NCBI RefSeq assembly: GCF_000012465.1
Contig: NC_007335.2
Span: forward strand, 30,001-62,000
Source: Prochlorococcus marinus str. NATL2A
Lineage (GTDB): Bacteria > Cyanobacteriota > Cyanobacteriia > PCC-6307 > Cyanobiaceae
Direction of reading: 5' to 3'
Length of the DNA stretch: 32,000 nucleotides
The position numbers and the translations under genes were made by a program. The notes beneath the pieces were generated by a model. The model was not told the DNA's origin. It made no database searches and was given only the letters and a program-made list of their open reading frames with translations. Below, one piece after another: positions 1 through 32,000 of this stretch. Positions within the stretch are counted from its first letter, which is position 1. Every line of letters starts with the position of its first letter.

Positions 1-180
1 GATGTTTTCTTGGGGTTTTGATTTTTTAGCCAAGTTATTTGTAATAGTTGGCTTGGAATAGATTGGAATAAGTTTTTATAATCTTGGATTTACTTCATTA
101 GAATTTCATTATCTATTAAACTAAATTAAAGTGACTATTTAAAATACATGGGCTAATGATAAGTTGAAAAATAGAGACTA

Positions 181-1110
181 TTAATTTATTTTTAGTTGTA
201 AGAAACAATTTTTTAACCCAGATTTAAAATCTGGATAAATTAGAGAATAGCCAAGTTTTTTACATAATAACTTGTTATCAACTTTTCTATTCTCCTGCCA
301 AAAAGATATTGCCATTGGACTCATTGTTTTTTGTGCGATTTCAAAAGGCACTCTTGATGGTAGAGACTTTTTGGCTATTTTCGCTGCAAAATTAATTACG
401 TCAAGATTATTGGCTGGCAAGTTATCAGCTACATTCACTATGGATGGAGTTTTCCCTTGAAAATAGAGATTAATTAAGAATAAGACAGATCCAGCAATAT
501 CATCGACATGAATTCTTGAAAAAACTTGACCTGGTTTATCGATCATTTTTGTTGTTCCATTTAACAGGCTTTCAAAAACAGATCTTCCAGGTCCATAAAT
601 TCCTGGCAATCTAAGGATTTGAATGGGAAGCTTTGTGTCTAACCATTGTTTTTCACAAGACAATCTACGAATACTTCTATCTTGCTGAGGGTTGGGAGGC
701 GTATTTTCATTGACCCAGTTCCCTTTTGAATCTCCGTATACACCAGTAGTAGATAAATAACCCACCCATTTTATCTTTTTTGAATTTAGTAATTGAGTTT
801 TAAGTTTAAGAAGTACAGGATCTTCTCCACTTAATAAAGGAGGTATGCAACTTAAGATATGTGTTGCTCCCTCCAAAATTTCATTAGACAATTCTTGATC
901 AGTATTAAATATAAAATCAGCTCCTTTGCTACCCTCTCTTCTCCTGCTGCATAAAACTTTTACTCCTAAATGCCTTCCTACACTCGCAATTCTTTGTCCA
1001 CTAAAGCCACCTCCAAATATGATTAATTTTGATTTAGGCGGTAGAGGCCTAGATCGCTTGACAATCTCTTGAATCATTAGTACAAATGTATTATGTTGAT
1101 TATTTAGCAA
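181..1110 (-). CDS. NAD(P)-binding Rossmann-fold protein (SDR/epimerase-like)
   Basis: Long ORF. N-terminal LIIFGGGFSGQRIA glycine-rich dinucleotide-binding motif. The true start may be the internal Met (MIQEIV...). Confidence 0.65.
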   Translation of the reverse strand: MLNNQHNTFVLMIQEIVKRSRPLPPKSKLIIFGGGFSGQRIASVGRHLGVKVLCSRRREGSKGADFIFNTDQELSNEILEGATHILSCIPPLLSGEDPVLLKLKTQLLNSKKIKWVGYLSTTGVYGDSKGNWVNENTPPNPQQDRSIRRLSCEKQWLDTKLPIQILRLPGIYGPGRSVFESLLNGTTKMIDKPGQVFSRIHVDDIAGSVLFLINLYFQGKTPSIVNVADNLPANNLDVINFAAKIAKKSLPSRVPFEIAQKTMSPMAISFWQENRKVDNKLLCKKLGYSLIYPDFKSGLKNCFLQLKIN

Positions 1111-1337
1111 TGGTTGCTTCCTATTTCAAGCCTAGTCTGAATTCCATTAATGGAGCTAGGAAATTAAGGAAAGATAAAAAAATATCTTTACAAGAGAAAA
1201 ATCAAAACCTTATAAAACCTTTACTTGCATCAATTTGCTTTCTTTTTTGCATTATTCTTGTCCCTGAAAAATCCTCCAATTTGGCTTCTATTTGTGAAAA
1301 ATATAATTCTTCTGTTGCTTGTCAAGTTTGGTAGTAA

Positions 1338-1748
1338 TTAAGCTGCTTGCCAATGATAATCGACATTGAATTTGGATTTTGATTTTTTAAAACTCTCAAT
1401 AGGTTTTGGCTGGGCCCATTTTAGAAGCCTTAGAGCCAAAAGTATGTCTCCTTCAGTCCATGCTTTTATTGCCATAGAGCGTCTTGGGTCGTAAAAACGT
1501 TGCTTTCTGTACCATTCAAAAGCATCATTATCTGTTTTGCTTCCATTACATGAGAGGCAGGCAGGCACACAATTTTCAGTGATGCTCAATCCACCTCTGC
1601 TTCTAGGTAAAACATGGTCAATAGATTCTGATGTTTTACCACAATAAATACAACTATTACCGGTAAATTCATGTAATGATTTTCTCCATCTTCGATTACG
1701 CAGCTTTGGACAGAGATCTTCTAAGAAAACCGCATCCCTATTGTGCAT
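1338..1748 (-). CDS. small HNH endonuclease
   Basis: CIYCG...DHVLPRSRGG...N...CLSCNGSK: Cys pairs plus the H-N-N/H pattern of an HNH zinc-finger nuclease. Confidence 0.8.
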   Translation of the reverse strand: MHNRDAVFLEDLCPKLRNRRWRKSLHEFTGNSCIYCGKTSESIDHVLPRSRGGLSITENCVPACLSCNGSKTDNDAFEWYRKQRFYDPRRSMAIKAWTEGDILLALRLLKWAQPKPIESFKKSKSKFNVDYHWQAA

Positions 1749-1899
1749 AAGTAGAAATTAGCTATTTGGATTCTGCCTTGATAGACCGATAAGTCAATGT
1801 ATCGGAAATAGCAATTTTAAATTTTATAAGATTTATTTTTTAATTGATTTAGAATTAGATCTAAAAATTTTATATTTATATAAATAAAACTAATAATAA

Positions 1900-2322
1900 T
1901 TAATAACTATAACGATCGACATATTTCCCCTTAGGAGTCTTCTCTGCACTATGGCTTGAAGAAGTTACTTCACTTGTTAAGTCTTTATCATTATTACCCC
2001 CTATAGAACTCGATTCACCCGTATACAGATCGCCTAAATAATTAATGCAATCTTCATATTTTGTAGGATTTTGAACTACTTCTTCAACAATTAAGGAAGC
2101 AGCTTGTTTTGGTGAAGTTTTGAATAAACCTTGTTTTTTATTTTTTATAAATTGATAGGCTGCTTCCCAGCTTGGCTCATGCGTGTTGCCCCCATTCCTC
2201 ATAAAGCAATATATATCTGCTCCATTTGTGACTGCTGCATTAATTCTTAATCCTAAAGTGCTGCCGCAGACTAAACAAATTATTGAAATTGGTAAGAGGT
2301 TTCGCTTTATCCCAAATGACAT
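1900..2322 (-). CDS. hypothetical exported or membrane-anchored protein
   Basis: 140-aa ORF with a hydrophobic N-terminal segment (LLPISIICLVCGSTLGL). No recognisable domain. Confidence 0.5.
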   Translation of the reverse strand: MSFGIKRNLLPISIICLVCGSTLGLRINAAVTNGADIYCFMRNGGNTHEPSWEAAYQFIKNKKQGLFKTSPKQAASLIVEEVVQNPTKYEDCINYLGDLYTGESSSIGGNNDKDLTSEVTSSSHSAEKTPKGKYVDRYSY

Positions 2323-2519
2323 GATTTTAAGAGGATTATCAAATTTAAATTATCTATTTTTCTTGCTTCTGTCTAGCGTTAGTTAGTATTAGTTTTTTTG
2401 TTTATTTTGCTTCATCTTTGCAATATAAAATATTGAACTCAATTTTTTACTTTTGATCTTGATTTTTTTACATGACCTTAATATCTATTTTTTGATATAG
2501 TGACTTAACAATATTTTTT

Positions 2520-2726
2520 GTGTTTACAAAAATAATAATGAATACAGTTCAAGTGAAAAAACAGGCATTTTTAAAAGAGGCTTGCTTTTTCTTTAAGAAT
2601 GCATCTGTGTATGCGGAGGAAGGAGATTTGCAATCATGTGCTGGCTTGATTTTGAAAGCACTTGATAAGGAGAGAAGAGCTGGTGGGGTGGGACCTCAAG
2701 TGCTTCATCTAATTAAAACAATATAG
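2520..2726 (+). CDS. small hypothetical protein (start probably ATG at 2538)
   Basis: The only ORF in an otherwise empty 430-nt gap. In-frame ATG at 2538 (MNTVQVKK...). No domain recognised. Confidence 0.35.
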   Translation: MFTKIIMNTVQVKKQAFLKEACFFFKNASVYAEEGDLQSCAGLILKALDKERRAGGVGPQVLHLIKTI

Positions 2727-2749
2727 TTATTTTGTTGAGCGCTTAAATA

Positions 2750-3904
2750 TTATTCGTTATTTAGTACTGAAATTGTTTTTGCAATTCCTTGGCCAGTGGG
2801 GACGTTTAGTTTGCCCATTTTATCAAGAGTGCTTTCTAAAGCTGATATGACACTAATAATGTCTCTATTATTGACAAATCCTAAATGTCCTATTCTAAAG
2901 ATTTTTCCTTTTAAATGATCTTGACCTCCAGCAAGGAGTATGTCGAAGTCATTTTTTATTGCCTTTCTTATACTTTCAGCGTCAATATTTTCAGGCTTAA
3001 CAGCTGTTATTGCTGGACTTCCAAAATTTTCTTTTGTAAATAAATTCAAACCCATCGCTTTTATTCCTTCTTGCGTTGCTTTTTGATGACGAGCATGGCG
3101 GGCAAATATATTATTTAACCCTTCTTTTTGCATCATTGTTAGTGAAGCTTCTAAAGCAAAGTATAAATTTATTGCAGGTGTAAAAGGATTGCTATTTTGA
3201 TTAACTGTCTTTAAATATTGTTTTAGATCTAAGTAAAACTTAGGTAAATTTGATTGATTATTTGCTTCCCATGCTCTTTTGCTCATAGCAACAAAACTCA
3301 GGCCAGGTGGAATCATATAACCTTTTTGAGAGCCTGAAGCTATTACATCGATTCCCCATTCATCCATTGGGATGTTACATGCACCAAGACTTGTTACACA
3401 ATCCGCAATTGTAATGGCTTTACTATGATTTTTTACTTCGTTATTAATCGATTTAAGATCATTAATCACTCCTGTTGAAGTTTCTGAATGAGTTAAAATA
3501 ACTGCTTTAATTTTTTCATTGGTGTCTTCTTCAAGAATCCTCTTAAATTGATTTGGATCAAGAGGGGTTCCCCAATCAGCTTTTACAACTTTTACATCTA
3601 ATCCGTATGCCCTTGCTACTTTTACCCATCTTTCACCAAATTTTCCATTATCGCCGCAAATGACTTGATCACCTTTGCTTAATGTATTAATTATTCCTGC
3701 CTCCATTGCAGCTGTCCCACTTCCTGTAATTGTTAGGACGTCTGCAGTTGTTTGGTGAAGCCATTTGAGTTGTTCAGTTGTTTTTTGAACAATTTTTTGA
3801 AAATCTCCACTTCTATGACCAATGGGGTGTTTACTCATAGAACTCAAAACATTTTCTGGGACCGGTGTTGGTCCAGGAATCATTAAATTGAGTTTGTCCT
3901 GCAT
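2750..3904 (-). CDS. class V PLP aminotransferase (serine-pyruvate / alanine-glyoxylate type)
   Basis: 384 aa. MIPGPTPVP N-terminus and SGSQKGYMIPPGLSF PLP-lysine motif typical of this class. Confidence 0.85.
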   Translation of the reverse strand: MQDKLNLMIPGPTPVPENVLSSMSKHPIGHRSGDFQKIVQKTTEQLKWLHQTTADVLTITGSGTAAMEAGIINTLSKGDQVICGDNGKFGERWVKVARAYGLDVKVVKADWGTPLDPNQFKRILEEDTNEKIKAVILTHSETSTGVINDLKSINNEVKNHSKAITIADCVTSLGACNIPMDEWGIDVIASGSQKGYMIPPGLSFVAMSKRAWEANNQSNLPKFYLDLKQYLKTVNQNSNPFTPAINLYFALEASLTMMQKEGLNNIFARHARHQKATQEGIKAMGLNLFTKENFGSPAITAVKPENIDAESIRKAIKNDFDILLAGGQDHLKGKIFRIGHLGFVNNRDIISVISALESTLDKMGKLNVPTGQGIAKTISVLNNE

Positions 3905-3983
3905 TTACTTATTCAAATCTAGATTAGTATTATTTTAAAAAATTATTTAGGTAATATCCTTTATCGTCAGCTCTTCCAATGAT

Positions 3984-5129
3984 TTGAATCAATTTACTCT
4001 TCCCGTTTGGGTGGTTGCTGCTGCAAAGTCAGCAACAAATATTCTTATTGGCAATAAATTTAGGGATAAAGAGAGAATTGATTTACCAAATAACGAAAAA
4101 TCGATTTCGGTACCTATTTCTTCTTCTGCTTTACTTGATAACGGTAAAAGATCTTTAGCAGTCAGTCATTGTCAGTCTGGATTGCCTCTTGACATAACAA
4201 GAGGAGTAGAAATCTGGGCTTATATTCAATTAAGTAAAGGAGGTTTTCAATCTAAAGGGAAAGTTCGTAATGGTTTTCCTGATTGGCTTGATTTTCATGC
4301 CGGTTATGGAGTAGGTAAATTTCAATCATCTGGTCAGCCATGTATCTCTCAGTTTGCGCGTGACTTGCTATGTATTAACCTTTACCCTCTTTTACCCAAA
4401 GGTAGTTCAATTAAAGTTGAGATTATTTTACCTGAAGGGAAAGATCGTGCATCAAAGACAAGTAATGAAGCCTTTGGAGTTGTAGATGGATTGTCACTCA
4501 TTGGGACCCAGGCTGAGGTTCAAATTAGTGCTTCTCCAGATCAGTTGAAAAACACTAAAGAGCTTTTGCACCACAAATGCTCTGAAGCAAAATTTGATGG
4601 ATGTTTGACTTTTGTGATTGGTGAAAATGGAATGGATTTAGCGATGAAATATGGCCTTCCAGCTAATCAAATTATTAAAACCGGGAATTGGTTAGGTCCT
4701 CTTCTGGTTGCTGCTGCAGAAAATGGAGTCAAGAAACTTTTATTATTTGGATATCATGGAAAACTCATAAAACTTTCTGGCGGCGTTTTTCATACACATC
4801 ATCATCTTGCCGATGGAAGGATTGAAATACTCACTTCAATTGCATTCAGAGAGGGAATCTCATTTGATTTGATTGAGTTAATAAGTAAATCAACATCGGT
4901 GGAAAATGCTTTATTAACGCTTGAAGTAAGTAACCCAGAGGCTGTGTCTTTGATATGGAGCAGGATGGCTAAAGAAATTGAAATTAAAAGCAGAAGCTAT
5001 GTGAATAGATATTTGTCTTCATCAATGGAAATAGGATCTGTTTTATTTGATCGTAAAAGACAAATGCGTTGGGCTGGTCTTGAGGGTTTAAAACAGATTA
5101 ATTCTTTGGGGTTAATTCTTAAGCGATAG
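3984..5129 (+). CDS. cbiD: cobalt-precorrin-5B C1-methyltransferase
   Basis: 381 aa, TTG start. LPVWVVAAAKSA N-terminus, GVVDGLSLIGT and GGVFHTHH segments resemble CbiD. Sits next to guaA as in marine picocyanobacteria. Confidence 0.7.
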   Translation: MNQFTLPVWVVAAAKSATNILIGNKFRDKERIDLPNNEKSISVPISSSALLDNGKRSLAVSHCQSGLPLDITRGVEIWAYIQLSKGGFQSKGKVRNGFPDWLDFHAGYGVGKFQSSGQPCISQFARDLLCINLYPLLPKGSSIKVEIILPEGKDRASKTSNEAFGVVDGLSLIGTQAEVQISASPDQLKNTKELLHHKCSEAKFDGCLTFVIGENGMDLAMKYGLPANQIIKTGNWLGPLLVAAAENGVKKLLLFGYHGKLIKLSGGVFHTHHHLADGRIEILTSIAFREGISFDLIELISKSTSVENALLTLEVSNPEAVSLIWSRMAKEIEIKSRSYVNRYLSSSMEIGSVLFDRKRQMRWAGLEGLKQINSLGLILKR

Positions 5130-5195
5130 GCATATTTCTATTCTCTTAATTAGTCTATTTGATAAGAATGTTTTATAAGGATTCATCAGGTTGAT

Positions 5196-6782
5196 ATGGC
5201 TTCAATGATTTCAGCTGAAAAACGTAATCCAGCAATCGTAATTCTCGATTTTGGTTCTCAATATTCAGAATTAATTGCTCGAAGGATTAGAGAGACAGAG
5301 GTTTACTCATTAGTTATGAGTTACACAACATCTGCTGACCAATTACGTTCACTTAAGCCTAAGGGAATTATTTTAAGCGGAGGTCCTGGATCTGTTTATG
5401 AAGAAGGTGCTCCATATTGTGACCCAGAGATTTTTAATTTAGGAATTCCTGTTCTTGGTGTTTGTTATGGAATGCAATTAATGGTTCATGAGCTAGGAGG
5501 ATCTGTAAAACCTGCTGCTGGGAAAGCCGAATATGGAAAGGCTCCTTTAGAAGTTGATGATCCAACAGCGTTATTAACGAATGTTATTAGTGGTTCAACG
5601 ATGTGGATGAGTCATGGTGATTCAGTTCAGAAATTACCCAAAGGATTTGTCAGATTAGCTCATACTTCGAATACTTTAGAGGCTGCTATTGCTTTGCATG
5701 ATAAGAGCTTTTATGGAGTGCAATTTCATCCCGAAGTTGTTCATTCCACTCATGGAATGGTTGTAATAAGAAATTTTGTCTATGATATTTGCTCTTGTGA
5801 GCCGGATTGGACAACAAATTTATTTATAGATGAAGCTGTTTCTCAAGTACAACAACATGTAGGCGATAAAAAAGTTTTATTGGCTCTATCTGGTGGTGTT
5901 GATTCATCAACTCTTGCATTTTTGTTAAACAAAGCAATAGGACCTCAATTGACGTGCATGTTTATTGATCAAGGTTTTATGAGAAAAGGTGAGCCAGAAT
6001 TTTTAATGTCTTTTTTTGATGAAAAGTTCAAGATTAATGTTGAATACATCAATGCCAGAGAAAGATTTATTTCACAATTAAAAGGAGTAACTGATCCTGA
6101 GCAAAAGCGTAAAATTATAGGTAGAGAATTCATTCGGGTTTTTGAAGAAGAGAGTCTTCGATTAGGCCCTTTTGATTACTTGGCTCAAGGTACGCTTTAT
6201 CCAGATGTAATTGAAAGTTCTGGAACAAATATTGATCCAAAAACTGGCGAACGAATAGCGGTTAAAATTAAAAGTCATCATAATGTAGGAGGGTTGCCAA
6301 AAGATTTGCAATTTAAATTGGTAGAGCCTTTGAGACGTTTATTCAAAGATGAAGTCAGAAAAGTTGGTAAATCACTGGGATTGCCAGATGAGATTGTTCG
6401 AAGACATCCATTTCCAGGTCCAGGATTGGCTATAAGAATTTTAGGAGAGGTTACTCATGAGAAACTAAATTGTTTAAGAGACGCAGATTTAATTGTCAGA
6501 GAGGAAATTAATAATGCTGGCTTGTATAACAAAATTTGGCAGGCTTTCGCAGTTTTATTGCCTGTGTATTCAGTCGGAGTAATGGGAGATCAAAGAACTT
6601 ATGCTTGGCCAATTGTTGTTCGTTGTGTTTCTAGTGAGGATGGGATGACTGCTGATTGGTCGCGTTTGCCGTATGCAGTTTTAGAGAAAATTTCTAACCG
6701 GATAGTTAACGAAGTAGAGGGAGTCAATAGAGTTGTTTTAGATATAACAAGTAAACCCCCTGGAACTATTGAGTGGGAATAG
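5196..6782 (+). CDS. guaA: GMP synthase (glutamine-hydrolysing)
   Basis: GATase GVCYGMQ and HPEV motifs, ATP-PPase SGGVDSS loop, canonical C-terminus PPGTIEWE. Confidence 0.97.
6762..6782 (+). repeat. att core copy 1 (native 3' end of guaA, GGAACTATTGAGTGGGAATAG)
   Basis: Last 6 codons plus the stop of guaA. Repeated at 9220, 10186 (decayed) and 12032. Confidence 0.8.
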
Positions 6783-6803
6783 TTCAGGGTAGTAAAACGT
6801 AGT

Positions 6804-6826
6804 CCACCACTCAAAAAGGTGGTTTT
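6804..6826 (+). terminator. putative guaA terminator hairpin
   Basis: CCACC-actcaaaaa-GGTGG followed by TTTT. The stem is only 5 bp. Confidence 0.45.
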
Positions 6827-6842
6827 GTGTGGGTTTTGTTTG
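6821..6842 (+). repeat. tandem 11-mers GGTTTTGTGTG GGTTTTGTTTG, 38 nt after att copy 1
   Basis: Read directly; 9/11 identical. Followed by GTCACCTT GTCACCTT (6842-6857). Confidence 0.7.
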
Positions 6843-6861
6843 TCACCTTGTCACCTTCTCT
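6839..6861 (+). repeat. inverted repeat, left arm (TTTGTCACCTTGTCACCTTCTCT)
   Basis: Its reverse complement matches 9031-9053 at 22/23 positions. Confidence 0.8.
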
Positions 6862-6870
6862 GTAAAGACA

Positions 6871-6924
6871 TCGTAGATAGTTCATTTTCTCTACACCTGA
6901 ACCGTAGAGAACTTGTAGAGAAAA
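6871..6924. repeat. island palindrome cluster (TCGTAGA..TTCTCTAC-n9-GTAGAGAA-n3-GTAGAGAA)
   Basis: TTCTCTAC at 6887-6894 is the reverse complement of GTAGAGAA at 6904-6911. A second GTAGAGAA lies at 6915-6922. Confidence 0.7.
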
Positions 6925-7102
6925 CGTTGGAGAAAAAGTATTTATTTTGAAATAACTATTTTGCGAGATATGTTACTAAATTGACTACTTTTATAAGACG
7001 ACTTCTTACTCCTTTTTCAGGACTTCATCTTGTCCTCCTTTGAAATGTCAGGTTGATATAAAACAAAAGTTTATTTCTGCTCTATTCAACTATGACATAT
7101 TT

Positions 7103-7136
7103 ACGTAGAGAAATCGTAGAAAGGTATTGTTCTCTG
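7103..7136. repeat. island motif copy (ACGTAGAGAAATCGTAGAAAGG..TTCTCTG)
   Basis: The 16-mer GAGAAATCGTAGAAAG (7108-7123) is identical to 10349-10364. Confidence 0.7.
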
Positions 7137-7168
7137 AAAGATTAAATATTTTTATTCTGTGGAAATTG

Positions 7169-8911
7169 TCAATTCTCCGTTTTAGAAACCCAGAACTGAT
7201 ACATACTTAAGAAGGTCGTGGGATGTTTTTCTTCAAACTTTGCCCAGTTTTGTAAGTTTGTTTGCTTCCTATCTTCTGGGAAATAGTCTTCATATTTAGA
7301 TTTAATTGGTTTTGGAAGTAAGAATCCAAGAAAATTTAATTTATTTGATGTGAGAGTTTCTTGTAGTTGGTTAATGGTGAATCTATGTTCTTGCGTGTGA
7401 ACGCAAAGATCTCGGAATTCCGATAACGAATAGAAGTCAGAAATTGTTTTTAATGAGTTTAAATAGTTTAATTTACTCCCAATAACCTCTTGTCTAAAAT
7501 TACGAATATTTTCTTCGTTCGATTGAATTTTTTTATTGATAAAATAATTCCTTGCCTTAACAATATCTTTTCTTCCTAGTTCACTATATAAACCCAATTT
7601 AAGAAAACCATTATTTTTTAAAACCTTAAATAACATTCTCAAACCTTCTGAGGGATTATCCATATGGTGTAAAACTCCTGAACATAAAATAATATCAAAT
7701 TCTTCCTCTAGTAAATTAACTTTTAAGATATCCATTTGAATTAGTTCAACATTATTAATTCCAAGTTCATTCATCTTTCTTTTAGCATAAGAAATACTAG
7801 ATAAACTTATATCAATAGCAGTTATTTTAGAATTCTCATACTTCTGTGCTTCTAATATTTGCTTACCTGTTCCACATCCAGCAATCAGAACTTTTAATTG
7901 CCCATCTTGTAAAGTTTGATTTATATAATTAGGTTTGATGTCATTATTGATTTGACTGGTAAAAGATATTTTTAGACTTTTTGAATAATTTGCATATCTC
8001 CATCTAGGAAATGGATTTTCTTCATACTGAACTTTTACTTTTTGAGATATATTATCGTTTATAGTTCCTAACTTTTTGATATCATTAGATAATTCAATTT
8101 CTTGGATAGGTTCTTTTATTTGTAATTCTATCAGTTCTTTAAAACTTTTATTAGAAGAATTAATAAATTTTAAAGATGGAATCTGATCAAGAAGTTTATA
8201 TAGTGGAAAATAACAAGATAAAATCGAAATATTTATTTCACTTAATTGACCATCTCTACATCTTTCTATGATTGTATTAAGACACATATTTTCTTCTTCA
8301 GTAGATGAATAAACATAGTCGTTCAAGAAGCATTGCTCTCCTAATGCAGTAATGAATTGTAATTCTAAGTAATTAATAGTCTCTATATTACGAGAGATAT
8401 AATCGCACATATTTCTTCTTACTTTGGTTAGCAGTTTCTCCAGTTCAAGATTACAGAAGATTATCTTTTTAAATGCATTAATAATAACTTTATCATTGAG
8501 AAGTAATTTTATTTTTGAAAAATCTGAATCTAATTTTTGTAGAATACTGATTATTTCACCACTATATAAAAAATTAAATACATTTGCTAATTCTTTATGA
8601 GGCACATCATTTCTTTCTAGTAGAATATTTAATATATTTTTTAAGTTTGATTTGCTTAAATGAGATAGATCTGAATCTCTTAAAAGTCTTGTGATTAAGA
8701 TGTAATTCTTAGAATTTGTTGGATTGGTCTGAATTGCTTTTAAATAAGAATCAAATGCTTTATGAATTCTTTGCTCCTTAAAGGGTTTGGAAGCAGTATT
8801 TGTATTAATAGTGATATTTTCTTTGATTACTTCCAAAGTAAATGGAACTGGGAATGTAATGACTTCATAGACTTTCTTCTTTCTTTCTTCTTTTGGATTA
8901 GGTCTATCCAT
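7169..8911 (-). CDS. class I SAM-dependent methyltransferase with long helical N-terminal region (YEENPFPRW family)
   Basis: VLIAGCGTGKQ motif I, ..DIILCSGVLHH.. and YEENPFPRW. The first ~52 aa are homologous to the 10568-11776 product. Confidence 0.85.
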   Translation of the reverse strand: MDRPNPKEERKKKVYEVITFPVPFTLEVIKENITINTNTASKPFKEQRIHKAFDSYLKAIQTNPTNSKNYILITRLLRDSDLSHLSKSNLKNILNILLERNDVPHKELANVFNFLYSGEIISILQKLDSDFSKIKLLLNDKVIINAFKKIIFCNLELEKLLTKVRRNMCDYISRNIETINYLELQFITALGEQCFLNDYVYSSTEEENMCLNTIIERCRDGQLSEINISILSCYFPLYKLLDQIPSLKFINSSNKSFKELIELQIKEPIQEIELSNDIKKLGTINDNISQKVKVQYEENPFPRWRYANYSKSLKISFTSQINNDIKPNYINQTLQDGQLKVLIAGCGTGKQILEAQKYENSKITAIDISLSSISYAKRKMNELGINNVELIQMDILKVNLLEEEFDIILCSGVLHHMDNPSEGLRMLFKVLKNNGFLKLGLYSELGRKDIVKARNYFINKKIQSNEENIRNFRQEVIGSKLNYLNSLKTISDFYSLSEFRDLCVHTQEHRFTINQLQETLTSNKLNFLGFLLPKPIKSKYEDYFPEDRKQTNLQNWAKFEEKHPTTFLSMYQFWVSKTEN

Positions 8912-9030
8912 CTTCTCTTGTTTTTGCTCTCTTTTAGTTCTTACAAGTTTACTATTAATTCTTTCTTAAACTAGTTACTACTTACAGAGCGAGAATAAAA
9001 AGTAGGTCTATATATTATTTTTGTACCTAA

Positions 9031-9053
9031 AGAGCAGGTGACAAGGTGACAAA
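9031..9053 (-). repeat. inverted repeat, right arm
   Basis: AGAGCAGGTGACAAGGTGACAAA; 22/23 match to the reverse complement of 6839-6861. Confidence 0.8.
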
Positions 9054-9072
9054 ATGTAAGGTGGTGACAAGA

Positions 9073-9104
9073 AATCGTAGAGAAATACTCTACTAATTCT
9101 CTAC
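9073..9104. repeat. island palindrome copy (AATCGTAGAGAA-n12-TTCTCTAC)
   Basis: Perfect 8-bp arms: GTAGAGAA at 9077-9084 and TTCTCTAC at 9097-9104. Confidence 0.75.
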
Positions 9105-9150
9105 ATTTTATCGTTCCACACCAAAAAAACTAAAAAGTAATGGCATTTTC

Positions 9151-9172
9151 ACTTCCACACCACTTCCACACC
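9151..9172 (+). repeat. perfect tandem 11-mers ACTTCCACACC x2, 47 nt before att copy 2
   Basis: Read directly. A third TTCCACACC lies at 9114-9122. The reverse complement contains GTGTGG, as do the 6821 repeats. Confidence 0.8.
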
Positions 9173-9219
9173 GTATAATAAGGGGTGAAATCCGAGTCCA
9201 CCACTCAATTTTTTCCACA

Positions 9220-9240
9220 GGTGCTATTGAGTGGGAATAA
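9220..9240 (+). repeat. att core copy 2 (GGTGCTATTGAGTGGGAATAA)
   Basis: 18/21 identical to the guaA end, same orientation. Preceded by CCACTCAAT (9201-9209), which is the reverse complement of its ATTGAGTGG. Confidence 0.8.
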
Positions 9241-9260
9241 ATAATATTTAATATCTAATA

Positions 9261-10111
9261 ATGTCATCATTAGAGTTACAATTAGGTAGAGAATATAAGA
9301 GAAGAGAATTACATAATTTTTCTAGTGGGCAAAGGTAAGGAGGAATTTCTACTCCTCAGAAATATCCTTATATTTTAATAATTACTTCTAAGCGTGGACA
9401 AGAGCATGGATATGTTGATCGTTGGGTAGAAAATAATAATTTTTTCCTATACACAGGTGAAGGGCAAAGAGGTGATATGGAGTTTAAAGGAGGCAATAAA
9501 GCAATCAAATATCATAGACAAAATGATAAAAAAATATTTTTATTTCAGGAAACGAAAAAACCTTTATTGCATTAAAAGCAGAACTTAATTTTATTGATTA
9601 TAAGTATATTCAAGCTCCTGATACGGAAGGGAAGAATAGAAGAGCAATTCAATTTAGACTTCAATCCGTAAACGCAGAACCAGAAAGGGAAGTGGAACCC
9701 ATTTCAATTACGAAACTACATCTGAAACCTGATAAAACTGAAAGACAAGGTTTAGTAATTAGTAGAGTAGGGCAAGGATATTACAGGCAAGAACTTATTA
9801 AAAAATTTAATGGTAGATGTGCTGTCACATCGATAGATAGAGAGCAGATTTTGATTGCAAGTCATATAGTTCCATGGCGACTATCAACTGATGAGGAAAG
9901 ATTAGATGTAGAGAATGGGATTTTACTCTCTCCTCTTTATGACGCACTTTTTGATAAGCATCTAATTAGTTTTAATGATGATGGCGAAATTTTAATTGCT
10001 AATAGCATTAAAGATGACAACTTAAAAACTAATATTCGTCCAAATGCGAAGATTATAGTTACTGAAGGAATGAAGAAATATCTGTATCGTCATCGACTTT
10101 TGTTGAGATAA
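9261..10111 (+). pseudogene. disrupted SRA/PUA-like + HNH nuclease (type IV restriction-like)
   Basis: The reading frame from ATG 9261 has an in-frame TAA at 9336-9338 (GQR*GGIS). A -1 frame change at the A6 run (9555-9560) joins it to the 9692-10111 ORF. C-terminus: GQGYYRQELIKKFNGRCAVT...ASHIVPW...NGILLSPLYDALFD (HNH_2-like). N-terminus: FFLYTGEGQRGDMEFKGGNKAI (SRA-like). Confidence 0.7.
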
Positions 10112-10116
10112 AAGAG

Positions 10117-10138
10117 GTTACACGTATGTTATACGTGA
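10117..10138 (+). repeat. tandem 11-mers GTTACACGTAT GTTATACGTGA, 47 nt before the decayed att copy
   Basis: 8/11 identical. Also forms the CACGTAT-gtt-ATACGTG palindrome just after the HNH stop codon. Confidence 0.6.
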
Positions 10139-10185
10139 GAAAACTTTCCTTGAGACACTAGTTCACTACTCGATTATTTTTTGCT

Positions 10186-10205
10186 GGATTATAGAGTGGA
10201 AGTAA
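10186..10205 (+). repeat. decayed att core copy (GGATTATAGAGTGGAAGTAA)
   Basis: About two-thirds identical to the guaA end with a 1-nt gap. The left context TTTTTTGCTGGA parallels TTGTTTTGCTAGGA at copy 12032. Confidence 0.5.
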
Positions 10206-10243
10206 TAGTAACGTCTACTTTCCAGTGATAATTTGATTTATAC

Positions 10244-10326
10244 GGTTTTACGTAGGTTTTACGTGAGAGGTATGATGAGGATATAACTAGGGTTTTGAAG
10301 TGTCAGTTTTACGTGGGTTTTACGTG
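10244..10326 (+). repeat. two pairs of tandem 11-mers GGTTTTACGT(A/G); the first pair lies 38 nt after the decayed att
   Basis: Pairs at 10244-10265 and 10305-10326, plus a related GGTTTTGAAG at 10291. Confidence 0.8.
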
Positions 10327-10350
10327 GAACACTTTTACAGTCTCCATGGA

Positions 10351-10380
10351 GAAATCGTAGAAAGTTGATTTTCTCTACAC
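10351..10380. repeat. island palindrome copy (GAAATCGTAGAAAG..TTCTCTACAC)
   Basis: Contains part of the 16-mer shared with 7108-7123. TTCTCTAC at 10371-10378. Confidence 0.7.
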
Positions 10381-10437
10381 TTATAGAAAATTAAAAGCAA
10401 GAATTTCTTTTTTTGATTTTTCTATAAACTCACAATC

Positions 10438-10560
10438 TTAAATGTTTTGCAAGTAGTGAGTTTGTATTTTAGAAACACTGAACTGATACATGCCTGCGAA
10501 GTTCGTGGGATGTTGTTCTTCAAACTTTGCTCAGTTTTGTATGTTGGTTTGTGTTTTACC
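10438..10560 (-). pseudogene. fossil 3' end of a paralogue of the 7169-8911 methyltransferase
   Basis: 10468-10557 is about 80% identical by eye to 7181-7270. It translates on the minus strand as ..TNIQN*AKFEEQHPTNFAGMYQFSVSK.. against ..TNLQNWAKFEEKHPTTFLSMYQFWVSK.. The Trp codon has become TGA (10531-10533). Confidence 0.65.
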
Positions 10561-10567
10561 TTTTTAG

Positions 10568-11776
10568 TTAAACTCCTATTAATTTCACAGCAACTTGCTT
10601 TTCAAAATAAGAAACTGCCAACACTTCATAAGTTAAATTATTTTTAGAGCAAAATTCATTGAGTGCTTTATATTCATCCTGTTCCCAATTTTCACTGATA
10701 ATAAACTCATCAAATATTAAAATTGTATCTTTATCTATTACAGGTTTTGAGCAATTCAAGGCACAGAGAGTAGAAGAATAAAGGTCAGCATCAAAATTGA
10801 TAATTGATGCCATAGGTCTAGGTTTGGAATAAAAAGTTGGAAGGGTATCTTCAAATTTACCTGCTATAAATTCTCCACCCTCAATATTAGGAATGATCCC
10901 TTCTGCTGAATATGTCCCTTGTGCCTCGTGATGCCAATCTTCTGGTAGCCCTTCAAAAGTATCAAACCCATAACCTTTTTTGAAAGTATTAATTAGATAT
11001 CTAAATGAAGCACCCCGCCAAACACCAAATTCATAGAAAGGTCTATCTTTTTTGCTTTTTTTGGTCATACTGTCAAATAATGCCCATCTATAAAAAAACA
11101 ATTCAGGTAACTTCGGCAAATTAGCAACCCATTTAATAGATCGGGTTATAGCATGATCTTTATGAGTGGATTTCGTGAGATTATCAAATAATGATTGGTC
11201 ACCTTGATGTAATTTGAGCGCACTTAGATGGAGTTGTGCTTCTACATGATTTTCATCTATTTTTAAGACTTGATTTACCCTTTCCTCTGCTTCCTTAATA
11301 GTATTCGCTAATCCATATAAATTCCAAGCAGCACCTGTAAGATTAGGTTTAATTTTAATTGCTTTTCGTTGACAAATTTCTGCTTCTTCTAATTTACCAA
11401 GATCATTCAATATGATTCCCAGATTGGAATGTGCTTCTGCGTAATTAGGTTGCATTTCAATTGCTTTGCGAGTAGAAATTTCTGCTTCTTTTAATTTACC
11501 AAGTTGCGCTAATATTACTCCATAATTAGAAAAAACTCTGTGATCATTAAATCCTTCATTTATTAACTGTTGATAATATTTTTTTGCTTCTGCAATCTTT
11601 CCTTGTTTATGTAACATTCTTGCCTTATGAAATTTTTTTTCTTTAGATGGTTTAGACGGAGTTTGAGTAGTAATAGTGATATTTTCTTGATTTTCTCCTA
11701 AAGCAAATGAAATTGGAAATGTCTTTACTTCATAGACTTTCTTTTTTTTTTCTCCTTCTTGACTAGAACCATCCAT
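10568..11776 (-). CDS. TPR-repeat protein fused to a TylF/macrocin-type O-methyltransferase domain
   Basis: Three TPR units (AEAKKYYQQLI.., AEAHSNLGIIL..). C-terminus: FYEFGVWRGASF, FDADLYSST and ILIFDEF, typical of the TylF family. Confidence 0.85.
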   Translation of the reverse strand: MDGSSQEGEKKKKVYEVKTFPISFALGENQENITITTQTPSKPSKEKKFHKARMLHKQGKIAEAKKYYQQLINEGFNDHRVFSNYGVILAQLGKLKEAEISTRKAIEMQPNYAEAHSNLGIILNDLGKLEEAEICQRKAIKIKPNLTGAAWNLYGLANTIKEAEERVNQVLKIDENHVEAQLHLSALKLHQGDQSLFDNLTKSTHKDHAITRSIKWVANLPKLPELFFYRWALFDSMTKKSKKDRPFYEFGVWRGASFRYLINTFKKGYGFDTFEGLPEDWHHEAQGTYSAEGIIPNIEGGEFIAGKFEDTLPTFYSKPRPMASIINFDADLYSSTLCALNCSKPVIDKDTILIFDEFIISENWEQDEYKALNEFCSKNNLTYEVLAVSYFEKQVAVKLIGV

Positions 11777-11896
11777 CTTCTCTTATCTTTCTCTCTTTTG
11801 GTTTTGCTGATCTTACTCCTAATCTCGTCCCTTTCTAATTCTTTCTAAAATCATTTATTACTTTTAGAGGAAGGTTAATAAATATTTTCAATGAAC

Positions 11897-11907
11897 TTTC
11901 TACGATT
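11897..11907 (-). repeat. island motif copy, inverted (AATCGTAGAAA on the minus strand)
   Basis: Read directly. Confidence 0.5.
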
Positions 11908-11963
11908 ATTCAGAAAATCAACTCATAGAATAGAACTAACTCTGTTTATCTCTGAACTTTTTC

Positions 11964-11985
11964 AGTTTGTCACGGGTTTGTCACG
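11964..11985 (+). repeat. tandem 11-mers AGTTTGTCACG GGTTTGTCACG, 46 nt before att copy 3
   Basis: 10/11 identical. Related to the GTTTGTCACC repeats at 6838-6857. Confidence 0.8.
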
Positions 11986-12031
11986 ATCCAATAATCCTTG
12001 AGAATCCAGTTATATTCTTATTTGTTTTGCT

Positions 12032-12052
12032 AGGAACTATTGAGTGGGAGTA
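12032..12052 (+). repeat. att core copy 3 (GGAACTATTGAGTGGGAGTAA)
   Basis: 19/21 identical to the guaA end, same orientation. Confidence 0.85.
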
Positions 12053-12113
12053 ACTAGAACCTCTACTTTTCAGTTTTATTCATGTTTATTCTTGTAATTC
12101 TGATTTTAACGAC

Positions 12114-12136
12114 GTCGTAGAAATCTTTCTCTAAAC
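12114..12136. repeat. island motif copy (GTCGTAGAAATCTTTCTCTAAAC)
   Basis: Degenerate version of the ATCGTAGA..TTCTCTAC unit, located after the last att copy. Confidence 0.5.
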
Positions 12137-12295
12137 TTATAAATTTAATTTCTGATTAATTTTCAAACTAGAAACTTACTTTCTGCTCTGACCATGCGCT
12201 CGATTATTGCTTGCTTGGTTGAACTTTGTATTCCAATCAAGAATTAATTATGGCGAGGCTTCGAAAAAGACGTGATCATTTAAATAAGAGATAGT

Positions 12296-13033
12296 TTGGA
12301 TCAAATGTCATTTGAAGTTACTTACAATGGCGACATTCAATACATTAAAGTTTTCTACTCAACTGAAAAAACGAGAGCTGGAAAATACTATGGCGAGTTT
12401 TATAAAAAAATGGATGCATTAGCGAGTGACTTAAAACGCCTTAAACAAGAACTTGATGAAGATTGTGAAAAGGCAGCCAAGATTGCTAAAGATGCTGCCA
12501 ACAAGGCACTTTCTGAAAGATTTGGCTCACTTCGCTACATTATTGATGAGCATCTATGGGATCAAGACATTGTTATCAGCAAGATTCTTGACGATAGAAA
12601 AGAAGAGATGTTGGCTTTAGCACAGAAGACTTTTAATAATGAAGTTCTTCTTGAAGAGGATGGTGCAGAGGAATACAAAATCCACTTGGATGAAGGGGGA
12701 ATTGAAGTTGATGGTAAAAGTGTTGAGACATCGATAATGGAGTTTTTTGATTCTGACGACTACCACGAATCGAATGAGGCAAAACTAGAAAAATTGGAAA
12801 AACTGGATTGGTTTATCATCTGGTCGAGAACCGAGGCGGGAGAGTTTAGGACAGAGGGTGGACAACATGAGGGAAATTATTCATCAAAGGAATTAAATAT
12901 GGAAGATTGTTTGCTTACCTACAGAGATTTACCCCTTGTTAATCCCTCTAATGGCACGGACATCTTCAGTAATGAACTTGAAATTCATTTTGTAGATGAA
13001 ACCAGGGCATCCCTTGAGATAAGTGAATCTTAA
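12296..13033 (+). CDS. hypothetical, strongly acidic protein (probable start ATG 12305)
   Basis: 245-aa ORF with many D/E residues and a predicted coiled-coil stretch (LKRLKQELDEDCEKAAKIAKDAANKAL). No domain recognised. Confidence 0.55.
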   Translation: MDQMSFEVTYNGDIQYIKVFYSTEKTRAGKYYGEFYKKMDALASDLKRLKQELDEDCEKAAKIAKDAANKALSERFGSLRYIIDEHLWDQDIVISKILDDRKEEMLALAQKTFNNEVLLEEDGAEEYKIHLDEGGIEVDGKSVETSIMEFFDSDDYHESNEAKLEKLEKLDWFIIWSRTEAGEFRTEGGQHEGNYSSKELNMEDCLLTYRDLPLVNPSNGTDIFSNELEIHFVDETRASLEISES

Positions 13034-13208
13034 GAAGTATTCTCATGAATTTGATTATCAACTAATTTCCAACTATTGCAATTCAGTTCTCTTTGAGTTC
13101 TGTAGCATTCACTAAATAGATTTGTCTTGTGTTTTTAATTTGGTTGGATTTCCTTAAATATTGCTATGGCAGATTTGCCTCAAAACACTTGGATAATTCA
13201 AAAGATCC

Positions 13209-13251
13209 AAAAAGCAACTTTGTACTACTAGTACTTATCAAGGTGCTTTTT
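13209..13251. terminator. possible bidirectional hairpin
   Basis: AAAAAGCA..CTT..GTACTAcTAGTAC..AAG..TGCTTTTT. AT-rich, imperfect. Confidence 0.3.
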
Positions 13252-13317
13252 GCTCATGAATGCTCGTGTGAGGCATTTTTTGTACAGAGGCACTATTTTT
13301 GCGTTTAGTGTCGTCAC

Positions 13318-14181
13318 TTGATCAGAGGAAAAATCAGTAAGATTTGCCTAACTTATATACATTCCTATTTAAGCTTGCGGGTGGCTATGAATGAATTACG
13401 TTTAAGAATCTATAAGCAGCTAAAAAATGACTCACCAGAAGGGAGAACTTCTGTATTCAATAAAATCTGTGGAGTTACTATTTTTATTTCGATTTTTTTC
13501 GCAGTTATGGTTACTGAAAACTCAATCGATTATCAATTTGGAGATCAAATAGATCTTTTAGATTGGATTATTGGTGGTTGGTTTTGCGTTGAATATCTGT
13601 GTCGTTTATGGGTCGCACCACTTGAAAAAAAATATGGACAAGGTTGGAAAGGCGTTTTTCGTTATGTAATCTCACCAATGTCAATTATTGATGTAATTGC
13701 AATCGTCCCTTCTTTTTTTGGTGTTCGTGCTGAATTAAAAATTCTCAGGATTATTCGCCTTTTAAGAATCTTGAAAATTGGAAGAAGTGAAAAATTTAAG
13801 CAAAGTATTTTTCACTTCAATTATGCACTTCGGTCAAAGAGTCAAGAACTACAAATTTCGACTTTTTATACAGTTTTACTTTTGTTGATTAGCAGTACTT
13901 TTATGTATCTTGCTGAATCGTCCATTCAACCAGGATTGTTAGGTTCAATTCCAAGATGTCTTTGGTGGTCGATTACAACTGTCAGTGCTGTTGGTTATGG
14001 AGATTCAATACCTGTCACAGCATTGGGAAAAATAATTGCATCGATTACTTCTCTTATGGGTATTGCTGCAATTGCAATACCTACTGGAATCCTTGCGTCT
14101 GGATTCAGCGAATCAATTGGTGCACAAGCTAAAAATCAAAATGTTTCGAATGGAATTCAGGGTCCTAGTAATACTGGTTAA
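13318..14181 (+). CDS. voltage-gated-type K+ channel (probable start ATG 13387)
   Basis: TTVSAVGYGD selectivity filter. S4-like LKILRIIRLLRILKIGR with R/K at every third position. Flanking hydrophobic helices. Confidence 0.85.
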   Translation: MIRGKISKICLTYIHSYLSLRVAMNELRLRIYKQLKNDSPEGRTSVFNKICGVTIFISIFFAVMVTENSIDYQFGDQIDLLDWIIGGWFCVEYLCRLWVAPLEKKYGQGWKGVFRYVISPMSIIDVIAIVPSFFGVRAELKILRIIRLLRILKIGRSEKFKQSIFHFNYALRSKSQELQISTFYTVLLLLISSTFMYLAESSIQPGLLGSIPRCLWWSITTVSAVGYGDSIPVTALGKIIASITSLMGIAAIAIPTGILASGFSESIGAQAKNQNVSNGIQGPSNTG

Positions 14182-14361
14182 AAATGATATTCAAATTAAA
14201 TAAAAGTATATTTTTCAGTCAATAAAGAAGAAATAGATCTCTTGGTTTCATTAAGTGCAACTGACGCAAATACAGAAAAGAAAGGGAGAGATCTCCATAA
14301 TTCTTGATCGCATGATTTACAGAGCCATTGGGCCGAATACTGGAAAAATTTAAGACATAAT

Positions 14362-14387
14362 AAAAGGGGCGAGACTTAGTTCACCCC
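14362..14387 (-). terminator. rho-independent terminator of the 14444-14680 gene
   Basis: Minus strand GGGGTGA-actaagtc-TCGCCCC followed by TTTTAT. The stem includes one G-U pair, so it is strand specific. Confidence 0.6.
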
Positions 14388-14443
14388 ATATTTGTTATCG
14401 AGTGATCATTTGAATAATCATTTACTATGTTGACTTATAACTA

Positions 14444-14680
14444 CTAACCACCATTGCAGAAGCGAACTGCATCTGATGAACTCTTGCCAGTAGCTTGAAT
14501 CTCCTCAACACATTCATTGAACACCTTTGATTCTTGTTTAAGTGAGCAAAAACTTAGAGCGATTGCAGTAAGAGCGAGAGCAGAAACTACACTAGAGCCT
14601 AGCTGAATAATGCCATAAGCAAACATAGCTTTGCCTTTTCTACTGCACTTTTTTTTGTCTGTTTTATTCTCTTCGGTCAT
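14444..14680 (-). CDS. small single-pass membrane protein, hypothetical
   Basis: 78-aa ORF with a basic N-terminus, one TM helix (FAYGIIQLGSSVVSALALTAIALSF) and its own terminator. Confidence 0.5.
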   Translation of the reverse strand: MTEENKTDKKKCSRKGKAMFAYGIIQLGSSVVSALALTAIALSFCSLKQESKVFNECVEEIQATGKSSSDAVRFCNGG

Positions 14681-14801
14681 TTGTAAATTAGTTAATTCCT
14701 TAAATTAATTGATTTGTTGGTGAATTTATTTCAATAATTGTCGTGAATACCGTTCTCATTACTTGTTTTGGATTTTGCTTTTTCTAAATCAAAATAAGCA
14801 C

Positions 14802-14893
14802 AAAAAACCGCCCCATTCTGAACAAGACGGTTTTTTTAAGATCAGGCACAAGTGTTTCCTTGTTTCCACTGCGCAGGATCTCAACTCTTCACA
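14802..14893 (-). ncRNA. Yfr2-family-like sRNA
   Basis: The minus strand reads ..GCGCAGUGGAAACAAGGAAACACUUGUGC.. with GGAAACA twice in a hairpin loop. Terminator ACCGUCUUGUUCAGAAUGGGGCGGU + U6 needs G-U pairs, so it is minus-strand specific. TATAAC-like -10 just upstream. The 5' end is approximate. Confidence 0.55.
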
Positions 14894-14983
14894 GTTATAT
14901 ATTTACTAAGCTAATGAAAAACTCAAATATTAGAAGGCTGGTCTATCTTGTGGCACATGTCACAATTTGCAAAAGTAGTCATT

Positions 14984-15060
14984 AAAAAACACCCTGCTTA
15001 CAATAAGTCGGGTGCTTTATTTAACAGAACGATTGTGTGAGGAGTTGTCCTGTTAATTTC
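14984..15060 (-). ncRNA. yfr1: Yfr1 sRNA
   Basis: Exact ACUCCUCACAC on the minus strand (15035-15045). It is enclosed by the 7-bp inverted repeat UUAACAG/CUGUUAA and followed by CACCC..GGGUG + U6 (14984-15014). Intergenic location. The 5' end is approximate. Confidence 0.7.
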
Positions 15061-15151
15061 TTTCTACTCTAATGAGGACTTTTTGTCACTACTAAAAAAC
15101 AAAATGATTTAGATCATGAGATTTAATTGTTTTGTGACTTGCAAGATTAAT

Positions 15152-15469
15152 TTATTCTTCTGCGTTCTCAAACTGTTTTGCTAATCTAAAACCTTTTCTG
15201 AGAATTAAATAGATTCCATATAAACCAGCAATTAACGGAAGAACTATGAGAGGGTTTGGGCTATAACTAGAGTAATCTTTTACACCATCGACGTATTCGA
15301 TCCCTGAGCATTTCAAGTAAAGAAAACTTGTGAATACAATTCCCCAGCCAATAATTGAGAGAATCCCTCCTTTTTTGTCACCTTCATAAAATCTATCTAA
15401 ACCCCATCCCCAACCAATAGCAAGGATCACTCCTCTTGTGACAGCATTTTTCTCTTGCTTACGTAGCAT
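15152..15469 (-). CDS. TM2-domain membrane protein
   Basis: GWGLDRFYEGDKKGGILSIIGWGI matches the TM2 pattern. Two to three hydrophobic helices. Confidence 0.7.
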   Translation of the reverse strand: MLRKQEKNAVTRGVILAIGWGWGLDRFYEGDKKGGILSIIGWGIVFTSFLYLKCSGIEYVDGVKDYSSYSPNPLIVLPLIAGLYGIYLILRKGFRLAKQFENAEE

Positions 15470-15777
15470 TGTTTTTGTTTGAGTATGTTCGCAATGAACA
15501 TAACTGAATAATTGTTATTTTGCACAAACTGATTTAAGAAGATACTTGTTATTATAAGAATTTGGGTATCGTTTGCTAGAAAATTAGTTTGAAATTATGC
15601 GAATTAGAATCCCTGTCAAATAAAAAATAGAGAATTAGATTGGAAGTGATCAAAATAAATTCTATCTGTACCTTTTGAAGTTAGATCAATTTGAGGATTC
15701 CTAAGTTGAGCAATCTTGTTCGGGGGGGTGGTCTATTTCAAAAAAAAAAGATAACTTAGTTCAATGGCCTATTACTT

Positions 15778-16389
15778 TTGACAGTTGCACATCAGACTGA
15801 TTCGCATTTAAGCAGACGGCTGCAGAAGGATAGTATTACTATCTCAGGAAAGGTTATTTACATTAATCCTTTTCTCTATTGGAGACGCTTTGACAACAAT
15901 ACTGACAGATGGTTGAGAGAGCCTGGTCAATTAACAGAGGAGCAGATTAATCTCAATAGAGCTCGTTTTTATCCTGAGGTCGAGTGGACTTTTCTTAGAG
16001 ACGAAGAGCGGGTTATTAAAGACGCGGCAGTTGAAATGTTTTTAAAAACGCTTGAATTAATAAGTACTTTTCACCCTCATCTTACTGCAGGGCAATTATT
16101 AGAAGTAGAGAGAAAAATGGCAGTAACTAAAAAAAAGTCTTTTGAACGTTGGGTAGAAAAATCTTTTAGGAAAAAAATTAATCAAGCTTCAAAAGAGCGC
16201 AATAGATTTGCTAGAGAACGTTTGATAAGAGGTTGGAAAGAATGGTTAACTCTTGAAACTACTCATCAAGCTTTTTTGCCATTCGCAGCAATAATTGTGA
16301 TGTCAATCTTTGCTGGTTGGTCCATAGGTATTTCTAATAATAGTTGTACACCTTACTTTCCAACGACAGAAACAGGTATTCTTAAGTAG
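15778..16389 (+). CDS. hypothetical protein with C-terminal TM helix
   Basis: 203-aa ORF with a TTG start (uncertain). FLPFAAIIVMSIFAGWSIGI helix near the C-terminus. Confidence 0.5.
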   Translation: MTVAHQTDSHLSRRLQKDSITISGKVIYINPFLYWRRFDNNTDRWLREPGQLTEEQINLNRARFYPEVEWTFLRDEERVIKDAAVEMFLKTLELISTFHPHLTAGQLLEVERKMAVTKKKSFERWVEKSFRKKINQASKERNRFARERLIRGWKEWLTLETTHQAFLPFAAIIVMSIFAGWSIGISNNSCTPYFPTTETGILK

Positions 16390-16405
16390 CACTAATAAAG
16401 CCATT

Positions 16406-16780
16406 ATGGCTAAAGATCAATTAAGGGATTTCCATTTATTTGCAATGGAGTCTGCTTTGCCATTTGGTATGGGCATTATTAAAAATGTGAAAACTGGTGG
16501 ATTTCAAAAAATAATGGATGTAATTAAATTAAAAGATCCATTTTCAGAATTCCAGGCTGATGGCGAAACCTCGGCTAAGAAAGTGAGGGATAAGATTGAC
16601 CAATTGATTCCTGGCTTAGGTTATCCGGTTGTTTCAGTTGATGTAACTGTTGAAGAGAATTATCCTGATTATGAAAGTAATGATAATGATTCTTTGGTTT
16701 CAACTTTAAACAGAATTGATAGTGATCTAGATCAATTGAGACGTATGATTAGTAATGACTCATTAAATATACATGATTAG
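16406..16780 (+). CDS. hypothetical acidic protein
   Basis: 124-aa ORF, ATG start 16 nt after the previous stop, same strand as mrdA. Confidence 0.55.
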   Translation: MAKDQLRDFHLFAMESALPFGMGIIKNVKTGGFQKIMDVIKLKDPFSEFQADGETSAKKVRDKIDQLIPGLGYPVVSVDVTVEENYPDYESNDNDSLVSTLNRIDSDLDQLRRMISNDSLNIHD

Positions 16781-16802
16781 TCAATATTCTTGATTTTTAG
16801 AG

Positions 16803-18632
16803 ATGAAGAAGAAAGAAAAATTACATCTAAGTTCTAAAAAGCATGTAGGTGCTTTTAATCAGCCTCTAATTTTCTTTTTGTTTATTTGTTTAATCTTTTC
16901 AGTGACAGTTGGGCGTCTTTTTTGGATACAAATAATTAGGGGATCATATTATAAAAAACTTTCAGAGGAAAATAGAGTCAAGCTAATTGCTAATCCACCA
17001 ATACGAGGAAGATTATTAGATCGTAATGGTGTGGTTCTTGCCGATAATAAACTCTTTTACTCATTAGCTATTCAACCTAGACTTCTAACTAAAAGTGAAT
17101 GGATTGATCTAAGAAACTCTTTATCTGATTTGTTAAATGTTTCTACTGATCAATTAGAAATTGCATTTAATAGAAGTAATTATGACACTCCTTATAAAAA
17201 AGTACTATTAACTGATTTATCGGTGGAGCAGGTTATTAGGTTTAAAGAACAAGAGAATAATTTGTATGGTGCTCAAATTGATATTGGTTTAATTAGAAAC
17301 TATCCATATAAGTCTTTAGCTGCACATGCTTTGGGTTATACACAGTTGATAACTCAGGACGAGTTTTCTAAGCTTTCAGACAGAGGTTATAAACTATCTG
17401 ATCGAATTGGACGGAAAGGTATAGAGGCCGCTTTTGAATCTCAATTGAGAGGTGCATGGGGTGGTGAAATGCTTGAGATTGATTCAATAGGTACGGTTCA
17501 ACGCAGTCTAGGTTTAAAGTTACCAAAAGCTGGTAGGGATATCAAATTAACTCTTGATCTAGAGCTACAACTTACTGCAGAAAAAGTTTTATCTGACAAA
17601 ATTGCTGGAGCAATAGTAGCTATTGATCCCTATACAGGAGCAATAAGAGCAATTGCTAGTCAACCTACTTTCGACCTTAATTTTTTTTCTCAGCCTTTTA
17701 CGAATAAACAATATAACGATCTTTTTTTGTCATCAAATCTTCCTCTTCTGAGTAGAGCATTTAATGCATACGATCCAGGAAGTACGTGGAAGCCCATAAC
17801 TGCTATAGCAGGGATGGAGAGTGGTAAATTTCCTGCTAATAAAAAATTAAATACGGTTCCTTGTATCACTTATGGGAGTCATTGTTTTCCAGAATATAAT
17901 AAAAGAGGTTTTGGTTGGATTGGATATGAAGATGCATTTAGAGTCTCCAGTAATACTTTTTTTTATCAAGTTGGGGTTGGTTCTGGTTCGAAAGCTTTAT
18001 ATGATGCGGCAACTAAACTTGGCTTTGACAATTACACTGGCATAGAAACTTTTATAGATGAAAATAAAGGCTTAGTAGGGAACAAGAAATGGGCTGCTGA
18101 GGGTCGTGGGTGGGGAAATCCTGGAGAAACTCCTTGGATCGTAGAGGATATGGCTAGTGCATCTATTGGTCAATCTGTTGTTTTAGTTACTCCATTGCAA
18201 TTAGCACGAGCATATGCAGTTTTTGCAAATGGTGGTTATTTGATTACTCCTCATTTAGTTGATGCCAATATAAACTGGAGATCAGAGAAATATTTAAGAA
18301 AAGTTGACATAGAAGACAAAACACTTGAAACAATTCGTCGTGGGCTTCGTAAAGTTGTAACTAGTGGTACTGGTATGGGAATAAATCTAGATCATTCTAT
18401 TCTTCCTCCCGTCGCTGGTAAAACTGGAACAGCAGAAGATAGTAGTGGAGGTTCTGATCATGCATGGTTTGCTGGATTTGCACCTTATGATTCTGGGGAA
18501 ATAGTTATTGTTGCTTTTGCTCAGAATACTCCTGGTGGTGGTTCAGTACATGCTCTCCCTATGGCAAGAGAAGTGCTACGTGCTTGGTATGAGCAAAAAT
18601 CTAAAAATGAGTTAATTAGAAGTAAAGATTAG
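16803..18632 (+). CDS. mrdA: penicillin-binding protein 2 (elongasome transpeptidase)
   Basis: N-terminal TM helix, then SxxK (GSTWKP), SxN (SSN) and KTG (GKTGTAE) motifs in order. Confidence 0.93.
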   Translation: MKKKEKLHLSSKKHVGAFNQPLIFFLFICLIFSVTVGRLFWIQIIRGSYYKKLSEENRVKLIANPPIRGRLLDRNGVVLADNKLFYSLAIQPRLLTKSEWIDLRNSLSDLLNVSTDQLEIAFNRSNYDTPYKKVLLTDLSVEQVIRFKEQENNLYGAQIDIGLIRNYPYKSLAAHALGYTQLITQDEFSKLSDRGYKLSDRIGRKGIEAAFESQLRGAWGGEMLEIDSIGTVQRSLGLKLPKAGRDIKLTLDLELQLTAEKVLSDKIAGAIVAIDPYTGAIRAIASQPTFDLNFFSQPFTNKQYNDLFLSSNLPLLSRAFNAYDPGSTWKPITAIAGMESGKFPANKKLNTVPCITYGSHCFPEYNKRGFGWIGYEDAFRVSSNTFFYQVGVGSGSKALYDAATKLGFDNYTGIETFIDENKGLVGNKKWAAEGRGWGNPGETPWIVEDMASASIGQSVVLVTPLQLARAYAVFANGGYLITPHLVDANINWRSEKYLRKVDIEDKTLETIRRGLRKVVTSGTGMGINLDHSILPPVAGKTGTAEDSSGGSDHAWFAGFAPYDSGEIVIVAFAQNTPGGGSVHALPMAREVLRAWYEQKSKNELIRSKD

Positions 18633-18640
18633 ATATTGAA

Positions 18641-19165
18641 TTAATTAGGATGATTTAGTTGTAGTAGTTGATTTAGAATGGCGTTGATTGATTTATCCTC
18701 AGCAACTTTTGATTTATTCGTAGCTAATTGACGACCTAAGACTAAAGCCCCAAGGTGGGTTAATTGAATACGCATCGAAAGTAATAACTCCATACATCCT
18801 CCTCCTGAAAAACTTGCAATTGCAATTGGGCGTTCGTTGAATAAACTTCGAAAATCTGTTCCTTGCACAGACAGCCAAGCTATTGCATTTGTAAGAATTG
18901 GAGGAATTGAGCCGTTATATTCTGGTGCACAAATGACCCAGTGTGAGTGGCTCTCCATTTCAGTATTGATTAACTTTAGATTTTCTGGTGCTTTATCTTT
19001 TGAATTATTACGTGGATTAAATATAGGCAAATCATTTTTTGAATCTGTCAAATCAAGTAATTCGCATGAGTAATTTAGTTCTTTGCCTGCGACTAGAAAT
19101 CTTTTTGCTAATTTGAGATTTTCACCATTACTAGCAGCTATAACAAGAAGCTTTTTATTAGACAT
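18641..19165 (-). CDS. flavodoxin-fold NAD(P)H-dependent FMN reductase-like protein
   Basis: KLLVIAASNGENLKLAK N-terminus and ~170-aa size are typical of this fold. Same strand as, and 50 nt downstream of, the flv pair. Confidence 0.55.
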   Translation of the reverse strand: MSNKKLLVIAASNGENLKLAKRFLVAGKELNYSCELLDLTDSKNDLPIFNPRNNSKDKAPENLKLINTEMESHSHWVICAPEYNGSIPPILTNAIAWLSVQGTDFRSLFNERPIAIASFSGGGCMELLLSMRIQLTHLGALVLGRQLATNKSKVAEDKSINAILNQLLQLNHPN

Positions 19166-19215
19166 TGTGAATTAACAGGGAAGTGTAAATGGATGATGTC
19201 ATTTTTGTAATGGAT

Positions 19216-21066
19216 CTAGTAGTTCGCTCCGGTTTTTCGATGATGAACTGCTGTTACTCCATCTTTTTTAATGACTTTTCCATATTTAATCTCAGCATAT
19301 ATCAGCCAATGATCCCCACACTCCATTCGTTGACTAACTGTACCCTCCAGCCAGGCTAAAGCTTCGTTTAATAATGGCTGATTGCTTGGACTTAATTTAA
19401 TCTCAAGATCGGTAAATCTATTATCTCCAGGTTTGAATGATTGGAGAAATTGTTTAAGGAGGCTTTGGTGATTATTTTGCTCTAAAATGTTAAGAGCAAA
19501 GTTATCTCCTGTATGAAGTAAGTTTTCTACAGCTCTTTCTTTAGCGACTGCAATAGTAATACCAGGAGGAGAAAAGCTTGCTTGACTAACCCAACTTGCA
19601 ACCATCGCTCCGCTAATCAGATTATCTTCATCTCCTTTTTGAGCAGTCAATATACATAGTGATCCGACGACCCTTCCTAGTGCATTAATTGTTGGATCAC
19701 TTTTACTTGTATTTAAACCTACATTAGCCTTTCTTTGTTGACGTAATTTTGCATTAATTAATTGCTTACCAAATTGGATACCTGTTTCTTCAAGTTTTTT
19801 AATCATTAAAGGGTCAGGACTAAATTTAATTTTGATAGGTTCGAATCCAAATTTAAAGCCTCCATCTTTTAATTTTTTTTCAAGTAAATCAAGAGCTTCT
19901 CCACTCCATCCATAACTTCCAAATACTCCAGCCGGCTTTCCTCTATCTCCCTCAGCCAAAAGCGACCCAAGTGCTGAAACAATTGGGGTGGGTGCATGCC
20001 CTCCTAATGTTGGCGATCCAATTAAATATCCATCTGCTTTACGAATTTCAGTGACTAAGCTATCTGATGCGGTGAATTCACAATTAATAATCTTAACTTT
20101 GACCCCTGTTTTACTAATTCCTCTAGCAATGGCATCAGCAATAGCAGCAGTATTTCCATATGCACTTGCAAATAATAGTGCAACTCTTAAATTGCTGTAT
20201 TTTTGGCTTTCTCCCCAGCTTTGGTAGTTGTTTAATAAACTCCTCCAACTACCGCTGATTGCAGGTCCATGTCCGGGTACTATCGTATCAATCTCAAAGT
20301 CTTCAAATTTTTCGATAATACTATTGACTTGGGTAGACATTGGCGCCATTAGACAATCGAAGTAATGTCTTCTCTCTTCTTCCGTGCTACTACTGTTTAA
20401 TTCAGCCCATTTTTCTTCATAAACATGAGCACCGAATAATTTATCACTCATCAATAAACCAGTTTGCTTTTCAAAAACAATTAGTCCACCAGGCCAGCGA
20501 GCTGTTGGCGCGGGAATGAACGTAACCTCAAAATTACTGTTAAGTGTATGAGTTTCTAATTGTTTGATGATTTGTATATTTGGAAGAACTTCAACTTTCT
20601 CCAATGCTTCTTTAGGATTTGTATTTTGCGAGGGTTTTCGTAAATTCCAAATCTCTTTGAATAATTTTGCTCCTGGATTAGAACAAATAACCGTTAAATT
20701 TTTATATTTCACATTCATTCTTTTCACAAAAGCTACTTTATTGGGATTGATATGACCCATGACTAGCTTTATTGCAGACGAATCACTACTAATTAATGTC
20801 TCGAATTCGTCTAAAAATTCTTTTTCAAATGTTAAACCAGGAGGATGAATTAAAATATAGTCATGTGATTCAGAATATTCATCTTGAGAAGAATTAAATA
20901 AAAAAGAATTAGTGCAACTACCTTTCTCAAGAGAATATTCAACTTCAAATCTTGTTCTTTTTGGGTTTAAGCTTCTTAAGCAAATGAAGTTATCCTCAAT
21001 GGGAATCTGAATAGTTTTTTTTATTAAAGTGTTTAAATTTGTCGAAGAATTTTGCTCTATTGTCAT
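19216..21066 (-). CDS. flv1: flavodiiron protein, cluster A (Flv1-like, non-canonical metal ligands)
   Basis: Metallo-beta-lactamase + flavodoxin + flavin-reductase domain order. HINPNK occupies the position of the HxExDH motif. Confidence 0.85.
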   Translation of the reverse strand: MTIEQNSSTNLNTLIKKTIQIPIEDNFICLRSLNPKRTRFEVEYSLEKGSCTNSFLFNSSQDEYSESHDYILIHPPGLTFEKEFLDEFETLISSDSSAIKLVMGHINPNKVAFVKRMNVKYKNLTVICSNPGAKLFKEIWNLRKPSQNTNPKEALEKVEVLPNIQIIKQLETHTLNSNFEVTFIPAPTARWPGGLIVFEKQTGLLMSDKLFGAHVYEEKWAELNSSSTEEERRHYFDCLMAPMSTQVNSIIEKFEDFEIDTIVPGHGPAISGSWRSLLNNYQSWGESQKYSNLRVALLFASAYGNTAAIADAIARGISKTGVKVKIINCEFTASDSLVTEIRKADGYLIGSPTLGGHAPTPIVSALGSLLAEGDRGKPAGVFGSYGWSGEALDLLEKKLKDGGFKFGFEPIKIKFSPDPLMIKKLEETGIQFGKQLINAKLRQQRKANVGLNTSKSDPTINALGRVVGSLCILTAQKGDEDNLISGAMVASWVSQASFSPPGITIAVAKERAVENLLHTGDNFALNILEQNNHQSLLKQFLQSFKPGDNRFTDLEIKLSPSNQPLLNEALAWLEGTVSQRMECGDHWLIYAEIKYGKVIKKDGVTAVHHRKTGANY

Positions 21067-21068
21067 TG

Positions 21069-22844
21069 TTAATAATTACTACCAAGTCTTCTGTGATGAA
21101 CTGCTGTTTTACTTTGAGTATTAGATAAATTACCTTTTTCAACTGATGAATAAATGATCCAATGATCTGTTGTCTCCATTCTTTGAATAACTTTACATGA
21201 AAGGAACGCTAACGCATCAGATAGCACTGGTCCCCCAGCTGCAAGATCATTCATTAATTCAACTCCTTCAAATCGATTAGCACCTGGTGGAAAACGTTTT
21301 AAAAAGTGTCTGAAGAGGTGCAAATAGTTATTTTCTTGAAGGATATTCAGAACAAAACGATCATTGACTTGTAATAGTGATTCAATTGCTCTGTCTTTAG
21401 CTACCGCTACGGTTATCCCAGGGGGGTCAAAACTTGCTTGACTTACCCAACTTGCAACCATCGCACCGTCTCGACTATCAGCACCTTCATTGTCTTTTGC
21501 TGTAACAACGTAAAGTCCACCGCTTAGGCAACCTAGCGCTTTATTTAAGTCTCCATCAAGGCTCTTAGTAGCAGCTATATTTTTCTTTCTAGTAAGAATT
21601 TGACCTAAATCTGTACCAGCCTCTTCAAATTGTTGGTAAACACTTTTGTTTGGTTCGTCACGAACTCGAAGTGGTTTAAATGCTTCTTTTTGTCCAAGCT
21701 TTCTTAATTGGTTAGTTATAAAGTCAATAGGCTCTTCATTTCCGCCATATGAGTCATAAGTGGCTACCCATTGCTTTTGTTTTAAGGATGCTAGAAGTGT
21801 TCCAATATTGCTTTGTAATTCTGAATCAGTTTTGATAGGCCATGTAGGCACAACGACTGCACTCGCTTCACTAATTAGAGCACTTAACTCTTGAGTATCT
21901 GAAGCAATAAGATCAACTAATTGGACTTGGGCATTTGCCTTGCCTATTCCATGAGCAATCGCTTGGCTTAACCGGTCACAATAACCATATTGACTGAGAT
22001 AGCAAACCACAGCATAGTTTTCGCCCGTGCTTCTTTGCGTACTCCATTCTCTGTAATGATTCAGCCATAACTGCGTATTAAAATTCAGGATTGGTCCATG
22101 CCCAACACCAATAGTCTGGATAGTTGGTAATGAATCAATTTTTTTTAATGCCTGAACTACGCTTCGGGCATTTGGACCCATGAGGCAGTCATAATAAAAT
22201 CGAAAATCTTCATTTAATAGACTTGGATTTTCGTCATATAATTTTTCTGAACAGTAATGTAAACCAAATGCGTCACAGGTATATAAAACTTGTGTACCGT
22301 GATCAAAAGAAAAAATCGTATCTGGCCAGTGTAGATTTGGTGCACTAATAAATTCAATTCTATGCTCAATTCCGCTGATTGAAGTACTTTCTAAATTGAT
22401 TTCTTCACCGCTTTTGACTGCTCTTGACTTAAAAGGTTGATGAATTTGGTCTTTTAAGAATTTTATAGCTACTTTAGATGCGACGATTTCAATATTTGGG
22501 TTTAATTCAATTAAATATTTTATCAGTCCTGAATGATCTGGCTCTGTGTGACTGACTATTAAATAATCAATTTCTGTTGGATTGATTTCTTGTCTTAGTT
22601 TTTCAAACCAAATATCTTTAAACTTTAAATGACTTGTATCTATAAGTGCAGTTTTTTTGCCTCTTATTAAAAAGCTATTATAAGTTGTCCCATTTCGAAG
22701 GCCAAATTCAATATCAAACCTGCTTCGATCCCAATCCAATGATCTTAAAGTGTGAGTATCTATAGCAATTTGTTCATATTGCAGTGAAAGCTTAGGAATA
22801 TCACTTTTCTGATTTTCTAAAGCTGTCGATTTAGTAAAAATCAT
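21069..22844 (-). CDS. flv3: flavodiiron protein, cluster B (Flv3-like, canonical diiron site)
   Basis: Same three-domain order. SHTEPDHSG (HxExDH) is present. Only 2 nt upstream of flv1. Confidence 0.85.
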   Translation of the reverse strand: MIFTKSTALENQKSDIPKLSLQYEQIAIDTHTLRSLDWDRSRFDIEFGLRNGTTYNSFLIRGKKTALIDTSHLKFKDIWFEKLRQEINPTEIDYLIVSHTEPDHSGLIKYLIELNPNIEIVASKVAIKFLKDQIHQPFKSRAVKSGEEINLESTSISGIEHRIEFISAPNLHWPDTIFSFDHGTQVLYTCDAFGLHYCSEKLYDENPSLLNEDFRFYYDCLMGPNARSVVQALKKIDSLPTIQTIGVGHGPILNFNTQLWLNHYREWSTQRSTGENYAVVCYLSQYGYCDRLSQAIAHGIGKANAQVQLVDLIASDTQELSALISEASAVVVPTWPIKTDSELQSNIGTLLASLKQKQWVATYDSYGGNEEPIDFITNQLRKLGQKEAFKPLRVRDEPNKSVYQQFEEAGTDLGQILTRKKNIAATKSLDGDLNKALGCLSGGLYVVTAKDNEGADSRDGAMVASWVSQASFDPPGITVAVAKDRAIESLLQVNDRFVLNILQENNYLHLFRHFLKRFPPGANRFEGVELMNDLAAGGPVLSDALAFLSCKVIQRMETTDHWIIYSSVEKGNLSNTQSKTAVHHRRLGSNY

Positions 22845-23138
22845 GTTCCTAAAGCCATTAATTGAAGAAAACTGGAAAGTCTTAACAAATTAGATCGCTA
22901 AGTGCAAATACCTAGATCAGTTCAAACATATTAGGATACTAAGGATTGCAAGTGTGATACTGCTTCCCGTAAATAGTATTTGTTTGCAATAGACACTGTT
23001 CTTGATTGCCTTTTCTGAGTATTTTTCTCTTTCAAAGTCTCACGGGTTTCCATTTTGTTATTGTTTAGGGGTGAGTTGAGCAAATTTGACGTTTTTTGTG
23101 ATTGTTTTCAAAAACCTTTTTAGAGATAATTTTTAGGT

Positions 23139-25799
23139 ATGGAAAAAAGTTCTTCCTCTTTAATTGATCCGCCATCTCTTTCAGGAGATGAAATAAGAGA
23201 TGCATTTATAAACTTTTTTGTACAACATAATCATAAGAAACTAGCAAGTTCTTCTTTAATTCCAGATGATCCAACAGTTTTATTGACTATTGCAGGGATG
23301 TTACCTTTTAAGCCTATCTTTTTAGGATTAAAAGAGTCTTCTACTCCGAGAGCAACATCCAGTCAAAAATGTATAAGAACAAATGATATTGAAAATGTAG
23401 GAAGAACTGCGAGGCATCATACTTTTTTTGAGATGCTCGGTAATTTCTCTTTTGGTGATTATTTTAAAAAGGAGGCAATTCAATGGGCATGGGAATTATC
23501 TACTGAGGTTTTTCGACTAAATCCACAGAATATAGTCATTAGCGTTTTTAAAGAAGACTTAGAAGCAGAGCAAATATGGAAAGAAGTTGTAGGGGTTGAT
23601 GCAAATAGAATCATCAGAATGGGTGCTGCTGATAATTTTTGGTCATCCGGAGCTACAGGACCTTGTGGTCCATGTTCGGAACTTTATTTTGATTTTAAAC
23701 CCGAATTAGGAAGTGATGAAATAGATCTTGAGGACGATAGTCGATTTATAGAATTTTATAATTTGGTTTTTATGCAATACAACCGCGACTTAAAGGGCAA
23801 TCTTGAACCATTGGCGAATTGTCATATTGATACAGGAATGGGCTTGGAAAGAATGGCTCAAATTTTGCAAAAAAAATCTAATAATTATGAAACGGATCTT
23901 ATTTTTCCTCTCATTAATGCAGCGGCTTTATTAGCTCAAATTAAGTATGAAACTACAAATAAAAAAAATAAAACATCATTAAAAATTATTGGAGATCATT
24001 GCAGGGCCGTGACCCATTTGATTTGTGACGGTGTAAGTGCTAGTAATTTAGGGCGAGGCTATATTCTTCGTCGTCTCATACGGCGTATGATTCGACATGG
24101 TCGACTGGTAGGCATTATTCAGCCGTTTTTACCTCAACTGGCTGAAATTGCTATTGAGTTGATGAAAAATGCTTATCCTCAATTACTTGAGAAAAAGAAA
24201 ATTATTCTTAATGAGTTAAAAATAGAAGAATCTCGTTTCCTTGAAACGCTTGAACGGGGAGAGAAACTTTTGGCAGAGATAACATCTCATGAATGTGATC
24301 TTATCTCTGGTGCGCAGGCATTTGAGCTTTATGATACTTATGGTTTCCCTTTGGAATTAACAGAAGAGATCGCGAATGAAAAAGGTATTTCTGTTGATAT
24401 TAATGGTTTTGAGAACGAGATGGCTAAGCAACGTAAACGTGCAAAAGAGGCTTCTGTTAGTATTGATTTAACTGAAGAAGGTTCAATTGAAAGAGAAATT
24501 TCTTTATTTGATGACACAAGATTTGAGGGCTATGAAAAATTAGAAACTACTTCAACTGTAATAGGCATTTTTAAAAATAATGAATCAGTAAAACAAGCTG
24601 TTCAAGGTGATTTAGTCAAGATTATAGTTAATAGAACGCCTTTTTATGCTGAGTCGGGTGGCCAAATTGGAGATAAAGGCTTAATAACGTCTCAAGATCT
24701 TGAGGTGTCTGTAGAAAATGTTAGAAAAAAGAAGAATATTTTTATTCATTCTGGAATTGTTAACACTGGGGTTCTAGAGATTAACTCATCTGTTCAGATG
24801 AATGTTACTCCATCTTTTCGTCAACGAACTACATCAAATCACACCGCTACACATCTATTGCAATCAGCTTTAAAATTATCGATTGACTCAAGTGTAAGTC
24901 AAAGAGGCTCGTTAGTTTCAAATCATCGATTGAGATTTGATTTTAATGCTCCAAAACCTTTGACAATAAAAGAACTTGAAGATATGGAAGCACGAATAAA
25001 TCAATGGATTAACGAGGACCATCTAATTCAAATTAAAACAATGCCAATTAAGGAGGCTATGGCTGCTGGTGCGTTGGCAATGTTTGGTGAGAAATATGGT
25101 GATGTAGTACGCGTTGTTGATGTTCCAGGCATTTCTATGGAGTTATGTGGAGGAACCCATGTAACTCGTACGTCACAACTAGGTACATTTAAGATTATTA
25201 ATGAGACAGGTATTGCTTCAGGTATTAGACGAATAGAGGCTATAGCTGGTCCATCAGTTTTAGATTATTTTAATGAACGTGATTTGGTAGTTAAGGAGTT
25301 AAGTAAATCATTCAAAGTTCAATCATATGAAATTGTTGAGAGAGTCTCATCCCTTCAACTGGAATTGAAAGATAAAACAAAAGAACTTATCAAAGTCAAA
25401 AATGAACTCGCTTTGGCGAAGGCATTGGGTTTAGCGACTTATGCAAAATCTGTTGGTAAGAGTAAATTATTAATTAGACGTTTAGATGGAGTTGACGGAT
25501 CTGGATTGCAATCTGCGGCTTCAAGTTTGATAGATCATTTAGGCAAGTACTCTGCTGTTATTTTTGGAGGCATTCCAAATCAGGAGATCGATAATAAATT
25601 AGTTTTTGTTGCTGCATTTTCTCCTGATTTGGTATCAGATGGTTTACATGCAGGCAAATTTATAAGTGGGGTTGCAAAAATGTGTGGTGGTGGTGGTGGT
25701 GGTCGTCCAAATCTCGCCCAAGCTGGTGGTAGTCAACCTCAATCGTTGGATCTAGCTTTAGAAAAAGCTAATGAGAATTTGACTCAACAATTATCTTAA
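23139..25799 (+). CDS. alaS: alanine--tRNA ligase
   Basis: HHTFFEMLGNFSFGDYFK, HTATHLL editing-domain motif, CGGTHV, C-terminal GGGGGGRPN. Confidence 0.98.
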   Translation: MEKSSSSLIDPPSLSGDEIRDAFINFFVQHNHKKLASSSLIPDDPTVLLTIAGMLPFKPIFLGLKESSTPRATSSQKCIRTNDIENVGRTARHHTFFEMLGNFSFGDYFKKEAIQWAWELSTEVFRLNPQNIVISVFKEDLEAEQIWKEVVGVDANRIIRMGAADNFWSSGATGPCGPCSELYFDFKPELGSDEIDLEDDSRFIEFYNLVFMQYNRDLKGNLEPLANCHIDTGMGLERMAQILQKKSNNYETDLIFPLINAAALLAQIKYETTNKKNKTSLKIIGDHCRAVTHLICDGVSASNLGRGYILRRLIRRMIRHGRLVGIIQPFLPQLAEIAIELMKNAYPQLLEKKKIILNELKIEESRFLETLERGEKLLAEITSHECDLISGAQAFELYDTYGFPLELTEEIANEKGISVDINGFENEMAKQRKRAKEASVSIDLTEEGSIEREISLFDDTRFEGYEKLETTSTVIGIFKNNESVKQAVQGDLVKIIVNRTPFYAESGGQIGDKGLITSQDLEVSVENVRKKKNIFIHSGIVNTGVLEINSSVQMNVTPSFRQRTTSNHTATHLLQSALKLSIDSSVSQRGSLVSNHRLRFDFNAPKPLTIKELEDMEARINQWINEDHLIQIKTMPIKEAMAAGALAMFGEKYGDVVRVVDVPGISMELCGGTHVTRTSQLGTFKIINETGIASGIRRIEAIAGPSVLDYFNERDLVVKELSKSFKVQSYEIVERVSSLQLELKDKTKELIKVKNELALAKALGLATYAKSVGKSKLLIRRLDGVDGSGLQSAASSLIDHLGKYSAVIFGGIPNQEIDNKLVFVAAFSPDLVSDGLHAGKFISGVAKMCGGGGGGRPNLAQAGGSQPQSLDLALEKANENLTQQLS

Positions 25800-25800
25800 T

Positions 25801-27744
25801 TTAGCTCTGTAGGTAGGTACTTTGACGGAGGCTTGCTTCTACATGCTCTATTAGTTTTTGTGCATCATGGATTTTTAGATGCCCACCTTGAATAGCTAAT
25901 TCGCTTGATTTTCGTAATCGTTCTAATAATATTTCTGGATCATGTTCTAAATATTCAAGAACATTTGATTTTGTATTCCCACGAATGACATGCTCAACTT
26001 TATAGTTCCCATTTTCTGTAAATCTTATATGGACTGCATTAGTACTCCCAAATAAATTATGTAGATTTCCCATTACTTCTTGATAGGCGCCACCCAAGAA
26101 AAGACCAATTAGATATTTTTCGTTTTGATTAAATTCATGAAGAGGGAGCAAATTTTTAATTTTTCCATTATCAATAAATTGATCAAGCTTTCCATCTGAA
26201 TCACACGTTAAATCTGCAAAGTGACCAAGTTTTTTCGGTTCTTTGCTAAGCCGATGGATTGGCATAATTGGAAAGACTTGATCAATGGCCCATGTGTCTG
26301 GAGCTGATCTAAATACGGAAAGATTTGCGTAATACGTTACGGCTAAGCTTTCACTTAATTTCTTTAGTTCTTTAGGTAAAAGTATGTTTTTTGGTAACTG
26401 ATTAACTATTGTTTTTGCACAGGCCCATGTCAACTGCTCAGCTTTTGCTCGTTCAACTAAATCTATATAACCGAGTCGAAAAGCCGCAAGTGCATCTGCT
26501 TTGAATTTAAGAGAATCATTCCATGCTTCTTGTAGTTTGGCTAAATCTTTTTCTTGCTTAAGTTCTAGAGAATTTATATGGACTAATGTTTCACGTAAAT
26601 TTCTGACAGAGAGACATTCTTTTTCGTTTTCTTTCGGAATGTCAGAAGGTAACGAATTTTTACCTAGAATATTGAAGATTAAAATCGAAAAGTGACTAGC
26701 AATAGCTCTTCCACTCTCTGTAATTAAAGTGGGTAGTGGTATCTTTTTTGATTCACAACATTCTTTAATTGTTGCTACTACATCATTTGCATAATTTTGA
26801 AGTGAATAGTTAGTAGATGCTATTGAGGCGGTTTGACTTCCATCGTAATCAATTCCTAAGCCACCTCCAACATCTAAGTATCCCATAGGTGCCCCAAGAT
26901 TAATTAATTCGGCATAAATTTGTCCTGCTTCTTGTAAGGCATCTTTTAAAACACCTATATCGTTAATTTGACTCCCTAGATGAAAATGTAAAAGCTTTAA
27001 TTCATTGAGAAGATTTGCTTCTTTTAACCTTTTGATTGCTTTTAAAATTTCTGGAATTGAAAGTCCAAATTTTGACTTGTCACCAATCGAGCTACTCCAC
27101 CTTCCACTGCTTTGACTCGATAGCTTGGCTCGTATTCCTATGAGTGGAGACGCTCCCAGTAAATTACTAGATTTGATTATAAGCTCAACATCATTTGCTT
27201 GTTCTATAACTACTATAGGTTGACGTCCAAGCTGACGTGCTAAAATAGCTGTTTCAATGTAACGTTGATCTTTATAGCCATTACATATGAGTAAGGCTTT
27301 AGGATCTTCTAGGATTGATAAAGCAATTAGTAACTCTGGTTTGCTTCCAGCTTCTAAGCCAAAATTCCATTTGGAACCACAGGTGATTAATTCTTCAACT
27401 ACGTGACGCTGTTGATTACATTTGATTGGAAACACACCTTGGTATTTTCCTTGATATTGATAGTCATTAATCGCTTTTTCAAAAGCTTTATGTAAGTTTT
27501 TTAAGCAGTCTTCGAGAATATCGTCAAATCTTATTAACAGAGGAAATTTTAGTTTTCGACTTTCGAGTTCATCTAAAAGTTCCATTAAATCATGAGATTT
27601 GTTGTTGGAACCGTTAGGACAAATACTAATATTCCCTTTTTCATTGATAGTGAAATAACCCTTTCCCCATCGATCAATTCCATAGAGCTCTGAGCTATTT
27701 TGAATAGTCCAAGAGAGAGATTGATTAGTAATTTTCACAGCCAT
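25801..27744 (-). CDS. speA: biosynthetic arginine decarboxylase
   Basis: 647 aa. YQGVFPIKCNQ PLP-lysine region, GGGLGIDYDG, and the C-terminal region typical of SpeA. Confidence 0.93.
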   Translation of the reverse strand: MAVKITNQSLSWTIQNSSELYGIDRWGKGYFTINEKGNISICPNGSNNKSHDLMELLDELESRKLKFPLLIRFDDILEDCLKNLHKAFEKAINDYQYQGKYQGVFPIKCNQQRHVVEELITCGSKWNFGLEAGSKPELLIALSILEDPKALLICNGYKDQRYIETAILARQLGRQPIVVIEQANDVELIIKSSNLLGASPLIGIRAKLSSQSSGRWSSSIGDKSKFGLSIPEILKAIKRLKEANLLNELKLLHFHLGSQINDIGVLKDALQEAGQIYAELINLGAPMGYLDVGGGLGIDYDGSQTASIASTNYSLQNYANDVVATIKECCESKKIPLPTLITESGRAIASHFSILIFNILGKNSLPSDIPKENEKECLSVRNLRETLVHINSLELKQEKDLAKLQEAWNDSLKFKADALAAFRLGYIDLVERAKAEQLTWACAKTIVNQLPKNILLPKELKKLSESLAVTYYANLSVFRSAPDTWAIDQVFPIMPIHRLSKEPKKLGHFADLTCDSDGKLDQFIDNGKIKNLLPLHEFNQNEKYLIGLFLGGAYQEVMGNLHNLFGSTNAVHIRFTENGNYKVEHVIRGNTKSNVLEYLEHDPEILLERLRKSSELAIQGGHLKIHDAQKLIEHVEASLRQSTYLQS

Positions 27745-27886
27745 TTATGCGATAACAAAGTTGCCAAGTTTTGATCATTCACGATTAATACAATTAAATC
27801 TAAGAACAGTTTTATTAAGTGTCATGTTTTACTTGCCAAGAGGGCAGTTTTAGGAAGACTATGGCTTCATATTATTAAATATCGCA

Positions 27887-28342
27887 ATGACTTTGGAAAG
27901 AACCTTTGTTGCTATCAAGCCAGATGGTGTGCAAAGAGGTTTAATCGCTGAAATACTTGGACGATTTGAAACTAAAGGATTCAAATTAGTTGGCTTAAAG
28001 CAACTAACACCAAGCAAAGAACTTGCTGAAAAACACTATGGTGTGCACAAAGATCGTCCTTTCTTTTCAGGTTTAGTTGATTTCATCACTAGTGGACCTG
28101 TTATAGCGATGGTTTGGGAAGGTGAAGGTGTTATTGCAAGTGCTAGAAAATTGATTGGCGCAACAAAGCCTCTTGAGGCAGAACCTGGAACTATTAGAGG
28201 TGATTTGGCTGTGAATATTGGTCGTAATGTCATTCATGGTTCTGATGGTTCTGATACGGCAGTTTTTGAAATTAACTTATGGTTCCAAGAAAATGAGCTT
28301 GTTGATTGGAATCCATCTGATCAAGCATGGAGAGTTGAATAA
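27887..28342 (+). CDS. ndk: nucleoside diphosphate kinase
   Basis: [16 protein letters not shown] and NVIHGSD active-site His motif. Confidence 0.97.
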
Positions 28343-28376
28343 TTTATTCAACTTCAAAACTTTTGGTGATCGGTTT

Positions 28377-29480
28377 TTAAAATCTGTCCCATCTGAAATG
28401 GGACAACAAACTATCTTCCTCATTACTTAATGGGGTTGAGCAAATTGATTTTCCAATTAATTCTGAAGTTATCGCTGACAATAGAACTCCATTGCGATGA
28501 TGCCCAGTAGCAAGCCAGAGTCCATTAATTGATGACATTCCCAGTAAGGGGCCTTCGTCGGGTGTGCATGGACGAAAACCCCACCATCTCTCCATATGAG
28601 GTAGTTGATTAAGTTCAGGAATAAGAGATTGAATTCCTTTTTGAAGCTCGCTTTGCCCATTTGGAGTGAGTCCTGTCTGGAAGCCTGCCTCAGGTTCACT
28701 AGTTGCCCCTACGATTATTAGACCGTCATCTCTTGGCACTAAGTAAATGCCAGGTCCAAAAACAATTCTTTTAAGAATCTGTTTTGGACCCTGAATAGAT
28801 AACATCTGGCCTTTAACAGGAAAAATAGGCAATGTTTTAAAAATTTGTTTGCTCCAGGCTCCGCAGCAGAGAACTGCTTCTTCACTTTTTAAATGATTGA
28901 TATTTCCATTAATGTCTTTGATTTTGACCCCATTAAATTTGTTTAGATCTTTCATTATTTCAACCACTTCAACTCCTTCTTGAAAGTGAACACCTAATTC
29001 AAAGCAAGCTTTTTCAAGTGCTCTCATTAAAAGTCTTCGATTATCGATTTGGCCGTCTTGCTTAAAAAGTAAACCTAGTTTCCATTTTTCTGAGAGTCCA
29101 GGAACTTCTTGAAGGAGCTCATTTCTGTTTAGCTTTTTACCAAATTTATATGTTGGATAGGATTCACAGTCTTTGTGGCTTTCAAATGGGACAACAATCC
29201 CGCAAGTTTTGAGACCACATGACATTTTGCTATTTGTCTCAATGTTTTCTATCCATGTTGAGTGCCTTTGAAGACTACTTTGACCAAGATTTAGAAGATT
29301 GCCTTGAAGCCCTTCTGCGTGAGGGGCGAGCATTCCAGCAGCAACAAAGCCTGCTGCTTCACGTCTGCTTCTACTTAAAACTTCTACTTGTTTGCCTCTT
29401 TTAGCAAGTTCATGGGCTATCGCAAGACCCATTAATCCTCCTCCGAGGATTAACAATGGTTTTTCATTTACGACACCCAT
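28377..29480 (-). CDS. thiO: FAD-dependent glycine oxidase-type oxidoreductase
   Basis: ILGGGLMGLAIAHELAKRG dinucleotide motif and DAO-family length. The ThiO assignment is by analogy to cyanobacterial gene order. Confidence 0.7.
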   Translation of the reverse strand: MGVVNEKPLLILGGGLMGLAIAHELAKRGKQVEVLSRSRREAAGFVAAGMLAPHAEGLQGNLLNLGQSSLQRHSTWIENIETNSKMSCGLKTCGIVVPFESHKDCESYPTYKFGKKLNRNELLQEVPGLSEKWKLGLLFKQDGQIDNRRLLMRALEKACFELGVHFQEGVEVVEIMKDLNKFNGVKIKDINGNINHLKSEEAVLCCGAWSKQIFKTLPIFPVKGQMLSIQGPKQILKRIVFGPGIYLVPRDDGLIIVGATSEPEAGFQTGLTPNGQSELQKGIQSLIPELNQLPHMERWWGFRPCTPDEGPLLGMSSINGLWLATGHHRNGVLLSAITSELIGKSICSTPLSNEEDSLLSHFRWDRF

Positions 29481-29579
29481 TGCTTAGATTTGGAAAATGT
29501 TATTTTCAATGTTTTAGATTACGCTAGCTTCCATGACTGAGCTTTTCTTGCATAAGATTCATATATCTAGGTCAAATTA

Positions 29580-31055
29580 ATGTCAGAATCAAATGTTTCT
29601 TGGGAAGTTGTAATTGGATTAGAGACGCATGTGCAGTTGGGGACTAAGAGCAAAATATTTACTAGTGCATCAACAACCTTTGGTGACGATCCAAATACTC
29701 ATATTGACCCAGTGGTTTGCGGATTGCCAGGCACCTTGCCAGTTCTAAATAAAAAGGTTCTGGAATATGCAGTAAAAGCAGCGATGGCTTTGAATTTAAA
29801 TATTGCCTCTCACAGTAAATTTGATAGAAAGCAATATTTTTATCCCGACTTACCAAAAAATTATCAAATCTCTCAGTTTGATGAACCTATTGCAGAAGAT
29901 GGTTGGATAGAAGTAGAAGTAGCTGAAAAAGGCAAAGAAACTTATGTCAAAAAAATAGGTATTGAAAGACTACATATGGAGGAGGATGCAGGAAAACTGG
30001 TGCACGCAGGTAGTGATCAATTGTCAGGTTCTACTCATTCTTTGGTTGATTACAACAGAGCAGGCGTAGCACTTGCAGAAATAGTAAGCAAACCTGATTT
30101 AAGAACAGGTAGAGAGGCTGCGGAGTATGCAGCTGAAGTTAGAAGAATTATGCGTTATTTGGGAGTATCTGATGGGAATATGCAGGAAGGTTCCTTGCGA
30201 TGTGATGTGAATATTTCAGTCAGACCAACTATCAATGATCCATTTGGCACAAAAGTAGAAATAAAAAATATGAATTCATTTTCAGCTATTCAGAAAGCTT
30301 GTGAATATGAAATTAAGCGGCAAATTAAAGCTTATGAATCTGGAGAAGAAGTAAAACAAGAAACAAGGTTATGGGATGAAGGTAAGCAACTGACTAAAAG
30401 TATGAGATCCAAAGAAGGCAGTAGCGATTATCGTTATTTTCCCGATCCTGATCTAGGTCCGATAGAAGTAAGTAATGAGTTAAAAGAAAAATGGCGTTCA
30501 GAATTACCAGAATTGCCAGCTGCAAAAAGAAATAGATATTCAACAGAACTTGGCCTTTCTATTTATGATGCAAGAGTTTTGACTGATGAATCTTCAATGG
30601 CGACATATTTTGAAAAAGTTGTTAACGAAGGTGGAGCAGCTAAATCTTCAGCAAATTGGATAACTGGAGATCTAGCAGCCTATATTAAGTCAAATAGATT
30701 AACATTTGACCAATTACATTTTCAGCCGAGTGAATTAGCAGAAATGTTAAAAATGATTGATACTGGAGAAATAAGCGGCAAAATTGCCAAGGAAATTTTA
30801 CCTGAACTATTAAGTAAAGGTGGTTCTCCAAAGCAATTAGTTCAAGAACGTGGTTTAGGTATGATTGGTGATCCTAAAGTTATTGAAGAAATTATCGATC
30901 AATTGATCCTTAAGCATCCAAATGAGGTTGAATCTTTTAGATCTGGGAAGAAGAAATTGTTAGGGTTTTTTGTTGGTCAATTAATGAAGGAAACAAAAGG
31001 AAAAGCAGATCCAAAACTCGCTAATCAAATATTAAATAAAAAATTACAAGCTTAG
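29580..31055 (+). CDS. gatB: Asp/Glu-tRNA amidotransferase subunit B
   Basis: WEVVIGLETHVQL, CDVNISVR, and C-terminal GatB/YqeY domain (LLGFFVGQLMKETKGKADP). Confidence 0.97.
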   Translation: MSESNVSWEVVIGLETHVQLGTKSKIFTSASTTFGDDPNTHIDPVVCGLPGTLPVLNKKVLEYAVKAAMALNLNIASHSKFDRKQYFYPDLPKNYQISQFDEPIAEDGWIEVEVAEKGKETYVKKIGIERLHMEEDAGKLVHAGSDQLSGSTHSLVDYNRAGVALAEIVSKPDLRTGREAAEYAAEVRRIMRYLGVSDGNMQEGSLRCDVNISVRPTINDPFGTKVEIKNMNSFSAIQKACEYEIKRQIKAYESGEEVKQETRLWDEGKQLTKSMRSKEGSSDYRYFPDPDLGPIEVSNELKEKWRSELPELPAAKRNRYSTELGLSIYDARVLTDESSMATYFEKVVNEGGAAKSSANWITGDLAAYIKSNRLTFDQLHFQPSELAEMLKMIDTGEISGKIAKEILPELLSKGGSPKQLVQERGLGMIGDPKVIEEIIDQLILKHPNEVESFRSGKKKLLGFFVGQLMKETKGKADPKLANQILNKKLQA

Positions 31056-31696
31056 AATTTATATAATTTTTTTAATTGTAATTTCCATGTCTCATCATCA
31101 TTAGAGTTATTAATGATGTGATCTGCAAATTGTTTTTTCAAAGAGTTTGCCCATTGAGCATCAATTCTTTGATTTGCTTCTTTAATACTTAAATTATCTC
31201 TTGACTGAAGTCGCTTTAATTGCATGCTTCTAGGGCAATCTATGTAACAAATTTCACTACATAACCCTGTATAATTTTTTTCAAATAGGAGTGGAATAAT
31301 CAAAATTACAATTGAATTTGATTTCGATTTTTCTAATTCTTCTTCAATTCTTTTGTTGACGAATGGATGTATTATTCCCTCTAGCCATTTTTTTTCAAGT
31401 TCATTTTGAAAAACTATTTTGGCCAATGCTTTGCGATTAATAATTTGATCATTTTTACTTGAATTTTTAATTATTTTACTTCCATATCTCAACCAGACTT
31501 TTTTGACTATTTCACTTTCAGCACTTAATGCTTCATGAGCGTATAAGTCAGCGTCTAAAATAGGCCATTGCTTGGCTTGAAATAGAAAATCTCCAATGAT
31601 TGTTTTTCCACTGGCGATACCCCCAGTGATTCCTATTCTTCTCTGCTTGCCTTTCCATCTAAGACAAAGATTGTTTGTTTGTTTTTGGTCAATCAT
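31052..31696 (-). CDS. coaE: dephospho-CoA kinase
   Basis: IGITGGIASGKT P-loop at the N-terminus, ~200-aa size. Its stop codon overlaps the gatB stop (TTAG). Confidence 0.9.
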   Translation of the reverse strand: MIDQKQTNNLCLRWKGKQRRIGITGGIASGKTIIGDFLFQAKQWPILDADLYAHEALSAESEIVKKVWLRYGSKIIKNSSKNDQIINRKALAKIVFQNELEKKWLEGIIHPFVNKRIEEELEKSKSNSIVILIIPLLFEKNYTGLCSEICYIDCPRSMQLKRLQSRDNLSIKEANQRIDAQWANSLKKQFADHIINNSNDDETWKLQLKKLYKF

Positions 31697-31711
31697 TAAT
31701 AATGATAGTAA

Positions 31712-32000
31712 GTGAAAAATGCTCTTCTGAATTTGAGTCTTTTGACATCTTCTGTATGGTCTCCAATATCTGGTGGTATTACTGCCCCTGATGGTTTTTT
31801 AGCAGCTGGCATTTCCGCAGGATTGAAGCCTTCTGGGAAGAAGGATCTTGCTTTGCTATATGCACCTGATGGTGCGTGTTGCAGTGGGACATTTACTCAA
31901 TCAGTGACTCGTGCTTATTGCGTGGATCTTTGTATTGATCGAATCAAGGCATCTGAGGGAAAAATACGTGCTGTAGTTATCAACTCTGGACATGCAAATG
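31712..32000 (+). CDS. argJ: bifunctional ornithine acetyltransferase / N-acetylglutamate synthase, 5' part (runs off the window)
   Basis: Open frame from GTG 31712: ..WSPISGGITAPDGFLAAGISAGLKPSGKKDLALLY..AVVINSGHANA, the typical ArgJ N-terminus. Not in the ORF track because no stop lies in the window. Confidence 0.8.
   Translation, partial: MKNALLNLSLLTSSVWSPISGGITAPDGFLAAGISAGLKPSGKKDLALLYAPDGACCSGTFTQSVTRAYCVDLCIDRIKASEGKIRAVVINSGHAN

Follow-up and report, generated by a model that had tools for sequence, protein, structure and literature searches.

A cassette array at the 3′ end of guaA in Prochlorococcus: probable relics of small integrative elements

The last ~21 bp of guaA probably serve (at roughly three chances in four) as the attB site of small Prochlorococcus integrative elements, with the three units that follow guaA in the window (the whole 32,000-nucleotide stretch of Prochlorococcus marinus NATL2A DNA analysed here) being recombinase-less relics of such elements. 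An earlier note on this DNA had proposed serial site-specific integration at the guaA 3′ end that regenerates the end of the ORF, by cassettes that are decayed or dependent on functions supplied in trans; empty, refilled and core-bounded sites in other genomes support that proposal.

The guaA gene ends in GGAACTATTGAGTGGGAATAG (6762–6782, plus strand, 0 mismatches), and a search of the window for this 21-mer, the attachment core, identified further plus-strand matches at 9220–9240 (three mismatches) and 12033–12053 (two mismatches); 100 shuffled sequences yielded no match, and the chance expectation for the copies in the window is 0. The first two positions agree with those given in the earlier note, while the third copy, although present, lies one nucleotide to the right of where it had been placed (12032–12052). 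The decayed copy that it described (GCTGGATTATAGAGTGGAAGTAA) is real, as the sequence to its right, tagtaacgtctactttccagtgata, shares homology with what flanks intact cores in L003 (13867) and L002 (14549; L numbers designate the loci and contigs compared), and all three non-native copies do end in TAA. The features of the region are as follows.

5196–6782, plus: guaA (GMP synthase, 528 aa; Pfam GATase 2e-46, GMP_synt_C 5e-46)
6762–6782, plus: native core copy, attL-like (21-mer search, dyad with flank)
6783–6900, plus: element-type right arm (P′) of unit 1, homologous to post-guaA arms in L003 and L004
6801–6814, plus: 14-mer "M box" of unit 1 P′
6806–6823: terminator-like hairpin of unit 1 P′
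6821–6839, plus: tandem "X" units of unit 1 P′
6840–6855, plus: TTGTCACC, twice, unit 1 P′
7109–7285: conserved non-coding backbone module (repeat D2, 7180–7275), overlapping the 3′ end of the cargo 1 ORF
7169–8911, minus: cargo 1, class-I SAM methyltransferase, 580 aa (Pfam Methyltransf_31/25/11; PADLOC mad2 3e-18)
9028–9053: inverted partner of 6839–6864 (26 nt, 92% complementary)
9150–9219, plus: left arm (P) of unit 1, 89% to L004 10222–10286
9150–9172, plus: X units of unit 1 P, CACTTCCACAC twice
9195–9208, plus: M box of unit 1 P
9220–9240, plus: core copy 2, GGTGCTATTGAGTGGGAATAA (21-mer search)
9263–10111, plus: cargo 2, HNH_2 restriction-type nuclease pseudogene (Pfam HNH_2 2e-13)
10116–10182, plus: P arm of unit 2 (X units and M-like box)
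10116–10137, plus: X units of unit 2 P, GGTTACACGTA/TGTTATACGTG
10160–10173, plus: M-like box of unit 2 P, AGTTCACTACTCGA
10183–10205, plus: decayed core copy (right-flank homology to intact cores in L003 and L002)
10206–10380, plus: P′ arm of unit 3
10224–10237, plus: M-like box of unit 3 P′
10244–10265 and again 10305–10326, plus: X units of unit 3 P′, GGTTTTACGTR twice
10352–10370, plus: motif AAATCGTAGAAAG of unit 3 P′
10467–10562: backbone module D2 again (second copy), immediately outside the cargo ORF
10568–11776, minus: cargo 3, TPR + TylF/Methyltransf_24 methyltransferase, 402 aa (Pfam)
11890–12032, plus: P arm of unit 3, same arm at L004 12256 and 15446
11890–11907: inverted AAATCGTAGAAAG motif of unit 3 P
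11964–11985, plus: X units of unit 3 P, GTTTGTCACG twice
12008–12021, plus: M-like box of unit 3 P
12033–12053, plus: core copy 3, GGAACTATTGAGTGGGAGTAA (21-mer search)
12054–12136, plus: truncated P′-like flank; homology with the relatives' distal island restarts at 12137
12137–15777: distal, older part of the island, without core copies, common to L003 and L004
12296–13033: 245-aa ORF of the distal island
13318–14181: ion channel gene of the distal island
14834–14898, minus: Cyano-1 RNA of the distal island

The cargo assignments made previously (methyltransferase, nuclease pseudogene and TPR-methyltransferase) all hold by Pfam, PADLOC and three-frame translation. Cargo 1 is bracketed by the inverted pair 6839–6864/9028–9053. 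Three-frame translation of cargo 2 revealed an in-frame stop and a frameshift, with an intact C-terminal ORF at 9692–10111; PADLOC HNH models matched it only over profile positions 142–235 of 286. Cargo 1 and cargo 3 share 77% identity over their first ~55 codons and 5′ regions (repeat D1), the two D2 copies are 83% identical to each other, and the backbone module at 7109–7285 presents 87–91% identity to guaA-adjoining segments in L001, L004 and L007. The 14-mer AGTCCACCACTCAA was found after copy 1 and before copy 2, at the two M boxes of unit 1, as had been reported. The GC content of the array is 30.7% versus 35.7–36.9% for the core genome. The distal island is bounded by a conserved 203-aa gene at 15778 and is missing from MIT0603 (L006), in which the homologue of 15863 onward begins ~450 bp past guaA.

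The pattern of cassettes at the guaA end is general, extending beyond this genome: other Prochlorococcus-like genomes and marine contigs yielded 26 secondary cores downstream of guaA, all oriented like guaA except one inverted copy in L300. L166 and L184 present empty sites, with guaA and a single core followed by chromosomal flank, while L150 carries a 1,551-bp one-gene insert between duplicated cores and keeps the native GAGTAA end with the chromosomal flank (L150 1–594 corresponds to L166 3350–3943, and L150 2144–2815 to L166 3922–4594). These empty and occupied sites, together with the mini-cassettes of L004 and L311, are the decisive evidence for integration at the guaA end. L004 contains a 167-bp mini-cassette plus an extra core, placed ahead of the flank found immediately after guaA in L001 and L008, and L311 has an additional 118-bp mini-cassette relative to L306, from which its guaA differs little (99.9% identity); mini-cassettes consisting of arms alone number five in the 12 Prochlorococcus-like genome loci, plus that of L311. 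Arrays contain up to five cores, with units of 0.1–3.5 kb that mostly carry a single gene; one carries a recombinase operon. Cassette turnover was seen among hosts with identical GuaA (guaA 99.6–100% identical in nucleotide sequence), the similarity of cassettes does not follow that of their hosts, and many metagenome contigs stop 31–456 nt past guaA. None of the cassettes seen in distant hosts was near-identical, identity reaching 82% at best. The junction comparison across relatives and metagenome contigs that had been suggested earlier thus found empty sites, alternative fillings and extra cassettes with duplicated cores, and the segment, rather than being syntenic and invariant in all relatives, differs among them. 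Within its own strain lineage the window's array does not vary across at least 24 contigs, and therefore gives no direct sign of mobility.

The native core and its flank form a dyad, GAACTATT-GAGTGGG-AATAGTTC (6763–6785), with an 8-7-8 arrangement, and the predicted DNA fold of the native site pairs CCTGGAACTATT with AATAGTTCAGGG. The core is nearly invariant among copies; conservation forms a sharp block at core positions 1–20, and the flanks are 30–60% conserved. Within this block the first 4–6 nt track the left flank and the stop codon tracks the right flank, which points to a crossover inside CTATTGAGTGGGA, with strand exchange probably located in the GAGTGGG overlap. The same 11-bp tandem repeat occurs in both arms of 13 of 21 cassettes versus 6% of mismatched pairs (a match being an exact 10-mer or longer between a cassette's own arms, and the control 420 non-self pairs), and a conserved box sits ~18 nt from the core in cassette arms. 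In the window, tandem 11-mers of this type are confined to the array, apart from one match at 8871 in the coding sequence of cargo 1. This architecture, judged from sequence, looks like a lambda-type attP and therefore implies a tyrosine recombinase, probably of lambda type with an arm-binding domain. The arms of the window's own three units are mismatched.

About 60 Prochlorococcus-like loci yielded no integrase, the search for tyrosine recombinase genes having covered 12 Prochlorococcus-like genome loci, ~40 marine contigs and 10 further contigs; no such gene was found at or near any Prochlorococcus guaA array. A search of the window bore out that it contains no integrase or replication gene, and no tRNA; IMG/VR and deposited phages held no attP-like sequence. 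Elements carrying the core beside a recombinase, for which the earlier note had suggested a search, do exist, but only in the non-cyanobacterial contigs L218, L155 and L173, where, besides guaA, the same core adjoins a tyrosine recombinase (in L218, a guaA-core element with Arm-DNA-bind_4 and Phage_integrase domains).

The cassettes could instead still be mobile but non-autonomous, each a complete attP scaffold with one gene that is moved in trans by a recombinase supplied by a host gene, a phage or a rare helper element, so that the guaA end would resemble an integron platform without an adjacent integrase. Conserved arms that match within cassettes, the common arm-only mini-cassettes, the differing states behind identical GuaA, the contigs ending shortly after guaA and the diversity of cassettes of which none encodes an integrase would all fit, yet we consider this rather unlikely, given that neither a helper nor a free attP was found, that the array of the window does not vary within its lineage, that the best identity seen for a cassette in distant hosts was 82%, and that deletion between direct arm repeats explains the mini-cassettes equally well. 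That a small serine recombinase is what moves the cassettes has very little probability: a Resolvase + HTH protein does lie within a matched-arm cassette of L008 (13196–15855) and a homologue adjoins a core copy in L300, but homologues are abundant (1,821 proteins), occur in other islands without a nearby guaA core (L299 and L301) and have a conserved palindromic site of their own ahead of the gene. Serine recombinase sites have a 2-bp central crossover, to which the odd 7-bp spacer between 8-bp inverted repeats is ill-suited. Recombination through a folded single strand, in which the core pairs with an inverted CCACTCAAT in the arm as in integron attC or CTX-phage attP, is similarly far-fetched. 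The 9-bp stem reported earlier (9201–9209/9226–9234) is present in the sequence and is also its predicted DNA fold, and inverted partial cores are enriched in the arms (8/12 matches in 19–23% of flanks versus 6–10% of shuffles), but the hairpin is weak (−6.9 kcal/mol, z −1.7, unremarkable), is not a general feature and is missing from both copy 3 and the decayed copy; most arms lack a good inverted core, and the double-stranded dyad of the core itself stands out more strongly.

Two further readings dispense with site-specific recombination. The array could be a replacement island swapped by RecA-dependent homologous recombination, with guaA as left homology, conserved arms, backbone or the downstream core gene as right homology, and the cores as passive boundary sequences. 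L302 and L305, 100% identical upstream, switch abruptly at the gene end; long homologous backbone segments (D1, D2 and TPR repeats) are common to cassettes, and the hybrid arms in the window indicate that such exchanges occur. This reading is nevertheless improbable, as it can neither produce the duplicated cores that bound inserts (L150, L004 and L311) nor account for the 20-nt conservation block in non-coding copies, the dyad symmetry and the consistent covariation breakpoint within the core. A point against the preferred reading is that, with identical upstream sequence, homologous recombination within guaA would leave junctions like those of site-specific exchange. An origin of the array from an ancestral unit including the guaA end, multiplied by tandem duplication or unequal crossing-over and then diverging in cargo, would account for the N-terminal and 3′ modules common to the two TPR-type cargo genes and for the distant homology among arms of all types, but is already disfavoured by independent insertions at the same core in unrelated lineages. 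Neighbouring cargo is unrelated (nuclease, methyltransferases, restriction-modification system, beta-propeller protein and recombinase module), the same 21-nt repeat boundary is found in 26 copies with unrelated flanks, and empty sites exist, making this origin extremely doubtful.

Under the preferred reading, integration by a recombinase at the guaA end, an incoming element would carry the guaA core between its own arms (attP) and insert by recombination within the core, giving guaA a new stop codon and shifting the old host core end to the distal edge of the insert. Cassettes would then stack up through repeated insertion at the guaA-proximal site, with a core copy between each. A lambda-type tyrosine recombinase would fit the 8-7-8 dyad, the matching 11-bp arm repeats and the box ~18 nt from the core. 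The window's three units may have lost, or never had, the recombinase gene; because the two arms of each do not match, deletions and homologous exchanges among related cassettes probably scrambled them later, an order of events that we infer. With mismatched arms and an array invariant in the strain, the units are relics rather than demonstrably mobile, and would now be a fixed, decayed remnant comparable to CIMEs, the att-flanked cis-mobilizable elements that accretion has left in streptococci.

The earlier note was right to compare the array with islands that target guaA elsewhere, as these are documented (PMC7775301, PMC5704250). Islands, ICEs and IMEs at the guaA 3′ end of other bacteria are described by Song et al. 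2012 (cited in PMC7775301), and PMC5704250 gives further guaA 3′-end integrations in ATE-1, the Brucella IncP island and GIsul2; the direct repeat of ICERspD18B, ACAATNGAGTGGGAATNNTT, contains GAGTGGGA (PMC7775301, PMC5704250). The Prochlorococcus array shares with them the target (the last ~20 bp of guaA, with the ORF end regenerated), a direct repeat that includes GAGTGGGA and, presumably, tyrosine recombinase chemistry; this core is used by integrase-bearing elements elsewhere, among them L218 and the cases in those two papers. However, those islands are single and large (10–100 kb) and encode a P4-type integrase (along with AlpA) and, in many cases, functions for transfer or replication, while Prochlorococcus has arrays of up to five cores and 0.1–3.5-kb units in a cyanobacterial host, with no integrase found at the locus. 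[quoted passage not shown] Integron arrays likewise consist mostly of single-gene units that each end in a recombination site, lack their own recombinase and turn over very rapidly at one chromosomal spot; unlike integrons, the guaA array has no adjacent intI, attI or Pc, its sites repeat the end of a host gene and contain a double-stranded dyad rather than being variable attC hairpins, and its cargo lies on either strand with its own upstream region.

The tycheposons, or tRNA-anchored additive islands, of Prochlorococcus (Hackl et al., bioRxiv 10.1101/2020.12.28.424599) are found in the same host and also grow at a fixed site via site-specific integration, with partial att copies between neighbouring or decayed elements, newer insertions displacing older ones inward and the same kinds of cargo; one guaA cassette has the small serine recombinase hallmark module. 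Tycheposons differ in that they are 10–20 kb long, encode a recombinase of the tyrosine (or large serine) type and usually contain a module for replication, none of which is seen at the guaA array, and the preprint names only seven tRNA/tmRNA sites (bioRxiv 10.1101/2020.12.28.424599), whereas guaA is a protein-coding gene. The guaA 3′ end, a known hotspot in other bacteria, appears to be a previously unreported one in Prochlorococcus.

The gene for GMP synthase, guaA, ends in a 21-bp sequence (the core), copies of which are found further downstream; the target guaA ORF is intact, and direct repeats of the guaA 3′ end bound each of three inserts (units 1 to 3). The features of this array are as follows:

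5196–6782, + strand, guaA, GMP synthase, with Pfam GATase and GMP_synt_C domains
6762–6782, + strand, native core GGAACTATTGAGTGGGAATAG, the end of guaA, 0 mismatches
7169–8911, − strand, cargo 1, SAM methyltransferase, 580 aa
9220–9240, + strand, core copy 2, 3 mismatches to the 21-mer
9263–10111, + strand, cargo 2, HNH_2 nuclease gene, broken by a frameshift and an in-frame stop
10183–10205, decayed fourth core copy, with right flank tagtaacgtctactttccagtgata...
10568–11776, − strand, cargo 3, TPR-methyltransferase, 402 aa
12033–12053, + strand, core copy 3, 2 mismatches to the 21-mer

The repeats reported in the earlier note are confirmed (0 matches to the 21-mer core in 100 shuffles), but the note placed the last copy one base too far to the left, 12033–12053 being correct. 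The decayed copy is genuine, because the flank to its right is homologous to that right of intact copies in two other Prochlorococcus-like genome loci (L003 at 13867 and L002 at 14549). The array has a G+C content of 30.7%, as compared to 36.9% for guaA and 35.7% for the remaining window. No tRNA, recombinase, replication, or packaging gene was found in the 32 kb. In strain MIT0603, the homologue of window sequence 15863 onward begins approximately 450 bp past guaA, and the window island therefore spans 6783 to about 15780. An Rfam search found no RNA family in the array; in the distal island, a Cyano-1 sRNA match exceeded the gathering score (59 bits; 14834–14898, − strand), a Yfr10-like match fell below threshold (14974–15054, − strand), and related copies of the Cyano-1 region are present within the guaA islands of L003 (10647–10990) and L004 (19098–19170).

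A scan of species-representative genomes for the GuaA C-terminus gave 12 Prochlorococcus-like loci, and a metagenome scan with the Prochlorococcus-type guaA end gave about 40 low-GC marine contigs with the same features. Related genomes and metagenome contigs bear out the proposal that serial integration regenerates the guaA end, as they include empty, differently filled, and extra-cassette sites (L166/L184 vs. L150; L001/L008 vs. L004; L306 vs. L311). In the empty contigs L166 and L184, guaA ends in a single core (ending GAGTAA), followed by a chromosomal flank toward a PD-(D/E)XK gene. In the occupied contig L150, guaA and a core ending GAATAG are followed by an opposite-strand HNH-type nuclease gene (389 aa), a second core (AGAACCATTGAGTGGGAGTAA), and then the same chromosomal flank as in L166 and L184; by BLAST, L150 1–594 corresponds to L166 3350–3943 and L150 2144–2815 to L166 3922–4594, which amounts to a 1,551-bp insertion with duplication of the core. 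Similarly, locus L004 presents a 167-bp unit and an additional core, placed before a flank that in L001 and L008 comes immediately after guaA.

Contigs with an identical encoded GuaA (528 aa) and guaA nucleotide identities of 99.6–100% also differed in state. A given flank directly follows the core in three of them (L306, L309, and L310), another flank and another stop codon are present in L308, and a 118-bp unit with a duplicated core precedes the first of these flanks in L311. Two further contigs, L302 and L305, show 100% identity over the upstream 2,479 nt, and their divergence begins at core position 17. Many contigs of this set stop 31–456 nt past guaA, as would be expected of a heterogeneous population. 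Assemblies also break systematically at this site: five metagenome contigs of 3–15 kb that carry guaA end 31–173 nt past its stop codon (L303, L304, L305, L307, and L310).

The DNA downstream of guaA is hypervariable in the 12 Prochlorococcus-like loci, and the hotspot was found in both high-light and low-light clades. Locus L003 has its flank in common with the window from 12137 on but contains different cassettes, and four to five same-orientation core copies are present in L002, L004, and L008. Across 26 secondary, non-coding core copies from Prochlorococcus-like loci and marine contigs, conservation forms a sharp block at core positions 1–20, with a peak over CTATTGAGTGGGAATA, and flanks conserved at 30–60%. 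In one single-cell genome (L300; GCA_003282005.1, QCAH01000002.1, 4708–20589), an argJ-side island is fused to the guaA island, and guaA has the reverse orientation; the core segment of approximately 25 kb that separates the two islands therefore seems to be turned around as compared to the window, which may reflect either a genuine inter-island inversion or an error of assembly. One core copy in this contig (8302, + strand) is in the opposite orientation to the other copies.

The core's first four to six bases (GGAA, GGTG, GGTT, AGAA, and others) covary with the type of left flank, and the final Glu codon plus stop (TAG, TAA, or TGA) with the type of right flank; the crossover is therefore placed inside CTATTGAGTGGGA. 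With the window flank, the native site reads GAACTATT|GAGTGGG|AATAGTTC (6763–6785), i.e., 8-bp inverted repeats around a 7-bp spacer, and in a predicted DNA fold the pairing extends to CCTGGAACTATT/AATAGTTCAGGG. An 8-7-8 dyad is the layout of a tyrosine-recombinase core; serine recombinases cut at a central dinucleotide, for which an odd spacer is unsuited. At the sequence level, the sites show the inverted, putatively recombinase-binding half-sites around a 6–8-bp overlap, and the arm-type repeats, expected of a tyrosine-recombinase element. The hairpin proposed in the earlier note for the core is not general, being weak or absent across sites.

Related sequences are present at both ends of every unit, i.e., in a left arm (P′), right of the preceding core, and a right arm (P), left of the next core:

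P′ arm, in order from the core: spacer of about 18 nt; 14-nt box; tandem 11-bp repeats in one or two clusters
P arm, in order toward the next core: cluster of the same kind of repeat; −10-like hexamer (for example CACCGTATAAT, 9168–9178); box; spacer of 11–25 nt
14-nt box: AGTCCACCACTCAA in the window, AGTYATAG... in high-light clades
Unit 1 arms: left GTTTTGTGTG and TTGTCACC; right CTTCCACACC
Unit 2 arms: left arm missing
Unit 3 arms: left GTTTTACGTG; right GTTTGTCACG

The 11-bp repeat varies by cassette (GTTCCCCGTG, GTTCCACGTG, CTTCACCGTG, GTTTTACGTG, GTTTGTCACG, GCTCACCC, and others) and, within one cassette, does not differ between the two arms; an exact word of at least 10 nt was common to both arms in 13 of 21 full cassettes, as compared to 6% of 420 mismatched pairs. 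Within the window, arm-type tandem 11-mers were confined to the array, apart from one match in coding sequence. In arms designated a-type, including the window's two, the box corresponds to the core in inverted orientation, and this relationship is only weakly enriched overall. Units of 107–191 bp consisting of arms only (five in the 12 Prochlorococcus-like loci and one in L311) are most simply explained as deletions between direct arm repeats. The arm layout looks like that of a lambda-type attP with arm-type sites after integration, at which protein would putatively bind. Another island, in L301, has an approximately 200-bp repeated boundary (300–500 and 12530–12730) with tandem AGTGTGAT units at 11-bp spacing of its own; arm-like tandem repeats may thus be general to Prochlorococcus island junctions, beyond guaA.

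In the units of the window, the two arms do not match each other (longest common word, 6–7 nt), and the right arm of unit 3 recurs at L004 12256 and 15446. In addition, the two TPR-type cargo genes are alike over the initial ~55 codons and in a 3′ module, and related cassettes are 77–82% identical irrespective of host relatedness; together, these observations lead us to regard the units as hybrids that deletion and homologous exchange have produced. Look-ups of the exact GuaA and of the exact methyltransferase each gave at least 24 contigs, all with identical context and an integrated array, and showed no polymorphism within the strain; the array is fixed in this lineage.

Several smaller elements recur as well. 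The methyltransferase genes have a common 5′ region and first ~55 codons at 77% identity (8756–8925 vs. 11621–11790; motif KKKVYEV.TFP), and many TPR cargo proteins of related islands begin in the same way, suggesting one N-terminal module fused to varied enzyme domains. A module of approximately 150 nt (window 7109–7285 and 10467–10562; L001 10537–10690; L004 10442–10591; L007 10488–10632) is 83–91% identical between cassettes and genomes whose core genes are just 70–76% identical; because it lies within an ORF in one window cassette and outside an ORF in the other, it is probably a conserved non-coding element (3′ UTR, terminator, or sRNA). The motif ATCGTAGA(R)A / TTCTCTAC also recurs, often as short hairpins (6866–6925, 7100–7135, 9066–9106, 10349–10380, 11890–11907, and 12113–12137), and in several TPR-type cassettes (unit 3 of the window, units 2 and 4 of L004) the distance from AAATCGTAGAAAG to the left core is ~147 nt and that from its inverted copy to the right core ~140 nt. 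We considered a 26-nt inverted pair around cargo 1 and the inverted AAATCGTAGAAAG around several TPR cassettes as transposon ends, and rejected both, as they lack a flanking duplication and are not general.

ORF lists, Pfam, PHROGs, and a screen for box I/box II motifs revealed no tyrosine recombinase in any of about 60 Prochlorococcus-like loci. The expectation that the 21-mer would lie beside a recombinase somewhere was borne out in non-cyanobacterial contigs but not in Prochlorococcus-like loci: integrase matches were confined to L173, L218, where an integrase that has an arm-binding domain lies downstream of guaA, and L155, where an integrase fragment is flanked by two cores. In IMG/VR, the core alone gave 51 matches, most of which were guaA ends lying at the edge of a non-cyanobacterial prophage contig; queries with the P-arm class, core plus box (two versions), or the box alone returned chance matches or none, and BLAST of deposited phages with the window att region and two reconstructed attP sequences gave only chance-level matches. 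A parent or helper element with an attP-like sequence was thus not found in IMG/VR or among deposited phages, which is not proof of absence.

One matched-arm cassette (L008 13196–15855) encodes a small serine recombinase and phage-like small proteins. This recombinase was rejected as the enzyme acting on the core because its homologues are abundant, occur in islands elsewhere that contain no guaA core, and possess a conserved palindromic site of their own. It belongs to a compact module common in Prochlorococcus islands (L008 14377–15737; L299 10001–11541; L300 10001–11226; L301 8542–10085; 1,821 homologues at E ≤ 1e-20), which consists of the recombinase and three or four tiny genes, two of them matching phage families PHROG 869 and 16908, and has a conserved upstream region of ~130 nt with the palindrome GTATAAAA...TTTTATAC.

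As a hotspot of integration, the 3′ end of guaA is well established (PMC7775301, PMC5704250). The element ICERspD18B inserts there and is bounded by ACAATNGAGTGGGAATNNTT (PMC7775301); IMEs with tyrosine recombinases at this site have been listed, and CIMEs and an accretion model described (PMC5704250). As Song et al. (2012) are cited in PMC7775301, guaA islands usually carry a P4-type integrase and AlpA, and cutting is considered to occur at GAGTGGGA; the window resembles the islands so described in its insertion at the guaA 3′ end and in a direct repeat containing GAGTGGGA, but has neither an integrase nor an AlpA-like ORF, whereas theirs is a P4-family integrase with a neighbouring AlpA. For tycheposons, seven tRNA/tmRNA sites and no protein-coding site have been named (bioRxiv 10.1101/2020.12.28.424599); they have a tyrosine recombinase of their own clade (or a large serine recombinase) and a replication module (primase, helicase, or polymerase); here the site is guaA, and the window has no tRNA and none of these genes. 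Because it has no integrase, the locus is neither a tycheposon, nor an integron, nor a Song-type island. It fits an att-flanked, CIME-like remnant at a known kind of site, being like a CIME in its attL- and attR-type flanking sites and in having no integrase or transfer genes. The literature searched contained no paper linking Prochlorococcus with guaA integration. Among IMG/VR entries, many viral contigs with non-cyanobacterial hosts (L085, L086, L089, L091, L094, L101, L104, L115, L118, L119, L127, and others) start or stop within ~130 nt of the guaA 3′ end and are probably prophages at the guaA site with predicted boundaries running into guaA; in an IMG/VR contig of 624 kb (L112), three tandem GTTGAATGGGAATAG, a short repeat of the 3′ half of the core, follow the guaA end (about 115–180).

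Taken together, the repeats noticed earlier are confirmed, and their interpretation as serial site-specific integration at the guaA end is supported. We assign a probability of about 0.75 to the following account: the island is additive and grew as elements were integrated site-specifically, one after another, at the guaA stop codon, the likeliest enzymes being tyrosine recombinases with a lambda-type attP as substrate; the units of the window are now decayed, rearranged, and without a recombinase. An integrative element at a gene 3′ end is expected to carry its own integrase beside the att site, and none was found in the window or in the about 60 loci. In an alternative, which we consider rather unlikely, the guaA stop codon would be an integron-like platform in all Prochlorococcus clades, serving a pool of tiny, mostly single-gene cassettes moved in trans. 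Each cassette would be a self-contained attP scaffold (core, conserved box, and matched 11-bp arm repeats) without a recombinase, and an unlinked enzyme, either host-encoded or borne by phages or vesicles, would insert, excise, and shuffle the cassettes. Integrons themselves have intI, attI, and Pc beside the array and variable attC sites that form imperfect hairpins, whereas here the upstream neighbour is guaA, no integrase is found in 32 kb, and the sites are near-identical gene-end copies with a weak or absent hairpin. If cassettes were moved in trans in this way, Prochlorococcus would have, in addition to tycheposons, a second way of building islands, and for the first time one that uses a protein-coding gene.

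For annotation, serial integration at guaA accounts for the variation of the guaA stop codon (TAG, TAA, and TGA) and for assembly breaks just past guaA. To our knowledge, Prochlorococcus has no plasmids, conjugation, or competence genes, and the acquisition of its very large flexible gene pool is just partly explained, tycheposons at seven tRNA genes being the sole mechanism so far known to us. The guaA locus adds a hotspot at a protein-coding gene, which turns over among cells with guaA 99.6–100% identical and whose units are very small, mostly single-gene, with cargo of surface-modification and anti-phage type. Because these units have a compact, recognisable arm scaffold and no recombinase, the core, box, and arm repeats provide concrete queries for the missing enzyme and for the movement of non-autonomous cassettes in trans in the ocean.

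Follow-up and report, generated by a model that had tools for sequence, protein, structure and literature searches.

The tandem 11-mer pairs downstream of guaA are, with a probability that we put near 0.8, arm-type sites to which heterobivalent tyrosine integrases of a guaA-targeting, tycheposon-like family would bind. A preliminary description of the window (the whole 32-kb stretch of DNA that was analysed) had read the pairs as arm-type sites of tyrosine-recombinase att sites. This reading is supported by the presence of int in relatives, by 11-mers locked to the core and by their covariation with the N-terminal domain of the integrase.

The 11-mer pairs keep fixed distances from the att core

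The att core in the window is the 3' end of guaA, namely its last 15 nt with the final codons and the stop. Judged from sequence, these last codons and the stop are the bacterial attachment site. Core copy 1 contains an 8-bp inverted repeat flanking a 7-bp spacer, and the core common to the copies in the window, ATTGAGTGGGARTAR, is conserved in 39 non-redundant loci. No tRNA or tmRNA genes lie in the window.

An exhaustive scan of the window for tandem 11-mers with at most one mismatch returned six loci, starting at 6821, 8871, 9149, 10243, 10305 and 11964. Five of the six sit at att junctions; the locus at 8871 is CTT-rich coding sequence unrelated to the att pairs. The chance expectation, taken from first-order Markov simulations, was a mean of 0.39 loci with a maximum of 3. 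The scan found no tandem repeats of period 12-15 in the window, and no 11-mer tandems in its 32 kb beyond 6821-11986.

Five pairs at a constant spacing from the core had been described previously, and all five are present with the sequences and coordinates then given. Their offsets, counted from the A of ATTGAGTGGGA / ATTGAGTGG in the core, are -75, -74 and -75 on the left and +53 twice on the right (Table 1). That list had overlooked a perfect pair at 10305-10326; it was right that no pair follows core copy 2.

Table 1. Positions of the guaA target, cores, 11-mer pairs, boxes and insert genes in the window.
Feature	Coordinates	Strand	Remarks
guaA (GMP synthase)	5196..6782	+	Pfam GATase 2.1e-46, GMP_synt_C 4.7e-46
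Core copy 1 (attL type), GGAACTATT-GAGTGGG-AATAGTTC	6762..6785	+	Repeat family D7
Box TCCACCACTCAA	6803..6814	+	Inverted copy of the core's TTGAGTGG; repeat D20
P'-arm pair GGTTTTGTGTG/GGTTTTGTTTG	6821..6842	+	+53 from core copy 1
Box GTCACCTT x2	6842..6857	+	Period-8 tandem at 6839
Motif cluster (C/T)GTAGAGAA / TTCTCTAC	6866..6922	+	Repeats D5, D6
Insert A cargo, 580-aa class I SAM methyltransferase	7169..8911	-	
Inverted box GTGACAAG x2, P arm of insert A	9028..9053	+	Repeat I2
Lone additional 11-mer copy CGTTCCACACC	9112..9122	+	
P-arm pair ACTTCCACACC x2, perfect	9151..9172	+	-75 from core copy 2
Box TCCACCACTCAA	9197..9208	+	Family-wide box at about -27; repeat D20
Core copy 2 (attR type), CTATTGAGTGGGAATAA	9224..9240	+	No P' arm after it
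Insert X, HNH_2 endonuclease gene with interrupting stop codon	9264..10111	+	PF13391, 1.9e-13
P-arm pair GTTACACGTAT/GTTATACGTGA	10117..10138	+	-74 from decayed core
Decayed core TTATAGAGTGGAAGTAA	10189..10205	+	Junction of inserts X and B
First P' pair of insert B, GGTTTTACGTA/GGTTTTACGTG	10244..10265	+	+53 from decayed core
Second P' pair of insert B, AGTTTTACGTG/GGTTTTACGTG, perfect	10305..10326	+	+114 from decayed core
Inverted motif AAATCGTAGA...TTCTCTAC after the P' arm	10346..10380	+	Repeats D5, D6
Insert B cargo, 402-aa TPR and TylF-like methyltransferase protein	10568..11776	-	
P-arm pair AGTTTGTCACG/GGTTTGTCACG	11964..11985	+	-75 from core copy 3
Core copy 3 (attR type), CTATTGAGTGGGAGTAA	12037..12053	+	Followed by chromosomal flank

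The 11-mer sequence differs between junctions, as had been noted, and five types occur in the window, four of which have integrase-bearing counterparts elsewhere. The 9151 pair, of the ACTTCCACAC type, matches the arm sites of five integrase-bearing loci (L135, L139, L142, L143 and L146), and the 10244 pair, of the GTTTTACGT type, matches L088. The 10117 pair, of the GTTACACGT type, differs by two mismatches from the pairs in the P arms of L094, L097 and L103. The 11964 pair, of the GTTTGTCACG type, is identical to the pair at 13289 in L001 and one mismatch from that of integrase-bearing L087. The type of the 6821 pair has no counterpart among 83 related loci. The two P' pairs have probably fused into this one, a reading suggested by the GTCAC box that follows it directly, just as one follows the fourth P' site of intact elements. 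Positions 6822-6896 align with 10306-10380 (window repeat D4).

Intact relatives carry the same array upstream of int

Three other Prochlorococcus genomes show the same layout downstream of guaA, as do about 50 metagenome loci that carry an integrase. The preliminary description had named two outcomes that would count against it: pairs that are common irrespective of att copies, and a spacing that is not conserved in homologous junctions. With the layout recurring in relatives, neither outcome is borne out, which favours the observation; pairs are not common away from the att junctions in the 32-kb window, and the spacing is conserved across these genomes and loci.

In a Prochlorococcus single-cell genome (L002), two cores enclose a full 7.6-kb element, each end of which bears GTTTGTTGCG 11-mers. 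The element encodes a tyrosine integrase (PF00589, 7.6e-10), a DUF5906 primase/helicase-like protein, a Rep-like protein and a serine resolvase. We collected 99 homologues of this integrase and kept 80 metagenome loci that carry it. L081 has the right end of the L002 element joined to its left end. Four of the 80 loci (L100, L110, L111 and L160) end in direct repeats of 77-123 nt and so may be circular molecules, with tandem copies as an alternative.

In intact relatives, int lies directly downstream of the right-hand pairs, the P' pairs being 70-300 nt upstream of the gene. Across the family the 11-mers map to about -76/-65, +52/+63 and +113/+124, and the pairs in the window fit this map. In circular-looking or attP-type contigs the same 11-mer occurs on both sides of the core. 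Among 25 attP-like loci, the -76/-65 pair is sometimes shifted by about 11 or 22 nt, and all 11-mer copies but two are in direct orientation on one strand. Only three stray matches occur elsewhere within 400 nt on either side of the core in these loci. The 11-mer sequence falls into at least 18 types across the family.

The 11-mer type covaries with the integrase N-terminal domain

Distances between 11-mers correlate with distances between integrase residues 1-95 (Spearman 0.67), whereas the two remaining domains reach 0.29 and 0.30. A partial Mantel test gave 0.65 for residues 1-95 (0/2000 permutations) and -0.20 for the rest of the integrase. The signal is also local on the DNA: correlations are 0.60-0.67 for the arm segments versus 0.18-0.49 for the interleaved spacers. 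Other proteins of the elements range from 0.29 to 0.56, with the Rep-like protein at 0.29 and a 314-aa protein without annotated function at a moderate 0.56. The covariation is not one-to-one, as L090 and L094 both carry the GTTACACGT type with visibly different N-terminal sequences. This tracking of residues 1-95 by the 11-mer type supports the earlier suggestion that several related elements with different DNA-binding specificities used one core.

An AlphaFold model of the integrase (pLDDT 84.6) sets apart an N-terminal module built from four strands and a single helix. The domains that follow it match Tn1549 and lambda integrases in Foldseek. The N-terminal domain itself had no significant match in a PDB sequence profile search or with Foldseek against PDB and BFVD, and hhalign against lambda Int residues 9-54 gave only E=0.039 at a probability of 1.3%. 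Pfam returned only weak DUF6538 matches for this domain, and the integrases matched none of the P4-type arm-binding Pfam families.

Alternative readings of the 11-mers

Could the pairs be functionless, having arisen by chance duplication or slippage in AT-rich intergenic DNA? The region is AT-rich (26-36% GC) and includes the unrelated CTT-rich tandem at 8871. However, six loci stand against 0.39 expected, none falls outside the island, and dozens of unrelated contigs, GC-rich ones included, show the same offsets. The simulations and the core-locked offsets in attP-like loci effectively refute this reading, to which we give next to no weight.

It is unlikely, in our view, that the 11-mers serve a recombination directionality factor or a transcriptional regulator, for example as an operator of the int promoter. 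The P' sites do lie in the upstream region of int, where they could also, or instead, be regulatory, and small ORFs are conserved in the elements. Head-to-tail tandem sites, the layout seen here, are also typical of Xis-type proteins (lambda X1/X2). Yet identical sites occupy both arms at core-locked offsets, and those still present in integrated elements at the far (P) end could not regulate int from there. A conserved 54-63-aa protein, moreover, covaries with the 11-mer type at 0.29, compared with 0.71 for the integrase N-terminal domain over the same loci. Replication-origin iterons, bound by a Rep or primase protein, had been offered previously as the alternative to arm-type sites, and we regard them as very unlikely. 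Direct repeats one helical turn apart would suit iterons, the elements encode replication proteins, and the 314-aa protein shows the correlation given above. The iteron reading nonetheless fits worse: the sites are fixed to the recombination core on both sides while the replication genes lie several kb off, and the Rep-like protein correlates poorly with their type. A better candidate for an iteron or operator is the (C/T)GTAGAGAA motif, which is independent of the 11-mer type and is enriched about 5- to 10-fold, in clusters (CGTAGAGAA), in three intact elements (L110, L160 and L088).

Proposed mechanism

Under the arm-site reading, the family would consist of picocyanobacterial elements of roughly 8 kb that replicate themselves and integrate into the last 15 nt of guaA. 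The C-terminal core-binding and catalytic domains of the integrase would act on the core GAACTATT-GAGTGGG-AATAGTTC, the presumed position of the crossover. Its N-terminal domain, of about 95 residues, would bind 11-bp sites one helical turn apart. The P arm would contribute the pair at -76/-65, and the P' arm, which lies close upstream of int, the pairs at +52/+63 and +113/+124; the intasome would be assembled through arm-core bridging. Integration is predicted to give a left junction of the form guaA-core-P' and a right junction of the form P-core-chromosome, the guaA stop codon being restored by the element. Lineages would have kept the core while the 11-mer sequence and the N-terminal domain diverged together. 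A series of integrations at guaA, with internal deletions afterwards, may have produced the three inserts in the window, whose junctions would retain arm sites of five types at their original offsets.

The window holds integrase-less relics

There is no integrase among the ORFs of the window. Inserts A and B are TPR/methyltransferase cassettes whose cargo proteins have their N-terminus in common (repeat D1), and insert X is a broken HNH gene. All three inserts are bordered by att copies, lack a recombinase of their own and are integrase-less relics. Because the window lacks an integrase, its sites would be relics, or at best cis-sites that could be used in trans, and function in situ cannot be claimed for them. 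The left and right 11-mer types mismatch in each insert, from which we infer that the inserts are chimeras left over from five or more integration events; this mismatch also argues against current mobility. At the decayed core, the 10117 side is of the GTTACACGT type and the 10244/10305 side of the GTTTTACGT type.

Elsewhere, the integrase-less cassettes at L001 10586-13388 and in L168 have matched arms. We identified no contig with an integrase-less cassette in attP form; L168, with a core at both ends, is ambiguous in this respect. Accretion at an ICE attachment site is known from the CIMEs of Streptococcus thermophilus ICESt1/3. As in CIMEs, integrase-less segments bordered by att copies are lined up in tandem next to a target site that still functions. 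Unlike CIMEs, the inserts in the window have mismatched left and right arm types.

Comparison with known integration systems

The arm sites of lambda attP are P1, P2 and P'1-P'3, and adjacent pairs of arm sites are found in mycobacteriophage L5, P2 and HP1. In the lambda record, Int binding sites are annotated to the left and to the right of the core. The guaA family resembles lambda-type attP in having a tyrosine integrase with a predicted additional N-terminal domain, P' sites that adjoin int, and a common core of roughly 15 bp in which inverted core-type repeats flank a 7-bp spacer. Its probable arm sites, too, are unlike the core, occupy both arms and form adjacent direct repeats about one helical turn apart. 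It differs from lambda-type systems in its six sites, arranged in three pairs with a single orientation, and in an N-terminal domain of about 95 residues that matched no solved arm-binding domain. With a constant core and at least 18 types of arm specificity, the family reverses the pattern of lambda and HK022, which reportedly have arm sites in common and different cores.

Tycheposons, as the preprint on them describes, measure 10-20 kbp and target only seven tRNA/tmRNA genes (Hackl et al., bioRxiv 10.1101/2020.12.28.424599). Set against that account, the guaA elements are smaller (about 7.6-8.4 kb) and target a protein-coding gene, guaA, rather than a tRNA or tmRNA gene; both kinds occur in Prochlorococcus. 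Shared features, on the same account, are a tyrosine recombinase with a primase/helicase and a small serine recombinase (a likeness by gene set, from L002) and an island built beside the attachment site by tandem insertions and degenerate remnants. The word 'arm' is absent from the text of the preprint, and two of its sections, examined for this, describe no arm-type sites. A literature search found no mention of tycheposons together with guaA or GMP.

Islands and ICEs associated with guaA are also described in Proteobacteria, for example ICERspD18B, and according to the article's passage on them they have the same conserved sequence as the core here (PMC7775301, citing Song et al. 2012). That passage presents large conjugative or resistance islands with P4-type integrases and AlpA, unlike the elements here, which are about 8 kb and non-conjugative.

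Accessory boxes

Several boxes accompany the 11-mers (Table 1). The one at 6803 corresponds to a family-wide TCACTCAA box at about +40. More copies of the (C/T)GTAGAGAA / TTCTCTAC motif lie at 7104-7135. The box at 6842 is the family-wide GTCACnnnGTCAC that stands after the last P' site, and 9028-9053 is its inverted partner, 92% complementary to it. A box similar to this partner is found in L002 at about -175.

Tandem 11-mers cluster at copies of the guaA 3′ end

The window is AT-rich (about 33% GC), and its genes run in the order aminotransferase, cbiD, guaA, island, ion channel, PBP2. It contains no tRNA, and there is no integrase gene among its genes. The core repeated through the island is the 3′ end of guaA, GGAACT ATT GAG TGG GAA TAG, which encodes ...GTIEWE-stop. 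In core copy 1, GAACTATT-GAGTGGG-AATAGTTC, a 7-bp spacer separates the halves of an 8-bp inverted repeat, an arrangement typical of tyrosine-recombinase cores; GAGTGGG is the proposed crossover overlap. About 15 nt, ATTGAGTGGGARTAR, are common to every core copy and to the attP forms found elsewhere.

The preliminary description reported pairs of head-to-tail 11-mers at constant distances from these cores. All of its pair sequences and coordinates proved correct on re-checking, and its inventory was incomplete, having overlooked a perfect pair at 10305-10326. Across the full 32 kb we searched for pairs of head-to-tail 11-mers that differ at no more than one position, leaving out near-homopolymers. 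Six loci were found (6821, 8871, 9149, 10243, 10305 and 11964), whereas first-order Markov simulations averaged 0.39 and never exceeded 3. Five of them lie at junctions of the core; the other, 8871, is CTT-rich coding sequence. The remaining 27 kb hold no tandem 11-mers like those at the junctions, and the scan at periods of 12-15 gave zero loci across the 32 kb. The pairs are therefore highly non-random.

Coordinates of features in the window and in related loci (offsets are counted from the A of ATTGAGTGG in the core)
Feature	Position	Strand	Remarks
11-mer pair	6821		offset +53
11-mer pair	9151		offset -75
11-mer pair	10117		offset -74
11-mer pair	10244		offset +53
11-mer pair	10305		offset +114
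11-mer pair	11964		offset -75
Decayed core	10189-10205
Insert A cargo, SAM methyltransferase	7169-8911	minus
Insert X, HNH_2 endonuclease gene	9264-10111		in-frame stop; flanked by an attR-type core and the P arm that follows, without its own P′ arm
Insert B cargo, TPR/TylF-like methyltransferase	10568-11776	minus
Family boxes kept in the window	6803-6814, 6842-6857, 9028-9053, 9197-9208
TCCACCACTCAA boxes	6803-6814, 9197-9208
26-nt inverted repeat	6839-6864 / 9028-9053		near the insert A ends
Similar start of insert A and B cargo	8756-8925 / 11621-11790		77% DNA identity
96-nt block in inserts A and B	7180-7275 / 10467-10562		83% identical
(C/T)GTAGAGAA / TTCTCTAC motif	window 6887-6922, 7104-7135, 9070-9105, 10346-10380; L110 455-520; L088 545-790
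Solo scars	L003 10586-10739; L170 39-201		139-148 bp
Integrase-less cassette	L001 10586-13388		both ends GTTTGTCACG type

Related elements share one attP map

The nearest guaA genes among the matches listed are from Prochlorococcus single-cell genomes (up to 91% amino-acid identity). When contigs were scanned with the guaA C-terminus, guaA proved highly conserved, and three Prochlorococcus loci among the matches listed were informative. In these three genomes, two to four copies of the core lie downstream of guaA with tandem 11-mers at matching relative positions, so the constant spacing extends beyond the window.

The first insert of one of them, L002, is a complete 7.6-kb element bounded by cores. 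Inside the first core come two 11-mer pairs and then the gene for a 457-aa tyrosine integrase (PF00589). Small ORFs follow, then genes for a Rep-like protein, a 663-aa DUF5906/primase-like protein and a serine resolvase, and a further 11-mer pair precedes the closing core; every 11-mer is of the GTTTGTTGCG type. Homologues of the integrase (n = 99) share 48-98% identity with it, and a profile scan of metagenomes recovered 80 loci, AT-rich and GC-rich alike. In loci with a core, int is found 130-360 nt downstream of it. Nothing related turned up in the phage collection or in IMG/VR.

For 25 loci, sequence was available on either side of the core. Their locus-specific 11-mer copies fall at -76/-65, +52/+63 and +113/+124; in a few, the P (left-arm) pair is moved outward by about 11 or 22 nt, which corresponds to whole helical turns. 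All but two of the matches are on one strand, and three strays occur elsewhere within 400 nt on either side. An attP with P and P′ (right) arms is built in this way. In other loci, guaA coding sequence adjoins the core on its left and the left pair is missing, which identifies them as integrated attL junctions. Four contigs of 8.3-8.4 kb (L100, L110, L111 and L160) carry terminal direct repeats (77-123 nt), which points to circular molecules, either excised or replicating, and L081 joins the right end of the L002 element to its left end via one core, exactly. On contig Ga0194117_10003261 (16.5 kb; L107/L109), two integrase copies about 8 kb apart form a tandem or concatemer.

The 11-mers covary with the integrase N-terminus

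At least 18 types of 11-mer occur across the loci, including GTTTCACGTG, GTTTCACCCG, GTTACACGTG, GTTTTACGTG, GTTTTACTT, GTTTCCCGTG, GTTTGTCACG, GTTTGTTGCG, ACTACCCCGTG, ACTTCCACACA and ACTTCCCCGT. Among 44 non-identical integrases, 11-mer distance follows the divergence of residues 1-95 (Spearman 0.67) and is much more weakly related to the core-binding region (0.29) and catalytic domain (0.30). Only the N-terminal term matters in multiple regression (weight 1.04 versus -0.07 and -0.25). With the remainder of the integrase controlled for, a partial Mantel test gave the N-terminal domain 0.65 (0 of 2000 permutations); the converse test gave -0.20. Physical linkage does not explain this covariation, because the spacers interleaved with the three 11-mer segments correlate less with the N-terminal domain (0.18-0.49) than the segments do (0.60-0.67). 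Other element proteins reached 0.29 (Rep-like), 0.29 (54-63 aa), 0.46 (221 aa) and 0.56 (314 aa), compared with 0.63-0.81 for the N-terminal domain on the same loci.

An AlphaFold model (pLDDT 84.6) places these residues in a separate module made up of four strands (11-20, 27-33, 53-56 and 65-68) and one helix (74-93); the domains that follow match the Tn1549 and lambda integrases. Taken in isolation, the module has no significant match to solved structures, viral predicted structures or lambda Int, and its only Pfam matches, to DUF6538, are weak. Position, covariation and analogy suggest that it binds the 11-mers.

These sequence comparisons support the view that the 11-mers are arm sites of the lambda type, belonging to a tycheposon-like family of elements that target guaA. 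We also considered that they might be iterons, the alternative raised in the preliminary description, binding sites for Xis or a regulator, or products of chance. None of the three explains the symmetric placement locked to the core in combination with a covariation specific to the N-terminal domain of the integrase. The iteron explanation also has to contend with a second repeated motif, (C/T)GTAGAGAA / TTCTCTAC, which is often an inverted pair or 11-nt tandem, clusters, and is independent of arm type. In the three intact elements examined (L110, L160 and L088) it is enriched about 5- to 10-fold, with 15 matches versus 1.6 expected in L110. It is a better candidate for an origin or operator than the 11-mers. 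A promoter scan found no sigma-70-like site in the L002 P′ arm, so autoregulation of int through the arm sites is speculation. Integron attC sites were rejected: the elements show no IntI-type architecture, and their repeats are direct, as in arm sites, rather than imperfect palindromes.

The window holds fossil sites

On the family map, core 1 reads as an attL-type junction with one P′ pair (6821). A GTCAC box comes immediately after that pair, as it does after the fourth P′ site in L002, so two P′ pairs were probably merged here when a deletion between direct repeats removed about 62 bp. Core 2 has a ACTTCCACAC-type P pair at left and no arm at right, the decayed core has a GTTACACGT-type P pair at left and the full set of four GTTTTACGT-type P′ sites at right, and core 3 has a GTTTGTCACG-type P pair at left. 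We rejected the decayed core (10191) as an attP with one 11-mer type on both sides, since its two sides differ. Four of the five window types match arms of integrase-bearing loci (the L139 and L094 groups, L088 and L087); the 6821 type has no counterpart among the related loci. Each insert has left and right ends of different types, which marks the inserts as chimeras, left over from five or more independent integrations that internal deletions have merged. The arm-site reading of the junctions is supported, with a corrected inventory and for relics, not for an active system.

At the solo scars (core-pair-core), whole elements were apparently deleted via recombination between directly repeated P′ and P pairs. 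L171 (Prochlorococcus MIT 0916, CP138980.1 760-782 kb) is an island of 22 kb in which TPR/methyltransferase genes lie among eight guaA-type cores (one mismatch or none), all of them on one strand. Hardly any 11-mer pairs survive there, and the island resembles an array of this kind that has aged and decayed. In Prochlorococcus, the small guaA island would grow by successive integrations and decay by deletions between direct arm repeats, a mechanism that could leave solo scars and chimeric remnants.

Relation to known elements and possible roles of the arm types

The gene set of the L002 element resembles that of tycheposons (Hackl et al., bioRxiv 10.1101/2020.12.28.424599). The targets listed in that preprint are seven tRNA/tmRNA genes only, whereas the elements described here target the protein-coding guaA, which is absent there. 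A literature search found no paper tying tycheposons to guaA or GMP, and no description of a guaA-targeting, tycheposon-like family. The guaA 3′ end is a known island target in Proteobacteria, where the direct repeat contains GAGTGGGA (PMC7775301); this sequence is also present in our core.

The map gives a complete attP (core, six arm sites and accessory boxes), derived from sequence alone, for small integrative elements widespread in marine and freshwater picocyanobacteria. The arm types form a natural series, with N-terminal domain variants on a constant core, that could reveal how arm recognition is encoded and yield non-cross-reacting integrases for engineering cyanobacteria. A more doubtful proposal, to which we give roughly three chances in ten, is that the 11-mers are lineage identity tags among the many element lineages that compete for the guaA stop region as a universal target, read through an N-terminal fold of a kind so far not counted among the arm-binding folds. 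If each domain reads its own type alone, the 18 or more domain/arm types may be orthogonal, and in tandem arrays each integrase would pair its own attL with its own attR only. Integrase-less TPR/methyltransferase cassettes with matched arms could then hitch-hike in trans on a cognate integrase. In function the guaA island would thereby resemble an integron, as an array of cassettes, but its basis would be a lambda-type intasome. Two single-gene cassettes are candidates for such mobilisation, one in L001 and the 2552-nt contig L168, both ends of which are GGTTTCCCGTR, the type of the circular-looking, integrase-bearing L100. A search for circular forms of integrase-less cassettes identified no clear attP-form contig; L168 has the core at each of its ends. 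The two cassettes are compatible with identity tags, trans-mobilised cassettes and a new arm-binding fold.

Accessory boxes and cargo

The boxes conserved across the family are TCACTCAA, near -27 and +40, GTGACnnnGTGAC, between the two P′ pairs, and GTCACnnnGTCAC, past the last P′ pair. The TCCACCACTCAA boxes, seen in the window and near -27 and +40 in the family, are inverted copies of the core's TTGAGTGG and form direct repeats on either side of the core. With the adjacent CAGGG...CCCTG they could fold into a hairpin directly past the guaA stop codon, making them a possible terminator or accessory-factor site. The inverted repeat of insert A (92% complementary) contains GTCACCTT twice and AAGGTGAC twice, and in nearly every member of the family these GTCAC/GTGAC boxes border the second P′ pair.

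The window methyltransferase was found on 23 contigs, and six of six examined are 100% identical to the window across the island, leaving no strain-level variation to exploit. The 96-nt block recurs in L001 and L168. In insert A it takes in the 3′ end of the cargo ORF, and in insert B it lies just past the stop; no Rfam family matches within 6500-12600, so the block is not a known RNA. The cargo proteins of inserts A and B are alike over their first ~50 residues and upstream region and differ in their downstream domains. Both fall within a very large Prochlorococcus TPR/methyltransferase family (1723 matches at E<=1e-30) with several paralogues per genome.

What the first reader, a model, noticed from the sequence alone, without database searches (positions are those of the whole stretch)
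7169..11880. Two cassette methyltransferases share swapped 5' and 3' modules around unrelated catalytic bodies
The products of 7169-8911 and 10568-11776 align only over their first ~52 aa: MD..(K)KKVYEV.TFP..F.L....ENITI.T.T.SKP.KE...HKA. The roughly 110 nt upstream of both starts are also homologous (CCATCTTCTCTT..CTCTCTTTT..CTTAC..TAATTCTTTCT.AAA). After that the proteins diverge completely, into a helical region + YEENPFPRW class I MTase versus TPR + TylF-like MTase. Directly downstream of the second gene lies a fossil of the first gene's last ~30 codons (10468-10557, about 80% identical to 7181-7270, Trp to TGA at 10531-10533). That fossil is followed by the same 16-mer motif. So a conserved promoter + leader module and a conserved tail + downstream motif frame an exchangeable middle. 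This implies the catalytic body was replaced by recombination between conserved flanks. The function of the shared N-terminal module (targeting or interaction tag?) is unknown.
Basis: partly seen in the sequence, partly recalled or inferred. Interest (0 to 1): 0.65.

Follow-up and report, generated by a model that had tools for sequence, protein, structure and literature searches.

The report
Swappable enzyme cassettes beside guaA
The two methyltransferase genes belong to a large Prochlorococcus family of single-gene cassettes, in which a fixed front end (promoter, short leader, TPR repeats) and a fixed back end frame many unrelated enzyme bodies, stacked in an array beside the guaA gene.

Summary
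The 5' homology is 184 nt (78% identical, E 2e-37). The 3' relic is 85 nt (87%, E 2e-25). The 16-mer is exact and occurs twice.

It is not a private swap between two genes. The same flanks frame 85 cassettes in 48 Prochlorococcus loci, with at least 14 body clusters. Named bodies include class I, TylF-like and PRMT-like methyltransferases, sulfotransferase, GT41 and 2OG oxygenases.

The shared front end is promoter, about 40 aa of predicted-disordered leader, and TPR repeats. Gene A is an ordinary family member that lost its TPR block by an in-frame deletion. That is why A and B align over only 52 aa.

The "fossil" is the last 82-140 nt of an A-type gene. It sits behind nearly every non-A body, and half the copies carry stops or frameshifts.

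Near-identical front and back modules occur on different bodies, so the middle is exchangeable. Each cassette is bounded by a copy of guaA's last 21-25 nt. Left and right arms assort independently at this core, which points to site-specific recombination, but no recombinase was found.

The protein function is inferred, not shown: TPR-targeted enzymes that modify proteins or glycans.

The parts
5196..6782 (+). guaA (GMP synthase). Its last 25 nt (6757-6781, core CTATTGAGTGGGA at 6766-6778) are the anchor sequence repeated between cassettes.
   Evidence: ORF. GATase/GMP_synt_C annotation on the same gene. Repeat family D7. guaA flanks such arrays in 5 other genomes.
6783..7107 (-). Leftover spacer between guaA and cassette A. 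It holds direct repeats (6822-6864), a degenerate second motif (6866-6879) and a terminator-like hairpin (6806-6823, + strand).
   Evidence: (D4, D5, D6, I2).
7108..7135 (-). Hairpin plus motif at the 3' end of cassette A. The exact 16-mer CTTTCTACGATTTCTC is at 7108-7123.
   Evidence: Conserved in 18 spacers. The hairpin is weak (-3.7 kcal/mol) with no covariation.
7169..8911 (-). Gene A, 580 aa. Leader (8756-8911) is fused directly to the helical region and class I methyltransferase. It is an A-type family member with the TPR block deleted. The last 82-140 nt (7169-7308) are the part that survives as a relic in other cassettes.
   Evidence: Pfam. Alignment to L032: aa 52-580 match aa 131-657 at 69% identity, and aa 7-70 match the leader. 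Best PDB sequence hits are protein lysine methyltransferases.
8912..9214 (-). Upstream arm of cassette A: purine-rich 5' UTR and promoter region homologous to B's (to about 9004), a motif-like copy (9070-9083), and direct repeats (9028-9053, 9150-9170).
   Evidence: Spacer alignment.
9215..9239 (+). Internal copy of the guaA 3' end, a cassette boundary. Core at 9224-9236 is exact.
   Evidence: D7, (Wm_22766).
9240..10207 (+). Non-family cassette. It holds a decayed HNH nuclease gene (9261-10111), broken by a stop and a frameshift; the intact HNH_2 ORF is 9692-10111. It ends at a degenerate core copy (10189-10201, 3 mismatches).
10244..10376 (-). Downstream arm of cassette B: two pairs of 11-nt-period direct repeats (10244-10263, 10306-10325), then hairpin plus motif (16-mer at 10349-10364).
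   Evidence: (D4, D10, D17).
10467..10562 (-). Untranslated relic of an A-type gene's last ~30 codons, with TGA for Trp at 10531-10533 and a 1-nt deletion.
   Evidence: D2, 33. The same relic lies behind TylF-type genes in L009, L012, L013 and L014. In L015 the TylF homology runs through the relic.
10568..11776 (-). Gene B, 402 aa: leader (11621-11776), TPR block (about 11336-11620), linker helices, then a TylF-like methyltransferase body.
   Evidence: Pfam. AlphaFold2 model: pLDDT 83.9, pTM 0.80, residues 1-40 at pLDDT about 30, first helix at residue 45. Body hits the sugar O-methyltransferases CalS11 and NovP.
11337..12052 (-). The full conserved 5' module of cassette B (core, arm, promoter, leader, TPRs). 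It is shared at 75-83% identity with cassettes carrying other bodies.
   Evidence: homology runs from position 10 to about 720-732, then stops for non-TylF bodies; 84-89% identity over about 277 nt upstream.
11965..11984 (+). Direct repeat pair GTTTGTCACGG x2 in the upstream arm of cassette B.
12028..12052 (+). Internal copy of the guaA 3' end, the distal boundary of cassette B. Core at 12037-12049 is exact.
   Evidence: D7, (Wm_19953).

Best explanation
Genes A and B are two members of a multi-copy Prochlorococcus family of single-gene cassettes, stacked head-to-tail next to guaA.

Each cassette has the same order of parts:
- a copy of guaA's last 21-25 nt;
- an arm with short 11-nt-period direct repeats;
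- a promoter and a purine-rich 5' UTR;
- a leader of about 40 aa, predicted disordered;
- a variable number of TPR repeats;
- a catalytic body;
- the last 82-140 nt of an A-type gene;
- a small hairpin with the TTCTACGATTTCT motif;
- a second repeat-bearing arm, then the next guaA-end copy.

The A-type gene (leader, TPR, helical region, class I methyltransferase) is the likely ancestral form. Other bodies were spliced in between the end of the TPR block and the last 30-47 codons. Each splice left the old codons behind as an untranslated relic.

Afterwards the conserved front (about 720 nt) and back modules acted as homology for further exchange. This is why near-identical front or back modules now sit on different bodies.

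Whole cassettes are probably added or rearranged by site-specific recombination at the guaA-end core, as in the guaA-associated islands of proteobacteria, using a recombinase encoded elsewhere.

Gene A is an A-type gene that lost all its TPRs by an in-frame deletion.

Shown: the anatomy, the family-wide distribution, the mosaicism, the decay of the relic, and the independent assortment of arms at the core.

Inferred: the polarity (A-type first), the recombinase, and the function. On function, leader plus TPR would be a common targeting module that brings different modifying enzymes to a shared protein or glycan substrate, probably at the cell surface.
For: Family and distribution
- The leader profile gives 400 hits, most of them N-terminal; about 25 of the 150 listed have the leader 14-77 residues in.
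- All 48 genome loci are Prochlorococcus, with several copies per genome.
- 37 of 38 full ORFs have TPRs after the leader. Gene A is the exception.
- There are at least 14 body clusters. Pfam names Sulfotransfer_3, 2OG-FeII_Oxy_5, GT41 and PrmA/PRMT5-like, besides the two window types.

The 3' module
- 45 copies were found. The offset between the upstream stop codon and the module is specific to body type: A-type +131, sulfotransferase +37, TylF +19 to +21.
- Only the last 82-140 nt of the A-type coding sequence survive.
- About half of the non-A copies have stops or frameshifts.
- Diversity of the non-A copies (0.28) matches the third-codon-position diversity of A-type copies (0.285).

Gene A
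- It matches the A-type genes at 66-70% identity apart from a clean deletion of the TPR block.

Mosaicism
- Upstream cluster U1 is joined to 4 body types.
- Homology between cassettes with different bodies ends at the TPR/body boundary.
- B's 3' module matches the one behind a sulfotransferase gene in L001 at 81.6% over 376 nt.

Array structure
- The order core, leader, tail, motif, core recurs regularly.
- guaA flanks arrays in 5 other genomes.
- At 61 unique junctions the arm types are independent. Mutual information is 0.54 bits against 0.60 +/- 0.10 in shuffles.
- Unrelated cargo genes carry the same boundaries.
- The core contains GAGTGGGA, the consensus in the direct repeats of guaA-associated islands (PMC7775301).

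Function hints
- The leader is predicted disordered. It stays an open frame in 65 of 65 copies.
- Gene A's methyltransferase domain resembles protein lysine methyltransferases. Gene B's body resembles sugar O-methyltransferases.
Against: - No recombinase gene lies in the window. A crude motif screen of 274 ORFs in the loci also found none.
- No circular or excised cassette was observed. All 23 contigs carrying the exact gene B either show the same arrangement or are too short to tell.
- The polarity rests on codon-position patterns and decay. No outgroup could be retrieved, because the protein search was saturated by close Prochlorococcus relatives.
- Some blocks of the relic stay nearly invariant even in frameshifted copies. 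A sequence-level function is therefore not excluded.
- Substrate and function are untested.
- The genome scan used only two peptide patterns, so the apparent restriction to Prochlorococcus is a lower-bound view.
Confidence: 0.75

Rival explanations
1. Literal local swap. In this genome, gene B arose when a copy of gene A had its body replaced, so the relic at 10467-10562 is a fossil of gene A itself.
For: The relic is 87% identical to gene A's tail, and the two cassettes lie 3.3 kb apart.
Against: - The same relic, at the same junction, follows TylF-type genes in other genomes (L009, L013, L014; L012 has it a few bases further 5').
- The relic is about as close to A-type tails elsewhere: L027 86.7%, L017 85.9%.
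- B's whole 3' module is closest to one behind a sulfotransferase gene in L001.
- B's 5' module clusters with cassettes of other genomes, not with A's.
Confidence: 0.04
2. The 3' module is a functional non-coding element (terminator, recombination site or RNA) rather than a decaying fossil. A-type ORFs merely read into it.
For: - Every non-A cassette keeps at least 82 nt of it, and the junctions fall within a 58-nt zone.
- The blocks AAACTGGGCAAAGTTTGAAG and ATCAGTTCTGGG are nearly invariant in all copies.
- One copy of the hairpin plus T-rich motif scores as terminator-like (9093-9077).
Against: - A-type copies show a coding pattern, with diversity 0.125/0.198/0.285 by codon position, and never lose the frame.
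- Non-A copies accumulate stops and indels, at a diversity equal to the synonymous level.
- Rfam gives no match.
- The hairpin is weak and shows no covariation.
Confidence: 0.25
3. Tandem duplication and homologous recombination only. The guaA-end copies are passengers of one ancient duplication, and no site-specific recombination is involved.
For: - No integrase lies in or next to the arrays.
- The long conserved modules are good substrates for unequal crossing-over.
- The number of TPRs varies.
Against: - Arm types with no mutual homology meet only at the 12-25-nt core, and they assort independently.
- The core is the best-conserved part of the spacer although it is non-coding there.
- Unrelated cargo genes have the same boundaries.
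- The same guaA 3' sequence is a proven attachment site elsewhere.
Confidence: 0.25
4. Chance or low-complexity similarity.
For: The genome is AT-rich (34% GC) and the leader is rich in Lys.
Against: E-values are 2e-37 and 2e-25. The leader family has 400 hits. No 16-mer match is expected by chance.
Confidence: 0.01

Closest known systems
guaA-associated genomic islands of proteobacteria (e.g. ICERspD18B; P4-type integrases; Song et al. 2012 as cited in PMC7775301)
   Same: Insertion at the 3' end of guaA. Direct repeats that copy the gene's end and contain GAGTGGGA. The core here is CTATTGAGTGGGA.
   Different: Those islands are single large elements that carry their own integrase and AlpA. 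Here there are arrays of 1-3 kb single-gene units with no integrase, in a cyanobacterium.
Integron gene cassette arrays
   Same: Arrays of single-gene units, all in one orientation for family members. Each ends in a conserved recombination-site module. Unrelated cargo shares the same boundaries. Neighbours assort freely.
   Different: No IntI gene or attI is adjacent. The cassettes carry their own promoter. The core derives from a housekeeping gene's end. An attC-like folded structure was not demonstrated.
Prochlorococcus genomic islands built by tycheposons (10.1101/2020.12.28.424599)
   Same: Island growth next to a conserved anchor gene, with partial copies of the anchor between successive insertions.
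   Different: Tycheposon islands sit at 7 tRNA/tmRNA genes, and the elements carry integrase and replication modules. guaA is not mentioned in that preprint. The units here are much smaller and lack hallmark genes.
TPR-catalytic fusions such as O-GlcNAc transferase and SPINDLY (GT41)
   Same: An N-terminal TPR superhelix precedes a catalytic domain. B's model matches the OGT/SPY TPRs best. Some family members carry a GT41 body.
   Different: Here one TPR front is combined with many unrelated catalytic folds, and it is preceded by a conserved disordered leader. Substrate binding by these TPRs is untested.
C-terminal displacement in Rhs/CDI polymorphic toxin loci (comparison from my own knowledge, not tested here)
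   Same: A conserved N-terminal part, exchangeable C-terminal parts, and remnants of displaced ends left downstream.
   Different: The exchanged parts here are enzymes, not toxin/immunity pairs. Only 82-140 nt of the old end remain.
Protein lysine methyltransferases (PDB 8hkr; PKMT1/2 in 5dnk, 5doo)
   Same: Gene A's methyltransferase domain and the region after it align to 8hkr. The full-length query gave aa 338-536 with E 2.4e-18; the C-terminal 243-aa query gave E 1e-18.
   Different: Identity is low. There is no evidence about the substrate. The leader and helical region are absent from those enzymes.

Membership tests
Class I SAM-dependent methyltransferase (gene A) | Rossmann-like SAM-binding domain recognised by Pfam methyltransferase models above their cut-offs | tested here: met
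   Methyltransf_31 at 70.8 bits (cut-off 27), plus Methyltransf_25, _11 and _12, over aa 337-443.
TylF-like O-methyltransferase (gene B) | Match to the TylF or Methyltransf_24 models above their cut-offs | tested here: met
   TylF 29.8 bits (cut-off 23), covering only profile positions 176-253 of 264. Methyltransf_24 26.9 bits (cut-off 26.3). PDB hits CalS11 and NovP at E 1.8e-5 to 4e-3.
Leader-TPR-enzyme cassette family (defined here) | N-terminal leader ..KTFPVPF..ENITI.T.TPSKPSKE.. at the start of the protein | tested here: met
   Both A and B carry it.
Leader-TPR-enzyme cassette family (defined here) | TPR block between the leader and the body | tested here: not met
   Met for B. Not met for A, which has no TPR hit. 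The cause is an in-frame deletion relative to 7 other A-type genes.
Leader-TPR-enzyme cassette family (defined here) | A-type tail or its relic, plus the TTCTACGATTTCT motif, downstream | tested here: met
   Both cassettes have them, as do 45 copies in the loci.
guaA-associated genomic island | Insertion at the guaA 3' end with direct repeats containing GAGTGGGA | tested here: met
   Repeats at 6757-6781, 9215-9239 and 12028-12052. Consensus taken from PMC7775301.
guaA-associated genomic island | Island-encoded P4-type integrase, often with AlpA | tested here: not met
   No integrase domain in the window's ORFs. A crude box-II motif screen of 274 ORFs in the loci gave no hit.
Integron | IntI integrase gene and attI next to the array | tested here: not met
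   The flanking genes are cbiD, guaA, an ion channel and PBP2.
Integron | attC site with a conserved folded, imperfectly palindromic structure at each cassette end | tested here: inconclusive
   Some arms hold an inverted copy of the core, and there is a weak hairpin at the motif. No covariation was found and no attC model was applied.
Tycheposon | Integration at one of 7 tRNA/tmRNA genes, with tyrosine recombinase and replication modules | tested here: not met
   The window has no tRNA gene and no integrase. Definition taken.

The most novel reading that the evidence does not exclude
The guaA island of this Prochlorococcus clade is an integron-like system without a resident integrase. Self-promoted single-gene cassettes are inserted, excised and reordered by a trans-acting recombinase at a 12-25-nt core copied from the guaA 3' end. 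The variable 11-nt-period repeats in the arms would serve as its accessory sites.

Within this system, the leader-TPR cassettes form a plug-in library. One targeting module presents interchangeable modifying enzymes (methyl, sulfo, glycosyl, hydroxyl) to surface proteins or glycans encoded in the same island. Cells could thereby re-decorate their surface under phage pressure.
Probability: 0.3. Interest if true: 0.8.

Novelty: new variant of a known kind. Interest (0 to 1): 0.62.

Why it matters
Prochlorococcus islands are where strains differ, and where phage-resistance changes are known to map. How genes get in and out of islands is understood only for the tRNA-anchored islands (tycheposons).

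This locus shows a second anchor, the guaA 3' end, already known as an attachment site in proteobacteria. It also shows a much finer unit of exchange: single genes with standard front and back ends.

The family is a natural example of domain plug-and-play. One promoter-leader-TPR module is combined with at least ten named or unnamed catalytic folds, and the recombination scars are still readable.

If the TPR module targets a common substrate, the family offers a direct route to finding what Prochlorococcus decorates on its surface. It also gives ready-made junction sequences for testing cassette mobility in culture.

Tried and rejected
- Rfam scan of 6700-15700 at E<=1. Nothing in the modules; the only hits were Cyano-1 and a weak Yfr10 elsewhere.
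- RNA consensus folding of the post-stop and motif region. Only a 7-bp hairpin at -3.7 kcal/mol, with no covariation.
- Promoter scan. The number of matches equals the shuffle expectation, so it is uninformative.
- Leader search in IMG/VR viral contigs. No hits.
- Looking for array variants around the exact gene B. All 23 contigs either show the same arrangement or are too short.
- Outgroup search to polarise the tail. The top 120 of more than 6000 hits are all close Prochlorococcus relatives, so no outgroup could be seen. PDB 8hkr aligns only up to residue 536, short of the tail.
- Foldseek of the gene B model. The matches are dominated by the TPR part (OGT/SPY, rmsd 12-14 A) and say nothing about the catalytic domain.
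- Regex screen for the tyrosine-recombinase box II motif. No hits, but the test is crude.
- Literature searches for a prior description of the cassette architecture or of a guaA island in Prochlorococcus. Only a general note that TPR domains are enriched in low-light strains (PMC11357015), and 'one large potential island' in NATL strains (PMC2151091). Searches found nothing specific. The library is incomplete, so prior description cannot be excluded.

Full report
**Setting**

The window has 34% GC. guaA lies at 5196-6782 on the + strand. The surrounding genes are core genes: cbiD, PBP2, flavodiiron proteins, alaS and speA. Gene B's exact protein sits on a contig of 1,842,899 bp. From memory, that is the genome size of Prochlorococcus marinus NATL2A, a member of the LLI clade. 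There is no tRNA gene in the window.

**Checking the observation**

- BLASTP aligns A and B only over aa 17-52 (58% identity, E 1e-8).
- The DNA homology covers 8939..8756 against 11803..11621 (184 nt, 77.7%, E 2e-37).
- It continues upstream to about -95 (A) and -110 (B) across a 16-nt indel.
- The relic at 10467-10551 is 87% identical to 7180-7264 (E 2e-25).
- TGA replaces Trp at 10531-10533, and there is also a 1-nt deletion.
- The 16-mer CTTTCTACGATTTCTC is exact at 7108-7123 and 10349-10364, with none expected by chance.
- Pfam confirms a class I methyltransferase without TPR for A, and TPR plus TylF/Methyltransf_24 for B.

**The leader marks a large family**

A 52-column profile of the leader finds 400 cluster representatives (140 at E<=1e-10) among 1.84 billion proteins. 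In most hits the leader lies at the N-terminus; in about 25 of the 150 listed it starts at residue 14-77.

A scan of one genome per species returned 48 loci. All are Prochlorococcus, and there are several per genome.

In 37 of 38 full-length ORFs the leader is followed by TPR repeats. Gene A is the only exception.

Behind the TPRs come at least 14 unrelated body clusters:
- class I methyltransferase (A-type);
- TylF-like methyltransferase (B-type);
- sulfotransferase;
- GT41 glycosyltransferase;
- 2OG-Fe(II) oxygenases;
- a PrmA/PRMT5-like methyltransferase;
- several bodies with no Pfam match.

**Gene A has lost its TPRs**

Gene A aligns to seven other A-type genes at 66-70% identity. Residues 1-52 match their leader, and residues 48/52-580 match their post-TPR part. 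So A is an A-type gene with a clean in-frame deletion of the TPR block. Family members with one TPR also exist. This is why A and B align over only 52 residues. Against cassettes that carry other bodies, B is homologous from the cassette boundary through promoter, leader and all TPRs. That is about 720 nt at 75-83% identity, and the homology stops at the TPR/body boundary.

**The 'fossil' is family-wide**

The segment corresponding to window 7300-7070 occurs 45 times in the loci and window. It lies directly behind almost every family gene, whatever the body.

The offset between the upstream stop codon and the module is specific to body type:
- A-type genes read through it (+131);
- sulfotransferase genes stop at +37;
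- TylF-type genes stop at +19 to +21;
- other types stop at +10 or -17.

Only the last 82-140 nt of the A-type coding sequence are ever retained.

In A-type copies the frame is always open. Diversity by codon position is 0.125/0.198/0.285. In non-A copies about half have stops or frameshifts, and the values are 0.253/0.294/0.356. Their mean of 0.28 equals the third-position value of the A-type copies.

The simplest reading is as follows. The tail is coding sequence in A-type genes. In the others it is a relic drifting at about the neutral rate. Each non-A body type arose once by a splice into an A-type gene. B's junction is shared with TylF cassettes in L009, L013 and L014, and L012's lies a few bases away. 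The event is therefore old and did not happen in this genome.

Two blocks of the relic stay nearly invariant even in broken copies. I cannot exclude a sequence-level function or gene conversion.

**The middle is exchangeable**

- One cluster of upstream modules (>=80% identity over >=200 of 280 nt) is attached to sulfotransferase, A-type, TylF-type and an unnamed body, twice each.
- B's upstream 277 nt are 84-89% identical to those of cassettes with other bodies.
- B's downstream module, including a ~40-nt insertion, is closest to the one behind a sulfotransferase gene in L001 (81.6% over 376 nt). It is less like those behind other TylF genes.

One qualification applies: the first capture of each new body needed a non-homologous join inside the old tail.

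**Cassettes and the guaA end**

The last 25 nt of guaA recur at 9215-9239 and 12028-12052, with a degenerate copy near 10189-10201.

In the loci the order is regular: core, about 270 nt, leader and gene, tail, about 160 nt, motif, 100-160 nt, then the next core.

guaA itself flanks such arrays in five other genomes. The ion-channel gene, or the ORF at 12296, lies on the far side.

Among 61 unique junctions, the left arms fall into types L1-L5 and the right arms into types R1-R7. One right-arm type is guaA itself. The arms share nothing except the core (A/T)(C/T)T-CCCACTCAATAG plus a few semi-conserved bases. They combine independently: mutual information is 0.54 bits against 0.60 +/- 0.10 in shuffles.

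Unrelated cargo genes are bounded in the same way:
- an AT3+SGNH acyltransferase;
- DUF4214/RTX/SBBP proteins;
- the decayed HNH nuclease in the window.

A core of this length is too short for ordinary homologous recombination between unrelated arms, so crossing-over at a specific site is the better explanation.

The same guaA 3' sequence, with consensus GAGTGGGA, is a proven attachment site for integrase-bearing islands in proteobacteria (PMC7775301).

Against this explanation, I found no recombinase in the window or the loci. I also found no circular form or array variant, and no copy on viral contigs. A model of tandem duplication plus homologous recombination therefore remains a live rival.

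**The motif**

The 16-mer is the 3' half of a small hairpin (GTAGAGA...TCTAC) followed by a T-rich stretch, often with the palindrome TCTCCATGGAGA. One copy scores as terminator-like. The fold is weak and shows no covariation. A weak terminator or a protein-binding site are both possible.

**The proteins**

The AlphaFold2 model of B has pLDDT 83.9 and pTM 0.80. Residues 1-40 are at pLDDT about 30, and the first helix starts at residue 45. The '52-aa module' is therefore about 40 residues of predicted-disordered leader plus the first helix of the TPR domain.

The leader is open in 65 of 65 ungapped copies. Its coding signature is modest, with diversity 0.269/0.198/0.302 by codon position. The conserved stretch is EVKTFPVPF.LGE.KENITI.T.TPSKPSKE.

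Foldseek matches are driven by the TPR part, with OGT and SPY on top. By sequence, A's methyltransferase domain is closest to protein lysine methyltransferases (8hkr at E 2.4e-18, PKMT1/2). B's body is closest to the sugar O-methyltransferases CalS11 and NovP.

Together with the GT41, PRMT-like, sulfotransferase and oxygenase bodies, this suggests a toolkit that decorates proteins or glycans, with the TPRs as a shared recognition module. That is inference only. The RTX/DUF4214 proteins in the same arrays are candidate substrates.

**Comparison with known systems**

The locus works like a guaA-associated island (same anchor and same repeat). It also works like an integron array (single-gene units with standard ends and free assortment). 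But it lacks the defining integrase of both. It resembles the tycheposon-built islands of Prochlorococcus in growing next to an anchor gene, but those sit at tRNA genes and carry hallmark genes.

I found no description of this architecture in the searchable literature. That library is incomplete.

**Verdict**

It is a new variant of known kinds, of moderate to high interest.

Noticed in passing
window 14834-14898 (-) and 14974-15054 (-): Cyano-1 RNA (RF01701) at 59.1 bits, above its gathering score of 41. Next to it is a weak Yfr10-like match at 34.9 bits, below the gathering score of 43.
   Followed up: no
window 9261-10111 (+): One gene broken by an in-frame TAA and by a frameshift in an A/T run. 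Only the C-terminal HNH_2 part (9692-10111) remains an intact ORF. It sits as its own cassette between guaA-end copies, in the opposite orientation to the family genes.
   Followed up: partly
window 9150-9170, 10244-10263, 10306-10325, 11965-11984, 6839-6864: Pairs of 9-11-nt direct repeats with an 11-nt period lie on both sides of every guaA-end core. Their position is the same in every cassette but their sequence differs (ACGTAAAAC, GTGACAAAC, ACACAAAAC and GTGTGAAAC types). They may be accessory recombinase sites. No protein partner is known.
   Followed up: partly
L016 3365-5341; L032 4290-6368; L004 9621-11468; L015 8599-9705: The arrays of other genomes hold non-family cassettes with the same boundaries: an AT3+SGNH acyltransferase, and DUF4214 proteins with RTX and SBBP repeats. 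All are cell-surface or secreted-type proteins, and so are possible substrates of the TPR enzymes.
   Followed up: partly
window 6783-7107: Between guaA and cassette A lies a spacer with a second, degenerate copy of the motif (6866-6879) and its own direct repeats. It looks like the remains of a lost cassette. The hairpin at 6806-6823 (+), made from an inverted partial copy of the core, is terminator-like for guaA.
   Followed up: no
window 11342-11429 and 11444-11531: A 102-nt-period direct repeat (76% identity) inside gene B, corresponding to adjacent TPR units. This kind of repeat could mediate the gain and loss of TPRs seen across the family (D3).
   Followed up: no
window 1338-1748 (-): A second small HNH endonuclease ORF (Pfam HNH and HNH_5) among core genes upstream of guaA.
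   Followed up: no
protein P0216 and relatives; P0330, P0362: Public names for family members are inconsistent. An A-type homologue in MIT 0801 is called 'Translation elongation factor P'. Several TylF-type members are called 'protein arginine N-methyltransferase'.
   Followed up: no
L054-L058: Short-read assemblies of cultures carrying gene B break into contigs of 1.5-1.7 kb that end just outside the gene. This is consistent with the repeated flanks defeating assembly, so this family is probably under-assembled in metagenomes.
   Followed up: no
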